DNA of 64,000 bases, from positions 8,976 to 72,975 of the forward strand of contig CAXTSM010000016.1 of the NCBI GenBank assembly GCA_964247025.1. The letters are read 5' to 3'. This DNA comes from an uncultured Chthoniobacterales bacterium. Its GTDB lineage: Bacteria > Verrucomicrobiota > Verrucomicrobiia > Chthoniobacterales > JAATET01. The notes beneath the pieces are model-generated. The model had not been told where the DNA came from. It did not search any database and saw only the letters and a list, made by a program, of their open reading frames with translations. Shown piece by piece: positions 1 through 64,000 of the stretch (position 1 is the stretch's first letter; the number at the start of each line of letters is the position of its first letter). The translations under genes and the position numbers were made by a program.

Positions 1-975
1 GGCACGCCCGACTCGGTCTCCGTGTCCTCCTACGACACGATCCTCGCGCTGCACGGTTCCTACGAGGGCTACGGCGACATTTTTTACGAGCACCCGGAGC
101 TGAGCGCCTACAACCAGCGGCTGGACCTGACCGCGCGCATCGGTCGCTCTTCGGCCATCTGGCGGCCGTTTCTCTCCGCGTCCGACATCACCGGCAGCAA
201 TTTGTTGCTGGTGGAATTGACGAACCGCACGCGGCGCATCCGCGTGATCCCCGGAATCTTTGCCGAATACAAGCTCTCCGAGCTCACGGGCTTCCGGCAA
301 TCGGTGAACTACTTTCTCTTCGATCACCCCGACCCCGCCTACATCAACTTCAACTCCTGGAGCACGAAGCAGGAAATCACCTACCGCGCGCTCAACGCCA
401 CGAAGGCGATCCTTTGGGGCCAATACCGCTACACCGAGCCGAGCGCCGGCAGCGCGGGCGGGGAGCTCACGCTGGGCCCCGGCTGGCAGGGGCTCCCGGA
501 TCCCCGCGTCTACACCGAGCTCTACCTCGGCTGGGGCCTCCTCGACCAGGAGGGCGACGTGCCCGGGCGGCGCGACCTTTCGGGCCTGCGCTTCAGCGGC
601 TACACGACCTTCGACTTCAGCCCGCGCTTCCGGCCGACGATCAAATACGACCGCGAATACGTCTTCAACGAGGTCGACGTGAACGACAACTACGTCTCGA
701 CGCTGCTTCAGTTCCGCAATGAGTTCTTCCTCGGCGGCAACTATTACCTCACCCCGTATTTCGGCGTGGGCTTCAACGAATTCGAGACCTCGCGGCGATT
801 CATGGTCCAATACCGGCCGGAGATCGAGCTCTCCTACGCGTTCGCCAGCCAGGAGCTCCCGAACGAGTCGCGCGTGTTCGTGAAGGTCGGCTACCAATAC
901 TCGAGCACGATCCAGGGCCAGGGCGATCCCATCACGCAGCTCCGCCTGTCCGTCGGCTGCAACTGGAAGTTCTGA
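1..975 (+). CDS. outer-membrane beta-barrel protein, 5'-partial (frame open to the window edge)
   Basis: The frame is open from nt 1 (GTPDSVSVSSYD...). Composition is rich in Y/G/N/F with alternating beta-strand-like patterns. The C-terminus ...RLSVGCNWKF ends in Phe, as in OM barrels. It lies directly upstream of the Wza-/Wzc-like export genes. Confidence 0.55.
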   Translation, partial: GTPDSVSVSSYDTILALHGSYEGYGDIFYEHPELSAYNQRLDLTARIGRSSAIWRPFLSASDITGSNLLLVELTNRTRRIRVIPGIFAEYKLSELTGFRQSVNYFLFDHPDPAYINFNSWSTKQEITYRALNATKAILWGQYRYTEPSAGSAGGELTLGPGWQGLPDPRVYTELYLGWGLLDQEGDVPGRRDLSGLRFSGYTTFDFSPRFRPTIKYDREYVFNEVDVNDNYVSTLLQFRNEFFLGGNYYLTPYFGVGFNEFETSRRFMVQYRPEIELSYAFASQELPNESRVFVKVGYQYSSTIQGQGDPITQLRLSVGCNWKF

Positions 976-1039
976 TCGCGCCCCGCCGCCGAACTCGGCG
1001 TTGCATCGGGCCCCCGGTTGAAGCTAGGTTTCCCGCCAA

Positions 1040-1627
1040 GTGTTGACCAAATTCATCGGCGTGGGCGCGATCTGCTCGCTGCTCCTGGGTTGCGCGACCC
1101 CGCGGCCGGCGATTCCCCCGGACGCCGTCCCCCAGCCGAAATCCGTCACCTCGCTGCCCTACACGATCGCCACGCTCGATCGCGCGGATCTCACGTTTGC
1201 CGACGGCCACCATGAGACCGTCGAGGTCGGCCAGGATGGCAAGATCGTCACGGCCGGGGGCGAGGACGCCGCGCGCGGCCTGTCGCGGGAGACGTTCGAG
1301 CGAGTGTTGCGCCGCCGGTTTCCGGGCGTCGTGAAGATCGACGTCGTGGAATTTCGCGCCGACGAGATCAGCGTGATCGGCGAAGTTTTTCACCAGATTC
1401 ACACGAGCCTCGGCGGCACCCCCATGCGGCTCGTGGACGGCATCGCCTCCGCGAACGGCTTCACCCCCCTCGCCAACAAGCGCCGCGTCAAGCTCGTGCG
1501 CCAGAACGCCGGCCTCGTCACCGTCTACGAGCTCGACCTGCGGCGGATGCTGCTCGGCCAGGACATCGGCCAGAACCTGCTGCTCGAGCCCGGCGACGTG
1601 ATCTCCGTGCCGCGTAATTTTCTGTAA
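1040..1627 (+). CDS. polysaccharide export lipoprotein (Wza-like, Poly_export/SLBB)
   Basis: Signal peptide with lipobox LLLGC. The C-terminal ...VKLVRQNAGLVTVYELDLRRMLLGQDIGQNLLLEPGDVISVP resembles SLBB/polysaccharide-export family proteins. There is a 3-nt gap to the next gene. Confidence 0.7.
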   Translation: MLTKFIGVGAICSLLLGCATPRPAIPPDAVPQPKSVTSLPYTIATLDRADLTFADGHHETVEVGQDGKIVTAGGEDAARGLSRETFERVLRRRFPGVVKIDVVEFRADEISVIGEVFHQIHTSLGGTPMRLVDGIASANGFTPLANKRRVKLVRQNAGLVTVYELDLRRMLLGQDIGQNLLLEPGDVISVPRNFL

Positions 1628-1630
1628 GCG

Positions 1631-3544
1631 ATGGCCGAGCCGACCCCCTGGGAAATCCAGCGCCCGAGCCCGAACACGATCGAGGCCCTCGGCGTGCGCC
1701 ACGCGCTGGAGTTTCTCCTCCGCAATGTCCTGCTCATTTTTCTCGGCCTCGCCGCCGGCATTGGCCTGGGCCTGGTCATCCAAAAAATCACGCCGACCGC
1801 CTTCCAGTCGAAGGGCAAGTTCGTCGTCGACGAGCTGCCCTTCAGCAAACAGGGCGACTCCGCCGGCACCGACGCCGAGACCGAGCGCCAGCTCGTGCAG
1901 ACGCTCATTCTCAGCATCGCCAGCCGGGACATGCAGGCCGCCGTCGCCGAGCGCCTCGGCATCGAGAAGGAACGCCTCGCCTTCGACGAGATCGACCCCC
2001 CGCTCAAGCTCACGAAGGCCGCGCCCCAGGCGAATATCGAGCTCACCGCCACGAAGGAAAGCCGCATCGGCGTCGTCAACGCGACCTCGCAATCGTCGGA
2101 ATTCGCCGCGCAGGTCGTCAATGCCATCCTCGACCAGCTCAAGCTCTACAACCAGATCGGCGGCCAGTTGAAACAGCTCCGCCTCGACCTGAACCTCGCC
2201 CGCTCGAAGGCCGACAGCATCCTCGCCCAATACCTCGCCGCGTCGGAAAAACGCATCACCCTCGAGCAACAGGCCGCCGAATTCTTCGAATACAAGAAGC
2301 GCAACCTGCCCGTCGAGTCGTTCACCGCGTTCTCCACCGACCCGACGCTCAACAATCTCAAGACCCAGCTCATCCTCGTGAAATCGGAATACGACCGGAT
2401 CGCCGCGACCGTCACCGCGGGCGGAGCCCTGGCCGGCAAGCGCTCCGAGGTCCAGGGCCTCGAGCGGCAGATCACGCAGCACGCGCTCGCGCTCTCCGGC
2501 GCCCTGGTCTCCGAGCTCGAGATCGTCCGCACGCGCGAGAACGACCTCCAGCGGGAGCTGGCCAAGACGCAGACCCAGATCCAGCAGATGAACGACGCCT
2601 CGGCCCGGCTCACCCAGAGTTACGGCGACCCCGTCGCCATGCGGAAGATCATTCAGGACAGCCCCGGCAGCGCCCAGGCGGTCAGCAACGTCGTCGTCAT
2701 CATCGACCGCGCGTCCCCCACGAAAAAACCCATTCGCCCCAAGCTCACGCTCAACCTCGCCCTCGGCATCCTCGTCGGCGGCGTGCTCGGGTTCGGCGCC
2801 GCCGCCATCCGCACCCTGCTCGACAACCGCCTCCGCACGCCCGAGCTCATCGAGCAGCGCACGGGCCAGGCCTGCCTCGCCATGCTGCCGCCGCTGCGAT
2901 CCGGGCGGATCAATCGCCGCGGCTCGGCCCGTTTGTCCACCCCGCTCGGCCTCAGCTTCCTCCGCAGCCACTTCCTCCGCACCGCGATGGATGCCGAGGG
3001 CCGGCACGTCATCGGCTTCACGCCCTCCCGCAAAGGCGGCGACGTCGCGCGGCTCGTCGCCGATCTCGCGGTGCTGTTGGCGAACGCCGAGCAGCGCACG
3101 CTCGTCATCGACCTCGACCGCAAGTCGCCCCGCATCGCCGCGATGCTCGGCGTGGCGAAGACGGACGGCCTCAACGAGTGGCTGGACTCCGGCGAGCCGC
3201 TCCGTGCCTGCGTCGGCGGCACCACGATCCGGGAGCTCGCCGTCCTGGGCTTCGGGCGGATCACCGCGGAACTCGACGACCAGCTCGCCGGCCGGCCGCT
3301 CGCGAAGGAACTCGCCGCCCTCCAGGAGGATTGGGACTTCATCCTGATCGCGTCGCCCTCGATCCGTTTCGACTGGACGCTGATGCTGGCGCTGCCCTCC
3401 GGCAGTCCCGTCGTGATCGCCGCGGACTACCGGAAATCCACCGTGCCGGACCTCGAGGCGACCGTGCAGCGCGCCCGCGGCTCCCATTGGTCGGTGGAAG
3501 GCGTCGTCCTGCAAAACTGCCCGCGCCGCGCCGCCGCCGCGTAA
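1631..3544 (+). CDS. polysaccharide chain-length determinant / BY-kinase-like protein (GumC/Wzc family), nucleotide-binding motifs degenerate
   Basis: N-terminal TM helix, long coiled-coil periplasmic region, and a second TM (LNLALGILVGGVLGFGAAAI). The C-terminal ParA/BY-kinase-like domain has an LVIDLDRKSP motif. Walker A and Walker B do not match the consensus (see finding). Confidence 0.7.
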   Translation: MAEPTPWEIQRPSPNTIEALGVRHALEFLLRNVLLIFLGLAAGIGLGLVIQKITPTAFQSKGKFVVDELPFSKQGDSAGTDAETERQLVQTLILSIASRDMQAAVAERLGIEKERLAFDEIDPPLKLTKAAPQANIELTATKESRIGVVNATSQSSEFAAQVVNAILDQLKLYNQIGGQLKQLRLDLNLARSKADSILAQYLAASEKRITLEQQAAEFFEYKKRNLPVESFTAFSTDPTLNNLKTQLILVKSEYDRIAATVTAGGALAGKRSEVQGLERQITQHALALSGALVSELEIVRTRENDLQRELAKTQTQIQQMNDASARLTQSYGDPVAMRKIIQDSPGSAQAVSNVVVIIDRASPTKKPIRPKLTLNLALGILVGGVLGFGAAAIRTLLDNRLRTPELIEQRTGQACLAMLPPLRSGRINRRGSARLSTPLGLSFLRSHFLRTAMDAEGRHVIGFTPSRKGGDVARLVADLAVLLANAEQRTLVIDLDRKSPRIAAMLGVAKTDGLNEWLDSGEPLRACVGGTTIRELAVLGFGRITAELDDQLAGRPLAKELAALQEDWDFILIASPSIRFDWTLMLALPSGSPVVIAADYRKSTVPDLEATVQRARGSHWSVEGVVLQNCPRRAAAA

Positions 3545-3548
3545 CGGC

Positions 3549-5015
3549 TCAAGCCGCCTTTGCGCCGCGATGGATCGCGCGCAGCTGCCACGCGGCGATC
3601 CCGCCGGAAACCGCCGCCGCTCCCACCCACAAAGCCAGCGAAGCGGACCGCCCCGCGACCGCCTGCAGGAGCGCCGCCGCGCCGAGCCCGGGCCCGAGGC
3701 CGGCCAGGGGGCGGGCATACAGCGCCGCGGGGGACGCCTGGCAAAGCCGCGCGATGCGGCCGAAGATCGGCGCCATCGCCACGATGCCCACGCTCCCGCC
3801 AACGAGCAGGCCCGGAAGCCCCGCCACGAAATATCCCGCCGTCGCCAGGCCAACGTCGAGGCCGGCTTCGCAGAGGTTGCCGATCGCCGCGGGCCGCACG
3901 GCCCCAAGACCCATCGAGGCATTCACGGCGATGCGGCTCACCGCGCCGGCCAGGCCGAAGAAAGCCATCGCGGCCCCCAGCCCCGCCACGATCTGGTGAT
4001 CGCCCGGCAGCCAGCGCCGCAGGAGTTGCTCGCCGAGCAACGCGAGCCCGATCGTGGCGTGCAGGCAGAAAACGCCGGCGTAGACCCACGTCTGCCGGAA
4101 GCGCGCGGCCCGCTGGGCGGCATCCGGGGCCGTCGCCAGCGAGGCAAGCGACGTCTCGCTCGCCGTCGCGCCGACGTTGCCGACGATCTCCGTGAGGCGC
4201 AGCAGGATGTAGAAAAGCCCCGCCTCGGCCGGCCCCGCGAGGGCGGAAACGAGGAACGTGAGCGCGTGCCCCTTGGTGATGAGCGAGACCGTCGTGAGGT
4301 AATACCAGACGCCGGCCCGAAGCGTGCCGAGGATGATCCGCGGATGGAACACGCCGCGCTCGCGCCACGGAAACAGCGCAAAAAGTCCCTTCCGCGCCGC
4401 CACGAAAAAATTCGGGACCATGGCGCAGGCCGCGTAAAGGACGATGGCCACGAGCACCGACGCGCCGAGCCACACGGCCAGGCCGCAGGCGGGGATCGCG
4501 GCGATCGCGCCCCCGGTATTCGCGGCCTTGAGGGTGGAGAGATTGCCCCGCGCCGCGAGGGGCTCAAGGCCGAGGAAGGTGGTCATCAGCACGCCGGTCA
4601 TCGCCACCGTCACCACGAGCACGAGCGCGCCGTTGCCCGGCAGGTGGAACCATTCCGTGAGCCGGCCCGTCGCCGCGAGCGCGGCCACGGCGGCGGTGGC
4701 GAGGCCGGCCACGAAGCCAAAGGTGACGAGGCCCTCGCCGAAAGCCCGCCGGAAGGCCGCGTCGTCTCCGCGCTTGAGCGCCTCGGCGAGCCGGATGCGG
4801 GTGAGCGCGCGCACGCCGCCGTCGAGCAGCGCCATCGAGACGAGGAGCGACGAGGCGAGGGCGAAAAGGCCGTATTGCTCCGCGCCCCAGCGGGCGAGCA
4901 TGAGCGGCGTGAGCAGGATGAGGAAGGCGGCCTTCGAGAGAAAGTTCGCGCTTTGCCAGACCTGGTTTCGCAGCAGCTCGCGGAAATGCGAGGAAGGGGC
5001 GGGCCGCTCGCTCAC
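3549..5015 (-). CDS. oligosaccharide/polysaccharide flippase (MOP/Wzx family)
   Basis: The last 488 codons of the 884-aa ORF are multi-TM. The N-terminus FRELLRNQVWQSANFLSKAAFLILLTPLMLARWGAEQYGLFALA is typical of Wzx-type flippases. The upstream ORF part is low-complexity overlap with the kinase gene. The only in-frame start before TM1 is GTG at 5015. Confidence 0.65.
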   Translation of the reverse strand: MSERPAPSSHFRELLRNQVWQSANFLSKAAFLILLTPLMLARWGAEQYGLFALASSLLVSMALLDGGVRALTRIRLAEALKRGDDAAFRRAFGEGLVTFGFVAGLATAAVAALAATGRLTEWFHLPGNGALVLVVTVAMTGVLMTTFLGLEPLAARGNLSTLKAANTGGAIAAIPACGLAVWLGASVLVAIVLYAACAMVPNFFVAARKGLFALFPWRERGVFHPRIILGTLRAGVWYYLTTVSLITKGHALTFLVSALAGPAEAGLFYILLRLTEIVGNVGATASETSLASLATAPDAAQRAARFRQTWVYAGVFCLHATIGLALLGEQLLRRWLPGDHQIVAGLGAAMAFFGLAGAVSRIAVNASMGLGAVRPAAIGNLCEAGLDVGLATAGYFVAGLPGLLVGGSVGIVAMAPIFGRIARLCQASPAALYARPLAGLGPGLGAAALLQAVAGRSASLALWVGAAAVSGGIAAWQLRAIHRGAKAA

Positions 5016-6166
5016 GATCTCTCGCTCGTGAGCGCGGCGACGACCGCGCGCCGCAGCTCCGCGGGGTGAAACGGCTTCGCGAGAAAATTCGTCGCGTTGA
5101 AAAACGACCGGTCGCTCCACGCGCTGCTGAACCCGCTCATGTAGAGCACGGGCAGGTCGGGCTGGTCCGCCAGGATGCGCGTGGCCACGTCCCGGCCGGA
5201 GAGGCCGCCCGGGAGGACGAGGTCGGTGAACAGCAGCCGGACGTCGGCCCGGTGCCGCCGCCAGAGCTCGAGCGCGTCCTCGCCCGTCCCCGCGGCGAGC
5301 ACGGTGAGCCCGTTGGCCTCGAGCAATTGCCGCGCGAGGGCGCGAATGGCCGGGTCGTCCTCGAGCAGAAGAATCAACCCGCTGAGCGGCTGCAATTCCG
5401 TCCCCCCGGACGTCACCGCGGCGGCGGCGGACGGTGGCTCGGCCTCCGGAATCCAGAGAAAGAATTCGGTGCCCGCGCCCGGCTCGCTTTCGAACGTCAC
5501 GACTCCCCGGTGCGCCGCGGCGACTTGTTTCACGATGGCGAGGCCCATTCCGGTGCCGGTGGATTTGCTGGTGAAAAAGGGATCGAAGACCCGGGACCGG
5601 TCCTTCGCCGCGATGCCGCATCCGGAATCCCGGACGCTGAGGACGGCATAGCGACCCGCGGCGCCGCCGGGAATCTCGTCCCCGGATGGGTTCCGGGAGC
5701 CATGGCTGAGCGTGACCTTGCCGCCGGTCGGCATGGCATCCACGGCGTTCAGCACGAGATTCAGAACCGCCTGCTCGATCGCGCTGTGATCGCCGCGGAC
5801 CCAGCAGCGCCCGGCTCCGGCGACGATCTCGATTTCGACCCGCTTGGCGGCGAGGGGCTCGAGGAGGCGGATGAGGCCGTCGAGCAACTCGCCGACTTCG
5901 AAGACCTGCGGCTCCTCGGGCTGGCGTCGGGCGAAGCTGAGCACCTTGCGCGTAAGATCGGCCGCGCGCTGGGATGCCTCGACGATTTTCCCGGCGGCGG
6001 CGGTGGTCTCCTCGGGATCGAAACCGCCGCTCTCGATCAGCGCGGCGTTCAGCTGGATGACGGTGAGGAGGTTGTTCAGGTCGTGGATGATCGCGGTCGA
6101 AAGGCGGCCGATGACCTCCATCTTCTGCGCCTGCAGCGGGATGACCGCGCGATCTTTGAGCTTCAC
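5012..6166 (-). CDS. hybrid sensor histidine kinase / response regulator (HisKA-HATPase_c-REC), no sensor domain
   Basis: H-box MEVIGRLSTAIIHDLNNLL, N/G boxes (LNLVLNAVDAM, DSGCGI, GTGMGLAIV), and a C-terminal receiver (LLLEDDP...LLFTDLVLPG...KPF). The start is uncertain: GTG 6166 or ATG 6121. The ATG at 6409 would overlap the divergent gene. Confidence 0.8.
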   Translation of the reverse strand: MKLKDRAVIPLQAQKMEVIGRLSTAIIHDLNNLLTVIQLNAALIESGGFDPEETTAAAGKIVEASQRAADLTRKVLSFARRQPEEPQVFEVGELLDGLIRLLEPLAAKRVEIEIVAGAGRCWVRGDHSAIEQAVLNLVLNAVDAMPTGGKVTLSHGSRNPSGDEIPGGAAGRYAVLSVRDSGCGIAAKDRSRVFDPFFTSKSTGTGMGLAIVKQVAAAHRGVVTFESEPGAGTEFFLWIPEAEPPSAAAAVTSGGTELQPLSGLILLLEDDPAIRALARQLLEANGLTVLAAGTGEDALELWRRHRADVRLLFTDLVLPGGLSGRDVATRILADQPDLPVLYMSGFSSAWSDRSFFNATNFLAKPFHPAELRRAVVAALTSERS

Positions 6167-6297
6167 GCCGCCCAGTGTGCGCGTTTTTCGAATCGCTCGC
6201 CAACCCTTGTTTTTGCCGGCAAATCGCTTACGCTTCCGTGTTGCTTGTTTAGCGATGTCCGGCCAAGACTTCTTATTCTCCGACTGCACCGCCCGCC

Positions 6298-6735
6298 ATG
6301 CCCGATTTCCCGGATTCCACCATCTATGAGGGACTGCTGGCGTTGTTGCAGAACGAGTTTCCGAAGACCTGCCCGAACTGCGCGCGGACCTATCCGACGC
6401 TGGAGTCATTCGTAGACGAGACGGCGGCGGTGAGTCGCGGCACGGGATTGATGGGATACGACACGGGCTACCGCTTTCAACAGGTGGCGATGATGCGGAA
6501 TTGCGTCTGCGGGTCCACGATGGCGACCTTTTGCTGCGATCGGCGCGATGTCTCGGAGGCGGGGTTGCGCCGCCGCGCGATGTTCGAAAACCTGATGAGC
6601 CAGCTCCAGGCCCGCGGCATCGACGCCCTCGTCGCGCGCGATCAACTGCTGGCTTTTCTCCGCGGGGAGCGCAGCCCGATCCTGGAGAGCCTCGGCGTCT
6701 TTGCCCGACCGCGCAGCCTGCAACCGTCGGCCTGA
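6298..6735 (+). CDS. hypothetical Cys-rich protein (CPNC ... CVC ... CC)
   Basis: 145-aa ORF with coding-like codon usage. It has CxxC plus four further Cys, suggesting metal binding. No family recognised. Confidence 0.5.
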   Translation: MPDFPDSTIYEGLLALLQNEFPKTCPNCARTYPTLESFVDETAAVSRGTGLMGYDTGYRFQQVAMMRNCVCGSTMATFCCDRRDVSEAGLRRRAMFENLMSQLQARGIDALVARDQLLAFLRGERSPILESLGVFARPRSLQPSA

Positions 6736-6740
6736 GCGGG

Positions 6741-7472
6741 CTAGATGTTGTCGCCGAGGAAGGTGTGGATGCCGCACTCGGCCTTGTCGAATCCGGTCCA
6801 TCGACCCGCGCGTTCGGAGTCGTTCGCGCCGATCGGCCGGGTGCAGGTCGTGCAACCGATGCTGCGGTAACCGCGCGAAAGCAGGGCGTTCACCGGAAGG
6901 TCGCGCTCGCGCAGATAGGCGTGCACATTCTCGCGGCTCCACGTCGCCATCGGGTTCAGCTTGAGGATGTATCGGTCATGCAGGACGTCGAACTTGTAGA
7001 GCTCGGCGACCTGCGTGCGCTGGCGGGTGTCGGACTGCTGGCGGCGCAGGCCCGTGATCCAGACGTCGAGCGCCTTGAGTTTGTTTTGCAGCGGGATGAC
7101 CTTGCGCAGCGTGCAGCAGAGGTCGGGATAGCGGTTCCAGAGCTCGGGGCCGTGCTCGGCGGCCTGTTGCGCGAGATTTTGCTCCGGATGCAAAGACTCG
7201 ATCGTCACGCCGAGCCGGGCCTCCAGCCGGGCCTTGAGTTCGAGCGTCTCGGGAAAGAGCAGGTCGGTGTCGATGGTGAAGATCGGGAACCGGAAGCCGC
7301 TCTCATAGGCCGTGTGCATCACGACGATCCCCGCGCCCTGGAAGCTCGTGCCAATGGCCGCGCGTTCGCCGTAGGTTTCCCACGCCCAGCGCAGCACGTC
7401 GACGAGCGGGGCGGACTCGAATTCGTCCGCCTTGCGGTGGATCAGGTCGGGGTCGAATTTCTGCAGCGACAT
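6741..7472 (-). CDS. cysH: phosphoadenosine phosphosulfate / adenylyl-sulfate reductase (thioredoxin-dependent)
   Basis: PAPS_reduct fold motifs, a CC...CxxC pair (PDLCCTLRKV, SIGCTTCTRP) typical of Fe-S APS reductases, and a C-terminal ECGIH motif. Confidence 0.9.
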   Translation of the reverse strand: MSLQKFDPDLIHRKADEFESAPLVDVLRWAWETYGERAAIGTSFQGAGIVVMHTAYESGFRFPIFTIDTDLLFPETLELKARLEARLGVTIESLHPEQNLAQQAAEHGPELWNRYPDLCCTLRKVIPLQNKLKALDVWITGLRRQQSDTRQRTQVAELYKFDVLHDRYILKLNPMATWSRENVHAYLRERDLPVNALLSRGYRSIGCTTCTRPIGANDSERAGRWTGFDKAECGIHTFLGDNI

Positions 7473-7493
7473 GGGATTTTTCTCACGTGAAGG

Positions 7494-7536
7494 CGCGAGG
7501 CCGCGACGGAATGCTTCGGTTCTTCGCGGCCTCGCG
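7494..7536 (-). terminator. 13-bp perfect stem-loop downstream of tkt (possible terminator or mRNA stabiliser, no U-tract)
   Basis: CGCGAGGCCGCGA (7494-7506) and TCGCGGCCTCGCG (7524-7536) are exact reverse complements around a 17-nt loop. An outer GTGAAG/CTTCAC pair also flanks it. Confidence 0.4.
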
Positions 7537-7556
7537 GCTTCGCGCGGGCTTCACCC

Positions 7557-9539
7557 TTACAGCGAGTTCACGGCGGCGACAACGGCCTCGGGTGTCATAC
7601 CGAGCTCCTTCATCGCGATGGGGCCGGGGGCGCTGAGGCCGAAGCGGTCGATCGCGACGGCGTGGCCATCGAGGCCCACGAACTTGAACCACGGGAGGGA
7701 AATGCCCGCCTCGATGCTCACGCGCCGGCGGCAGCTCGCGGGCAGGACCTCCTCGCGGTAGGCGGCATCCTGGCGCGCGAACCGCTCGAAGCACGGCATC
7801 GACACGACGCGGACGCCGGCGCCGAGCTCCCCGGCGGCCTTGATCGCATGTTGCAGCTCGCTGCCGGTGGAGAGGAGGATCGTCTCGAGCGCGGCCGTTT
7901 CCTTGATCGCGATGTAGCCGCCCTTGAAGACGCCCTCGCGGCGGGTTGCCACGGGGATCTGCGAGAGCGTCGGCACGTTCTGGCGGCCGAGCACGAGCAT
8001 CGTGGGGCCGTTGGTCTTCTCGAAGGCCGCGGCGAACGCGCCGGCGGTTTCCTCGGGATCGGCGGGGCGAATGACGTCGAGGCCGGGAATCGCGCGCAGG
8101 GCGGCGACGGTTTCCACGGGCTCGTGGGTGGGGCCGTCCTCGCCGACGCCGACGGAATCGTGCGTGAAGATGTAGACGCAGGGGAGGTTCGAGAGCGCGG
8201 CGAGGCGGATGGAGGGGCGGCCGTAATCGCTGAAGACGAGGAACGTCGCGCCGCTGGGGCGAAAGATGCCGTCGTAGGCGTAGCCGTTCAGGATGCCGCA
8301 CATGGCGTGCTCGCGGATGCCGAAGTGAATGTTGCGGCCTTCGCGGTTCTGCCGGTCGAAATTACCGGCGCCCTCGATGTAGTTGAGCGTGGAGCCGTGG
8401 AGGTCCGCGCTGCCGCTCACGAGTGAGGGCATGGCCTTCGCGATGGGTTGGAGGACGACGGAGCCGGCCTTGCGGGTGGCGATGTCTTCGTCCGGCTTGA
8501 ACTCGGGGATGAGGCTCAACAAATCCGGCACGCGCCCGGCCTTCGCGTCGGCGAGCTCGGCGGCGAGGTCGGCATTGCCGGCTTCCCAGGCGATGAAGGT
8601 TTTCCGCCACTCGGCGTGGGCCGCCTTGAGCGTCTCCTTGTGCGCGGCGAAGTATTCACGCGTCTTCGGGTCGACGTAGAATTTTTCCCCGGGCAGGCCG
8701 AGTCCCTTGCGGGCGGCGTCGGAGAATTTCACGCCGGCCTCGCCGTGGGCCTTGTTCGTGCCCTCGACCTCGGGGATGCCTTTGCCGATCATCGTCTTCG
8801 CGACGATGAACTGGGGCTTGCCGCTCTTCGCAGCCTTGGCGTTGGCGAAGGTCCGGGCGACCTCCGCGAGGTCGTTGCCGTCGATCTCATAAACGTCCCA
8901 CCCGTAGGCCCGGTAGCGCGCCGCGGTGTCCTCGCTCTGCGAGACCGGGGCCATGGCGTCGAGGGTGACGTTGTTGCAATCGTAAAAGAGGATGAGGTTA
9001 TCGAGCCCGACATGCGCGGCGAGGGCCGAGGCCTCGGAGGAGATGCCCTCCTGCAGGCAGCCGTCGCCCGCGAGGCAGACGACGTGGTGGTCGAAGATCG
9101 TGTGCTCGGCGGTATTGTATTTCGCCTCCGCCATCTTGCCGGACATGGCGTAGCCGACCGCATTGGACACACCCTGTCCGAGGGGGCCCGTGGTCGCCTC
9201 GACGCCGGGCGTCTCGAAGTGCTCGGGATGGCCCGGCGTCTTGCTGTGGAGCTGGCGGAAGGCTTTGAGGTCGTCGAGGCTCAGATCGTAGCCGGAGAGG
9301 TGGAGCCAGCTGTAGAGGAACATGCTGCCGTGGCCGGCGGAGAGGACGAAGCGGTCGCGATTGATCCAATCCTTTTCGTCGGGGTTGTGCAGGAGGGCGG
9401 ACCCGTAGAGCACGGCGCCGATCTCGGCCGCGCCGAGCGGGAGGCCGAGGTGGCCGGACTTGCTGGCGGTCACGGCGTCGATGGCGAGGCCGCGGGCGTC
9501 GCGGCAGGCGAGCGAAAGGGAGTCGAGGTCGAGGCTCAT
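7557..9539 (-). CDS. tkt: transketolase
   Basis: [45 protein letters not shown]..., a TPP-binding GDGCLQEG motif, and 660 aa typical length. The ORF-track N-terminal extension (to 9845) is non-homologous low-complexity sequence. Confidence 0.95.
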
Positions 9540-9657
9540 AAACGTCTTTTTGGAATGTCGGACGAGCAAATGAGACGCCCTGCCGGATGGCAAGCCCCGT
9601 TTGCCGTCTGCCGGTAGAATCGGGAAATGACCTCGTTTTCGACGCGGGGACGAATCC

Positions 9658-11301
9658 GTGGTATGTTCGCCGCCGGTGTTTGGGCGCATTCCATTTTTAC
9701 TCGCGGTCATGGCGGCGCTCGTTCGGCCGGGCCAGGCCGCCGCGCCGACGCGCTTCGACGTGGAGAACACGGTGGCGACGCTTCCGGAATCCGGCCGCGA
9801 GCCGTTCGGCTCGAGATTTTTTTTCACGGCCGACGCGCAGGTCATCTACCGGGTGCTGCCGGCGGACCGCAGCGACACGGATCCCGCGACGCGGCTGGAG
9901 TTCTGGTCGCCGGGCGCGACCGGCGCGCTGTTTCCCGCCGCGGGTTACCAGAGCCTGGAAGTCGTGGCGCTCAATGCCGCCGGCGAGGCGGTGGGCCGCA
10001 GCGTGACGGAGGATTCCCCCACGCCCAACCCGCACCAGGAGGCCGCGCTTTACTGGACCCCCGAGGGTGGCTCGGTGATCCCTTCCGGCTTCGATCCGGG
10101 CTTCAGCGGGCTCAAGGACATCGACGGCGCCGGTGACGCGGTGGGTTTCACGAACGGCGGGACCTTTCGATTCGTGCGTTGGAATGCCGACGCGCCCGCG
10201 ACGCAGGACGTGATCACGCCGCCGGCGGGATATCCCTACGCGGAGATCCACGGCGTCAGCGCCTCCGGCGAGACGCTGCTCTACGTCACGGACAACGACG
10301 GCAAGCCGCGACTCGCCGTCTGGGACGGGACGACGAGCCTGGTGATCGGCCCGGCGCCGGATGCGGCGGAAACGTTCTCGCCGGCCAACTGCGCCATGAA
10401 CGCCGGCGGCGACGCGGTGATGGTGCTCTTCGTGCCCAACGGCGGCTACCGGGTTATTTACATCCCGGCGGCCAATCGCGCGGGCTACCAGACCTTCTCC
10501 TTCCCCGGCCCGGTCACCGCCATTTACAACCTGCAAATCAGCGCCGCCGGCCTGGCGAGCTGCCAGACGTCGGCGAATTTCGTGAGCATCGTTTCCTCCC
10601 CCCGCGCGATGCAGAACTCCTTCGCCGGTTACAATCCGTTCCTGAACGCCGGCGGCGAATTCGTCTTCGGCAACCAAAGCAACCTGTATTACTGGGACGC
10701 GGCCGCCTGGTCGGGCGCCCCCGTCATCGTGCCGCTTCCGCTGCCCGCCGCGCCGGCCGCGCCCACCGTCGTCGGCTACAACGCCTACGGCCGCCTGCTC
10801 ACGCTCAGCGACAATTCCGCCCAGACGCTGCGCACGCTCTCGATCCTCGCGCCGTTTCCCCCGCGTCCGACGCCGACCCCGGCTCCCCCGCCGACGCCCA
10901 CCCCCGGACCGACCCCTGAACCGACCGCCCCGCCGACGCCCACCCCCGGACCGACCGCCACGCCCGCACCCACCCCGGTTCCGGCGGGCCGGATCACGCT
11001 CGAGCCGCTCCGGCCCTCGCTCGTCCTGGCGACCGGCGCCACCATGCGCGATCGCCGGCTCGTCTCCGCCCGGAAAACCGGCGAACCCGCCGGGCCGGTG
11101 CGCTTTCTGCTCCGGGGAACCATCCCCAGGGGATTGAAATTTTCCACCCTCGACGGGTCGCTGACCGGCCGTCCCGCGACCGCGCAATCGGTGGCGCTGC
11201 GCGTCGCGGCGACGTATTATTCCGCCGGCCGAAAAAAACAGAGCCCGTTCGTGACGATCAAAATCATCGTGCGAAAGACAGCCAGTCGCCCGTCGGCATG
11301 A
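9658..11301 (+). CDS. secreted hypothetical protein with Pro/Thr linker and C-terminal putative Ig-like (cadherin/dystroglycan-type) domain
   Basis: GTG start and signal peptide ([22 protein letters not shown]). Linker [40 protein letters not shown]. The C-terminal ...[21 protein letters not shown]... resembles a putative Ig domain. Confidence 0.6.
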
Positions 11302-11668
11302 GCGGCGCTCCGGCGCAACGCGCCTCCGCGATCTCGTAGACCCAGACCGTTTGCCTCCCGCCGTCGTCACGGTGCGCCTCCGTTTTCACGCGCCGGTATT
11401 CACCCGACGAGGAGCCGCTCGCGCCGATGCCTTCCCACTCGTCGAGCCGGGCGAGCGCCGCCGCCGTCACGTCGAAAATTTCGCCCCGCACCCACGCCGC
11501 GCCCGGATCGAGCCGCAGCCCCGGGTAATCCCCGAGATCGTGGAGCCGGCCGCGGACCCCCGCGCTGGCAAGGAATCGCACCCCCTCGTAATGGACGGTC
11601 GCATCCCGCGAGCCGCCGCGACGCAGCGTGCCGTAAACAAAAAGACGAACGCGCGCGGAACCGTCCAC
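11264..11668 (-). CDS. gamma-glutamylcyclotransferase-like (AIG2/GGACT family) protein
   Basis: VRLFVYGTLRRGG ... GRLHDLGDYPGL ... VRGEIFDV ... LDEWEG pattern of the AIG2-like family. It converges on and overlaps the previous gene by 38 nt. Confidence 0.75.
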   Translation of the reverse strand: MDGSARVRLFVYGTLRRGGSRDATVHYEGVRFLASAGVRGRLHDLGDYPGLRLDPGAAWVRGEIFDVTAAALARLDEWEGIGASGSSSGEYRRVKTEAHRDDGGRQTVWVYEIAEARCAGAPLMPTGDWLSFAR

Positions 11669-11674
11669 GCGGAC

Positions 11675-12271
11675 TCAGCCGGGCTTCGAGAAACCCGTGA
11701 TTTCGCGCAGGCGATCCTCGAGCTCGCGCACGCGCGTTTCCAGCCGATGGATCGTGTCCGCCGCCATGTCGAGTTGCCGGCGTTTCTCGAGCAGGTTCAC
11801 CTCCAGCTCCCGGATGCGCTTTTGCAGGCCGAGGCGAATGATGCCCTTCGACGGCGACCGCGAGCCTGGCCGGTCGTCGTCGGACCGCAGCTCCGGTCCG
11901 GGAAAGAACGCCGTTTCCTCGAACGCCTTTTCCACCCCCGCGCAGCAGTCGAGGATCACCGTCTCGCTCTTGATCTCGCCGTTTTCGTAGAACTCCAGGA
12001 CCGCGCCAATCGTGGTCGGACCGTAATAGTGGTCTTCGTCGAGCTTCACGATCCAGTCCATCTTCAGCTCGGGCACCATCGGCGCCTTCGTCCACACGAT
12101 CGCGTCGTTCGAGACGGAATCCTGCGGCGCGATCTGCGCGGTGCCGGCCCATTCCACGATCTTTCCGAACGTCACCGGACCGAAGACCTCGCCGTTGTCG
12201 TGCTTCTTGAGGTGCCAGTTTTCCGAGGATTCGATGGGCATGAGCGGAAGTTTGTTCGCATGTTCGCGCAC
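11675..12271 (-). CDS. GYF_2 (DUF4339)-domain protein with C-terminal coiled coil
   Basis: Two W-x-GP-x-W type GYF_2-like segments (NWHLKKHDNGEVFGPVTFGKIVEW; DWIVKLDEDHYYGPTTIGAVLEF). A heptad-like tail follows (LQKRIRELEVNLLEKRRQLD...). GTG start at 12271, with an alternative ATG at 12241. Confidence 0.6.
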   Translation of the reverse strand: MREHANKLPLMPIESSENWHLKKHDNGEVFGPVTFGKIVEWAGTAQIAPQDSVSNDAIVWTKAPMVPELKMDWIVKLDEDHYYGPTTIGAVLEFYENGEIKSETVILDCCAGVEKAFEETAFFPGPELRSDDDRPGSRSPSKGIIRLGLQKRIRELEVNLLEKRRQLDMAADTIHRLETRVRELEDRLREITGFSKPG

Positions 12272-12346
12272 CGGCGCGAAAAAACAAGCTTCGCGCTCGC
12301 CGCTTGACCGCCGGAGGACCCGGAATGAGCTTCGGGCCTATTCACC

Positions 12347-13411
12347 ATGCGGACTCCTCTTCTTCTCGTCATCGCGGCCACCATGGCATCCTCCCTGCCG
12401 GCCGCTGATCCGGCCCCCTCGCTCCAGCCGGCCGCCCAAAGTCCCGCCGACCCAAGCGCCGCCGCCTGGGAGAAGATCACCCGACGGCTGGACAACCCCG
12501 GCTCGCTCGACTCGGATGAGGCGACAGGCAATTTCGTGAAGGAAGCCATCGTTTCGCTGAGCGCATTCCTCGCCGACTACCCGTGGAGTCCGCATGCCGG
12601 CGAGGCAAGATTCTCGCGAGCGCAAATGCGACTCTACTCTCTCAAGGACGGCCAGGAGAAGAACCCCGACTTGGCGCCCATCGAGAAGGATCTCCGGGTG
12701 GTCATGGCCGATCCCGCCGCTCCCGCCTCGACAAAGGACGTTGCCGCCATCCTGCTCCTGCAAGCCAAAGCGCGGCACGGCTCTTCCGAGGACCTCGACC
12801 GGGAATTGACCGCCTACGAAAAAGCAAATCCGGGAAAGCCCGTGCCCCGGGAGATCCTCCCGCTGCTGGTCGAGAAGCTGGCAAAAGCCAATCCCGAAAA
12901 AACCCAGAAACTCCAGGCCCGACTCGAGGTCGAGTTGACCGCCTTCCGCGCCAGACAGGCCGAAGAGAACGCCAAGGCGGAAGCGGCGATGCGCAAGTGG
13001 CTCCACCAGCCGCTCGACCTCAGGTTCACCGCGGTGGACGGCTCCCAGATCGATTTGCAGAAGATGCACGGCAAGGTCGTGCTGGTCGACTTTTGGGCGA
13101 CCTGGTGCGGACCCTGCATGCAGGAGGTGCCGAACGTGGTGGCGACCTACAAAAAATATCACGACCGAGGCTTCGAAATCGTCGGCATCTCGTTCGATCA
13201 GGACAAGGGGGCGCTGCTGAAAACCATCGGGGACAAGGGAATGACGTGGCCGCAATACTTCGACGGCAAAGGCTTTGGGAACGAATTCGGCCAGCGGTTC
13301 GGCATCCGCGGGATTCCCACGATGTGGCTCGTCGACAAGGACGGCCGGCTGGTGGACGCGAACGGACGCGACGGCTTGGAGGGGAAGGTCGCGAAGCTGC
13401 TCGGCAAATAG
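12347..13411 (+). CDS. TlpA-family thiol:disulfide oxidoreductase (thioredoxin fold) with N-terminal helical domain
   Basis: Signal peptide. The C-terminal thioredoxin domain has the WATWCGPC active site and ...[15 protein letters not shown]. Confidence 0.85.
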
Positions 13412-13509
13412 CCGGGCGCGACGCCGCCAGGCCGGCGGGCCGTTGTCGCACGCGATTCCCCCTCCGTCGCTTGCGCGGGCCAACCGTTCCGCCTATGGTG
13501 GGCGGCTCT

Positions 13510-14919
13510 ATGAAACAGACGTTGTTGGACAAGGTGTGGCGGGCGCATTCGGTGCGGGAGTTGGCGAACGGCCAGACCCAGCTCCTGATCGGCACGCACC
13601 TCATTCACGAGGTCACCAGCCCCCAGGCCTTCGGCATGGTGCGCGACCTCGGGCTGAAGGTGCTCATGCCCCACCGGACGTTCGCCACGGTCGACCACAT
13701 CGTGCCCACCGACGAGCGAGAGGAGCCCTTCTCCGACTCGCTGGCCGAGGAAATGATCCAGGCGCTGCGAAAAAATTGCGCGGAGAGCGGCGTCACGTTT
13801 TTCGATTTGCCGTCCGGCAAGCAAGGCATCGTCCACATCGTCGGCCCCGAGCAGGGCATCACCCAGCCCGGCACGACCATCGCCTGCGGCGACTCCCACA
13901 CGAGCACGCATGGAGCGTTCGGCGCCATTGCCTTCGGCATCGGCACGAGCCAGGTGCGCGACGTGCTCGCCACGCAGACGATGGCCATCGGCCGGCCGAA
14001 AGTCCGCCGCATCGAGGTGAATGGCAAACTCAAGCCCGGCGTCTACGCAAAGGACGTCATCCTCCACATCATCCGGAAACTCGGCGTGAACGGCGGCCTC
14101 GGCTACGCCTACGAATACGCCGGCACGACCTTCGACCACTTCACGCAGGAAGAGCGCATGACCGTCTGCAACATGTCCATCGAGGGCGGCGCGCGCGTCG
14201 GTTACGTCAATCCCGACGACACCACCTTCGCCTACCTCCAAGGCCGCCCCTACGCGCCGAAAGGCGCGGAATGGGACGCCGCCGTCGCCCGCTGGCGCAG
14301 CTTCGCCAGCGACACCGACGCGGTCTACGACGACATCATCGTCTACGACGCCGGGGACATCGCGCCGACCGTCACCTGGGGCATCAATCCCGGCCAGGCC
14401 ATCTTCATCGACGAATCCGTGCCGACCCCCGAGGATCTCCCGGAAAAAGACCGCGCCACCGCCATCGAGGCCCTCGCGCACATGCACCTGCACGGCGGAA
14501 CCCCCATCAAGGGCACGAAGGTCGACGTCGCCTTCCTCGGCAGCTGCACGAACGGCCGCCTCAGCGACCTCCAGGAAGTCGCCACGTATTTGAAGGGCCG
14601 CCACGTCAAGACCGGCGTCAAGGCCATCGTCGTCCCCGGCTCGCAGGGCGTCTCCGCCCTCGCCGAATCGCTCGGCCTCGCGGAAATCTTCCGCGACGCC
14701 GGCTTCGAATGGCGCGGTGCCGGCTGCTCCATGTGCCTGGGCATGAACCCGGACAAGCTCGTCGGCGAACAACTTTGCGCCAGCTCGAGCAACCGTAATT
14801 TCAAAGGCCGCCAGGGCAGCCCCACCGGCCGCACCGTGCTCATGAGCCCGCTCATGGTCGCCGCCGCCGCCGTCACCGGCGAGATCGCCGACGCGCGAGA
14901 AGTCTTCGAACTCACCTGA
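13510..14919 (+). CDS. leuC: 3-isopropylmalate dehydratase large subunit
   Basis: [15 protein letters not shown]...[13 protein letters not shown], a Cys ligand region ([15 protein letters not shown]), and 469 aa. The ORF-track upstream extension is rejected. Confidence 0.95.
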
Positions 14920-14923
14920 CGAA

Positions 14924-15847
14924 TTGGGGCCTCGGTTTTCGAACGGACGACAAGCGCTCGCGGCCCTGCTGCTCGCGCTCGCCGCGCTTCCGACGGCGCC
15001 GGCAAAGGCCGGCGCGCCCTACCTCTGGCGGATCGAGGCGCCGGACGCCGCGCCATCCTGGATCTTCGGCACGATCCACCTCCAGCGCCCGGACGTCGCC
15101 ACGCCGCCCGCCCCGGTGCTCCGCGCGCTCGATCGGGCGGACGCCGTCCTCACCGAGATCCCGATGGACCCCGGCACGCTGCTCGCACTCGCCCCGAAGA
15201 TGCTGCTCCGCTCCGGCCAATCGCTCGACGCCATCCTCGGTCCCCGGACGACCGCCGATCTCGAAAAGGAGTTCCGCTCCATTGATCCATCCCTCGACCT
15301 CGCCTCCCTCTCCCGCCTTCGACCCTGGGTCCTCGCCGCGACCCTGATCGGCGTCGAAGACCAAACGAAACATCCGCACACGGTCGCGCTCGACCAATTC
15401 CTCTTCCAGCGTGGAACGAACGCCGGCAAGGAAACCGGCGGCCTGGAGCGACCCGAGGAGCAGCTCGCCATCTTTGCCGACCTCACCGACTCGGAGCAGG
15501 CCGCCATGGTCCGCGACACGATCGCGCAGGTCCGCTCCATCCGCGCCATCGGCCAATCGCCCTCCGACCTGCTCGCCGGGCTCTACCTCGCCGGCGATCT
15601 CGACGCGCTCGCCGCGAAGCTGATCGAGATCGACGTCGGGGGCGAGGACCCCGCCCTCACCGCGAAGCTCACGGACCGCCTGCTCCACCAGCGCAACGCC
15701 ACGATGGGCGAACGCATGATCAAGAAACTCCGCGACAACCCGCGGAAATCCTTCTTCTTCGCCACGGGCGCCGCCCACCTCCCCGGCCAACGCGGCCTGC
15801 TCTCCGCCTTGGAGAAAGCCGGGTTCAAACTCACCCGCGTCGAGTAA
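14924..15847 (+). CDS. TraB/GumN family protein (secreted)
   Basis: Signal peptide, then PYLWRIEAPDAAPSWIFGTIHL..., the family-typical GTIH motif, and a C-terminal ...FFATGAAHLPG. The TTG start is tentative. Confidence 0.7.
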   Translation: MGPRFSNGRQALAALLLALAALPTAPAKAGAPYLWRIEAPDAAPSWIFGTIHLQRPDVATPPAPVLRALDRADAVLTEIPMDPGTLLALAPKMLLRSGQSLDAILGPRTTADLEKEFRSIDPSLDLASLSRLRPWVLAATLIGVEDQTKHPHTVALDQFLFQRGTNAGKETGGLERPEEQLAIFADLTDSEQAAMVRDTIAQVRSIRAIGQSPSDLLAGLYLAGDLDALAAKLIEIDVGGEDPALTAKLTDRLLHQRNATMGERMIKKLRDNPRKSFFFATGAAHLPGQRGLLSALEKAGFKLTRVE

Positions 15848-15889
15848 ATCCTTGGGCGTTCCGCAATTCGCTCGTAACATTCCCGCACC

Positions 15890-16498
15890 ATGTCCCTCGC
15901 AAAGATCACCCAGGTTGCCGGCACCGCCATTTACGTTCCCGGCGACGACATCGACACCGACCGCATCATCCCGGCGCGGTTCATGAAATGCGTCACGTTC
16001 GACGGCCTCGGGGAATTCGCCTTCATCGATGTGCGCGTCGATCCCACCACCGGCGAAAAAACCACGCACCCGCTCAACGACCCGCGCTTCGCCGGCGCGA
16101 GCATCCTGCTCTCCGGCTCGAACTTCGGCTGCGGCAGTTCCCGCGAACACGCCCCGCAGGCGCTCTACCGCTACGGCTTCCGCGCCATCGTCGCGGAAAG
16201 TTTCGCGGAAATCTTCTTCGGAAATTCCACCACCCTCGGCATCCCGTGCATGGTCCTGAGCCCCGCGGACCTCCAGGCCGTCGCCGCAATCGTCGAGGCG
16301 GACCCAGCCGCGCAACTCGTGATCGACGTGACCGAAAGCAAAGTCACCATCGCCGGCCAAAGCTTCCCGGCCACCCTCCCGCCGCACGCCCACGAGGCGC
16401 TGACCCTCGGCAAATGGGACGCCATCGCCGACCTCCTCGAGGGCATCCCCGCGGTGAAGGAAACCGCCACGAAGCTGCCTTACATGCAAACCGCGTAA
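15890..16498 (+). CDS. leuD: 3-isopropylmalate dehydratase small subunit
   Basis: ...DDIDTDRIIPARFMK...GSNFGCGSSREHAPQAL..., 202 aa. Confidence 0.93.
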   Translation: MSLAKITQVAGTAIYVPGDDIDTDRIIPARFMKCVTFDGLGEFAFIDVRVDPTTGEKTTHPLNDPRFAGASILLSGSNFGCGSSREHAPQALYRYGFRAIVAESFAEIFFGNSTTLGIPCMVLSPADLQAVAAIVEADPAAQLVIDVTESKVTIAGQSFPATLPPHAHEALTLGKWDAIADLLEGIPAVKETATKLPYMQTA

Positions 16499-16682
16499 GC
16501 GCAGGACCGATCCGTCGGCGTTTGCCAATCGCCCAGCTTCCCGCTCATTGCTCCCGAACGAAGATCGTCGGCAAACGGAGCGACCCGCGCGCTCCGGGTG
16601 AGCGAACCTGCCGATGCACGTCTGCGCGAGGTCTGCCTTCTCGACAAAGCCGGCGCAAATATCTCAGCGCGCGCGCTACACC

Positions 16683-17012
16683 ATGATCCTCAACGACGCG
16701 ATTCGCGCGACGCAGGATGTCGACCTGCTCATCGAGGAGTCGGTCGAGAACAACCAGCGAGTGATCAATGGTCTTTCCCGCCTTTCCGACGGAGCCGCGG
16801 CAGAGTTCACCCCGCGGGACTTCATTGAAAATGGAGTCGCGAATTGCCGACGAAGTCGAGGCCGACGTCCACACCCGCGCGTGGAAAGTCTCGTGTGCCG
16901 AGACCATCCCAAACGCCTGTCGGCTCGTCGTCCAAGGCGTCGAAATTCCGTATCTTTCATCGGCAGACCTCCGCGCGAACATCGGGCACTCCGTCGACGG
17001 CAAAGCGAATCT
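16683..17012 (+). pseudogene. frameshifted remnant of a nucleotidyltransferase-like (T-x-D-x-D LLI ...) gene
   Basis: Frame 0 reads MILNDAIRATQDVDLLIEESVENNQRVINGLSRL...FIENG. The sense continues in frame +1 as RIADEVEADVHTRAWKV...VQGVEIPYLSSADLRANIGH. The N-terminus appears truncated. The family assignment is only a resemblance. Confidence 0.4.
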
Positions 17013-17013
17013 T

Positions 17014-17307
17014 CCCTGTAGCCACGGCGCTCCGTCGCCGTGCGGCACGAGATAACGCGTCCCCCCCGGCGGCCTCGACGGCGCGGGCGGCGACACGAGT
17101 GAACTCCTGCACGGCGTTCCCTGTAGCCACGGCGCTCCGTCGCCGTGCGGCACGAGGTAACGCGCCCCCCCCGGCGGCCTCGACGGCGCGAGGCGACGAC
17201 ACGAGTGAACTCCTGCACGGCGTTCCCTGTAGCCACGGCGCTCCGTCGCCGTGCGGCACGAGGTAACGCGCCCCCCCCCGGCGGCCTCGACGGCGCGAGG
17301 CGGCGAC
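17014..17307. repeat. tandem repeat, about 2.8 copies of a 105-106-bp unit carrying a REP-like palindrome
   Basis: CCCTGTAGCCACGGCGCTCCGTCGCCGTGCGGCACGAG... recurs at 17014, 17119 and 17225. Each unit contains the hairpin CACGGCG-CTCCGT-CGCCGTG. Confidence 0.9.
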
Positions 17308-17730
17308 AAGGAGCATTCCAGGTCAACCGCCTTCCTGACCGCTCGACCCTGTTTGACCAAGGATTTTCTTCTCGTTGAAACCTGCCGCGCAAATTGCTTC
17401 GCCCGAAGCAGTCGAAAGTTGGTGGTTGCTTGGAATTATTCGGGGAAAGAAGGAAGCGGAAATTCAGCGTTAGCCAGGAGGGATTCGATAGACGTCGAGG
17501 TAAGGGCGGTCAGCTCCAAGGCGAGTGCCCTCCTCTTCTTCACTTTGCACGACGCCAAGTCACCTTGACCTGCGTTTCCACCGCATCCCCGAGATCGAAT
17601 AATCTCTCACGGGCTTGCAATATACATGAGGCCGAGAACATGAGGCCGAGAACAATCCATCCGCTTTTCGTGATCCTCGTGTAAAGAAGGCCACAAGAAC
17701 CCCGCCATTCAATAACCACCCCCGCCACCC

Positions 17731-17826
17731 TGTAGCCGCCCCGCTCCGTCGGGGCGCGAAACCAGAAAAAAACGCCCCCTCGACAAAAAGCGCACCCCCC
17801 CACGGCGACAGAGCGCCATGGCCACA
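17731..17826. repeat. isolated inverted pair of REP-like palindromes
   Basis: TGTAGCCGCCCCGCTCCGTCGGGGCG (17731-17756) and, in opposite orientation, CACGGCGACAGAGCGCCATGGCCACA (17801-17826). These are the same two module types as in the 20.6-21.4 kb array. Confidence 0.8.
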
Positions 17827-17889
17827 GGAACCTCGCCCTCCGGGTAATTTCCTTGCCGCCCCCGCTTCCGGCCGCTTCGAATCCCTCAA

Positions 17890-18873
17890 ATGATCGCCGC
17901 CCGTTTGCATGCGTTTGATTCCCGGCCCGGATCGATCATCGTCACCCCCCTCTCGCTTCCGCCCCCCGCCTCCGGCGAAATCCGCGTCGAAATGCACTTC
18001 GCGCCGGTCAACCCCGCCGACCTCAACGTCGTCGAAGGAGCCTACGGCCAACTGCCCGAGCTCCCGGCGATCATCGGCAACGAAGGCGTCGGCCGCGTCG
18101 CCGCCCTCGGCGCCTCGGTCACGTCATTGCGCGCCGGCGACCTCGTCGCCCCGCTGGACCCCGGTTCCTGGTGCAGTGCGCGCAACGTGCCCGCCGACCG
18201 CGTCATCCCGCTCCCCGCCGGCATCGACCTCGAACAGGCGTCCATGATCTCCATCAATCCCCCCACCGCCTTCGCCCTGCTGCACGATTTCGCGGACCTC
18301 CGCCCCGGCGAATGGATCGTCCAAAACGCCGCAAACTCCGGCGTCGCCCGCGGCGTGATCCAGGTCGCGCGCGCCCTTGGCCTGCGCACGTTGAACGTCG
18401 TCCGCCGTCCCTCGCTCATCGACGAGCTCCTCGCCCTCGGCGCCGACCGCGTCGTCCTCGAAGACACCGATCTCCGCGAAAAGTCCCGCGACTTGATGGC
18501 AGGAAAAAACGCGCGCCTCGCCCTGAACGCCGTTGGCGGCGCCAGCGCCCTGAACCTCGCCAACGCCCTCGCCGATGGCGCCCCGCTCGTCACCTACGGC
18601 GCCATGGGCCGCCAGCCCCTCAAGATCCCGAACGGCCTCGTCATCTTTCGCGGCCTCTCGTTTCACGGCTTCTGGCTTCGCCGCTGGCTCCGGGAAAAGC
18701 CCGCCGCCGAGCAGGCCATCGTCTTCGCCCGCCTCGCGGAGATGATCGCCGCCGGCGGCCTCCGCGTCCCCGTCCACCGCGTCTTCCCGCTGCGCGAAAT
18801 CCACGCCGCCCTCGCCGAAGCGGCCCTCCCGTCGCGCCACGGAAAAGTGCTGCTCGACCTGCGCGCCACCTGA
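17890..18873 (+). CDS. MDR-superfamily NAD(P)H-dependent enoyl reductase / quinone oxidoreductase-like protein
   Basis: ...VNPADLNVVEGAYG..PAIIGNEGVGRV... GEWIVQNAANSGVARGVIQVA... This resembles 2-enoyl thioester reductase (MECR/Etr1-like) proteins. Confidence 0.75.
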   Translation: MIAARLHAFDSRPGSIIVTPLSLPPPASGEIRVEMHFAPVNPADLNVVEGAYGQLPELPAIIGNEGVGRVAALGASVTSLRAGDLVAPLDPGSWCSARNVPADRVIPLPAGIDLEQASMISINPPTAFALLHDFADLRPGEWIVQNAANSGVARGVIQVARALGLRTLNVVRRPSLIDELLALGADRVVLEDTDLREKSRDLMAGKNARLALNAVGGASALNLANALADGAPLVTYGAMGRQPLKIPNGLVIFRGLSFHGFWLRRWLREKPAAEQAIVFARLAEMIAAGGLRVPVHRVFPLREIHAALAEAALPSRHGKVLLDLRAT

Positions 18874-18940
18874 CGGCCCGACCCGCCGGCATTCTCCCGG
18901 CTTCCCCGCCGGGCGAAATCTGCTAAACCCTCCCGCCGTA

Positions 18941-20590
18941 ATGGAAACCATCGTCATTGGCCACCGGAATCCCGACATGGATGCCATCGTCTCGGCCCTC
19001 GCCTACGCCGAACTCAAGCGCCGCACGGGCGACGCCACCGCCACCGCCGGCCGCTGCGGCAACACCAACGAGCGCATCGACTTCGTGCTCGGGAAATTCG
19101 GCGTCGAGCCGCCCGCTTTCTTCGGCGACGTGCGCTCGCGCGTCGGCGACGTCATGGAGCGCAACGTCGTCTCCGCCCACGTCCGCGAGCCCGTCTACCA
19201 GGCCATGCTGCGCATCGGCGAAAATCGCTTCCGCGGCCTGCCCGTCGTCGACGACAACGGCCACTGCGTCGGCCTCATTTCCAGCTTCAAGATCAGCCGC
19301 CAGCTCTTCCCGCCCCCCAAGGAAATCGATTCCCATCGCGAGGTCGAGGCCTCGCTCGCGAACCTCTGCGCCACGATCCAGGGCACCGTCCTCGTCGGGC
19401 CACTGTGCGAAACGCCCGACCGCCACCTCCTCGTGGTCGCCGCCATGTACACGGCCTCGTTCCGCAAGCGCATCGCGTCGCTCGACATCGCGCGCGTCGT
19501 CCTCATCGTCGGTGACCGCTTCAACATCCAGCACATTTCGATCGAAGCCGGCGTGAAGGCCCTCGTCGTCACCGGCGGGCTGAAGGTCGGCGCAGACGTG
19601 CTCGCCGCCGCCCGCGCCAAAGGCACCGTCGTCATCAGCTCGCCCCACGACACCGCCACCACCGTCCTGCTCGCGCGCAGCTCCATCACCGCCGAAAAAA
19701 TGCTCTACGCCGACTTCGAATCGCTCGAGCCCGACACCCCGCTCGAGGAGGCGCGCCGCGAGGTCGCCATGTCGTCCCAGTTCGCCTTCCCCGTCATCGA
19801 TGAGTCCGGCCGGCTCGAGGGCATCCTGTCCAAGAGCGATTTCTTCAAGCCGGTGCCGCGGCAGCTCATCCTCGTCGACCACAACGAGATGTCGCAGGCG
19901 GTCAAGGGAGCGGAATCCCTCCCCATCGTCGAGATCCTCGACCACCACCGCCTCGGCTCCACGATCAGCACCGACGCGCCCATCCTGTTTCTCAACCGCC
20001 CCGTCGGCTCCACCAGCACGATCGTCGCCACCTGCTACGAGCAGGCTGACATTCCGATTCCGGCCCCGATGGCCGGCATCCTCATGGCCGGCGTCATCTC
20101 CGACACGCTGAACCTCAGCTCGCCGACCACGACGGACGTGGACCGGCGCGTCATGGCGCGACTCGCGGCCATCGCCGGCGTCGACCCCGCCACGCTCGCC
20201 GCGGAGATTTTCTCCGTCGGCTCCCCGTTGCTCACGATGACGCCCGAGCAGGCCATCGGCGCGGATTGCAAGGAATTCGAGGAATCCGGCGTCCGCTTCA
20301 GCGCCTCGCAGATCGAGGAGCTTTCGTTCTCCCATTTTCCCGAGAAGAAAACCGCCCTCACCGACGCGCTGGAACGCTACCGCCGGTCGCGCGATTTCCT
20401 GTTCTCCGCCCTGCTCGTCACGGACATCAATTCCCAGAATTCCGTGCTCATCGTGCGCGGCGACGAGAGCTTCACGAAGCACATCGACTTCCCCTCGATC
20501 GAGCCGCACCTGTGGCAGCTCGACGGCATCGTCTCTCGTAAAAAACAGCTCCTCCCCTTCCTGACGAACGTCCTCGCCAAACTCGCGTGA
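18941..20590 (+). CDS. CBS-domain-containing family II (DHH/DHHA2) inorganic pyrophosphatase
   Basis: N-terminal IGHRNPDMDAIVSALAYA, a central CBS pair, then LILVDHNE, ILDHHRLG, and a DHHA2-like C-terminus. 549 aa. Confidence 0.85.
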   Translation: METIVIGHRNPDMDAIVSALAYAELKRRTGDATATAGRCGNTNERIDFVLGKFGVEPPAFFGDVRSRVGDVMERNVVSAHVREPVYQAMLRIGENRFRGLPVVDDNGHCVGLISSFKISRQLFPPPKEIDSHREVEASLANLCATIQGTVLVGPLCETPDRHLLVVAAMYTASFRKRIASLDIARVVLIVGDRFNIQHISIEAGVKALVVTGGLKVGADVLAAARAKGTVVISSPHDTATTVLLARSSITAEKMLYADFESLEPDTPLEEARREVAMSSQFAFPVIDESGRLEGILSKSDFFKPVPRQLILVDHNEMSQAVKGAESLPIVEILDHHRLGSTISTDAPILFLNRPVGSTSTIVATCYEQADIPIPAPMAGILMAGVISDTLNLSSPTTTDVDRRVMARLAAIAGVDPATLAAEIFSVGSPLLTMTPEQAIGADCKEFEESGVRFSASQIEELSFSHFPEKKTALTDALERYRRSRDFLFSALLVTDINSQNSVLIVRGDESFTKHIDFPSIEPHLWQLDGIVSRKKQLLPFLTNVLAKLA

Positions 20591-20609
20591 GCAACGCCGC
20601 AACCAACGT

Positions 20610-21417
20610 GAAGAGGTAGCCACGGCGCCCGCCGCCGGGCCGGGCGAGGCCGCCTTCACCTTGCACCTGGGCATGCGCCCCGAAGGAGCGGGGCGGCTCC
20701 AACGCCAGCCCGTGGCGATCTCGTCATCCCACGGCCAAGCCCATGCCCCTCCTTGTAGCCACGGCGCTCCGTCGCCGTGCCGGGTGAAGGCCGCCCTCGC
20801 CTTCCACCCGGGCACGCGCCCCGACGGAGCGGGGTGGCTCCAACGTCAGCCCGCGGCAATCTCGTCATCCCACGGCCACGCCTCTCGCTCCCTCACCTTG
20901 TCGCCACGGCGCTCTGTCGCCGTGCCACGCGAAGGCCGCTCTCACCTTGCACCCGGGCATGCGCCCCGACAGAGCGGGGCGGCTCCAACGCCAGCCCGCG
21001 GCAATCTCGCCATCTTACGGCCAAGCCCCCGCTCCCTCCTTGTCGCCACGGCGCTCCGTCGCCGTGTCGGGCGAAGGCCGCCTTCACCTTGCACCCGGGC
21101 ACGCGCCCCGACGGAGCGGGGCGGCTACAACGTCAGCCCGTGGCGATCACGTCCGCCCACGGCCACGCCTCCCGCTCTCTCCTTGTAGCCACGGCGCTCT
21201 GTCGCCGTGCCGGGTAAAGGCCGCCCTCGCCTTGCACCCGGGCACGCCCCGACAGAGCGGGGCGGCTACAACGTCAGCCCGTGGCGATCACGTCCGCCCA
21301 CGGCCACGCCTCCCGCTCCCTCCTTGTAGCCACGGCGCTCTGTCGCCGTGCCGGGTGAAGACCGCGCTCGCCTCGCACCCGGGCACGCCCCGACGGAGCG
21401 GGGCGGCTACAACGTCC
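20610..21417. repeat. array of about 5.7 copies of a 141-145-bp unit built from inverted REP-like palindromes (BIME-like)
   Basis: CCTTGT(A/C)GCCACGGCGCTC(C/T)GTCGCCGTG starts at 20751, 20896, 21038, 21181 and 21322, with a partial copy from about 20617. Each unit also carries CGCCCCGAC(G/A)GAGCGGGG(C/T)GGCT(A/C)CAA in inverted orientation and a third CCGTGGC...CCCACGG hairpin. Confidence 0.9.
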
Positions 21418-21662
21418 GCCGTTCTTTTATCGTCCGAGCACGCAAGTCACCCTCACCGGTATCTTTTCGCCCTCACCGGCATCTTTTTAGACGTTTTGAA
21501 GGTTGCCAGGCGCGCCGGTGTATTTTGACCGCCGCTTCGCGACTCAAACCGTTTAATTCGTCTCGCCCGCCTCTTTGATCCGAGGCGAAGACCTCTTCAC
21601 GGAATCTGAACCGCGTTTGTAAAAGCCTCGGGAACGCTTCGCGTCCTTTTTCGGCCTAAATC

Positions 21663-24600
21663 TTAGGCGCGGGCGGCGCGACGACGACGCTGCCACGCGA
21701 GGCCGCCCAACAAGGCCGCCATTGCGATCCCGTAAGTGGCCGGCTCTGGTATCGCGGTGAGGTTGAGGATACCGGTGCTCTCGGTGAAGGTGTAGGTCAG
21801 CGTCGCAGTGGAGGCGGTGAAGGTGCGGTCCCCGACGGAATAAAGTCCCCCCACGGTCCCATTTCCAGGAATGGTGAAATTCACCGCGGAGAAATCCGTT
21901 CCGCCCAACGAACTGAAACTGAAGAGATTGTAGCTATTCCCCGCGGTGCCGGCGCTGCCCAATAACAAATTGAGGGTGCCCCCATAATTAACCGTGCCGG
22001 TGACATCAAGCGCATCGTAGGTCGTCCCCCGCGTCGTGCCGTTGATCTCCAAGTTCGTGGTGCTGGCCGAGTCCAGGGTCAGATTGCCTGAGACCGTGAG
22101 CAGGCCAGGGCTGTTGCCGGGAGAAAGCGTGCCGCCGTTCACCGCGACGTTTCCGGTGATGGTGCCGCTTCCGCCCAACGTGCCGCCGGCGTTCACCGTC
22201 GTCGCGCTGGTGATCGAGCCATTGACGAGAAGCTTGCCGCCGTTCACCGAAGTCGGTCCCGTGTAGGTGTTCGCGCCGGAGAGCGTCATCGTTCCCACTC
22301 CTGCCTTGATCAGGCCATTGACCGCACCGGCGGCAAGACCGCTCCCCGCTTGATTGGATAGAGGGGTGTTCACGTTCAGGTCGGAAAGCGCGTCTCCCGT
22401 CGCGTCGGCCACATTGAAGGTGACGGAATCACCGCTGGTGTTGAATGTTCCAATCGCCACATTGTTGAAGCTTCCGGTGCCGGCGTTGATGTTGGTCGCC
22501 GCGCTTCCTCCCACCGTGACGGTTCCACGCAGGGAAAATCCCGGAAAGTTGACGGACGTGCCTCCGTTGCTCGTGATGGTTGCCCCGTTCAGGACCGGGT
22601 TGCTCAAGGAGGTATAAGTGTTGTTGCTCGCCAACGTGCCGCCGTTGACCGTCACGACGACGGGGCTGATCACGTCCGAGCCGCCCAGCGAGTCGTTCCC
22701 GTCGAAGCGCACCGTCGCTCCGCTGGCCACGTTCAAGGCGCCCGCCACGGTTCCGTTCGCGTAGACGGAGCCTCCGGCGCCAAGAACGAGCGTGCCCGCA
22801 TTCACGTTCGTCGCCCCCGTGTAGGTGTTCGCCGCGTTCAGCGTCATGGTGCCCGCGCCTATCTTGGTCAATCCGTTCGCCCCGTTTTGGTTGCTGAAAG
22901 AATTGTTGACGATCAAATCGGCCGCCGCGCTGCCGGTTGCGTCAGCCACGTTGAAGGTGGTGGTCGTGTCGGCGGCGCCAGGGGCGAAAACGCCGAGGGC
23001 GACGTTGTTGTTGTTTCCGGTGCCCGCGTTGAAATTGGTTGGCGTGGTCCCTCCCACCGTCACGGTGCCGCGAAGCGAAAAGGCCGGGAAATCCACACTT
23101 GGGCCGCCGTTCGCGAGCAGGGTGCCGCCGTTGAAAACGGGATTGCTCAAGGAGGTGTAAGTTCCATTGCTGGCCAAGGTGCCGCCATTGACGGTCACGA
23201 CCACGGGGCTCACCGCGCCTGATCCACCAAGGGTGTCGTTGCCATCGAACCTTACGGTCGCTCCAGTGCCGACCACGACGCTGCCCGCCACCGTGCCGGC
23301 GGAATAAAGTGACGCTCCGGCATCCAAGACAAGCGTTCCGGCGGTGACGTTCGTTATGCCGGTGTAAGTGCTGGCGCCGCCCAGCGTCATGGTGCCGGGG
23401 CCGGCCTTCGTGAACCCGCCCGCGGCATTGGCGAAGTCGCCGGATTGGTTGCGCAGCGGCGCGCCGACGATGAGGTCGGCGTTGGCATTGCCGGTGGCGT
23501 CCGCCACGGTGAAGATCGTATTGGCGCCCAGGTGAACGCCTCCGGTGGTGGCGGTTGCCGCCGTGGTCGAAATCGTGGAGGCGGCCGTACCTCCCACCGT
23601 CACGTTGCCGCGCAACGCGAAGGATTGGTAGTTCCCGGTGTCGGCGGTGTCGCTATTCGACATCGTGGCGCCATTTAGATTCAACGCGCCCAGGGTGGTG
23701 TAGCGGGTGGTGGTCAGGTTGCCGCTGTTGACCGTGATCGTGGGCAGCGTTCCCACGTTGCCTTGGTTTCCAAACCAATTGGTCGTGGTGCCCGACAGCT
23801 TGGCGCCAGGATTGACCGTGATCGTTTTTCCGGCGTTCGACAGCCCCAGGGCTCCCGAGCTGCCGTTATCGCTGGCGGCCGCTCCGACGTTCACCGTGCC
23901 GCCGTTGATCACGATCGGACCGGCAAACGTGCTGGCGCCGTTGGTAAGATTGAGATACCCGGTCCCCGTTTTGGTGATTCCGCCGCCACTGATGATCGCT
24001 CCAGAAATCGTCAGGTCCACTCCGCCCGTGACCGTCCCGGTCGCCACGTTGATCCCCAGGCTTCCGGCCGTGCCCGAGCCGGTAAAAGAGTCGATATTGG
24101 CCGAGAACGTGGAAGTCGTCGCGCTGGCGAGCGACGAGATGGTGGGGGCCGCGGCCGCATTCACGTTGAAGCGGAACAAGGAGGTGCCCGAGACGGTGCC
24201 GCCCGTCAGGTTGAAACTCGTGAGATAACCTTGATTTCCCGCGGAAGCGGTTACCGACCCTCCGTTCACGTTTATGGTCGAGACCTGGACTCCCGCGTTG
24301 TAACCCAAGGCGTCCCCCGCCGTCAGGGCGAGCGTCGCACCGGTATTGACCGTCACCACCCCTTGGACGGTTCCCGCCCCGCCACCTTTGTTCAGTGCGA
24401 GCGTTCCCCCGTTGACGATCGTCCCGCCGGTGTAGGTGCTGGAGCCGCCGAGCGTCAGCGTGCCCACTCCGGCCTTGGTCAGGCCGCCCGCACCGCCGAT
24501 CACCCCGCCAAGCGCCAGATTGCCTCCGCCCGTCGTCGTCGTGAAGGTATTGGTGGCGGCCATCGTGAACGCATTGTTGATGGTCTGGAGAGCGGTGCTG

Positions 24601-25004
24601 TTGTTGGTGATGCCGCCGCTCAGCGCAAACGAATTGCCGGTAATGGTGTAGGCCGATGCGCCGGAATTGAAGGTGAAGCCCCCGATGCTGAAGCCGGCCG
24701 CCTCGTTCTCATTCAGAGCGGTAATGCTGGAAACACCGAAATAAAGGCTGTCCCCCGCCAGGATCGTCCCGGTGGCGGCCCCGGGAGTCGTGGTCCCCGG
24801 CGTCCAGTTGTTCCCCGTGAAAGTCGCGTTCGCGGGCGTGGTCGACCAGGCATCGTTGGCCGCCTGGGCACACGGCACGAAGGCAGCTCCAGCAATCAAA
24901 ACGGAAAGACCCGTCAAGGCCGCCGCCGAAAGGCGCGGGCGGAAAGAAGAACGCGAACCAGCGGCGCGGTGCGAGGGTGATGAAAATCGGACGTTTTTCG
25001 GCAT
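21663..25004 (-). CDS. PEP-CTERM-anchored surface protein made of autotransporter-associated beta-strand repeats
   Basis: Signal peptide (...AFVPCAQA). Repeated G-T-L-T-L-x-G-x-N-T-Y-T-G-x-T-x-V-N-x-G-T-L motifs. The C-terminal IPEPATYGIAMAALLGGLAWQRRRRAARA is PEP motif, TM helix and Arg cluster. Confidence 0.9.
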   Translation of the reverse strand: MPKNVRFSSPSHRAAGSRSSFRPRLSAAALTGLSVLIAGAAFVPCAQAANDAWSTTPANATFTGNNWTPGTTTPGAATGTILAGDSLYFGVSSITALNENEAAGFSIGGFTFNSGASAYTITGNSFALSGGITNNSTALQTINNAFTMAATNTFTTTTGGGNLALGGVIGGAGGLTKAGVGTLTLGGSSTYTGGTIVNGGTLALNKGGGAGTVQGVVTVNTGATLALTAGDALGYNAGVQVSTINVNGGSVTASAGNQGYLTSFNLTGGTVSGTSLFRFNVNAAAAPTISSLASATTSTFSANIDSFTGSGTAGSLGINVATGTVTGGVDLTISGAIISGGGITKTGTGYLNLTNGASTFAGPIVINGGTVNVGAAASDNGSSGALGLSNAGKTITVNPGAKLSGTTTNWFGNQGNVGTLPTITVNSGNLTTTRYTTLGALNLNGATMSNSDTADTGNYQSFALRGNVTVGGTAASTISTTAATATTGGVHLGANTIFTVADATGNANADLIVGAPLRNQSGDFANAAGGFTKAGPGTMTLGGASTYTGITNVTAGTLVLDAGASLYSAGTVAGSVVVGTGATVRFDGNDTLGGSGAVSPVVVTVNGGTLASNGTYTSLSNPVFNGGTLLANGGPSVDFPAFSLRGTVTVGGTTPTNFNAGTGNNNNVALGVFAPGAADTTTTFNVADATGSAAADLIVNNSFSNQNGANGLTKIGAGTMTLNAANTYTGATNVNAGTLVLGAGGSVYANGTVAGALNVASGATVRFDGNDSLGGSDVISPVVVTVNGGTLASNNTYTSLSNPVLNGATITSNGGTSVNFPGFSLRGTVTVGGSAATNINAGTGSFNNVAIGTFNTSGDSVTFNVADATGDALSDLNVNTPLSNQAGSGLAAGAVNGLIKAGVGTMTLSGANTYTGPTSVNGGKLLVNGSITSATTVNAGGTLGGSGTITGNVAVNGGTLSPGNSPGLLTVSGNLTLDSASTTNLEINGTTRGTTYDALDVTGTVNYGGTLNLLLGSAGTAGNSYNLFSFSSLGGTDFSAVNFTIPGNGTVGGLYSVGDRTFTASTATLTYTFTESTGILNLTAIPEPATYGIAMAALLGGLAWQRRRRAARA

Positions 25005-25558
25005 ATGATTGATGGGAACGGGTAAATTAAGGAAACATATCTTCGGCGCGCGTTATTTGACGTGAACCAAAGGAGGAGAACTTGCGGGGACCTTTTAGGG
25101 CTGGCCCAGATTTGGCAAGGATTTTTTTATCAAATGACGATTTTTTTACATGCACCGCGCAGAACGATCTCGCGCCCTTCCGGCCGGAAGAAGTCCGCGA
25201 GGGCCCGCGTGGCGGCGAGAGAATGGCGTCATTCGGCTGCCGGGGAAAGGGACTTAAGAGTCTGGGCTCACTCGATTTACCCGAAGCGGAGCGACCGTAG
25301 CGCCGGCCCGGGGGGCGGCCCATTGGCCCTTCGGATCCCCCCGAAGACCCTTCCGCCCGGGCCTTCACCTTTTTTTAATCATCCAAGAACGCGAGGCATC
25401 TTTCGTCGGCGTCTCTTTTCAAAAATTCCGTCAGCGGACGGTCGCGGCGGCGTCTTTTTAAGCAAGGCGCAACGCGATGACCGCCCGGCGCCGTCGGGTG
25501 GCTCCACCCAGCCTTGAAGAACGGAAGAGCCGGCGACTCGACGGAAGGTCGAGCTTCG

Positions 25559-27181
25559 TCAATGCTCCGTCGCCTTTTCCGCGCCGAGGCCGGTATTCGC
25601 GCGCACCTCCAGCTCCGTGAACTTTTCCGCCGACGCGCGCTGGCCGGAAAGCAGCGTGCCCAACACCGACGCGAGGAACCCCAGCGGGATGCTCACGATC
25701 CCAGGATTTTTGAGCGGGAACCACGGCTCGCCGTGGATCAGCGCCTTTGCGTCCATTCCCATCACGCTCGGGCTGACCAGGATCAGCAGGATCGCGCTCG
25801 CCAGGCCGACGCCCATTCCGATCACGGCGCCGGCGGTGTTGAACCGCCGCCAGAAAATCGAGAAGACGATCGCCGGCAGATTCGCGCTCGCCGCCACCGC
25901 GAAGGCGAGCCCGACCAGGAACGCGACGTTGATCGTCTGCAGCTTGATCGCGAGCACGATCGCCACCGCCCCCACGACGAACGCCGTCACGCGCGCGACG
26001 AAAACCTCTTCGCCCGGCCGGTGCTCGCGTCGGTGGTGGATCACGTTCGTCCAGAAATCGTGCGCGAAGCTCGTGCTCGCGCTGATCGTCAATCCCGCCA
26101 CCACCGCCAGGATCGTCGCGAACGCCACCGCGCTGATGAACGCGAACAGGATCTCGCCGCCGAGCGCCTGCGCGAGCAGCGGCGCGCTCATGTTGTCGTT
26201 CGGCTTGCCGTCCACGACGATGCGGTCGGGCGTCAGGATCGTCGCCGCGCCGAAGCCCAGGAACGTCGTCATCAGGTAAAACGCGCCGATGATGACCATC
26301 GCCCACACGACCGAGGCGCGGGCGGTCTGCGCGTCGGGCACGGTGTAGAAGCGCACCAGCACGTGCGGCAGCCCGGCCGTGCCCAGCACGAGCGCGAGGC
26401 CGAGCGAGACCATGTCGAGCGGCCCCCAGCCATGCGTGACGGCGGCGCCGAATTTTAGTCCCGGCTGGAGAAAATTCTGCGTCACGAGCTCGCCGTCTCG
26501 ATGGAACGAAACGTGCGTGATCGCATCGATGAACTTCGCCGCGCTGAAGTCGAAGTGCCGCATCACCAGCCCGCTCAGGAGCAGCGAGCCGGACATCAGC
26601 AGCCCGGCCTTGATGATCTGCACCCACGTCGTGGCCAGCATCCCGCCGAAGACCACGTAGACGATCATCAGCCCGCCGACGCCGACCACCGCCATCTCGT
26701 AGCTCACGCCCGGCAGCAGCAGCCTGACCAGGGCGCCCGCGCCGACCATCTGCGCGATCATGTAGAACGTGGACACCGTCAGCGTGCTCACCGAGGCCAT
26801 CGCGCGCACCGGCCGCGGGCTCATGCGGAAGGCCAGCACGTCGGCCATCGTGTATTTGCCGGTGTTCCGCAGCGGCTCCGCGACGATCAGCAGCACGGTG
26901 AGATACGCGACGAGGAACCCCACCGAATACAGGAAGCCGTCGTAGCCGTTGAAGGCGATCATGCCCGTGATGCCGAGGAAGCTCGCCGCGCTCATGTAAT
27001 CACCGCCGATCGCGAGCCCGTTCTGCCAGCCCGTGATGCGCCGACCCGCCGCGAAATACGCGCTCGCGCCGGACGATCGCCGCGCGCTCCACCACGTCAC
27101 GACCAACGTCGCCGCCACGAAGCTCAAGAACATCCACAGTGACGTGTGGCCCATCGGGCCCGCGGCCGGGAGGGCGCTCAT
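25559..27181 (-). CDS. actP: cation/acetate symporter (SSF family)
   Basis: ...YFAAGRRITGWQNGLAIGGDYMSAASFLGITG... with about 13-14 TM helices. Its ATG overlaps the upstream DUF485 stop (ATGA), the canonical yjcH-actP arrangement. Confidence 0.9.
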   Translation of the reverse strand: MSALPAAGPMGHTSLWMFLSFVAATLVVTWWSARRSSGASAYFAAGRRITGWQNGLAIGGDYMSAASFLGITGMIAFNGYDGFLYSVGFLVAYLTVLLIVAEPLRNTGKYTMADVLAFRMSPRPVRAMASVSTLTVSTFYMIAQMVGAGALVRLLLPGVSYEMAVVGVGGLMIVYVVFGGMLATTWVQIIKAGLLMSGSLLLSGLVMRHFDFSAAKFIDAITHVSFHRDGELVTQNFLQPGLKFGAAVTHGWGPLDMVSLGLALVLGTAGLPHVLVRFYTVPDAQTARASVVWAMVIIGAFYLMTTFLGFGAATILTPDRIVVDGKPNDNMSAPLLAQALGGEILFAFISAVAFATILAVVAGLTISASTSFAHDFWTNVIHHRREHRPGEEVFVARVTAFVVGAVAIVLAIKLQTINVAFLVGLAFAVAASANLPAIVFSIFWRRFNTAGAVIGMGVGLASAILLILVSPSVMGMDAKALIHGEPWFPLKNPGIVSIPLGFLASVLGTLLSGQRASAEKFTELEVRANTGLGAEKATEH

Positions 27182-27498
27182 TGCCGGCCGAATTTCCTCA
27201 ACACCGCAGCCGCGTCACGATCCCAGCCCGAGGCCGCGCGCACGTAGACGCCGGCCAGGATCCACGCCATGAAAAATTGCGACAGCGCGAACAGATAGGC
27301 CGCGTTGAGCTCGCCCCAAATCGGTCGCGCCATCAGGTCGGGCGCGTAGCCGACGAGCAGCGGCAGCGCGAAATAGTAGAGCAGGAAAAAAATCGTCGCC
27401 GGGACGATGAACCGCGCCTTCCTTGCGAGGAGGCCGCGGAAATCGGGGTCGCGGGAGATTTGATCCCACGGAGGCGCGGAGGGGTCGGGGGAGGACAT
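27178..27498 (-). CDS. DUF485 (YjcH-like) membrane protein
   Basis: 106 aa, two TM helices, ...FRGLLARKARFIVPATIFFLLYYFALPLLVGYAP... There is a 4-nt overlap with actP. Confidence 0.85.
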   Translation of the reverse strand: MSSPDPSAPPWDQISRDPDFRGLLARKARFIVPATIFFLLYYFALPLLVGYAPDLMARPIWGELNAAYLFALSQFFMAWILAGVYVRAASGWDRDAAAVLRKFGRQ

Positions 27499-27712
27499 CC
27501 CCGCAGGCTAGCCGCCACGCGCCCAAGGCGAAAGTCTCAAGTCATCCCCGACCGCGATGGTCTGCGGGGAGCCCACGCTCGCCGCGCGCCGCCTTCGGCA
27601 TCCCGCCGAAGAGCCCTCCGTTTCTTTCGCCGGAGGCCGAAAGGTGCCGCTGCCTGGGCTCCCCATTCTGCTTGCCTCCAGGAATGTCGGCGACGGAGAT
27701 TTCCCGGGCAGC

Positions 27713-28918
27713 ATGGCGCCGAAATTTCCTTCCCTCCCGACGTTCCTTGCCGTGCTCCTCGTCGCGTTCGCCGCGGCGTGGATTTCCGCCGGGGAGGCGC
27801 GGGCCTATTACGACTACACGTTTCGCATCGCCGGCGCCCTGCTGGAAGGCCGGCTGGGCCTGAACACCGCGCCGCCCGAATGGCTGAACGAGATGGTCGC
27901 GTCCGACGGTCATTACTACAGCGTCTTTCCGCTCGGCGCGGTGCTGAGCGTCCTGCCGTTCGCCGCTCTCGTGAAAGGCCACCTGCTCGCGGCGTTCCCG
28001 TTGCGCCTGGTGATCGGCCTGCTCGGCGCGGCCGTCACCGGCTTCGCCTTCCTCCTCGCCGGCGCCTTCCGGCTCCCGCCTTGGAAACGAACGCTCTTCG
28101 CCGCGACGCCGCTTTTCGGCAGCTGCCTCTGGCCGAATCTCGCCTTCGGCGGCGCGTGGCAACTCGCCATCGGGTTCGCCGTCGCCGGAGAACTCGGCGC
28201 GCTCGCGTTCACGCTGGTTTTCCCGCGACCGCTGCTGGCCGGTTTCTTTTTTGCCACGGCGTTCGGCAACCGCACCGAGGTGCTCCTCACCGCGCCGATC
28301 CTTTATTTTCTGCTGTTGCGGAACCGCGCAGACCGGCTCTCCGACCTGCCGCGCGAATGGCCGCTCATTCTGCGGTTCTCCATTTTTCCGGCGCTGCTCG
28401 GCCTTCTCACCCTCGTTTATAACGCCAGCCGCTTTGGTTCGCCGCTCGATTTCGGCTACGCGCGCATCCCGGGCGTGCTGGCGGAGCCCGGTTACCGCTT
28501 CGGCATCTTTTCCCTCCAGGCCGTGCCGATGAATCTCTACCACATGGTCTTCGAGCCGTGGAAAATCCTGGGCGACTTCCCCTGGCTGCTCCCTTCCGGC
28601 TGGGGTGGCTCGATTTTTTTATCGTCGCCCTTCCTTTTTCTCCTCTTCCGCGCCGGCCGACGGGGCGCCGATCTCCGCCCCGTCGGCTGGCTCGCGATCG
28701 CCGTCCTCACCGCCCTGCTCTGGATCCATGGCAACGCCGGCGGCTGGCAGGTCTCGTACCGCTACGCCTCGCTGCTGATGCCGTGGGCGCTGCTCATCCT
28801 GCTGGAAACCGAGTCGCGTCAGCGGATCGGCTGGGCGCCGGCGCTGATCGTCGCGTCCATCGCGATCAACGCGTTTTCGACCTGGATTTTCTGCGGCACC
28901 ACATTCATGGGGCACTGA
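27713..28918 (+). CDS. polytopic membrane protein, possibly a GT-C-type (ArnT/PMT-like) glycosyltransferase
   Basis: About 10-11 TM helices. The N-terminal loop ...YYDYTFRIAGALLEGRLGL...DGHYYSVFPLGAVLSVLPF is reminiscent of GT-C enzymes. ATG 27713 is chosen over the ORF-track start. The function is only a guess. Confidence 0.45.
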   Translation: MAPKFPSLPTFLAVLLVAFAAAWISAGEARAYYDYTFRIAGALLEGRLGLNTAPPEWLNEMVASDGHYYSVFPLGAVLSVLPFAALVKGHLLAAFPLRLVIGLLGAAVTGFAFLLAGAFRLPPWKRTLFAATPLFGSCLWPNLAFGGAWQLAIGFAVAGELGALAFTLVFPRPLLAGFFFATAFGNRTEVLLTAPILYFLLLRNRADRLSDLPREWPLILRFSIFPALLGLLTLVYNASRFGSPLDFGYARIPGVLAEPGYRFGIFSLQAVPMNLYHMVFEPWKILGDFPWLLPSGWGGSIFLSSPFLFLLFRAGRRGADLRPVGWLAIAVLTALLWIHGNAGGWQVSYRYASLLMPWALLILLETESRQRIGWAPALIVASIAINAFSTWIFCGTTFMGH

Positions 28919-29117
28919 GCGCCAGATCTCCCTTGCATTCGTTTGCCGTTTTGCTTGATTGCCCGTCGCACGACATAGCCCAGCCGGGCGTTGGTAGATT
29001 TGCTAGTTGGTATTTGTGGCGCGGTCTTCCGCGAGCTTCCGGTGGTGATTCGAAATTCGGTGATCGAATGCCGCGACGGACGCTGAAGTGCTCGAACAAA
29101 TCCAAACCCACAAAATC

Positions 29118-29474
29118 ATGTCCACCAAACTCTACGTCGGAAATCTCTCCTTCAACACGAACGACGGCGACCTCCGCGACGCCTTCTCCGCCGCCGGCAA
29201 CGTCACCGATGTCGCCATTGTCTCCGATCGCGAAACGGGCCGCTCGCGCGGTTTTGCCTTCGTCACGATGGCATCGGCCGAAGAAGCCCAGGCCGCGATC
29301 AATCTTTTCCACGGCAAGGATCTCGACGGCCGCAACCTCACCGTGAACGAGGCTCGTCCCCGCGAGGACTTCGGCCCGAACGCGCCCCGCAAGTCCTTCG
29401 GCGGCGGCGGCAACCGGGGCGGCGGCGGCGGTGGAGATCGCGACCGGGGCGGACGGCCCCAGCGCCGCTATTAA
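29118..29474 (+). CDS. RRM-type RNA-binding protein with Gly/Arg-rich tail
   Basis: RNP2 KLYVGNL and RNP1 RGFAFVTM. The C-terminal tail is [28 protein letters not shown] 29118 is preferred to the GTG at 29088. Confidence 0.9.
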
Positions 29475-29544
29475 TCCCGTGGCGTGGGCGTCCTGCCCAT
29501 GAGCCATCGCACGATCACCGCCAGGATGGCCGTGCCCCTCTGGG

Positions 29545-29574
29545 AAACGCCCCGCCTCACCGCGGGGCGTTTTC
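29545..29574. terminator. bidirectional intrinsic terminator between convergent genes
   Basis: GAAA-AACGCCCCGC (29546-29555), loop CTCACC, GCGGGGCGTT (29562-29571), then TT. This is a 10-bp GC-rich perfect stem with an A-tract before and a T-tract after. Confidence 0.8.
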
Positions 29575-29581
29575 GCGTCCG

Positions 29582-30112
29582 TCATCCGGGATGCCACTCC
29601 GTCTCGCTCGTCCCGCTCAGGAGATTCTCGAACCGGGCCAGGGTGAACAGAAAGTCAGACAGCCGATTGAGATAAATTCCGACTTCGTTCCCGGCGTCGT
29701 CGACCCGCAGCGCCCGCCGCTCCGCGCGGCGGGCCATCGTGCGGGCGACCTGAAGCTGCGCCGCCGCCAGGGTGCCGCCCGGCAGGATGAACGCTTTCAG
29801 TTCGGGCAGCCGGGCGGTCATGAGGTCGATCTCCGTCTCCAGCCACCGGATGTCCGCCGCGTCGATCCGCGCAATGGGGCGGGAGCCGGTCGGCGTGGCG
29901 AGGTCCGCCCCGAGCTTGAAAAGCTGACGCTGCACGGCATCGAGCAATGTCGCGACCGCCGGCTGCGCGCCGCCCGCCCGGGCGACCCCGAGCGCCGCGT
30001 TCAATTCGTCCACCGCGCCGTAGGCCTCCACGCGCGCGTGGGTTTTCGGCACCCGATCGCCGGAAAAAAGCCCCGTCGTGCCGTCATCGCCGGTGCGCGT
30101 GTAGATTTTCAT
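29582..30112 (-). CDS. ATP:cob(I)alamin adenosyltransferase, PduO type
   Basis: MKIYTRTGDDGTTGLFSGDRVPK...RVEAYGAVDELNA... Confidence 0.9.
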   Translation of the reverse strand: MKIYTRTGDDGTTGLFSGDRVPKTHARVEAYGAVDELNAALGVARAGGAQPAVATLLDAVQRQLFKLGADLATPTGSRPIARIDAADIRWLETEIDLMTARLPELKAFILPGGTLAAAQLQVARTMARRAERRALRVDDAGNEVGIYLNRLSDFLFTLARFENLLSGTSETEWHPG

Positions 30113-30124
30113 GCCGGCCGGCCG

Positions 30125-30976
30125 CTATTTTCCTTCCATCGCCACGGACACCGTCTGCCCGATGCGCAGGGGCACGGGCGATTTCCCGACGACCTTGATG
30201 CGGACGGGAAACCTCTGCGGCAGGCGCACCCAATCGATGGTTTGCGACACCTGCGGGATCAACTCGACCGTCGCGCCGTCGGAAAGAAACACCGCCCAAC
30301 CCGTGCTTTCGACCACGCCCTCGAACGATGCCGACGCGTGTCCCATGAGCGTGAGACGAACCTTGTCCCCTGGCCGCACGCTGGAAATCTGCGTCTCCTT
30401 GAAATATCCCGCGACCCAGAAGGAACTGGCATCCACCAGCGCGAGCAACTGCTCGCCGGCGTTCACGTAGGTGCCGGGGCTCGTGTTCACGTTCGTCAAG
30501 TAGCCGTCCACCGGCGCGTAGACGCGCGTGTAATCGAGGTTCAGCTGCGCCGTCGTAAGCTGGGCCTTGGCGGCCGCGACGTTCGCGGTGGACGCGTCAT
30601 ACTGGTCTTGCGCGTTCTGATATTCCTGCTGGCCGACGACGCTGGTTTTATAGAGCTCCGTCTGCCGGTCGAGATTCTGCTGCGCCTGGAGGGCGTCCGA
30701 TTGTGCCTGCTGAAGCTTCGCGGCCGCCATGTCGACCGCCGCCTGGAAGGTCGCCGGATCGATCGCGAACAACAGGTCGCCCTTCTTGACCGGCTGGTTG
30801 TCCTTGACGGGAATCTCGATGACCGGCCCCGCCACCCGCGGCGCGATGCCGACGATGTTCGCGCGCACCTGGCCGTCGCGCGTCCACGGGATCGAATAGT
30901 AGCGCTGGTAGAGGAGAGAGGCCGCCCCGAGCGCGAGCAGCACGGTGGCAAGGGTGATCGCGTGGCGGGATTTCAT
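30125..30976 (-). CDS. HlyD-family efflux membrane-fusion protein (AaeA-like)
   Basis: TM anchor, then ...VRANIVGIAPRVAGPVIEIPVKDNQPVKKGDLLFAIDP, a coiled-coil hairpin, and YTRVYAPVDGY. ATG 30976 overlaps the stop of the upstream small gene (ATGA). Confidence 0.85.
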   Translation of the reverse strand: MKSRHAITLATVLLALGAASLLYQRYYSIPWTRDGQVRANIVGIAPRVAGPVIEIPVKDNQPVKKGDLLFAIDPATFQAAVDMAAAKLQQAQSDALQAQQNLDRQTELYKTSVVGQQEYQNAQDQYDASTANVAAAKAQLTTAQLNLDYTRVYAPVDGYLTNVNTSPGTYVNAGEQLLALVDASSFWVAGYFKETQISSVRPGDKVRLTLMGHASASFEGVVESTGWAVFLSDGATVELIPQVSQTIDWVRLPQRFPVRIKVVGKSPVPLRIGQTVSVAMEGK

Positions 30977-31185
30977 GGCGCAAGCGCAAGGCCGATAGCG
31001 GAGTAGAAGAGCACGACCAGCGCGAGAAAAAACAATGGCAGGTGCCAGATGTGCCGCGTGAGCCGCCGGTGCTCGAGCGCCCGCACGACGATCCACGCCG
31101 CAAGGTAGGCAAAGACGCCGATCACGATCCACCACGGCACGAAGGTGCCCAGGACGTCGATTTCCGCGTTGGTGAGAACATCCAT
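30973..31185 (-). CDS. DUF1656 (AaeX-like) small membrane protein
   Basis: 70 aa, two TM helices (MDVLTNAEIDVLGTFVPWWIVIGVFAYLAAWIVV...). It sits immediately upstream of the HlyD gene, as in aaeXA. Confidence 0.7.
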   Translation of the reverse strand: MDVLTNAEIDVLGTFVPWWIVIGVFAYLAAWIVVRALEHRRLTRHIWHLPLFFLALVVLFYSAIGLALAP

Positions 31186-31189
31186 TCCA

Positions 31190-31294
31190 TCCGCAGATTT
31201 CGCAGGTTTACGCCGACTTGGGAAAAGGCATTTTGCAGAAACGCTCCAATCGAGACTCCTGTATTTATCGGCGAAAGTCTGCGAAATCTGCGGA
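31190..31294. promoter_or_regulatory. 16-bp perfect inverted repeat bracketing a divergent intergenic region
   Basis: TCCGCAGATTTCGCAG (31190-31205) is the exact reverse complement of CTGCGAAATCTGCGGA (31279-31294). Each arm ends 4-5 nt from one of the two divergent start codons (31185 minus, 31300 plus). Confidence 0.85.
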
Positions 31295-31299
31295 CCATC

Positions 31300-33483
31300 A
31301 TGCCCGCCGAGACTTTCCCCAGCATGCCGGTGCGGCAGGGCATCAAGATGGCGCTCGCGGGCGTCATCGGCTTCGCCATCGCGCTGTGGATGCGGCTGCC
31401 GAGCCCGACGTGGTGCATCTTTACGGTGGTCGTGCTGATGCTGGCCCAATACGTCGGCGCGATCGCGGAGAAGGCCATGCTGCGCGCGATCGGCACCCTG
31501 GTCGGCGCCTGCCTCGGCATCCTGCTGGTCGGAAATTTCGCCACGAACCCGCCGGTGATCGTCGTCGGCATCTTCCTCATCGCGACGATCGGCACGATGA
31601 TGTTCGGCGGCAACCGCTACCCCTACGCGTTTTTCCTCGGGGCGCTCACGACCCTCGTGGTCGTCGGCAACACGATGGAATCGCCCGCGAACGCCTGGCA
31701 CATCGGAATAAATCGCATCCTCGAGATCACGCTCGGCATCGTGGTTTCGACGGCCGTGACCAGCGTGGTCTGGCCGCGTTACGCCCGCGTGGAGTTCCAG
31801 AACAGCTTCCGTGCGACGCTGGCGGAAGCCGGCCGCGTCGCGTCGGTCCGGAGCCGGCGCCTGCTGGACGCGGAGGAAACCAGCCTCGCGCTCTCGGCGG
31901 AGGAGCTTCGTTTTTCCACCCGCATGAACACCCTGCGCCTGCTCCTCCGTTACGGGCAGCGGGAAAGCGAATACTTCCGGGTCAAGCTGCCGCTCCGTCG
32001 ACAGATGACCGCGGAGCTCGGCGCGCTTTTCGAGGCCGCCGAGAGCCTCGGCCAGCGCCTGCCCGGGCAATCGCGCTACCGCGACCTTTTCGGCGCGGAA
32101 CTCCGCGCTCTCCACGCGGAGATCGAGCGGGAGTTCGAAAGCCTCGTGACCTACCGGGAGGACATCGACCCCGTCAATCCCACCCTCGTCTCGGCGATGG
32201 AGCGTTGCGAAACCCGCCTGGAGGAGGTCCGCGCGCAGGGCCTGAGCCGGAGCGTTCCCGTGCGGGAAGCCATGGATTTCGCCGCTCATTTCGTGGCGAT
32301 CCTCGACATTGGCGCGCGGCTGCGGGTGATCCGCGATTGCCTCCATCAGATCCACCATACGCCCGAGGTCATCGCGCCGGACCGGCCGTCCCGCCCGGAG
32401 CCTTTTCGCCTCACGGGCTTCTGGATTCGAAACGGAATCAAGGGCGGCGTCACCGCGGCGCTCGCCCTTGTCTACGTGAACTGGATCAATCCTCCCGGCG
32501 GCCTCACCGTGCCTTTTGCGGCGTGGCTGCTTACGGCGACCTCCCGGCTCTATCCCGGCGGCGAGGGTGACCGGCGCGCGTTCAGTTACGTGATCACCGT
32601 GGCGCTGGCCGGCATCCCGGGCGCCGCCCTGCTGTTCGCGCTCACGCCATTTCTCACGGAATACCTGTGGATGAACGTTTTCCTCGCGGCCGGGTTGTTC
32701 GCGCTGGGATTCACGATTGCCCGGGACGGCGGCATCGGGCTCTACACGCAATGCGGCATGCTTTTTTTCATCGGCGGCATCGGCCTGGACCCGCAGAAGG
32801 CGGTCACGTTTCCGCAGATCGTGAACGTCTATTTCGGCGTCGTCATCGCGCTCGTTCTCTCCGCGATCGTTCAGCGGCTGCTTTGGCCCCTGCTCCCGCA
32901 GCGGGAAATTTGCAGCCTCTTCGCGGAGTTCTTCGCCTGCTGCCGGCAGCTTGTCGAGCCGGCCGGAAAAAACTTCGCGGCCTTTCCGGAGGAGCGCATC
33001 GCCCTCATTCCGCCGGAGCTCGCGGCCTGGGTGCGCGTCGCGACCACGCCGGAATATCCCGCCGGGGAACGCGAAAAACTTCTCGCCCTTCTGCAGAGCG
33101 CTGAGCGGCTCGGGTATTGCCTGCTCTCCACGCGTGAGCTTGCCCGGATCGAGGTGCCCGCCGAGGTCGTCGAACGGCTCGCGGAGCGCATCGCCGCGAT
33201 GCAAAAAGGCTTCCTCGAGGTGCTCACCGCGCTCGAAGCCGCGTTTCGAAGCGAAACCTCCTTCGAGCCTCCCGCCTCGCAATTGGCCGCCTTCGCCTCG
33301 CTCGAACGGGACCTCGGCGAGATCCGCCAGCGCTATCTGTCCGGAGCCCTGAATTTCTCCGGGGCCGTCCCCTATTTCGGCGCGCTCAATTTTCTCGAGG
33401 AGGCGGCCCTCACGATCGATCGATGCGGCGAACAAATCCGCGGGCTGAGCCTGGATCGTTATCGCGGCGACTATGCGCTCTGA
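31300..33483 (+). CDS. FUSC-family (fusaric acid resistance / AaeB-like) efflux protein
   Basis: Two multi-TM halves separated by a large cytoplasmic helical region. N-terminus ...VRQGIKMALAGVIGFAIALWMRLPSPTWCIFTVVVLM... ATG 31300. Confidence 0.8.
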   Translation: MPAETFPSMPVRQGIKMALAGVIGFAIALWMRLPSPTWCIFTVVVLMLAQYVGAIAEKAMLRAIGTLVGACLGILLVGNFATNPPVIVVGIFLIATIGTMMFGGNRYPYAFFLGALTTLVVVGNTMESPANAWHIGINRILEITLGIVVSTAVTSVVWPRYARVEFQNSFRATLAEAGRVASVRSRRLLDAEETSLALSAEELRFSTRMNTLRLLLRYGQRESEYFRVKLPLRRQMTAELGALFEAAESLGQRLPGQSRYRDLFGAELRALHAEIEREFESLVTYREDIDPVNPTLVSAMERCETRLEEVRAQGLSRSVPVREAMDFAAHFVAILDIGARLRVIRDCLHQIHHTPEVIAPDRPSRPEPFRLTGFWIRNGIKGGVTAALALVYVNWINPPGGLTVPFAAWLLTATSRLYPGGEGDRRAFSYVITVALAGIPGAALLFALTPFLTEYLWMNVFLAAGLFALGFTIARDGGIGLYTQCGMLFFIGGIGLDPQKAVTFPQIVNVYFGVVIALVLSAIVQRLLWPLLPQREICSLFAEFFACCRQLVEPAGKNFAAFPEERIALIPPELAAWVRVATTPEYPAGEREKLLALLQSAERLGYCLLSTRELARIEVPAEVVERLAERIAAMQKGFLEVLTALEAAFRSETSFEPPASQLAAFASLERDLGEIRQRYLSGALNFSGAVPYFGALNFLEEAALTIDRCGEQIRGLSLDRYRGDYAL

Positions 33484-34691
33484 CCGTTGATGTAAACGGC
33501 CACGGGCGGCGCGCGGTTTTCCACCACCGCTTCCAACGCGTCCCCGGGAGCCCCGCCAAAAGGCAGCGTGATGAAATCGCCGCGCGCCCCCACGCTGAGC
33601 TCGCCGAAGTTTCCGGCCCGGCCCAGCGCCGCGGCGGGATGACGCGTGACCATCTCGATCAACTCCCCCGGGCTTACGCCGTCGTTCTTCCGCCGGAAGG
33701 TCTGCATCTCGTCGAAAAGATTCAACCCGCGGTTGCTCGCGCAGCTATCCGTGCCCAGGCTGATGCGAAGACCGAGATCGCGCAGCGTCGCATAAGGAAA
33801 CGGCTCGCGCTCGAAATAGACGTGGCAGTTCGGGCAATGCACGATCGAGAAACCCCGTCCGTATTCGGCCAGCAGCGCCTCGTCGCCCGGGCCCAGCCGA
33901 TTCAGGTGCGCGAGAATGGCGCCCGGCGGCAACGCGCCCGCCTCGAGAAGATGGCGGATCGGAGTCCGGCCGCCGCAATCACTCATGTCCCGGCCGATGG
34001 ACGCGAGAAAATCGTAGAGCGGTCCGCCGCCTTGTTCGAACATCGCCATTTCCTCGTCGGATTCCGCGAGGTGCGTCGTGAACGGCATGCCGTATTCCTC
34101 CGCGCAGGATCGCGCGAGGCGGTAGAGCTCGAGCGAAGTCGTGTAGGGCGCGTGAGGCGACAGCCCGAAGCCGCCGTGCCACGCGGGGCGCTCTTCGAAG
34201 AACGACAGCGCCCCCGCCACGACTTCCTCGGTGTGGACGCGGTTGCGAATGTCGAGCAGTTCGTAGAACCACCAGGTGCGAATCGGCGGCGGCGGCAGAT
34301 GCACCATGAGCTCGGGCAGGGACTCGATGTTCAGCACCGTCGTGGTGCCCCACTTCTTCAACTCGGCAAAGCCCTCCGCGATGGACGCCAGATAATCCGC
34401 GTCGGTCAGCGTGCGCTTCAGGTCGTTGATGCGACGCACCCAGGCAGAAAAACTCCCGTTCGACAGGATGGATCCCCGCATGACCGTGAAGTCGAGGTGA
34501 CAGTGCGCGTTGATCAAGCCAGGCAGCAGGATCGTCTCGCCGTGATCGACGACTTCCGCGTGGGAGAATCGCACCGCGAGGTCGGCGAACGGCGCAACGG
34601 CGATGATTCTCCGCCCATCGACGGCGACCGCGCCATTCTCGATCGGCGGCGAGGAAACCGGAAGAACGAGGCGCGCGCGGTGCAGAAACAT
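33471..34691 (-). CDS. amidohydrolase-superfamily deaminase/chlorohydrolase-like protein
   Basis: ...LLPGLINAHCHLDFT... (HxH metal motif), ...THLAESDEE..., ...SLGTDS... ATG 34691. Substrate unknown; it may resemble aminofutalosine or MTA/SAH deaminases. Confidence 0.8.
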   Translation of the reverse strand: MFLHRARLVLPVSSPPIENGAVAVDGRRIIAVAPFADLAVRFSHAEVVDHGETILLPGLINAHCHLDFTVMRGSILSNGSFSAWVRRINDLKRTLTDADYLASIAEGFAELKKWGTTTVLNIESLPELMVHLPPPPIRTWWFYELLDIRNRVHTEEVVAGALSFFEERPAWHGGFGLSPHAPYTTSLELYRLARSCAEEYGMPFTTHLAESDEEMAMFEQGGGPLYDFLASIGRDMSDCGGRTPIRHLLEAGALPPGAILAHLNRLGPGDEALLAEYGRGFSIVHCPNCHVYFEREPFPYATLRDLGLRISLGTDSCASNRGLNLFDEMQTFRRKNDGVSPGELIEMVTRHPAAALGRAGNFGELSVGARGDFITLPFGGAPGDALEAVVENRAPPVAVYINGQSA

Positions 34692-34786
34692 GGAGAACAC
34701 GGGGAGGCAAACGCGACGATGCGCTCGCGATTGATTACCTTTCCGCCGTGCCCCGCGCGAATAAAAATCCGCGCGGCGGCGAGCGG

Positions 34787-35386
34787 TCACGGGCTTTTCG
34801 GCAGATTTTCCCGGGCGAGGGGCCGGCACGCGGCCACCAGAAGGTTGCAGGCCTCCACGCAAAGCACCGGGATCGTCGTTGCGGATTCCCGGGCGGTGTC
34901 CGCCGGGAAATCCACGGAATCGATCCGCCAGAGCCGTGGGCGCAGGCAGCCCCGCTCGCAGGTTTTTCCGATGAGTTCCGTCGCCTGGTCGTCGCGGAGC
35001 AGTTGCGTCACGCGATACATGCCGGTCTGTCGCGCGAGCGTCTCGCGCAGGGCGACGGGACGAAGCTCGCCGCGGTGCGCGGCCAGCCAGGTGCCGAGCG
35101 CGGCGGGGTAGAACAGGTCGAGCGCGAGCCGCAAGGCGTCGATGTCCGCGAGGCCCAACCGCCAGCCGCGGCGCAGATTCGGCGCGGTCTTCAGCGGACG
35201 GTAATTTCCCGCCGCGTCGTATTTCGCGATTTCGCGCGCGTCCTCGGGCCGCGTGAAGACTTCGGGGGTCGCCGCGGTCGCGTCGTCGACGTGACGCAGT
35301 TCAAAATTGGGCGAAACATGGATCTGCCCGATCAACCAGTCACCTGCGTCGCATTGGCGCCGAAGAAAATCGCGAACCGGGGACAT
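34787..35386 (-). CDS. conserved hypothetical protein with Cys-rich C-terminus (possible Fe-S; vaguely DR2241-like)
   Basis: 199-aa ORF with coding-like composition. Cys pattern C-x3-C ... C-x3-C-x6-C near the C-terminus. Family not securely recognised. Confidence 0.5.
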   Translation of the reverse strand: MSPVRDFLRRQCDAGDWLIGQIHVSPNFELRHVDDATAATPEVFTRPEDAREIAKYDAAGNYRPLKTAPNLRRGWRLGLADIDALRLALDLFYPAALGTWLAAHRGELRPVALRETLARQTGMYRVTQLLRDDQATELIGKTCERGCLRPRLWRIDSVDFPADTARESATTIPVLCVEACNLLVAACRPLARENLPKSP

Positions 35387-35411
35387 CGTTTCGATCCCGC
35401 CCGACGCGGGA

Positions 35412-35822
35412 CTAGCTGCGCTTGCGGCGCTTGACCTTGAGCTGCGCGAGCGACTTGAGCATGACGGCTTGGGCGGAGGCGTGGTCTTCGTCGCTGATCT
35501 GGTCGTCCTTCAACGCCTCCTGCGCGCGCTTGATCGCGGCCTCGGCGGCGGTTTCGTCGATGTCCGATTCGTTGATCGCCATGTCGGTGAGCACGGAAAC
35601 CGTCGTCGGGGTGATCTCCACGAAACCTTCGCCCACCGCGAGCACGATTTCCCGGCCCTGCTTCATCACGCGCAGCTCGCCGGCCGAAAGTCCCGTGAGG
35701 AGCGGCATGTGCTCGGGCAGCACGCCGAGTTCGCCCTCGGATCCGGGCACGAGCACGGAGTCGACGTCGTCGGAGTAGATCTTCGCCTCGGGGGTGACGA
35801 TTTCGAGTTTGAGGGTAGCCAT
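35412..35822 (-). CDS. atpC: F0F1 ATP synthase subunit epsilon
   Basis: MATLKLEIVTPEAKIYSDDVDSVLVPGSEGELGVLPEHMPLLT... Last gene of the atp operon. Confidence 0.93.
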   Translation of the reverse strand: MATLKLEIVTPEAKIYSDDVDSVLVPGSEGELGVLPEHMPLLTGLSAGELRVMKQGREIVLAVGEGFVEITPTTVSVLTDMAINESDIDETAAEAAIKRAQEALKDDQISDEDHASAQAVMLKSLAQLKVKRRKRS

Positions 35823-35831
35823 TGGAATTTC

Positions 35832-35902
35832 TTAACCACTGAGACACAGAGGCACCGAGGAGACGGAATTTTCGAGGACTCCGGGTCTCCGTGCCTCCGC
35901 GG
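35832..35902 (-). other. intercistronic imperfect hairpin (atpD-atpC spacer) whose 3' arm ends ...CAGTGGTTAA
   Basis: GAGGCACCGAGGAGAC (35849-35864) pairs with GTCTCCGTGCCTC (35885-35897) as 7+6 bp with a 3-nt bulge. On the mRNA strand the 3' arm reads CCTCGGTG CCTCTGTG TCTCAGTGGTTAA, ending 9 nt before the atpC ATG. Confidence 0.6.
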
Positions 35903-35906
35903 TCGC

Positions 35907-37415
<1,509 letters not shown>

Positions 37416-37421
37416 AAGTTT

Positions 37422-38282
37422 CTAGGCCAGCGCCATTTGCGCGGTGGTGATTTCGAGGAGTTCGTTGGTGATCGCGGCCTGGCGCACCTTGTTGTATTCC
37501 AACGTGAGATCCTTCACGAGGTTCTTGGCGTTATCGGTCGCGTTCTTCATCGCGACCATGCGGGCGCTGTGCTCGGACGCGCGGGCGTCGAGCACGGCCT
37601 GGTAGACGCCGTAGTGGATGTAGTAGGGCAGCAGCTTGTCGAGGACGGCCTCCTCGTCGGGCTCGAAGATGAACTGCGCGCCGTCGTCCGTTTGCGTCTC
37701 TTCGAATTCTTTGTTCACCGGCAGCGCGGCGAGTGGAAGCACCGTCGCGGCGCGCGGCTCCTGGTTGAGCGTGTTCACGAAACGCGAGAAGAGAATCGTC
37801 ACCTTGTCGACCTCCCCGCCAAGAAACTTCTCCACGAGGAACTTCGAGACCTGTTTGACCTCCAGGAAGCTCGCCTGGTCCGAGACCTCGTAATCGGCGA
37901 GCAGGTTTCGCTTCGTGCGCGCAAGGAATTGCCGGCCCTTGCGCCCGATGCTCACGAAGTCGGTTTTGGCGGCGTCGAACTTCAAGGCCTCGCGGAAGAG
38001 ATTCGTGTTGAGGCCGCCGCAAAGGCCCTTGTCCGTGCTGACGACGAGGACGAGTTCCTTTCTTACCTCGCGGTTCTCGAGCAGCGGGTGCGCCGTGGGA
38101 TTCACGCGGCCGTGCAGCGAGACCAGCATCCGGTTCAACAGCTGGACATACGGATGCCCGGCGAGCGCATGGGCCTGCGCCTTCCGCATCTTCGACGCGG
38201 CGACCATCTGCATGGCCTTCGTGATCTGGGCCGTATTCTTGACGGACTTGATGCGCCGTCGGATGTCGCGGGTGGAGGGCAT
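37422..38282 (-). CDS. atpG: F0F1 ATP synthase subunit gamma
   Basis: MPSTRDIRRRIKSVKNTAQITKAMQMVAASKMRKAQ... and C-terminal ...ITNELLEITTAQMAL. Confidence 0.95.
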   Translation of the reverse strand: MPSTRDIRRRIKSVKNTAQITKAMQMVAASKMRKAQAHALAGHPYVQLLNRMLVSLHGRVNPTAHPLLENREVRKELVLVVSTDKGLCGGLNTNLFREALKFDAAKTDFVSIGRKGRQFLARTKRNLLADYEVSDQASFLEVKQVSKFLVEKFLGGEVDKVTILFSRFVNTLNQEPRAATVLPLAALPVNKEFEETQTDDGAQFIFEPDEEAVLDKLLPYYIHYGVYQAVLDARASEHSARMVAMKNATDNAKNLVKDLTLEYNKVRQAAITNELLEITTAQMALA

Positions 38283-38291
38283 GTTATTTTA

Positions 38292-38380
38292 GTCCGCAGA
38301 TTTCACGGGTGGGCGCCGATCTGATCCGGGAGAATCGAAGCCTTTTCATCAATCTGCGAAAATCTGCTTAATCTGCGGAT
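38292..38380 (-). other. intercistronic hairpin (atpA-atpG spacer) built on AATCTGC repeats
   Basis: TCCGCAGATT (38293-38302) is the exact complement of AATCTGCGGA (38370-38379). AATCTGC occurs three times in tandem (38351, 38361, 38370). Confidence 0.6.
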
Positions 38381-38391
38381 CGACGGGATTT

Positions 38392-39927
38392 TTACTTGAA
38401 GAGGTTCTTGAACTCGTCGAGGGCGGTCTTCATCTCGGCCTCGAGTTCCTTGTCGAATGCTTTCTTGACGACGATCTTGGAGAGCAATTCCGTTTTGCGG
38501 GTCGTGAGGAATTCCTGGAGCTTGTTCTGGAATTCCTTCACCCGATCGACCGGGATCGCGTCGATGTAGCCATTTTGCATCGCGAAGAGGACCGAAGCCT
38601 GCAGCTCGACCGGCATCGGGCTGTAGTGCGCCTGCTTGAAGAGCTCGACGATGCGCTGGCCGCGGTCGAGCGTCGCCTTCGTGCGGGCGTCGAGGTCGGA
38701 GCCGAACTGCGCGAAGGCCGCGAGCTCGCGATACTGGGCGAGGTCGCCCTTGATCTTGCCGGCGACCTGCTTCATCGCCTTGATCTGCGCGGCGGAACCG
38801 ACGCGCGAGACCGAGAGGCCGACGGAGACCGCCGGGCGGATGCCCTGGTAGAACAAGTCGGTCTCGAGGTAGATCTGGCCGTCGGTGATCGAGATGACGT
38901 TCGTCGGAATGTACGCCGACACGTCGCCGGCCTGCGTCTCGATGATCGGAAGCGCGGTGAGCGAGCCGTTGCCGTATTTTTCGCCGACGCGGGCGGAACG
39001 CTCCAACAAGCGGCTGTGAAGGTAGAACACGTCTCCGGGATACGCCTCGCGGCCGGAGGGGCGCTTGAGGAGCAGCGAGACCTGGCGGTAGGCGACGGCA
39101 TGCTTCGAGAGGTCGTCGAACACGATGAGCGCGTCCATGCCGTTGTCCATGAACCACTCGCCCATCGCGGCTCCGGCGAACGGGGCGATGTATTGGTTCG
39201 TGGCGGAGTCGGAGGCGGAGGCCGAAACGATGATCGTGTATTTGAGCGCGTCGTTGTCCTCGAGCGTCTTCACGACGCGGGCGATGTTCGCGTTTTTCTG
39301 GCCGACGGCGACGTAGATGGAATACATCGGGCGGAAATCCTTTTCGCCCGCGGCCTCGGCGGCCTTGTTCGCGTTCGACTGGTTGATGATCGTGTCGATC
39401 GCGATCGTCGTCTTGCCGGTCGCGCGGTCCCCGATGATGAGCTCGCGCTGGCCGCGGCCGATGGGAATCATCGCGTCCACCGCCATGATGCCGGTCTGCA
39501 CCGGCTGGCTGACGGATTTGCGGCGGATGATGCCGGGCGCGATCTTTTCCAGCGGATAAGTCACGTCGGACGGCACGTCGCCCTTGCCGTCGATCGGCAG
39601 GCCAAGCGAGTCCACGACGCGGCCGAGGAGGCCCTTGCCGACGGGCACGGAGAGCAGCCGGCCCGTGGTCTTGACCTCGTCACCCTCGCGGACCTTCGTG
39701 TAATCGCCGAGGATGATCGCGCCGACCTCGGTTTCCTCGAGGTTCAACGCGATGCCGTAGAGCCCGCCGGGAAACTCGAGCAACTCGTTGAGCATCGCGT
39801 CGCTGAGGCCCTCGATGCGGGCCACGCCGTCGCCGACCTCGCGGACCGTGCCGACGTTCGTCTTCGTGGTGGAGGCGCTTTGGAGGCCCTGAATCTTGGA
39901 TTCGAGTTCTTGAAGAATGCTGCTCAT
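38392..39927 (-). CDS. atpA: F0F1 ATP synthase subunit alpha
   Basis: Walker A GDRATGKT, 511 aa, typical N- and C-termini. Confidence 0.97.
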
Positions 39928-39939
39928 TGCCGGTGGTCG

Positions 39940-40332
39940 TTAAAGTTGCTGTTGAAGGAGTTGGAGGCGGTTGGAAACGGAGCCGTCCCAGACGTCGCTG
40001 CCAACCTTGATGCGGAGTCCGCCGAGGAGGGCGGGGTTCGTGAGGTGTTCGATCGTGAGATCGGCGCCGAAGCGGGCGCGGAGTTCGGCGTCGAGGTGGC
40101 TGACGCCGGCATCGTCGAGCGCCGCGGCGCTTTCGACGACCGCGTGGCGGCGCTGGAGCTCGAGGCGGAGCAGGCGGGCGAATTCCTTGAGGATGCCGAC
40201 GTAGCTGCGCGGCTTCTCCGCGATGAGCCGGTCGGAATATTCCGCGACCTTGCCCGCGTCGATCCGGCCGTCCGCGACGCTTGCCTGGAAAAGCAATCGG
40301 GCGGTGCGACGGGCTTCCTTGCTGATCTTCAT
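39940..40332 (-). CDS. atpH: F0F1 ATP synthase subunit delta (OSCP), unusually short
   Basis: The C-terminal ...LLGGLRIKVGSDVWDGSVSNRL is the OSCP signature region. It occupies the position between atpF and atpA. Only 130 aa. Confidence 0.85.
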   Translation of the reverse strand: MKISKEARRTARLLFQASVADGRIDAGKVAEYSDRLIAEKPRSYVGILKEFARLLRLELQRRHAVVESAAALDDAGVSHLDAELRARFGADLTIEHLTNPALLGGLRIKVGSDVWDGSVSNRLQLLQQQL

Positions 40333-40343
40333 GCGGCCGGTTC

Positions 40344-40853
40344 CTAGGAGGCGAGCTGCGCGGTGGTCTCGTCGTTGAGGCGCTTCTGGTCCTCGGGCGT
40401 GAGCACCTTGCCGGTGACCTTCGCCGTCGTGTTTACCACGAGATGGACGAGCTGGGACTTCACTTCGGCGTTCATGCGATTGCGCTCGATCTCGATGTCC
40501 TGCCGGGCGCGGACGAGGATTTCCTCCGCCTCGCGGATGGCGTCCTGCGCCTTTTTTTCCTTCAACGCGTCGCCGCTCTTGCGGGCTTCCTCGATGAGCT
40601 TCTGGGCCTCGAGGTTCGCCTTGTGGGTGACCTCTTCGTAGTGCTTCTCGGCGTCGGCCAGCTGCTGCTTGATCTTTTCGGCGTTGGCCTGGCCTTCCTC
40701 GATGCGGCGGCGGCGTTCCTCGAGCACCTTGATGATCGGCCCGAAGGCGAACTTCAGCAGCGTGAAATACAGCGTGAGAAAAATGATGATCTGCGCGATC
40801 AGCTTCGGCCAGCTGACGCCGAACTGAGTGAGCAGGGAATGAAGTTGGTCCAT
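40344..40853 (-). CDS. atpF: F0F1 ATP synthase subunit b
   Basis: N-terminal TM helix (LIAQIIIFLTLYFTLLKFAFGPI), then a long charged helix. Confidence 0.9.
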   Translation of the reverse strand: MDQLHSLLTQFGVSWPKLIAQIIIFLTLYFTLLKFAFGPIIKVLEERRRRIEEGQANAEKIKQQLADAEKHYEEVTHKANLEAQKLIEEARKSGDALKEKKAQDAIREAEEILVRARQDIEIERNRMNAEVKSQLVHLVVNTTAKVTGKVLTPEDQKRLNDETTAQLAS

Positions 40854-40920
40854 GGCTTGGCTTGGTGAGGTCGGCCGCCGCGCGGGATGAGCCGGGCGGC
40901 GGCGCGGGGAATTGGCGGGG

Positions 40921-41181
40921 TTACTTGCCCTGGAAGGCGAACACGAGACCGAAGATGCCCATCGCCTCGGCGAGCGCCGTGAAGATGATGGCCATGGTCA
41001 ACGCCCGGCCGAACGAGCCGGGATTGCGGCCGACGGCCTCGGTGGCGCGGGCACCGATGAGGCCGATGCCGATGGCGGCGCCGGCGCCGGCGATGCCGAA
41101 CGTGAAGTTGCCGGTGAGGCCGGTGGCGGCGACGGTTTCCGCGGCCGTGGTGGCGGCCTGGGCGAGAAGAAGGGTGGTCAT
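40921..41181 (-). CDS. atpE: F0F1 ATP synthase subunit c
   Basis: 86 aa. GIAGAGAAIGIGLIG hairpin helix 1, RNP loop, and helix 2 with the carboxylate (...FTALAEAMGIFGLV). ATG 41181 is chosen over the ORF-track extension. Confidence 0.9.
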   Translation of the reverse strand: MTTLLLAQAATTAAETVAATGLTGNFTFGIAGAGAAIGIGLIGARATEAVGRNPGSFGRALTMAIIFTALAEAMGIFGLVFAFQGK

Positions 41182-41256
41182 TTCGATTTGGGGCTTTGGT
41201 TTGTGGTGGCTGTCCCGCCGTCCGCGTCCTGCACGGTCCCGGCGGGGCAAAGGGTC

Positions 41257-42138
41257 CTAGTGCGCGGCGTCCTCCTCGTGGCTCGTCGAGAGCTGGATGT
41301 AGACCGCGGTCAAAAGCGTGAAGACGAGCGCCTGGAGCAGGCCGACCATGAGCTCGAGGAAGGAAAACGGGAGCGGAATCAGCACGCTGGAGATCGTGGC
41401 GAGCCAAGGCGGCCAATGGAATTCGTGGCCGAGGCCCATCATCATGCCGATGAGATTTTCGCCGGCGAAGATGTTGCCGTAAAGGCGCAGCGGCAGGGAA
41501 AGCGCGCGGGTGCCGATGGAGACGAGCTCGAGGAAACCGACGAAGAAAAACACGACGGCGAGCACGGCGCCGAGCAGGCCGGTCATGCCGCCCTTGGGAC
41601 CGAACGTGTGCTTGAGGAAGCCCCACGGGCCCACCTCCTGCATCGTCCAGACGAACCACAGGCCCATGGAAACGATCGTCAACGCGAGCGTGAGATTCAG
41701 ATCGGAAGTCGCGGGGCGGATCAGCGGGAACTCCGGCTCGCCCGCGATCGAGCGAAGCGGCCCGAGGGTCTGGCCTTCGCCGACCCAGCCGATGGAACCG
41801 ACGCCCGGCAGGAGGCTGCACCAGTTCGCGACGAGGATGTAGATGAAGAGCGTCGCGAGCAGGCCGAAGCTGCGGGCGATCATGTGCCGGCCGACGATGC
41901 CCTCCATCGCGTTGTAGAGGCCCTCGACGAAGGACTCGAAAAGGTTTTGCGCGCCCGAGGGGACGATCTGGATGTTCCGCACGGCCTTCCGCGCGAACCA
42001 CACGATGCCGAGGGCGACGAGCGCCGAGACGAACACGGAATTCGTCAACCACGCGAGGAAGCTGGTGTTCGGCGATGCGCTGAACACCGACGGCGCTCCC
42101 ATGGGGACGGCTTCGGCGAAAAAGAGACAAATATTCAT
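41257..42138 (-). CDS. atpB: F0F1 ATP synthase subunit a
   Basis: ...LSLPLRLYGNIFAGE... (essential Arg), multi-TM. The start is tentative (ATG 42138; alternatives 42165 and 42102). Confidence 0.9.
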   Translation of the reverse strand: MNICLFFAEAVPMGAPSVFSASPNTSFLAWLTNSVFVSALVALGIVWFARKAVRNIQIVPSGAQNLFESFVEGLYNAMEGIVGRHMIARSFGLLATLFIYILVANWCSLLPGVGSIGWVGEGQTLGPLRSIAGEPEFPLIRPATSDLNLTLALTIVSMGLWFVWTMQEVGPWGFLKHTFGPKGGMTGLLGAVLAVVFFFVGFLELVSIGTRALSLPLRLYGNIFAGENLIGMMMGLGHEFHWPPWLATISSVLIPLPFSFLELMVGLLQALVFTLLTAVYIQLSTSHEEDAAH

Positions 42139-42275
42139 CGGTCGGAATGGAGGCTTCCCCGCCAAAGGCGACCCGGCCGCGGGACAAAATCGTCGACGGG
42201 AAATGGGGCGACGCCGAACGGGGAGAGCGCGTCGGGGAGGAAAATGAATCCGCCCGCGCGAGCTGACAAGTCCTA

Positions 42276-42295
42276 TTTGTGAAAAATTTCACAAA
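42276..42295. promoter_or_regulatory. CRP/FNR-family-type operator, TGTGA-N6-TCACA
   Basis: TTTGTGAAAAATTTCACAAA has 9+9 nt perfect inverted arms in an AT-rich patch. It lies 138 nt upstream of atpB (minus) and 75 nt upstream of the GT2 gene (plus). Confidence 0.6.
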
Positions 42296-42369
42296 GTCCC
42301 CGCGGCCGCGGTCCGGCCCGCGTTAAAACCATTGTCTCGCCCTCGCGCAGCCATTATCGGTGCAAGGGA

Positions 42370-43317
42370 ATGCTGTCCGTCATTATCCCGATTTACAACG
42401 AACGCGAGACGATCCGCCCGCTGTTCGAAAAGACCGCGGAGGTGCTCGAGACGATCGGGCAGCCGTGGGAGATCCTCTTCATCAACGACGGGAGCCACGA
42501 CGGCAGCGAGGAGGAACTCGACGCCGTGGCGAGGGAAAACCCCGCGGCGAAAGTGCTGCATTTCCGCCGGAATTTCGGCCAGACCGCGGCCATGATGGCG
42601 GGCTTCGACCACGCCCGCGGCGACATCATCGTCCCGATGGACGGCGACTACCAGAACGACCCCGCGGACATTCCGAAGATGCTGGCGAAGCTTGACGAGG
42701 GCTTCGACGTCGTCTCCGGCTGGCGCCGCGACCGGCAGGACAACGCCATCAAGCGCAACTTCCCCAGCATCATGGCGAACAAGCTCATCTCGTTCGTCTC
42801 GGGCGTGAAGCTCCAGGACTTCGGCTGCTCGTTGAAGGCCTACCGCCGCGACGTGATCGAGGGCGTGCGCCTCTACGGCGAGATGCATCGCTTCCTGCCC
42901 GTTTACACGAGCTGGCACGGCGCCCGCATCACCGAGGTGACGGTCGGCCATTTCGCGCGGCGCGCGGGCAAGTCGAAATACGGCCTCGAGCGCGTCCTGA
43001 AGGTCCTGCTCGACCTGATGGTCGTGAAATTCCTCGACCGCCACGCGCAGAAGCCGATGTACGTCTTCGGCCTGTGCGGCGCGCTCATGTTCGCCGTCTC
43101 CGCCGGCTTCGCGCTCTGGGCGCTGACCCTGTATTTCTTCGCCGGCAAGCCCTTCATCACCACGCCGCTGCCGCTCATGACGGTCTTCACGTTCATGACC
43201 GGCGTCATCTGCTTCCTCCTCGGGCTGCTCGCGGAAATGATCACCCGCACCTTCTACGAATCGCAGGGCAAACGCATCTACCTCGTGCGGGAAGCCCGAA
43301 ACCTCGCGGCGGAATGA
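42370..43317 (+). CDS. family 2 glycosyltransferase, polyprenol-phosphate sugar transferase type (ArnC/DPM1-like)
   Basis: LSVIIPIYNE..., ...NDGSHDGS..., ...PMDGDYQNDP..., and two C-terminal TM helices. Confidence 0.88.
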   Translation: MLSVIIPIYNERETIRPLFEKTAEVLETIGQPWEILFINDGSHDGSEEELDAVARENPAAKVLHFRRNFGQTAAMMAGFDHARGDIIVPMDGDYQNDPADIPKMLAKLDEGFDVVSGWRRDRQDNAIKRNFPSIMANKLISFVSGVKLQDFGCSLKAYRRDVIEGVRLYGEMHRFLPVYTSWHGARITEVTVGHFARRAGKSKYGLERVLKVLLDLMVVKFLDRHAQKPMYVFGLCGALMFAVSAGFALWALTLYFFAGKPFITTPLPLMTVFTFMTGVICFLLGLLAEMITRTFYESQGKRIYLVREARNLAAE

Positions 43318-43417
43318 AGGCGGTTTTGAATCTGGAAAACAGGAAGCCAGGAACGGCAGGGCCTCTTGGATTTTCCTGGCTTCCTGGTTTCCAGATTCCC
43401 GAGTCCTTCCCGCTTCC

Positions 43418-45256
43418 ATGTGCGGAATAGCCGGGTTCGTGGGGCGCGGGGAACGCGCCGACCTCGCGCGCATGACCGGCGCCATCGCCCACCGCGGTCC
43501 GGATGCGGACGGTCATTGGATCGAGGGATCGACCGGCGTCCACCTCGGGCACCGGCGGCTTTCCATCGTCGATCTCGCCGGCGGCGCGCAGCCGATGTGG
43601 ACCGCGGACGACGCGATCGGCGTCGTCTTCAACGGCGAAATCTACAACCACGCCGAGCTCCGCGAGCAGCTCGAGGCCCGCGGCTGCGCCTTCCGGACCG
43701 ACCACTCCGACACCGAGGTCCTGCTCCACGCCTACCGCGAATGGGGCGACGACTTCGTCTCCCGCCTCGACGGCATGTGGGCCTTCGCCATTTACGACCG
43801 CCCGCATCGACGCGTCTTCATCAGCCGCGACCGCTTCGGCAAAAAGCCGCTCTACTGGTTCCACGAAGCCGGCGTCTTCGCGTTCGGCTCCGAGCTCACC
43901 GCGCTCCTCGCCCACCCCGCCTGCCCTCGCTCCGTCTCGCCGGCCGCGCTCCGCAAATATTTCGCCTACGCGCTCATCCCCGCGCCGCACGCGATCCTCG
44001 ACCGCGTCTGGAAGCTGCCCGCCGGCCACAACCTCGTCTTCGACCTCCGCGCAGCGTCGCCGCGCGTCGTGACATACTGGGACTTCGTGCTCGCGCCCGC
44101 CGAGCCGGCGAAATCCGACGACGCGCTCGCCGACGAGTTGCTCGCCACGATCGATCGCGCCGTCCAGCGCCGGCTCATGGCCGACGTGCCGCTCGGCATC
44201 TTTCTCAGCGGCGGCGTCGACTCCTCGCTCGTCGCCGCGCTCGCCGCGCGCCACGTGGATCCCGGCGCGCTCCGCACCTTCAGCATCGGCTTCACCGAGG
44301 CGTCGTTCGACGAGCTTGCCTGGGCCAACCAGGTCGCCGGCCTCCTCGGCACGAACCATCGCACGGAAGTCCTCGACCTCGACCGCGCGCTCGAAGTCCT
44401 GCCCGATATTTTTGCCCGACTCGACGAGCCGCAGGGCGACGGCTCGCTGCTCCCGACATGGCTGCTCAGCCGCTTCACGCGGCGCCACGTCACGGTCGCG
44501 CTCGGCGGCGACGGCGGCGACGAGCTCTTCGCCGGCTACGATCCCTTTCTCGCGCTGCGTAAGGCCCAGGCCTACGCGAGACTCGTGCCCCGCCCGATGC
44601 ACCTCGCGATCCGCCTGCTCGCCCAGCGCCTGCCGGTCTCGCCCGCGAACCTCAGCCTCGACTTCAAGATCAAGCGCACGCTGCGCGGCCTCGGCCACCC
44701 CGCCGCCCGGTGGAATCCAGCCTGGCTCGGCGCGCTCGAGCCGGCCGAGATCGCGGATTTTCTCGGCGGCGACGGCGAGCCCGAGGAGCTCTACCGCGAG
44801 GCGATCGAGCTGTGGGATTCCTGCCCGCAGCGCGACGTCGTCGACCGCACGCTGCAGTTCTACACGAAGATCTACCTGCCCGACGGCATCCTCGCGAAGG
44901 TCGACCGCGCGAGCATGATGCACGGCCTCGAGGTCCGCGCCCCCCTGCTCGATCTCGAGGTCGCCGACTTCGCCCGCCGCCTGCCGCACCATTACAAGCT
45001 GCGCGGCCCCACGACCAAATATCTGCTCAAGCTCGCCGCCTCGCGCGTGCTGCCCGCGGACGTCGTCCATCGCAGGAAAAAAGGCTTCGGCTCGCCTCTC
45101 GGCCCGTGGTTTCGCGGCGGCCGCCTGGCGCCATCCTCGCCCGATGCCTTCACGCGGGGCCGCCTCGCCGCGCATCGCGCCGGCCGCGGCGACGAGCGGC
45201 TGTTCCTGTGGTGTCAACTCGTCTTCGAAGAATGGAAAAAGCGGCGCCTGCCATGA
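43418..45256 (+). CDS. asnB: asparagine synthase (glutamine-hydrolysing) family amidotransferase
   Basis: N-terminal MCGIAG (Ntn Cys) and the PP-loop FLSGGVDSS. 612 aa. Confidence 0.92.
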   Translation: MCGIAGFVGRGERADLARMTGAIAHRGPDADGHWIEGSTGVHLGHRRLSIVDLAGGAQPMWTADDAIGVVFNGEIYNHAELREQLEARGCAFRTDHSDTEVLLHAYREWGDDFVSRLDGMWAFAIYDRPHRRVFISRDRFGKKPLYWFHEAGVFAFGSELTALLAHPACPRSVSPAALRKYFAYALIPAPHAILDRVWKLPAGHNLVFDLRAASPRVVTYWDFVLAPAEPAKSDDALADELLATIDRAVQRRLMADVPLGIFLSGGVDSSLVAALAARHVDPGALRTFSIGFTEASFDELAWANQVAGLLGTNHRTEVLDLDRALEVLPDIFARLDEPQGDGSLLPTWLLSRFTRRHVTVALGGDGGDELFAGYDPFLALRKAQAYARLVPRPMHLAIRLLAQRLPVSPANLSLDFKIKRTLRGLGHPAARWNPAWLGALEPAEIADFLGGDGEPEELYREAIELWDSCPQRDVVDRTLQFYTKIYLPDGILAKVDRASMMHGLEVRAPLLDLEVADFARRLPHHYKLRGPTTKYLLKLAASRVLPADVVHRRKKGFGSPLGPWFRGGRLAPSSPDAFTRGRLAAHRAGRGDERLFLWCQLVFEEWKKRRLP

Positions 45257-46449
45257 GCGAGCCGCTCCGCATCCTCTGCCTCAACTACGAATACCCGCCC
45301 GTCGGCGGCGGCGGCGGCCGCGTCGCGCATCGCATCAACGCCGAGCTCGCGCGCCGCGGCCATGCCGTGCGCGTGCAAACCGCCGGGCTGCGCCATTTGC
45401 CGGCGCGCGAGACGGTCGACGGCGTGGAAATCTTCCGGGCCGAGTCGTTCCGCAGGAAGGAGGACACCTGCACCGTGCCCGAGATGGCGCTCTATCTCGC
45501 CACGAGCTTCCGGCCCGCCCTCCGCCTCGTGCGCGAATGGCGCCCGCACGTCATTCACGCGCATTTCGCCGTGCCTACCGGCGCGCTGGCGTGGGCCGTC
45601 TCGCGGCTCACCGGCACGCCCTACGTGCTCACCGCGCATCTCGGCGACGTGCCCGGCGGCGTGCCCGAGCAGACCGCCGGCCTCTTCCGGTTCGTCCAGC
45701 CATTCACCCGCCCGATCTGGCGGCGCGCGGCCGCGGTCACCGCCGTCAGCACGTTCGTCGCCGACCTCGCGGAGCGCGCCTACCACCGCCGCCCGGAAGT
45801 CGTGCTGAACGGCATCCCGAGCGCCCCCAATGAAGATTCCGAGCGCGGGAAAAAGGGAAAAGGGGAGGGACCCGAAACTTTCCCCTTTTCCCCTTTTCCC
45901 GCGCTCGAAACTCCCCCGCGCCTGCTCATGGTCGGCCGGCTGAGCGTGCAAAAGAACCCGTTGCTCGCGATCCGCGCGCTCGCGCTCGTTCGCGACCGGC
46001 CGTGGGAACTCCGCGTCATCGGCGACGGCCCGCTCCGCGCGGAAATGGAGCGCGAAGTCCGCGCGAACGATCTCGCGGCGCGCATCCGGTTCCTCGGCTG
46101 GCTCGACGCGCCCGCCGTCGGCCGCGCCATGTCCGACGCTGACGCGTTGCTGATTTCCTCGCGCAGCGAAGGGCTCCCGATGGCGGCGATCGAGGCGCTC
46201 TCGCACGGGCTCGCCATCGTCTCGACCCGCATCGGCGGCGTGGCCGACATCGTGGAGGACGGCGCGAACGGCCTTTTGGCCGAACCGACCGCGGAATCCT
46301 TCGCCGCCGCGCTGCGCAAAATCCTCACCGATCCCCGGGCGCTCCCCGCCATGCGCCGGGCCTCCGCCGCGCGCGCTTCCCGCTTCGATCTCCCCGTCTC
46401 CGTCGACGCCTACGAAGCGATCCTCAGGCGGCACTCACGCGCCGCGTGA
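45253..46449 (+). CDS. family 4 (GT-B) glycosyltransferase
   Basis: LRILCLNYEYPPVGGGGGRVA..., and a C-terminal E-x7-E region (SSRSEGLPMAAIEALSHGL). The ATG overlaps the asnB stop (ATGA). Confidence 0.88.
   Translation: MSEPLRILCLNYEYPPVGGGGGRVAHRINAELARRGHAVRVQTAGLRHLPARETVDGVEIFRAESFRRKEDTCTVPEMALYLATSFRPALRLVREWRPHVIHAHFAVPTGALAWAVSRLTGTPYVLTAHLGDVPGGVPEQTAGLFRFVQPFTRPIWRRAAAVTAVSTFVADLAERAYHRRPEVVLNGIPSAPNEDSERGKKGKGEGPETFPFSPFPALETPPRLLMVGRLSVQKNPLLAIRALALVRDRPWELRVIGDGPLRAEMEREVRANDLAARIRFLGWLDAPAVGRAMSDADALLISSRSEGLPMAAIEALSHGLAIVSTRIGGVADIVEDGANGLLAEPTAESFAAALRKILTDPRALPAMRRASAARASRFDLPVSVDAYEAILRRHSRAA
45841..45906. repeat. 66-nt near-perfect palindrome inside the GT4 coding sequence
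   Basis: GAGCGCGGGAAAAAGGGAAAAGGGGA...TCCCCTTTTCCCCTTTTCCCGCGCTC. 25 of the 26 outermost arm positions are Watson-Crick complementary. It is in frame and encodes ERGKKGKGEGPETFPFSPFPAL. Confidence 0.9.
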
Positions 46450-47031
46450 GCGGCGGATGAGCACGAGATTCCGCGCGTAGATGAAGAGCCCCGTGCCCTG
46501 CCCGACGACGCCGACGATGTCCCGCCGCCAGACGAAATAAACCACCAGCATCACCGCCCCGCCGAGGCTCAGCCACCAGAACGCGACCGGGATCACCGAG
46601 CGGCCCGACTTCTCGCTCGCCAGCCACTGGATGAGCATGCGGCCGGTGAACACGAGCTGCCCCAGCAACCCGAGCGTGACCCACGCCACCCCCGCCGGAC
46701 TCGTGATGTTCAGGAGCCGCTCGAACCACCCCCGCCGGCGGCGGGCCTCGTAGACGAGCTCGGAAAATTCCGCCGGCGTGAGCAGCCGGTCCGTGCCCGC
46801 GCCCGGCCGCTTCACGACGTAGCCGATCGAGCCATCCTTCAATCGCACGAGGTCCACCTCCTCGCGGGCGCCGGCCAGGCCGACCTTCAGGCTGTTTTCC
46901 GGGCCGGCGAACCGCCCGCCGTCCACCGCGCGGCCCACCCGGTCGAGATCGGCGTCCGCGCGTTTTTCGCACGCCGCCAAACCCAGCCCCGCCGCCAGCG
47001 CGGCGACGAACATCCAATTGCGACCCGTCAT
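46435..47031 (-). CDS. lipoprotein with C-terminal lipid-A-disaccharide-synthase N-terminal-like (LAB_N) membrane domain
   Basis: Lipobox LGLAAC. The C-terminal ...GLLGQLVFTGRMLIQWLASEKSGRSVIPVAFWWLSLGGAVMLVVYFVWRRD matches my memory of the LAB_N family. ATG 47031. Confidence 0.65.
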   Translation of the reverse strand: MTGRNWMFVAALAAGLGLAACEKRADADLDRVGRAVDGGRFAGPENSLKVGLAGAREEVDLVRLKDGSIGYVVKRPGAGTDRLLTPAEFSELVYEARRRRGWFERLLNITSPAGVAWVTLGLLGQLVFTGRMLIQWLASEKSGRSVIPVAFWWLSLGGAVMLVVYFVWRRDIVGVVGQGTGLFIYARNLVLIRRSRGA

Positions 47032-47041
47032 GAGCCGGCGC

Positions 47042-48962
<1,921 letters not shown>

Positions 48963-48968
48963 CGAGCC

Positions 48969-49709
48969 ATGGCGACGCTGGAAATCGAAACTCGACGGCC
49001 GACACTCGAAAATTCGATCCCCCGCCACGTCGCCGTCATCATGGACGGAAACGGCCGTTGGGCCCAGAGCCGCAGCCTGCCGCGATTGAAAGGCCACGAG
49101 CAGGGCAGCCGCGCCGTCGGCGAGTGCGTGCAGGGTTGCCTCGACGCCGGCGTCGAGTTTCTCACCCTCTACGCCTTTTCCTCCGAGAACTGGAAACGCC
49201 CCGCCGCCGAGGTCGCCGGCCTCATGCTGCTGCTCGAGCGCTTCCTCGAGCAGAAGACCACCGAAATGATCGACCAGGGCGTGCAAATGCGCGCCATCGG
49301 CCGCCTCGACGAATTACCGAAGCCCTGCCGCTCCCGCCTCCAGCGCACCCTCGACGCCACCGCCCACGGCGATCGCCTCGTCCTCACCCTCGCCCTCAGC
49401 TACAGTGGCCGCGCCGAGATCGTCGACGCTGTCCGCCGGATCGTCCGCGCCGCCCGCGCCGGCGACCTCCCCGAGGACGCCATCACCCCCGAGCTCATCA
49501 GCGAGCACCTCTACACCCGCGGCACCCCCGATCCCGACCTCCTCATCCGCACCTCCGGCGAGCTGCGCCTCTCGAACTTCCTTCTCTGGCAGCTCAGCTA
49601 CACCGAGATCCACGTCACGCCCAAGTATTGGCCCGATTTCACAAAAGCCGACTTGCTCGCCGCCCTCGAAGACTACAGTAAACGCCACCGCCGCTACGGC
49701 GGAGTCTGA
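48969..49709 (+). CDS. uppS: isoprenyl transferase (undecaprenyl diphosphate synthase)
   Basis: HVAVIMDGNGRWA..., ...FSSENWKRP..., ...RTSGELRLSNFLLWQ... Confidence 0.95.
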   Translation: MATLEIETRRPTLENSIPRHVAVIMDGNGRWAQSRSLPRLKGHEQGSRAVGECVQGCLDAGVEFLTLYAFSSENWKRPAAEVAGLMLLLERFLEQKTTEMIDQGVQMRAIGRLDELPKPCRSRLQRTLDATAHGDRLVLTLALSYSGRAEIVDAVRRIVRAARAGDLPEDAITPELISEHLYTRGTPDPDLLIRTSGELRLSNFLLWQLSYTEIHVTPKYWPDFTKADLLAALEDYSKRHRRYGGV

Positions 49710-49723
49710 CCTCCCCAAAAAAA

Positions 49724-49819
49724 AACCACCGATCTCACGGATCACCCGGATCCATTCCCGAACGGCTCCCACCCTCATCGCCTCCTTCCCCATCCGTGCC
49801 ATCCGTGAAATCCGTGGTT
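49724..49819 (+). promoter_or_regulatory. 29-nt imperfect inverted repeat made of three 9-mers, upstream of the sigma-54 activator gene
   Basis: The 3' arm is CATCCGTGC CATCCGTGA AATCCGTGGTT (49791-49819). The 5' arm (49724-49752) is its reverse complement at 23/29 positions. The spacer is 38 nt, and the 3' arm ends 25 nt before the ATG at 49845. Confidence 0.75.
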
Positions 49820-49844
49820 AACTCCCTCCTGCCTTCCTGACCCG

Positions 49845-51323
49845 ATGCCCGCCAAGCAAACCATCCTCCTCGTCGACCGCGAGACCGACTTCCTCGAGTG
49901 GGCCACCCACCAGCTCGAGAACGAAAACGTCCGCGTCGTCACCGCCTCCGCCTCCGACACCGCCTTCAAGCTCTTCGGCATCGAGAATCCCGACCTCGTC
50001 CTTGCCGAGATCCACCTGCACCCCTCCAGCGGCCTCGAGCTCCTCGCCCGCATCCGCAAGGCCACGCCGAACGCCATGGTCATCATCACCAGCGACTACG
50101 GCAGCAACCAAGGCGTCATCGAGTCCATGAAGCTCGGCGCCTTTGACTTCGTCCGCAAGGAGCAGCTCCCCTTCAACCTCAAGCTCATCGTCGACTCCGC
50201 CCTCAAGGAACGCGCCGAGCAGCAGGCCGCCGAGCCCTTCAAGCCCCTGCTCACCATCGACGAGCACAAGGACGAGATCGTCGGCAAGAGCGAGGCCATG
50301 CAGCAGGTCTTCAAGATGATCGGCCGCGTCGCCGGCAGCGAGGCCCCCGTCATGATCACCGGCGAATCCGGCTCCGGCAAGGAGCTCGTCGCCCGCGCCA
50401 TCCACCACTACAGCCACCGCAGCGACCGCGCCTTCCTCGCCATCAACTGCGCCGCCATCCCCGAGGCCCTGCTCGAGAGCGAGCTCTTCGGCCACGAGAA
50501 AGGCGCCTTCACCGGCGCCCACCACCAGCGCATCGGCCGCTTCGAACAATGCGACAAGGGCACCCTCTTCCTCGACGAGATCGGCGAGATGCCCCTCGCC
50601 ACCCAGAGCAAGCTCCTCCGCGTGCTCCAGGAGGGGGAATTCTCCCGCGTCGGCGGCAACGAGACCATCCACACCGACGTCCGCATCGTCTGCGCCACCA
50701 ACAAAAACCTCGAGGAGGAGATCAGCCGGCGCACCTTTCGCGAGGACCTCTTCTACCGCCTGAACGTCGTCCGCATCCACCTTCCGCCCCTCCGCGCCCG
50801 CCGGGAAGACATCCAGCTCCTCGCCGAATACTTCCTCCAAAAGATCGCCAACCTCCGCCACCGCCCCCTCATGAAGCTCAGCGAGGAGGCCGTGCGCGCC
50901 CTCGAGGCCTACCCCTGGCCCGGCAACGTCCGCGAGCTCGAGAACACCATGCAGCGCACCGCCGTCCTCGCGCAGAACGACATTCTTCTGCCCAAGGACA
51001 TCCCCCTCGGCCAGCTCACCACCGCCGAGTTGAACGCCGTCGAGCCCGCCGCCGCGCCGACCCCCGCCGACACCTTTGCCAGCGTTCCCACCTCTCCGTT
51101 GACGATCGACGCCGCCATCAAGGTCCTCTTCGACAGCGCCGCGAACGACGAAGCCGTCCAGCTCCTCCCCTGGCTCGAGCGCGAATTCACCTTCAAAGCC
51201 ATGCAGCGCACCGGCAACAACCAGGTGCAAGCCGCCCGGTTGCTCGGCATCACCCGCGCCACCCTGCGCAAGCGCCTCGAGCGCAACGGCCAGCTCGGCG
51301 CCGGCGACGACGACGAGGAATAG
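49845..51323 (+). CDS. sigma-54-dependent transcriptional activator (REC-AAA+-Fis HTH, NtrC family), atypical receiver
   Basis: Walker A GESGSGKE, GAFTGA loop, Walker B LFLDEIGE, and C-terminal HTH NQVQAARLLGITRATLRKRL. The receiver has Glu at the phospho-acceptor position (LVLAEIHL). Confidence 0.92.
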   Translation: MPAKQTILLVDRETDFLEWATHQLENENVRVVTASASDTAFKLFGIENPDLVLAEIHLHPSSGLELLARIRKATPNAMVIITSDYGSNQGVIESMKLGAFDFVRKEQLPFNLKLIVDSALKERAEQQAAEPFKPLLTIDEHKDEIVGKSEAMQQVFKMIGRVAGSEAPVMITGESGSGKELVARAIHHYSHRSDRAFLAINCAAIPEALLESELFGHEKGAFTGAHHQRIGRFEQCDKGTLFLDEIGEMPLATQSKLLRVLQEGEFSRVGGNETIHTDVRIVCATNKNLEEEISRRTFREDLFYRLNVVRIHLPPLRARREDIQLLAEYFLQKIANLRHRPLMKLSEEAVRALEAYPWPGNVRELENTMQRTAVLAQNDILLPKDIPLGQLTTAELNAVEPAAAPTPADTFASVPTSPLTIDAAIKVLFDSAANDEAVQLLPWLEREFTFKAMQRTGNNQVQAARLLGITRATLRKRLERNGQLGAGDDDEE

Positions 51324-51430
51324 CCCCCGCATGAGCGCCGTCCCGCTCCCGGCACCCGTCTCCGGCGGAAGTTCGATCCCGCCCTCCGCGGCCGGAATGG
51401 CCCCCCATTCGCACCGCCCCCCAACCCCGC

Positions 51431-51682
51431 CGCGGGCGCCCGTGGTGCCCCCAAACCCTTGCTTCGCCCCCCCGCGGGCACCCGGAGCGTCCCCAAACCC
51501 TTGCTTCGCCCCCCCGCGGACACCCGTGGCGCCCCCAAACCCTTGCTTCGCCCCGCCGCGGGCACCCGTGGCGCCTCCAAACCCTTGCCTTGCCCCGCCA
51601 CGGACGCCCGTGGCACCCCGAAACCCTTGCCTTGCCCCGCCGCGGACGCCCGGGCTGCCTCTGGCTCTTCCCTTGTCCCGGC
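51431..51682. repeat. tandem repeat, 5 good copies plus 1 degenerate copy of a 42-bp unit
   Basis: CGCGG(G/A)C(A/G)CCCG(T/G)GG(C/T)GCCCCCAAACCCTTGC(T/C)T(C/T)GCCCC... starts at 51431, 51473, 51515, 51557, 51599 and 51641, with an exact 42-nt period. Confidence 0.9.
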
Positions 51683-51736
51683 CCCGGCGGCAACGCGCCC
51701 AAACGCCCACTCGACATTAGCTCTTCCGGTTCCCCT

Positions 51737-52501
51737 ATGACGGCGACTTATCTTCTCGAGCGGGGGGCCTTTGTGATCGGAAAAGGCCTGCCGCTCACCG
51801 ATCGCGGCTTCCGCTACGGCATGTCCGTCTTCGAGACGATTGCCTGTCGCAACTCCACCCCGCTCCTCCTCGACCCGCACCTCGAAAAACTCACCGCCGC
51901 CGTCACGGCAACCGGGTTCACTCCCCCCGCCGGCTGGCTCGAGGCCATCCGCGCCGCCCTGCTCCCCCCGCCGATCCCAGAGGGCGTCGCCCGCGTCTAC
52001 GTCACCGCCGGCGATCACGACGGCGACGCATCCCGCGTCGCGCTCCTCTTCGAACCGCTCCCCGTGCCCGTCACCCTCTCCTCCGCCCGCGCTGTCACCG
52101 TCGACTTCACCGCGCCCACCCCCTTCGGCAAGACGGGCAACTACTGGCCGCACATCCTCGCCCGTCCCCCCTCCGGCGACGAAGCCATCCTCCGGGGCCC
52201 CGGCGGAGCCCTGCTCGGCGGCGCGATGGCCAATCTTTTTCTCGTCTGCGACGGCGCGCTCCTCACCCCCCGCGACCCCGTGCGCCGCGGCGTCGTGCAC
52301 GATTGGATCCGCGCAAAATTTTCCGTCACCGCCGCGGTTCTCACCCGCGCCGACCTCGCCACCGCGGACGCCGTGTTCCTCACGAACAGCCGTCACGGCG
52401 TCTGCAACCTCGACGCCATCGACGGCCGCGAACTCCCCGGCGACGGCCGCGTGAAATCCGTCTGGCGCCGCTACGCCACGGAGGTGCTCCGTGCGGCTTG
52501 A
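51737..52501 (+). CDS. class IV aminotransferase-fold protein (aminodeoxychorismate lyase-like)
   Basis: ...DRGFRYGMSVFETI..., ...FGKTGNYW (catalytic Lys region), ...AVFLTNS... ATG 51737 sits inside a longer ORF-track frame. Confidence 0.75.
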   Translation: MTATYLLERGAFVIGKGLPLTDRGFRYGMSVFETIACRNSTPLLLDPHLEKLTAAVTATGFTPPAGWLEAIRAALLPPPIPEGVARVYVTAGDHDGDASRVALLFEPLPVPVTLSSARAVTVDFTAPTPFGKTGNYWPHILARPPSGDEAILRGPGGALLGGAMANLFLVCDGALLTPRDPVRRGVVHDWIRAKFSVTAAVLTRADLATADAVFLTNSRHGVCNLDAIDGRELPGDGRVKSVWRRYATEVLRAA

Positions 52502-52582
52502 TCCGGCTCGACCTGGGACGGCGCGCAGCGCCATCCCAGCCTGGGCGGGGCGTTCACTCCGTGAGCGCCCACTTCTTTCCCC

Positions 52583-55500
52583 ATGAAGCCCGCCACCGCC
52601 CTTCTCGACCGCCTCGCCGACGTTCTCGGCCCCGGCCCGTTCGACGCCGTCACCCCCGCCGCGCAATCCGCCGTCGCCGCCCTGCTCACGCGCCGGGCCA
52701 AGGGCAACGTCTGGATCATCTGCCCAAACGTCCGCCGCCAGGAGGAGATCGCCGCCGACCTCGCGACCTGGGGCGTGCCCGCCACGATCTTCCCCCCGCT
52801 GGAGACGATCCACGACGGCGAAGTCCTCGCCGACCCGGAGACCCTTTCCGAGCGCCTCGAAGTCCTTGCCCGCCTCGCCGCCCGCGGCGACGAAAAAACC
52901 GCCGGCGCAAAAAACCAGACCCTCGTCATCCTCGAATCCGAGCTCGAAGGCCGCGTCGCCGCACCCGAGACCTTCCGGCGCGACGCGCTCGCACTCCGCG
53001 TCCGCGAGCGCGTCGACCTCGCCGCCATCGAGGCCACGCTCGCGAAAGGCGGCTACGAACCCGCGCCGAAGATCTTCGGCCGCGGCCAGTTCGCGCGCCG
53101 CGGCGGCATCCTCGACATCTATTCCTGGCAGCACCCGCTCCCCGTGCGCATCGAGCTTTTCGACGATGAGATCGAATCCATCCGCGAGTTCTCGGTCGAT
53201 GCCCAGACCTCCGTCGGCGCGCTCGAACACTGCGAAATCCTCCTCGGCGACCTCGACCGCAAGCTCGTCCCGCTCGAAACGTATTTCGCGAAAAACGACC
53301 TCCGCATCGCCGTCGACTGCGCTCCCGCCATCGCCACCACGCTCATCCGCGAGACCCCCGGCGACGGCGCCCACGCGGTGGAATTCTTCCCGCCCGGCAT
53401 CGACTTCTTCGAGGCCGGCGACTTCGTCGTCAACGAGGCCAAGCGCCGCCGCTTCTTCGCGCAGGTCCAGGAATGGGCCGCGGGCGGCTGGCTCGTCACC
53501 CTCGTCTGCAACAACGAGGGCGAGTGGGAGCGCTTCGCCGAGCTCGCGCGCGACAACGGCCTCGCCGCCCCCGGCGACCCCGCCAACCCCGCCGCGCTCG
53601 CCTACCTCCAGGGCAGCCTCACCGCCGGCTTCACCTGCCCCGCCGCCCGCCTCGCCGTGCTCTCCGACGCCGAGCTCTTCGGCCGCTCGTCGAGCCAGCG
53701 CGCCCGCCGCGCGCTCGTGCGTCGCGAACGCGCGATGGCCGCGCGCACCGCGATGGACTTCACCGAGTTCGAAGTCGGCGACCTCGTCGTGCACCTCGAC
53801 CACGGCATCGGCCGTTACCTCGGGATCATGAACGAGGGATCTCCCGGCGACCAGCTCGCCATCGAGTTCGCGAACGAGTCCCGGCTCTTCGTCCCGCTCG
53901 AACAAGCCTGGCAGGTCTCCCGTTACGTCGGCCTCGGGAAACGCAACCCACCGCTCAGCGAAATGGGCGACGGCAAATGGCAGCGCGCGAAGAGCAAGGT
54001 CGAGCGCTCCATCTTCGAATACGCCGCCACCATGCTGCGCCTCCAGGCCGAGCGCGACACGAGCCAGGGGCATGCGTTCGGGCCCGACACGCACTGGCAG
54101 CAGGAGTTCGAGCGCAGCTTCGTTTTCTCGCCGACGGTCGATCAGGCGCGCGCCATCGACGAGTCGAAGGCCGACATGGAAGGCGCCCGCCCGATGGACC
54201 GCCTCATCTGCGGCGATGTGGGATTCGGCAAGACCGAGGTCGCGATCCGCGCCGCGTTCAAGGCCGTGATGGGCGGCCGGCAGGTCGCCTTCCTCGCGCC
54301 CACCACCGTGCTCGCGCAGCAGCATTGCCAGACGCTCCGCGAGCGCATGAGCGACTACCCGATCACGGTCGAGGCGCTCCACCGCTTCCGCTCGAAGGCC
54401 GAGCAGACCCGCACGGTCAAAGGCGCGCTCGCCGGCAGCGTGGACGTCGTCGTCGGCACGCACCGCCTGCTCAGCGACGACGTCGTCTTCAAGAACCTCG
54501 GCCTCGTCATCGTGGACGAGGAGCAGCGCTTCGGCGTGAAGCACAAGGAGCGGCTCAAGGAGCGCTTCCGCCTCGTCGACGTGCTCACGCTCTCCGCCAC
54601 GCCGATCCCGCGCACCCTCTACCTCGCGCTCATGGGGGCGCGCGACATGTCGCTCATCGAGACGCCCCCGCCGAACCGCCAGCCGGTCGAGACCGTGATC
54701 TGCGCCTACGACGAGCGCGTGATGCGCGACGCCATCGAGCGCGAGATCCAGCGCGGCGGCCAGATCTACCTGCTGCACAACCGCGTGCTCACGATCGAGA
54801 AACTCGCCGGCCGCGTGCGCGAGCTTTGCCCCGGCGCGCGCGTCGGCGTCGGCCACGGCCAGATGGACGAGCACGAGCTCGAGGAGGTCATGGCGCGATT
54901 CATCGCCGGCCGCATCGACGTGCTCGTCTCCACCACGATCATCGAAAGCGGCCTCGACATCCCGAACGCGAACACCATCGTCATCGACCGCGCGGACCGC
55001 TTCGGCCTCGCCGACCTCTATCAGCTCCGCGGCCGCGTCGGCCGCTCGCACCACAAGGCCTACGCGTATTTGATGCTGCCCCGCGCCCTCATGACGACCG
55101 GCATCGCGCAGAAACGCGTGCAGGCCATCCGCCAATACTCCGAACTCGGCGCGGGCTTCAAGATCGCCATGCGCGACCTCGAGATCCGCGGCGCGGGCAA
55201 CATCCTCGGCACCGCGCAGAGCGGCCACATCCTCGCCGTCGGCTTCGACCTCTACTGCCGCCTGCTCAAGCGCTCCGTCGCCACGATCAAGGGCGACGCC
55301 GGCCATCGCTCCGGCGCCGCCGCCGCCGTGCGGCTGGATTTCCTCGTCACGAACGAGGCGGAATTCCTCGCCGCCGGCGACGACCACGCGCCCGCCTTCC
55401 TGCCCTCGGCCTACCTCGCGGACCCCGCCGCCCGCATCGACGCCTACCGCCGGCTCGCCGACGCGGCCGACCAGCCCGCGCTCGACGCCCTGCGCCGCGA

Positions 55501-55744
55501 GTGGCGCGACCGCTTCGGCCCGCTGCCGCCCGCGGCCGAAAATCTGCTCGCGCTGCAATCCATCCGCCTCCTGGCGGCCGAGAAACGCATCCCGAGCGTG
55601 GAGACCCGCGACGGCAAGCTCATGCTCAAGCGCAAGAGCGACTTCATCATGTTCGGCGGCAAGTTCCCCCGCTTGACTTCGCCCACCCCGGAAAATAGGT
55701 TGCGCGAGGTTTTGGCGTTCCTGCAAAAACGCCCGCTCCTTTGA
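52583..55744 (+). CDS. mfd: transcription-repair coupling factor
   Basis: UvrB-homology N-terminus, a CarD-like region ([14 protein letters not shown]), helicase motifs ([25 protein letters not shown]) and a TRG motif region. 1053 aa. Confidence 0.96.
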
Positions 55745-56736
55745 TGAACCGCCTTTTTTGTTCCGCCGTCGCCATTGCCGTTGCCGTTGCCATGGCGGCC
55801 CCCGCGCCCGCGCAGCAAAGCGAGGTCATCGACGGCATCGCGGCGGTGGTCAACGGCGACGTGATCACGTATTCGCAGGTGCGGGAGTTGATCGGCGCCC
55901 GCGAGACCGCGCTCCGCCGCTCGTATCAAGGCCCCGAGCTGGAAAACAAGGTGAAGGAGATGCGTCTCGCCGCGCTCAAGGATCTCGTCGACCGCCAGCT
56001 GATCCTCCAGGAGTTCAAAAAGAAGGAAAAGGACGGCGCGTCCATCCCCTCCTACATGGTCGACGACAGCGTGGCGAAAACGATCCGCGAGCAATTCGGC
56101 GGCGACCGCTCGCTCTTCGTGCGCACGTTGAAGAGCCAGGGCTACACGGTCACGAAATTCAAGCAGATCGAGCGCGACAAGATCGTCGTGATGGCCATGC
56201 GCCAGAGCTACGTGAAGGACGACTTCGCCATCTCCCCGCTGCAGATCCAGGCCTACTACGACAAGCACAAGCCGGAATACTCCACGCCGGAAAAGGTCAA
56301 GCTGCGCATGATCGTCCTGCGCGAGGGCGAGAGCAGCGACACGGGCCTGCCCGGCGGCAAGAAGGAAATGGCGAAGGAGATCCGCACCAAGCTGACTTCC
56401 GGCGCGGAGTTCGGCCGCATGGCCCAGATGTATTCCGAGGATCCCACGTCGCAGGCGGCGGAGGGCGACTGGGGCTGGATCGACAACAAGACGCTCAGCG
56501 AGGAGCTCACGACGCGGGCGTTCGCCCTGCGCGCCGGAGAAATCAGCGACGTGGTCGAAGTCGGCGGCTCCTATTACATCATGATGGTCGAAGCCCGCCA
56601 GAACGCCGCCGTCAAACCCATCGGCGAGGTGCGCGACGAGATCGAGCAGAACCTCATCCAGACGGAAAAGATGAAGGAAATGCAGCGCTGGCTCGATACC
56701 CTGCGCCAGAACGCCTACATCAAGATCTATTCCTAG
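55744..56736 (+). CDS. SurA-like periplasmic chaperone / parvulin-type peptidyl-prolyl isomerase
   Basis: Signal peptide, a SurA_N-like helical domain, and a PpiC domain (...FGRMAQMYSEDPTSQAAEGDWGWI...). The ATG overlaps the mfd stop (TGATG). Confidence 0.85.
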   Translation: MNRLFCSAVAIAVAVAMAAPAPAQQSEVIDGIAAVVNGDVITYSQVRELIGARETALRRSYQGPELENKVKEMRLAALKDLVDRQLILQEFKKKEKDGASIPSYMVDDSVAKTIREQFGGDRSLFVRTLKSQGYTVTKFKQIERDKIVVMAMRQSYVKDDFAISPLQIQAYYDKHKPEYSTPEKVKLRMIVLREGESSDTGLPGGKKEMAKEIRTKLTSGAEFGRMAQMYSEDPTSQAAEGDWGWIDNKTLSEELTTRAFALRAGEISDVVEVGGSYYIMMVEARQNAAVKPIGEVRDEIEQNLIQTEKMKEMQRWLDTLRQNAYIKIYS

Positions 56737-56833
56737 GCGCGCGGGGGCGGCGCCGTCGTTGGTCACCCGTGGGTGGTCATTGGTTCTGGTTTTTTCCGAC
56801 GACGAATGCCCGACGACGAATGACTACCGCCCA

Positions 56834-57697
56834 ATGAAGCTTCCCCGCCTTGCCATCACCCTGGGGGATGCCGCCGGCATTGGCCCGGAGGTCATTGCCG
56901 CCGCGTTGGAGCACCCGGAGGTTCGCCCGCTGGCGGAGTTCGAAGTCATCGGCTCGCCCGGCGGCGTCATTCCGGGCAAGCCGACCCTGGACGGCGCGAG
57001 GGAAGCGGTCGCGGCCCTCGAGGCCGCCGCGGCCCGCGCGAACGCCGGGGAGTTCCACGCGGTGGTCACGGGGCCCATTTCCAAACGGCAGGCGCACGAG
57101 GTGGGATTCGCGTTCCCGGGCCAGACCGAGTTTTTTGCCGCGCGCACCCGCACGAAAAACTTCGCGATGTGCCTGACCGGGGGCGCGCTCACCGTCGCCC
57201 TCGTCACCGCGCACGTGCCGCTCGCGTCGGTGCCCGGGTTGCTGTGCGAAGCCGAGATCGTGCGGGTCGGTCGGCTGCTGGCGGATTTCACGCGCCGCCG
57301 GGGCATCGCGGCGCCCCGGATCGCCGTCGCCGGCCTGAATCCGCACGCCGGCGAAGACGGCGACCTGGGCCGGGAGGAAATCGAAGTCATCGCCCCCGCG
57401 GTCGCCTCGCTCAACCGCGGCCGCGCCGCGAACTTCGTCGGCCCCCTGCCGCCGGACACCATCTTTTTCCGCGCCGTCGCCGGAGAGTTCCACGGCGTGC
57501 TGTGCATGTATCACGACCAGGGGCTCATCCCGCTCAAGCTGCACGCGTTCGACGCCGGCGTGAACGTCACCCTCGGCCTGCCTTATCCGCGCACGAGCCC
57601 GGACCACGGCACCGCTTATGAAATCGCCGGCCAAGGCCGGGCCCGGCCCGACAGCATGATCGCCGCGATCCGCCTGGCGGTGGAGCTGATCTCCTGA
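56834..57697 (+). CDS. pdxA: 4-hydroxythreonine-4-phosphate dehydrogenase
   Basis: ...LAITLGDAAGIGPEV..., ...TGPISK..., ...GLNPHAGE..., ...MYHDQGLIPLK..., ...TSPDHGTA... surA-pdxA synteny as in enterobacteria. Confidence 0.92.
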   Translation: MKLPRLAITLGDAAGIGPEVIAAALEHPEVRPLAEFEVIGSPGGVIPGKPTLDGAREAVAALEAAAARANAGEFHAVVTGPISKRQAHEVGFAFPGQTEFFAARTRTKNFAMCLTGGALTVALVTAHVPLASVPGLLCEAEIVRVGRLLADFTRRRGIAAPRIAVAGLNPHAGEDGDLGREEIEVIAPAVASLNRGRAANFVGPLPPDTIFFRAVAGEFHGVLCMYHDQGLIPLKLHAFDAGVNVTLGLPYPRTSPDHGTAYEIAGQGRARPDSMIAAIRLAVELIS

Positions 57698-57732
57698 ACT
57701 CTCGATCCGGAAAAGGGAAGTCCTTCCGGAGC

Positions 57733-57766
57733 AAAAAAGGGCGGCGAGGCTTTCGCCCCACCGCCC
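57733..57766 (-). terminator. intrinsic terminator of the amt-glnK unit
   Basis: The minus strand reads GGGCGGTGGGGCGAAAGCCTCGCCGCCC followed by TTTTTT. It starts 40 nt after the glnK stop. Confidence 0.75.
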
Positions 57767-57805
57767 GGAATTGTGCTCCCGGTCAAACCCGGCAGCGTGA
57801 TCGAC

Positions 57806-59661
<1,856 letters not shown>

Positions 59662-59734
59662 GTTATCGCTTGATTATGGGTTGGTTATATTAGCGCCGGA
59701 AGATGGGATGCCCCCACGGCGGCGGAACTTTCCA

Positions 59735-59750
59735 AGCAGATAACATGCCA
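59735..59750 (-). promoter_or_regulatory. sigma-54 (-24/-12) promoter upstream of amt
   Basis: The minus strand reads TGGCATG-TTAT-CTGCT, against the consensus TGGCACG-N4-TTGCW. GG-to-GC spacing is exact. The -12 element lies about 75 nt upstream of the amt ATG. Confidence 0.7.
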
Positions 59751-59896
59751 ATGGCGGAAGTCCCGGAAGCCAGAGGACTTATCACGAAACCATCCGCTTT
59801 TTTCGCCTCGGCCGACCCGCGTCCCGCTCGAAAAAATCTTGAGAAAAAAAAGGACACCCGGCGACTTTCGCCCGTAAAAAGCTCTTCATCCGTCCC

Positions 59897-61678
59897 ATGC
59901 ATCCCAATCTGCGCGTTCTTCGATATCTCCGCCGCTACCCGGGGCTGGCCGCCGCCACGCTGGCCTGCGCGGTGATTGGCACCCTCATGGTGGCCGTTTT
60001 CCCCGACGTGACGCGTCGCATCATCGACGACTCCATTCGCGGGCACCGCCCGGAACTGCTCGCCCCTTTGATCGGCGCGGCCCTGGGGGCGTTCCTTCTT
60101 CAGGGCGTTCTGAACGCCGTCCGTATCGCGCTGAACAATATCTTCGAGCAAAAGGTCATCTTCGACCTGCGCAGCGACCTCTACGCCCACATCCAGCGTC
60201 TTCCGCTCACGTGGTTCGACAACCGCGCGACCGGCGACGTCATGACCCGACTCGTCGAGGACGTCACCTCGGTCGAGCGCGTGCTCATCGACGGCGTCGA
60301 GCAGGGAACGGTGGCCGTCCTGCAGATCGTGATCGTCGGCGCGTTGATGGCCTGCTACAACCCCGCGCTCGCGCTGGTGGCCGCCGCGCCGATCCCCCTC
60401 CTCGCCGCCGGGGCCCTCGCCTACACGCTCACCGCCCGCTCCCGTTACCGCGGCCAACGGCGGGCCGCGTCGGACATGAACGCCATTCTCCACGACAATC
60501 TCTCCGGCATCCGCCAGATCAAGACCTACACCAGCGAGACCGCCGAGCACGCGCGCTTCAATGGCGCCAGCCGGCGGCTGGCCGATGCGACCCTCGTCGT
60601 GATGCGGGCCTGGGCGTTCTACAACCCCTCCATGGCGTTCCTCACGTCCTGCGGCGCCGTCGCCATCATCGGCTACGGCGGCCACGAGGTGCTGCTCGGC
60701 CGCATGGACCTCGGCGCCTTGTTCGCCTTCACGGTGCTCGCGCCTTTTCTCTACGAGCCGATCGGCCGCCTCCATTCGTTGAACCAGATCTTCCAGGCAG
60801 GCCGCGCCGCCGGCGAGCGGGTGTTCGAGATCATGGACGCCGCGCCCGAGGATTCTCTTCCCGCCTCGACCGCCAAGGGCCGATCCGCGTCGCCGATCCG
60901 CGGCGAGGTTCGGTTCGAGGGCGTGACCTTCGGCTACGCGGACGACCGGCCGGTGCTTCACGACATCACCCTCCACGCCGCCCCCGGGGAAATGATCGCG
61001 CTGGTCGGCGGCACCGGCGCGGGCAAAACCTCCCTCGTCAGCCTGCTGGTGCGATTCTACGAGCGCGCGGGCGGCCGGATCCTGCTCGACGACCGCCCGA
61101 TCGAGGCGATGCCGCTGGCGGAGTTGCGCCAGGCCGTCGCCGTCGTCACGCAGGAGAGTTTTCTCTTCAATGGCACCACGGCCGAAAACCTGCGCGTGGG
61201 CCGCCTGCACGCCACCGAGGACGAAATGTGGGCCGCGCTCGAGGCCGCGAACGCCGCGGAGTTCGTGCGCCGGCTGCCCAAGGGTCTGCACAGCCCGGTC
61301 GGCGAGCGCGGCGTCAAGCTCAGCGTCGGCGAAAAGCAACGCATCTCCATCGCCCGCGCCCTGTTGAAAAATCCGCCCATTCTTGTCCTCGACGAGGCCA
61401 CCGCCAGCGTGGACACCGTCACCGAGCGCCTCATCCAGGGCGCGCTCGACCGCCTCATGGCCAACCGCACGAGCTTCGTCATCGCCCATCGCCTCTCGAC
61501 CGTCCGGCACGCCGACCAGATCCTCGTGCTCGACCGCGGCCGGATCGTCGAGCGCGGACGGCATGAAGAACTCGTCGGGACAAAAGGCGTTTATGCCCGG
61601 CTTTGCCGGACAAACTCTCTTTCCGACTCCGCGCCACCTTTCGCGTCGCACCCCGAAGTCACAGAAACTTTGCATTAA
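59897..61678 (+). CDS. ABC exporter, fused permease/ATPase (MsbA/ABCB-like)
   Basis: Six-TM domain, then Walker A GGTGAGKTS, signature LSVGEKQR, and Walker B ILVLDEATAS. Confidence 0.93.
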   Translation: MHPNLRVLRYLRRYPGLAAATLACAVIGTLMVAVFPDVTRRIIDDSIRGHRPELLAPLIGAALGAFLLQGVLNAVRIALNNIFEQKVIFDLRSDLYAHIQRLPLTWFDNRATGDVMTRLVEDVTSVERVLIDGVEQGTVAVLQIVIVGALMACYNPALALVAAAPIPLLAAGALAYTLTARSRYRGQRRAASDMNAILHDNLSGIRQIKTYTSETAEHARFNGASRRLADATLVVMRAWAFYNPSMAFLTSCGAVAIIGYGGHEVLLGRMDLGALFAFTVLAPFLYEPIGRLHSLNQIFQAGRAAGERVFEIMDAAPEDSLPASTAKGRSASPIRGEVRFEGVTFGYADDRPVLHDITLHAAPGEMIALVGGTGAGKTSLVSLLVRFYERAGGRILLDDRPIEAMPLAELRQAVAVVTQESFLFNGTTAENLRVGRLHATEDEMWAALEAANAAEFVRRLPKGLHSPVGERGVKLSVGEKQRISIARALLKNPPILVLDEATASVDTVTERLIQGALDRLMANRTSFVIAHRLSTVRHADQILVLDRGRIVERGRHEELVGTKGVYARLCRTNSLSDSAPPFASHPEVTETLH

Positions 61679-61729
61679 TTGCATCCCTCGCCCGGGAATT
61701 GCTTGCGGTATTCGACACCGATTAGCCCA

Positions 61730-63235
61730 ATGAACCTGTTGATCACCAGCCCCCACCGCATTTTCCGGTTCATCCGTGTCCCCGCAGGATTCGCGGTCGC
61801 GATCGCCCTCCTCCTCGCCGGCTGCTCGAAGCCGAACGACGACTCGCCCGACGTCATTGTGCTGCAGTCCGGCCGCATGCGCGGCAACGTCTACCCGCCC
61901 GCGCTCCAGAGCCTCTCCCCGCTGCAGCACTACCCCTATCTTGCCGGCTACGTGAAAAAAGTCCGCGAGGAAGCGGCGCGCACCGGCGCGAAGGTCGTCG
62001 TCGTCGACCTCGGCGACAGCCTCGGCGGATCCTTCGCCAGCCACGCCACCGGCTACGGCAACATGGTCGCGTTCTTCAACGAAACCGGCTACGACTTCGT
62101 GGTCCTCGGCAATCTCGACAACAACGTCCCCGCCGACGTCATCGCCCGCCTCCAGGCGAAGGTTCTCTGCCCCTTCGCCGCGCCCGACGGCCGCCCCGCC
62201 GTCACCGGCGCGCCCTTCGCCGCCCGCGCCGACCTCGCCGGCCTGCCGGTCGAGATGCTCGCCAATTTCTACGGCGACACCCCGGGCGAGAAATTCCCCG
62301 AGCGATTTCCCACCTGGTTCGGCAACACCGCCGCCAACGTCACGCCCGTTCGCGACTACACCGGCATCATGCAAAAACTCGGCCCCCGCCCGCCCGGCAC
62401 CCTCGCCCTGCTGAGCTGGATGAAATTCGAATCGCCCAAGGACCCCCCCGTCGCCTTCCTCGCCCAGCTCGAGAAACTCGGGATCAACGCCATCCTCGCC
62501 CACCGCATCTACTCCGGCCGCGAGCGGGACGCCTGGTCCGAAAAGACGTTCCACGACTGGAAGCCGCCCGTCTCGGAAAACATCCTTCGCGACAACGGCG
62601 GCTTCACCCTTGCCCGGCTCGACCTCAAGCGCGACGGCAACTCCTGGCGCGTGCTCCATCAGGAGCTCCTCCCCATGACGGCGAACACCGCCCCGGCCGA
62701 TGCCGAGGTCGTCGAGAAAGTCGCTCGATTCACCGACGCGATCCGCAACGCCGACAAGCCGCTGGGCGACATGGCCGAGCCCACGTCCGAGGACCGCATC
62801 CTTCTCGGTTACCTCTCCGCGCTCGCGGAGGTTCCCGGCACGCAGGTCGCCGCCTACTCGCGCCAGTCCATCCGTGACGAGTGGCCCGCCGGCCCGCTCA
62901 CCGCCAGCCGCGTCTATAACAGCCTCCCCTGGAGCACCCTCGTCGTCCAGCTCACGCTCACCCCCGGGCAGCTCGAGCGCTTCGGCAAAATGAGCGGCAT
63001 GCAGATGCTCGAGCGCCAGGATTTGCCGACGGGACAGCCCGTCGTCGTCACGACCTCCCGCTTCTTCGCCTCCCTCATCGCCCGCGCCGAGAAATTGCCC
63101 GCCGGCGCCATCCGCGACGCCTCGACCGGCTCGGAGTTCGACTACTTCGTCGCCTTCCTCTCGAAGGCCCCCAAGCCGCTCGCCTTCGCCGTCCCCGCCG
63201 GTTGGAGCTTCCGCGACCACCCGCCCAGCAACTAG
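61730..63235 (+). CDS. lipoprotein, 5'-nucleotidase/metallophosphoesterase-like with degenerate metal ligands
   Basis: Lipobox LLLAGC. ...VIVLQSGRMRGNVYP...VVVVDLGDSLGGS...GYDFVVLGNLDNN... aligns by eye to the UshA-type N-terminal domain, but DxH and GNHE are not conserved. Confidence 0.6.
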   Translation: MNLLITSPHRIFRFIRVPAGFAVAIALLLAGCSKPNDDSPDVIVLQSGRMRGNVYPPALQSLSPLQHYPYLAGYVKKVREEAARTGAKVVVVDLGDSLGGSFASHATGYGNMVAFFNETGYDFVVLGNLDNNVPADVIARLQAKVLCPFAAPDGRPAVTGAPFAARADLAGLPVEMLANFYGDTPGEKFPERFPTWFGNTAANVTPVRDYTGIMQKLGPRPPGTLALLSWMKFESPKDPPVAFLAQLEKLGINAILAHRIYSGRERDAWSEKTFHDWKPPVSENILRDNGGFTLARLDLKRDGNSWRVLHQELLPMTANTAPADAEVVEKVARFTDAIRNADKPLGDMAEPTSEDRILLGYLSALAEVPGTQVAAYSRQSIRDEWPAGPLTASRVYNSLPWSTLVVQLTLTPGQLERFGKMSGMQMLERQDLPTGQPVVVTTSRFFASLIARAEKLPAGAIRDASTGSEFDYFVAFLSKAPKPLAFAVPAGWSFRDHPPSN

Positions 63236-63236
63236 G

Positions 63237-63908
63237 ATGGCGATGAAACCCCGCGAAATCCTTCTGGCCAGCGCCGTCGGCGTGCTGCTCGTCATCGCCG
63301 CCATCGCCTGGATCATCGGTCACGGCGACGACGCCAGCGGCGCCGCCAGCGCCCGCAACCTCCAGCAATGGGGCATCGCGCTGAACCTTTATCTCATCGA
63401 CAACGAGGCGCAGCTCCCCGAGGTCGGCGCCGCTCCCATCGCGGCCGGACAGGAAAAGGCCTGGTATAACACCCTGCCCACCTACCTCAGCCAGACCCCG
63501 CTCGCGGAGCTTCCTCCCGGCCAGCGGCCCCGGCCGGGCACGCCTTCCTTGTGGATCGACCCCGCCTCGAAAAAGCCGCATACCTGGGATCCCGAGGTTT
63601 TCTTTTTCAACTACGCGATGAACCGGGCGCTGCAGCCCCAGGCCGACGTGCGCAGCTTCAAGGTCAACGAGCTCAACTACCCCGGCAACGTCGTCTTTCT
63701 TACCGAGGTGAGCGACTACGAGCCCGCCGTCACCCCGGAGACGGTCGCGTTCCTCCACGGCAAGCGGCCCGGCAGCCCGACCGCGATCGCGAACGTCCTC
63801 TTCTGCGACGGCCATGTCGCCCCCGTCACCCGGGCCGTGCTCGTGGACGACGCCGCCTCGCGCTCCGCCGCCGCCGCGGAACACGGCGTCTCCTGGTTCG
63901 AACAATAG
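63237..63908 (+). CDS. DUF1559-like (pseudopilin-like, ...DGH C-terminal motif) protein without canonical prepilin cleavage motif
   Basis: N-terminal TM helix, ...ARNLQQWGIALNLYLIDNEAQLP (DUF1559-like), and C-terminal ...NVLFCDGHVAPV. The start is 1 nt after the previous stop. Confidence 0.6.
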   Translation: MAMKPREILLASAVGVLLVIAAIAWIIGHGDDASGAASARNLQQWGIALNLYLIDNEAQLPEVGAAPIAAGQEKAWYNTLPTYLSQTPLAELPPGQRPRPGTPSLWIDPASKKPHTWDPEVFFFNYAMNRALQPQADVRSFKVNELNYPGNVVFLTEVSDYEPAVTPETVAFLHGKRPGSPTAIANVLFCDGHVAPVTRAVLVDDAASRSAAAAEHGVSWFEQ

Positions 63909-64000
63909 CCACAAAGAACGCAAGGATCTCACCGGCCTGAACGTCCGCGCTTCCTCGCGGCTACTCCCCGATGACGCTGATCGCGAGCCCGCGCACATGC

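Follow-up and report, generated by a model that had tools for sequence, protein, structure and literature searches.

Elements in the window

The window, that is, the whole 64-kb stretch of DNA analysed here (66.5% G+C), carries the genes of an atp operon, two glycosyltransferase genes and an asparagine synthase gene, and genes for transketolase, PAPS reductase, a CBS-DHH pyrophosphatase, FUSC and DUF1656-like proteins, UppS and an NtrC-like protein. Short repeated motifs lie in spacers beside these genes and, in one case, inside a gene (Table 1). A sequence-only reading of this DNA had described these motifs as a dispersed family of 2-3 tandem 8-10-mers placed just before start codons, in part with an inverted copy farther upstream, and all of the sequences and coordinates cited in it are present in the window. 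Chance expectations were derived from 100 dinucleotide-preserving shuffles of the window. The core that had been seen at the 31190, 31281 and 38292 regions is GAAATCTGCGGA, which occurs exactly three times (31190-31201, minus strand; 31283-31294, plus strand; 38293-38304, minus strand) and in none of the 100 shuffles (0 expected). GCGAAATCTGC has three matches, including that at 18913 (0.11 expected from shuffles), and AATCCGTGGT has two, at 9653 and 49809 (0.14 expected). The recurrence of the motifs is far above chance and non-random.

The proposed grammar of tandem units was recovered by TRF, which detects 8-10-mer arrays at seven sites (7524-7544, 31267-31292, 37387-37412, 43373-43392, 45847-45866, 45879-45900 and 49790-49816). 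An inverted-repeat search pairs the tandem-unit arms into five hairpins (I1, I2, I4, I5 and I8), with arms of 21-30 nt that are 82-96% complementary, and folding adds inverted partners in all three atp spacers; both analyses agree with the earlier view that the arm sequences differ among loci yet pair within each locus. The combination of tandem 8-10-mers and an inverted copy is found at no fewer than eight sites of the window, and the elements at 7486-7544, 43328-43398 and 45837-45910 are members beyond those listed before.

Table 1. Repeat elements and element-like sequences in the window (MFE, kcal/mol)
Feature	Position	Strand	Location	Arms and remarks
Element of CGCGAAGC-type 8-mers	7486..7544		between transketolase and PAPS reductase genes (both minus strand)	arms 21 nt, 90% complementary
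Lone AATCCGTGGT 10-mer	9653..9662	+		same as family B tip unit
Probable truncated family A arm	18908..18923	+	17 nt 5' of CBS-DHH pyrophosphatase ATG
Family A palindromic element	31190..31294		between divergent DUF1656-like and FUSC genes	arms 31190-31216 and 31268-31294, 27 nt, 89% complementary; loop 51 nt
CTCnGTG...GTGGTTAA-family element	35832..35905		atpD-atpC spacer	arm TTAACCACTGAGACACAGAGGCACCGAGGAGACG paired with TCTCCGTGCCTCCGCGGTCG; MFE -34.6
Element with AATTCTGT units	37337..37414		atpG-atpD spacer	common to relative L002, absent in L001
Family A element	38292..38381		whole atpA-atpG spacer	arms 38292-38321 and 38350-38381
Element with TTCCTGGC units	43328..43398		between GT2 glycosyltransferase and asparagine synthase genes	arms 26 nt, 96% complementary; MFE -51.8
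Palindrome of GGGAAAAA / TTTCCCCT 8-mers	45837..45910		in frame in GT4 gene 45253-46449 (+)	arms 30 nt, 93% complementary
Family B element	49724..49821		between uppS and ntrC-like genes	arms 49724-49751 (AACCACCGATCTCACGGATCACCCGGAT) and 49792-49819 (ATCCGTGCCATCCGTGAAATCCGTGGTT); fits family B consensus
Arm-like GCCACAAAGAACGCAAGGA	63908..63961		abuts stop codon	weak candidate partner 63944-63961; uncertain

Two of the window elements belong to an arm family termed here family A and one to family B. In the element between the divergent genes, the arms are placed such that the sense strand of either neighbouring gene reads TCGGCGnnnnnCTGCGAAATCTGCGGA. The first arm of the atpA-atpG element shares 28 nt of homology with the 31190 and 31268 arms; its second arm (CAATCTGCGAAAATCTGCTTAATCTGCGGATC) belongs to another subfamily, so that the two pair over only about 10 bp. 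This spacer measures 3-50 nt in most relatives. The family B element is similar to an array of an Opitutus MAG that adjoins a GxxExxY gene (see below). As for the other families, that of the atpD-atpC spacer also occurs in the flanks of metagenome loci, and the TTCCTGGC units recur in the relative L043; the spacer between the GT2 and asparagine synthase genes of L002 holds a hairpin other than that of the window.

The palindrome in the GT4 gene, a gene identified by its Pfam matches, encodes a 20-aa insertion (EDSERGKKGKGEGPETFPFS) in the linker between the two domains of the protein, and this insertion is missing from 11 of 11 orthologues (60-78% identity). About 580 nt 5' of this palindrome, the stop codon of the asparagine synthase gene and the start codon of the GT4 gene overlap as ATGA (45253-45256), a classic translational-coupling junction.

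Three of the members proposed earlier stand only in part. That at 18913 supplies the third GCGAAATCTGC match, but it corresponds only to the two inner units of a 28-nt arm and therefore looks like a truncated arm. At 9653 the AATCCGTGGT sequence is present, but as a lone 10-mer without tandem, inverted or hairpin context; judged from its sequence, it may be a remnant or a chance match. The arm-like sequence at 63909 does lie just 3' of a stop codon, but its partner is degenerate and is left unpaired in the minimum-energy fold. A further spacer hairpin, at 56737-56833, includes a 14-nt tandem repeat (CCGACGACGAATGC, 1.9 copies) and may be another member of this class of elements.

The anatomy of the arms was derived from consensus sets of n = 109 for family A and n = 27 for family B. 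Each arm consists of about three direct units with a period of 9-10 nt, in which a conserved 7-mer core (ATCTGCG in family A, ATCCGTG in family B; other families have cores of their own) alternates with variable linkers of 2-3 nt, and the arm is not self-complementary. The outermost unit terminates in GGAT or GGTT. The families are named by their ends, AATCTGCG...GCGGAT for family A and ATCCGTG...GTGGTT for family B, and their tips are ATCCGCAG...CTGCGGAT and AACCACGG...CCGTGGTT, respectively. Two arms stand in a fixed orientation, the core-complement arm first, around a loop of 3 to about 130 nt; as a palindrome is its own reverse complement, the order 'G-rich arm first' belongs to the element and not to the orientation of its insertion. 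The loops vary in length and sequence, are unrelated among the three window arms that are homologous over 28 nt, and are unrelated even within one genome. Conserved cores separated by free linkers would be a pattern typical of repeated protein-binding sites rather than of slippage copies.

Distribution in relatives and metagenomes

The surroundings of the atp elements were compared in 80 related atp loci of Chthoniobacterales/Terrimicrobiaceae (1.29 Mb), in which genes were called by our own heuristic seeded on the atp genes, with approximate start codons; the best AtpG relative in the species-genome collection is 77% identical. In these loci the length of the A-G, G-D and D-C spacers varies between 1 and more than 600 nt, many of them measuring only 3-12 nt and lacking an element; the elements are accordingly not structures conserved among orthologues. 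The conservation in orthologous spacers on which a selected function was to be judged is not seen, although two of the window elements are shared with L002. Gain and loss are visible at short distances. L001 lacks a block of about 77 nt that corresponds to the atpG-atpD element, and in further close pairs an element in one genome faces a short spacer in the other. In one spacer of L006 (11819-12121) and L007 (13474-13678), which are 93% identical, there are three indels of about 33 nt, each of them one (C)CGTAACGGATGCRMAGCAACGGCCGGG repeat unit, two direct and one inverted; the number of repeat units also differs between L050 and L052. L005, 88% identical to the L006/L007 pair, has a different repeat family in the same spacer.

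The same grammar is frequent in the relatives with other units (CTCTCAA, AAATCCT, CGTTGAA, TCCTCCG and others), and the CTCTCAA and AAATCCT arrays are head-to-tail copies of one unit in variable copy number. Over the 1.29 Mb of the 80 loci, arrays with a period of 7 are nine times denser outside called genes than inside, which agrees with the earlier impression that such runs are common in Verrucomicrobiota, and those with periods of 8, 10 and 11 are 2-3 times denser. The arrays of the relatives show strand polarity, being G-poor and C-rich near starts and G-rich after stops. A strong inverted partner within 250 nt accompanies 22% of the non-coding arrays (periods 7, 8, 10 and 11) and 0% of the coding arrays. 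Another widespread palindromic repeat, CTGTCATTCTGAGCGAAGCGAAGAATCTC...GCTTCGCTCAACATGACAG, occupies atp spacers of several Chthoniobacterales (L017 12297-12455; L018 9760-10000 and 12302-12489; L020 5471-5665; L060 9896-9994).

Family A was also sampled in metagenome contigs by an exact scan for GCGAAATCTGCGGA, which yielded at least 120 loci, about half of them chance matches in coding sequence. Among the matches listed, the remaining loci carry a canonical element, ATCCGCAGATTnCGCAGATTnCGCAGATT - loop - AATCTGCGnAATCTGCGnAATCTGCGGAT, on contigs that span 40-67% G+C, and all 60 canonical array hits fall outside the genes that we called. For the 55 elements among these listed matches, a gene end comes within 30 nt on 21 sides and a gene start on 2 (13 versus 2 for paired copies, 8 versus 0 for single arrays). 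In the same listed matches, paired arrays occur 19 times in one orientation and 0 times in the other, and the copies have sharp conserved tips that give way to unrelated flanks; one locus (L140) holds a nested element. The flanks of 20 family A elements contain no consistent direct repeat that would indicate a target-site duplication, and no conserved insertion site was seen in family A flanks. Taken literally, the possibility raised beforehand that the motifs descend by decay from a single MITE and carry target-site duplications does not hold, as there are several families and duplications are absent from these flanks; an origin as mobile repeats is nonetheless favoured.

Arm families A and B at GxxExxY nuclease genes

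A search for ORFs between distant array pairs brought up, in L178, a 119-aa PDDEXK_3 / TIGR04256 GxxExxY gene with perfect family A arrays on both sides, oriented as usual; no transposase-sized ORF was found between distant array pairs. A paralogue in L193 (36% identical) is bracketed by AACCACGGATnnCACGGAT... and ...ATCCGTGnnATCCGTGGTT, the family of the window element at 49724-49821. These two are the first of 13 nuclease loci and were found through the motif itself, whereas protein similarity alone served to retrieve the remaining loci. In 13 of 13 loci, GxxExxY genes of about 125 aa are flanked by family A or B arms in the same fixed orientation. Homologues of subfamily A (L201/L202, L203, L204-L207, L208, L209, L210 and L211) all have family A arrays at the gene borders, and those of subfamily B (from Verrucomicrobia MAGs and an Opitutus MAG; L212, L213, L215 and L216-L223) all have family B arrays. 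Counted by locus, the eight subfamily A loci have family A arrays in 8/8 and family B arrays in 0/8, the five subfamily B loci have them in 0/5 and 5/5, respectively, and the 1.29-Mb background contains three family A arrays and one family B array. Families A and B are physically tied to GxxExxY genes, and the tie includes the matching of subfamilies.

A core-complement array, if present on the 5' side of the nuclease gene, ends between 12 nt inside the ORF and 78 nt before the ATG, and a core-strand array, if present at the 3' end, starts between about 40 nt inside the ORF and 55 nt past the stop codon. In L201, L211, L212 and L215, a whole hairpin element or hairpin cluster stands at the gene border instead. 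The clusters at L212 873-1332 and L215 183-1273, which adjoin GxxExxY genes in two Verrucomicrobia MAGs, are regular tandem series of family B hairpins with alternating arm orientation and a period of about 108 nt. In L204-L207 and L209, from a Nitrospirae MAG and several metagenome contigs, the GxxExxY gene and its upstream array are inserted between yebC and ruvC, and some overlap the ruvC start.

The GxxExxY proteins retain the D...ExK catalytic residues, and a structure model (pLDDT 96) has a minimal PD-(D/E)XK nuclease fold, nearest to lambda-exonuclease-like enzymes, Cas4 and Hjc; a PDB sequence search with the nuclease gave no homologue. One GxxExxY query has more than 7,000 relatives at E <= 1e-10, many of these genes lie on very short contigs, and one exact sequence is present on 66 contigs. 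Neither the window nor any of the 80 related atp loci was found to contain a GxxExxY gene, and tblastn with 120 GxxExxY proteins (E up to 1e-4) gave no match in any gene-less element of the loci analysed. A literature search on the repeat sequences, GxxExxY, PDDEXK_3 and Chthoniobacter found no description of such repeats or of a nuclease-repeat link; the GxxExxY family has been listed as of unknown function, with multiple transfers (PMC3424549).

As the same arm families flank GxxExxY genes elsewhere, with matched subfamilies, the window copies are most likely gene-less relatives of these cassettes. With moderate confidence, we consider the motifs to be arms of small palindromic repeat elements that are gene-less derivatives of GxxExxY cassettes, in a manner analogous to REP sequences and RAYT. 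The nuclease, reading the heptamer cores, would spread or maintain the gene-less copies, as RAYT would for REP/REPIN or a parent insertion sequence for MITEs, and the copies would persist at sites that tolerate a clean hairpin, namely directly past stop codons, within the short spacers of operons, sometimes in gaps between divergent genes and, once, in frame in a protein linker. We infer from these associations that the arms are recognised or mobilised by the nuclease and that the remaining families of the window are part of the same system. A wider proposal, which we put forward tentatively and with somewhat less than even confidence, is that GxxExxY proteins are the dedicated enzymes of an undescribed superfamily of mini-mobile elements with 7-mer-triplet ends, in which enzyme lineage and core co-evolve and gene-less hairpins have settled in operon spacers, and now and then in coding linkers, of Verrucomicrobiota and several other phyla.

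If the link holds, a very large orphan protein family would gain a testable function, and a PD-(D/E)XK-based counterpart of REP/RAYT would emerge. Intergenic repeats that clutter Verrucomicrobial and other genomes, and that are likely mis-called as small ORFs or regulatory motifs, would be explained as well. The strict pairing of nuclease subfamily and heptamer core suggests a compact, retargetable mode of sequence recognition. In annotation, these motifs are better masked as repeats than taken for start-codon signals. The elements also place hairpins of predicted stability -23 to -52 kcal/mol within core operons, atp among them, and the lineage apparently lacks Shine-Dalgarno (SD) initiation.

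Alternative explanations and known repeat systems

The elements might instead be RNA hairpins under selection, as 3'-end protectors, partial terminators, RNase III sites or switches of translational coupling that a ribosome finishing the upstream gene would open, a possibility that we regard as unlikely. Stems that begin 2-16 nt past stop codons, their strength as predicted by folding, the arm complementarity of up to 96% and the presence of three elements within a single atp operon would all suit such a role, and there are precedents in REP elements, Correia elements and the (ATCTTTC)n hairpin of hmw1A that is cut by RNase III (PMC12721329). However, selection on RNA structure, which the sequence-only reading had considered, leaves no trace in the folded strand: among 26 same-strand elements the sense strand is more stable in 12 and the antisense strand in 14, G-U pairs number 79 and 81, and several atp hairpins fold better on the antisense strand. 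Nor does a need for pairing alone explain a fixed orientation and conserved cores with free linkers. Presence in orthologues is patchy, and one copy lies within a coding region. No T run follows the arms, and terminator-like sites number 19 in the window, with 17 expected and none at the elements. Intrinsic terminators can be dismissed as an identity for the elements, given the chance-level scan and the missing U tract; a canonical promoter and terminator scan of the window likewise stayed at chance level. Rfam returned no family at gathering score and nothing relevant by E-value, and its sub-threshold matches were generic microRNA hairpins only, at 45835-45912. Effects on mRNA may still arise as side-consequences of the elements, and strong stems after stop codons in an SD-less lineage make them plausible.

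Adjacency is not the same as recognition, and the arrays could serve the nuclease gene as targets for insertion or as signals for its expression. The arrays would then be owned by the host as pre-existing protein-binding arrays or hairpins, with GxxExxY genes homing into palindrome loops or using the arrays as promoter, operator or processing signals, and would not be ends that the nuclease mobilises. The nuclease gene does always occupy the loop position, in some loci an array extends across the start or 3' end of the ORF, and only 1-2 of about 55 elements bear the gene among the matches listed; the strict match between nuclease subfamily and array family is equally expected on these terms. 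We nevertheless hold host ownership to be quite unlikely, as the appearance of gene-less copies at new sites would go unexplained.

Local generation without mobility appears just as improbable. Here slippage would expand units of 7-10 nt, which template-switch 'palindrome correction' would then carry over into the second arm, a process that has been proposed for long simple-sequence repeats. The period-7 arrays of the relatives fit such a process in their variable copy number (for example, L050 versus L052), their ninefold enrichment outside genes and their strand polarity, which agrees with that of GGGNATC repeats (PMC4692102). Families A and B do not: a fixed number of about three units with variable linkers is not expected of slippage, one 28-nt arm is repeated at unrelated loci, the same families span contigs of 40-67% GC among the matches listed, and the arrays specifically flank one gene family. 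Plain slippage may, however, account for the TTCCTGG, GGGAAAAA, AATTCTG, CTCnGTG and CGCGAAGC families and for the arrays of G-free heptamers in Chthoniobacter relatives.

The position before a start codon, once taken as the defining trait of the family, turns out to be incidental. In same-strand spacers of the window, the elements come as close to the upstream stop (2-16 nt) as to the downstream start, and whole spacers are filled by them. The proximity to start codons arises because the elements fill short spacers. The gap between motif and ATG ranges from 4 to 25 nt, and the motif is found after stops too. In the window and L001-L080, SD-like motifs precede 5-7% of confident genes, equal to a control region, and the leaders are G-poor (G 13-18% at -15..-1, with C about 45% at -2/-1), from which these Chthoniobacterales appear to initiate translation without SD pairing. 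The motifs are not Shine-Dalgarno or other ribosome-binding sites, as SD motifs stay at control level and the distance between motif and ATG is not fixed. That the tandem 8-10-mers are initiation or 5'-UTR signals bound by the ribosome, S1 or another RNA-binding protein is very unlikely: the scarcity of SD motifs, G-poor leaders, G-poor arrays that stop 1-9 nt 5' of many relatives' start codons and the precedent of TAACTGA repeats in Beggiatoaceae (PMC4679880) would favour it, but the conserved atpD initiation region (AAAACCGCATTCATC-ATG) lies 3' of the element and is kept in the element-less L001, many orthologous spacers measure 3-12 nt and have no element, one element is inside the GT4 gene, the same arrays stand after stops and on both sides of nuclease genes, and family A keeps to gene ends (21 sides versus 2 among the matches listed).

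The favoured explanation, gene-less derivatives of nuclease cassettes, finds its closest parallel in REP/REPIN sequences and their RAYT enzymes (Bertels and Rainey, 2011, PMC3116915; Di Nocera, 2013, PMC3733652). Common to both are short extragenic palindromes that lie mostly past stop codons or in operons, with no target-site duplication (in the sampled flanks), a hairpin doublet as the unit and occasional intragenic copies. Shared as well are the many gene-less copies per enzyme gene, the repeats flanking that gene and the match between enzyme lineage and repeat family. However, no GTAG or CGTC tag is present at the tips of families A and B, each arm consists of three direct repeats whereas the REP unit is a small imperfect palindrome, the loops are unrelated between copies, and the same families occur across many phyla. 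Moreover, the flanked gene encodes a PD-(D/E)XK GxxExxY protein, unlike RAYT, an IS200/IS605-like Y1 HUH transposase, and no RAYT was seen in the loci examined.

MITEs such as the Correia/NEMIS elements of Neisseria are similar in that a short interior is enclosed by terminal inverted repeats of about 26-30 nt, in being intergenic and co-transcribed, and in forming long RNA stems that RNase III can cut. Unlike MITEs, the elements have no TA or other target-site duplication (in the sampled flanks), no conserved interior and no DDE transposase parent that was seen. Small dispersed repeats (SDR) of Nostoc, with units of about 21-33 nt, were reportedly described by Elhai in 2008. They resemble the present elements in that small units are gained and lost between close relatives (as in L006 versus L007) and in the association of hairpins with heptamer repeats, but they differ in taxa and sequences, and no enzyme is known to have been proposed for SDR. 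Cyanobacterial STRR heptamer repeats are said to go back to Mazel in 1990. Other intergenic heptamers are TAACTGA in Beggiatoaceae, Cyanobacteria and Bacteroidetes (PMC4679880), GGGNATC in Xanthomonas and Nostoc (PMC4692102) and LSSR (Mrazek, 2007, in the form in which PMC4679880 cites it). Intergenic heptamers share with the elements tandem units of 7-10 nt that are enriched between same-strand genes, before starts or after stops, strand polarity, the rarity of SD motifs nearby and a patchy phyletic spread. They are, however, exact head-to-tail repeats of variable copy number, usually with no inverted partner and with no associated gene reported, whereas in families A and B the number of units is fixed at three, the linkers vary and the inverted arrangement is constant.

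Rickettsia palindromic elements (RPE) are a further class, reportedly described by Ogata in 2000. Like RPE and like the intragenic REPs that have been described (PMC3733652), the palindrome at 45837-45910 sits in frame at a permissive coding site, but it belongs to other sequence families and is the single coding copy here.

The window also holds repeats of other kinds. Tandem arrays at 20616-21420 (141/287-bp units, 5.7 copies) and 17012-17308 (106-bp units, 2.8 copies) are built of TTGTAGCCACGGCGCTCCGTCG / CGACGGAGCGGGGCGGCTACAA palindromes and, from their sequence, resemble REP/BIME clusters with a GTAG tag; GTAG repeats are abundant in the verrucomicrobium Opitutus terrae (PMC3733652). Beside the large array, 21663-25004 (minus strand) encodes a protein of 1113 aa that contains a PEP-CTERM motif as well as five PATR (passenger-associated transport) repeats. 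At 51425-51652, 5' of an ORF that starts near 51737, a 42-bp unit is repeated 5.4 times with 88% matches; it reads as PRRGHPWRPQTLAS repeats in one frame and is probably non-coding repeat DNA.

Follow-up and report, generated by a model that had tools for sequence, protein, structure and literature searches.

In Rickettsia, palindromic repeats of ~100–150 bp, the Rickettsia palindromic elements (RPEs), are inserted in frame in genes (Ogata et al. 2000, per PMC10969869), and they form Rickettsia-specific sequence families, each of which encodes a conserved peptide (PMC10969869). Intragenic GTAG/CGTC-tagged REPs are most numerous in Opitutus terrae, a verrucomicrobium (Di Nocera et al. 2013, PMC3733652). 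The intragenic REP inserts encode 20–30 aa and have been proposed to be neutral in flexible linkers or loops, and the repeats occur as dimers of short REPs with stems of 5–13 bp (PMC3733652). In Xanthomonas, where the unit is GGGAATC, convergent arrays of G-rich heptamers form inverted repeats, and in Nostoc the heptamer is GGGGAYT (Rehm et al. 2015, PMC4692102). Such arrays are mostly intergenic, are under-represented in coding DNA, number ~180 per genome and lack both a GC clamp and a fixed loop (PMC4692102). MITEs such as Correia/NEMIS, ERIC and RUP (PMC10969869) are short and non-autonomous, carry inverted repeats and can form in-frame fusions. The kind of event reported here is already known from Rickettsia and Verrucomicrobia, and since it was described in Verrucomicrobia in 2013 its general interest is modest. 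What is new is the element itself, which offers a clean case outside Rickettsia of a protein lengthened by a probably selfish hairpin repeat, with both comparative data and metagenome contigs at hand.

The 64-kb stretch of DNA analyzed here (the window) comes from a lichen-associated member of the Verrucomicrobia. Within it, the element lies in an intact glycosyltransferase gene (Table 1), the terminal gene of a GT2-asnB-GT4 operon that is syntenic in every relative examined, and the start of the GT4 gene overlaps the stop of the asnB-like gene (ATGA). The protein contains two Pfam GT4 domains (Glyco_transf_4, residues 19–189, and Glycos_transf_1, residues 219–368), and its catalytic motif E306-x7-E314 is, like many other residues, invariant in an alignment with 25 homologs. 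The closest homologs, most of them 372–388 aa in length, belong to the Chthoniobacterales and Terrimicrobiaceae (Verrucomicrobiota). With the predicted model, which has a GT-B fold, Foldseek returns the GT4 GT-B enzymes BshA and MshA as the closest structures (TM 0.75–0.8), and a PDB sequence search leads to the same BshA/MshA-type GT4 families. The five AlphaFold models have a mean pLDDT of 88, and the dip in confidence is limited to residues 191–220, where block means are 54, 43 and 65, with values <50 at residues 203–213 and ~90 elsewhere in the protein.

Table 1. Coordinates of the GT4 gene and of the parts of the palindromic element within the window (X5, lichen-crust metagenome)
Feature	Position	Strand	Description
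Host gene	45253..46449	+	intact GT4 (GT-B) glycosyltransferase, 398 aa; ATG at 45253, stop at 46449
Left arm	45837..45866	+	purine-rich; TTCCGAGCGCGGGAAAAAGGGAAAAGGGGA = GC clamp, then ~2.5 units of GGGGAAAA
Loop	45867..45880	+	GGGACCCGAAACTT; CGAAACT part common to one dispersed X5 copy
Right arm	45881..45910	+	pyrimidine-rich; TCCCCTTTTCCCCTTTTCCCGCGCTCGAAA; 0–1 differences from four other X5 contigs
Predicted G-quadruplex motif	45847..45869	+ (sense)	GGGAAAAAGGGAAAAGGGGAGGG; canonical; regular-expression scan
Net gain, 60 nt (20 codons)	45844..45903	+	one possible parse, between GAG and CTC

The sequence-only reading had placed a palindrome at 45841–45906, and it is present there as quoted; a repeat search extends it slightly, to a 74-nt element (45837–45910) in which two 30-nt arms are separated by a 14-nt loop. 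The arms pair at 28 of 30 positions (93% complementary), giving a stem of 27–30 bp. As had been proposed, the stretch 45841–45906 amounts to 22 codons in frame with the ORF that begins at 45253, and it reads ERGKKGKGEGPETFPFSPFPAL. The description of the insert as purine-rich, then pyrimidine-rich and lower in GC than the gene also holds, as local GC is 0.57–0.63 at the insert and 0.70–0.82 in the rest of the GT4 gene (~0.72 for the gene), so that its composition is foreign relative to its host gene. At the RNA level, an 86-nt stretch folds as a single hairpin at −55.4 kcal/mol, whereas 200 dinucleotide shuffles of it average −28.4 ± 3.5 (z = −7.73), none of the 200 being as stable. In a hairpin scan of the window, the element ranks first, narrowly above a hairpin at 43328–43398. 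A 20-nt arm word occurs at two sites in the 64-kb window, where none is expected, and both sites lie in the palindrome; this search found no second copy of the element elsewhere in the window. Among known structures, an intrinsic terminator was rejected because no T-run follows the stem, as was parS or another known operator, which the sequence does not resemble. An Rfam search with the hairpin gave only far-sub-threshold matches to miRNA precursors, which are generic hairpins.

The arms follow a simple design, with a GC clamp, TTCGAGCGCGGG, and then about three GGGGAAAA units, of which the right arm is the complement. All six frames are open across the whole 74 nt, since arms that are purely purine or purely pyrimidine cannot form a stop codon in any frame on either strand. 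Codons drawn from the purine arm specify Gly, Lys, Glu and Arg, whereas Phe, Pro, Ser and Leu come from the pyrimidine arm. Each of the two groups would favor disorder, which fits the loop of low confidence in the model. Such arms are therefore well suited to life inside a gene, being free of stops and encoding disorder-promoting Gly/Lys and Pro/Phe stretches. The sense strand also carries one of six predicted canonical G-quadruplex motifs in the window, recognized by sequence pattern; its GGG tracts begin at 45847, 45855, 45862 and 45867, spaced by 8, 7 and 5 nt, and the complement lies in the right arm.

Comparison with orthologs shows that the host gene has acquired this segment. All 25 aligned homologs, which are 58–78% identical to the GT4 protein, lack exactly 20 residues at this position, in agreement with the earlier estimate that the linker is about 20 residues longer than usual. 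The gap is flanked by NGI-x-LGPR and PPRLLMVGRL, which confirms the placement, already recognized from the letters, between NGIP and LLMVGRL in the linker between the two Rossmann halves. None of the distant homologs has a homologous linker. In a relative represented by a contig in one lichen metagenome (X2, see below), a stretch of 85 nt corresponds to 145 nt of the window, exactly 60 nt less, and its linker is canonical (...PRPRIEPHAP followed directly by PRLL). These alignments, at the level of sequence, show a lineage-specific gain of 20 codons. The parse given in Table 1 is based on the 20-residue gap, the 85 nt of the X2 relative, and DNA comparison with two further relatives (L119 and L121). 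The gene has gained 60 nt net, but the element itself measures 72–74 nt or more, so part of the original linker must have been lost or overwritten. No direct repeats that could represent a target-site duplication flank the borders 45837/45910, 45840/45907 or 45844/45903, and no candidate transposase for the element was found. A search of 5.8 billion proteins with the linker peptide returned the query itself as its sole match. In the model, the insert falls between the last element of the N-terminal domain and the strand formed by residues 223–227 of the C-terminal domain, a predicted loop position at the surface between the two Rossmann domains that is compatible with the GT-B fold. For annotation, the insertion accounts for an odd low-complexity loop in a conserved GT4 enzyme and warns against reading that loop as a functional motif.

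Short-read assemblers are known to fail at palindromes, so that the structure might be an artefact of assembly or sequencing, for instance a fold-back chimera; one of the unrelated G/A hairpins found in our scans (L062) does lie at a contig end. Public sequencing runs were searched with the region. In the lichen metagenome X2, a 164-nt contig matches 45695–45858 with no differences, and in a second lichen metagenome (X1) a 378-nt contig matches 45887–46264 with four differences overall and none in 45887–45960. Because these contigs enter the arms, both arms are seen in the context of the gene outside the assembly, though these runs may be the source sample. The third run, X5, is a lichen-crust metagenome from another study. 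Its 1275-nt contig aligns with 45434–46273 with 115 substitutions and just two 1-nt gaps, and this ortholog, ~86% identical to the window (~14% diverged), has the insert too, with its position and phase unchanged. The arms are thus reproduced in the same flanks by contigs from three runs and two studies, a diverged ortholog holds the whole structure in frame, and the site is interior to a long contig, all of which makes an artefact extremely improbable. The site was not covered in runs X3, X4, X6 and X10–X14, and a run search that used the palindrome alone as query listed nothing. A second X5 relative, also ~86% identical, is represented by a 2842-nt contig that covers 45424–45818 of the window and ends ~20 nt beyond 45818, before the palindrome; this end is consistent with the assembly graph of that strain, too, having broken at a repeated arm.

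The same metagenome provides copies of the arm outside the GT4 gene. Four further X5 contigs (1022, 328, 71 and 410 nt; depth 3–6.5), known from match tables, match the right arm with 0–1 differences. The matches start at 45873–45880 and end at 45903–45910 (25–32 nt), after which the flanks are unrelated to the GT4 gene. Two of these contigs match on both strands, and each must therefore hold both arms in inverted orientation; their loops are ~11 nt, including the CGAAACT of the window, and 37 nt. CGAAACT is contained in the first X5 record, which matches 45873–45904, and three of the four copies run through the non-repetitive clamp CCCGCGCTCGAA(A). These data indicate a small dispersed repeat family with the putative consensus TTCGAGCGCGGG-AAAAGGGGAAAAGGGGAA-loop-complement, its dispersed copies being those seen in the relative's metagenome. 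The low-coverage contigs of the same strain in X1 and X2 did not show further copies. The heptanucleotide ATGAAGA stands just outside the clamp in the left flank of the window copy (45826–45842, AATGAAGATTCCGAGCGCGGG) and again in the reverse-complemented flank of the 1022-nt X5 copy (GGGGATGAAGAAAGGCGCGGG); the border of the family may lie further out, or the sharing may be due to chance.

The simplicity of the unit raises the question of whether the palindrome arose locally, by expansion of a GGGGAAAA array in the linker followed by inverted copying through template switching during replication, in which case the X5 matches would be convergent arrays that have the simple unit in common but are otherwise unrelated. 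The unit is indeed of low complexity: an exact-word scan of genome contigs with the arm 20-mer found >118 unrelated low-complexity loci among the matches listed. Convergent (GGGGAAAA)n arrays have moreover formed long hairpins independently in unrelated genomes, namely at L022 1228–1286 (a Chromatiales MAG), L062 43–103 (a Pseudoxanthomonas MAG) and L046 6818–7021 (a Pyrinomonadaceae MAG), and a single local event would agree with the failure to find a second copy in the window or in the X1 and X2 contigs. However, the hairpins at these three loci are made of G/A runs without the clamp or the loop, whereas the non-repetitive clamp is common to the window and the X5 copies, one of which also has the loop segment CGAAACT. 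A scan of 241 million metagenome contigs with CCTTTTCCCYTTTTCCCGCG, a 20-nt arm pattern composed of repeat units and the CGCG start of the clamp, identified 29 loci, none of which continues with CTCGAA. On this evidence, we regard a single local origin as improbable. Motif checks on all 151 scanned genome and metagenome loci revealed chance matches and no family member. Among the hairpins in unrelated genomes, that of L022 is nested within a REP-like GTAGGAGCGCC... pair, and that of L046 consists of an array of ~20 units opposite a short inverted array.

A different question is whether the hairpin, whatever its source, is kept for a function in cis, a reading with which an origin as a mobile repeat would be compatible. 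The sequence-only reading had offered a regulatory mRNA hairpin as its alternative, for which the data speak neither way. Candidate functions include a site of RNase III cleavage or ribosome pausing, through which GT4 output would be tuned or the two domains helped to fold one after the other, a switch between hairpin and G-quadruplex, and an array of 8-nt protein-binding sites placed in a tolerant loop. The very stable stem (−55.4 kcal/mol) and its location exactly between the two domains are in keeping with such a role, and a stem of ~28 bp should be long enough for RNase III to accept it as double-stranded RNA. Neighboring hairpins with this architecture are conserved in relatives. The sense strand carries the canonical G-quadruplex motif, and related G-rich arrays form G-quadruplexes in vitro (PMC4692102).

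The X5 ortholog, whose insert we rebuilt from its listed differences to the window, bears on this question in both directions. Its insert peptide is RASDGEVPRGKRGKGEGSEILPFSPLPARKNPPR, as compared with SAPNEDSERGKKGKGEGPETFPFSPFPALETPPR in the window, and the changes between the two comprise ~13 non-synonymous and 3 synonymous ones, which gives no sign of constraint on the peptide. The palindromic DNA is thus retained while the peptide drifts, and the stem, despite three A·C mismatches (three or four pairs broken), still folds at −49.7 kcal/mol. In favor of a maintained hairpin, both members of one stem pair have been substituted (45842 A>C, 45905 T>G), and another pair is repaired by 45854 A>G opposite C45893. 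Position 45854 is the one place where the left arm of the window departs from the family consensus, which was inferred from the X5 copies (A in place of G). Overall, the window deviates from consensus at 1 of 54 arm positions and the X5 ortholog at 8 of 54 (two-sided binomial p ~0.04), an asymmetry that could reflect constraint, gene conversion or re-insertion, but one that amounts to nine differences and was measured against copies found through their likeness to the window. Against a role in cis, all other orthologs appear to work without the hairpin, and three or four stem pairs are broken in the sole other ortholog that has the insert. We consider retention for a cis function unlikely.

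Taken together, the window and a relative that is ~14% diverged have the insert in common, with identical position and phase, and its arms recur amid unrelated sequence in the metagenome of that relative; both points are shown by the contig comparisons. We think it probable that the segment represents one copy of a small palindromic repeat without genes of its own, which entered the GT4 gene in the manner of an RPE or an intragenic REP and is carried as a neutral in-frame passenger, neutrality being the most likely status of the element. The sequence-only reading had suggested an in-frame palindromic insertion comparable to those of Rickettsia, and it gains support from the absence of the segment in orthologs and from the arm copies in X5. 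Under the passenger reading, a copy would have landed in the DNA of the hinge between the Rossmann domains in an ancestor that this bacterium and its lichen-crust relative shared recently. Three properties would have allowed it to persist: the net gain is divisible by three, the homopurine and homopyrimidine arms remain open in any frame, and the peptide, rich first in Gly, Lys, Glu and Arg and then in Pro, Phe and Ser, would be disordered at the protein surface. The mRNA would contain the ~28-bp stem, and this could incidentally delay ribosomes or be a target of RNase III.

Set beside the systems described above, the element resembles RPEs in being a hairpin repeat in frame in a functional gene of housekeeping type, with its peptide at a tolerant surface position and with what may be a family of several copies; the gene is intact, and the 25 aligned homologs are free of the repeat. 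It differs from RPEs in its drifting peptide, its simple GGGGAAAA arms, its verrucomicrobial host and the handful of copies seen, and at 74 nt it is below their length range. It is probably not a sequence member of the RPE families (RPE-1 to RPE-10), and it does not belong to the GTAG/CGTC REP families. With the latter it shares the setting, a small palindromic repeat inside a verrucomicrobial gene, with an insert on the 20–30-aa scale in a flexible linker. However, the tags GTAG, CTAC, CGTC and GACG are absent from the 74-nt element, its stem is 27–30 bp long as compared with 5–13 bp (PMC3733652), and it forms a single long hairpin rather than a dimer of short ones. The likeness to the heptamer arrays lies in the tandem G-rich units of 7–8 nt that face an inverted array as convergent inverted repeats, with at least four G-tracts, four of which fit the G-quadruplex motif. 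Unlike those arrays, the element has the clamp, and one copy of it lies in frame inside a gene. It shares with MITEs its small size, the lack of genes of its own, the inverted repeats and the capacity for in-frame fusion, but it shows no target-site duplication and consists of a single hairpin from end to end, not of a core enclosed by terminal inverted repeats.

Further hairpins with arms of short tandem units occupy spacers of the window at 31190–31294, 37337–37415, 38295–38382, 43328–43398 and 49724–49819, and tandem-unit hairpins are found at orthologous spacers of relatives as well. The hairpin at 43328–43398, the second strongest of the window, lies in the GT2-asnB spacer. We considered whether it is the same element as that in the GT4 gene, and this was rejected, since its units are different and its orthologs occur in relatives without the GT4 insert. 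These orthologs (L121 1338–1411 and L154 3790–3858) share with it three CWGGAA hexamer cores per arm at 8-nt spacing; the cores are invariant, and the 2-nt linkers are variable and not always compensated. In L119 and L152, the same spacer is just 7–17 nt long and has no hairpin. The atpG-atpD spacer hairpin at 37337–37415 has arms of ACAGAATT units, and the orthologous hairpin of an activated-sludge relative (L152 2225–2315) has three ACAGGATT units in each arm, which means that the two arms have changed in concert. The hairpins at 31190–31294 and 38295–38382 have a common terminus and the unit TCCGCAGATTT, and they appear to be one array-armed family, distinct from the GT4 element.

With arms of 7–9-nt tandem units, and with several such hairpins filling spacers in this genome and its relatives, the array-armed hairpins may be a class that is actively maintained as a cis-acting site, for example as a protein-binding array or as a hot spot of re-insertion or gene conversion. 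The homopurine/homopyrimidine design may then be what would let such a site live within coding DNA. Maintenance is suggested by the window copy lying closer to consensus than its ortholog and by the neighboring hairpins keeping their hexamer cores; we nevertheless hold it doubtful, and improbable as an account of the class. Relatives also carry insertions of other kinds in the same operon. In L121, asnB and GT4 are separated by a PhdYeFM/PIN toxin-antitoxin pair (3295–4004), and in L153 an 838-nt insert between GT2 and asnB (7324–8160) contains an unannotated ORF of 278 aa whose product looks secreted.
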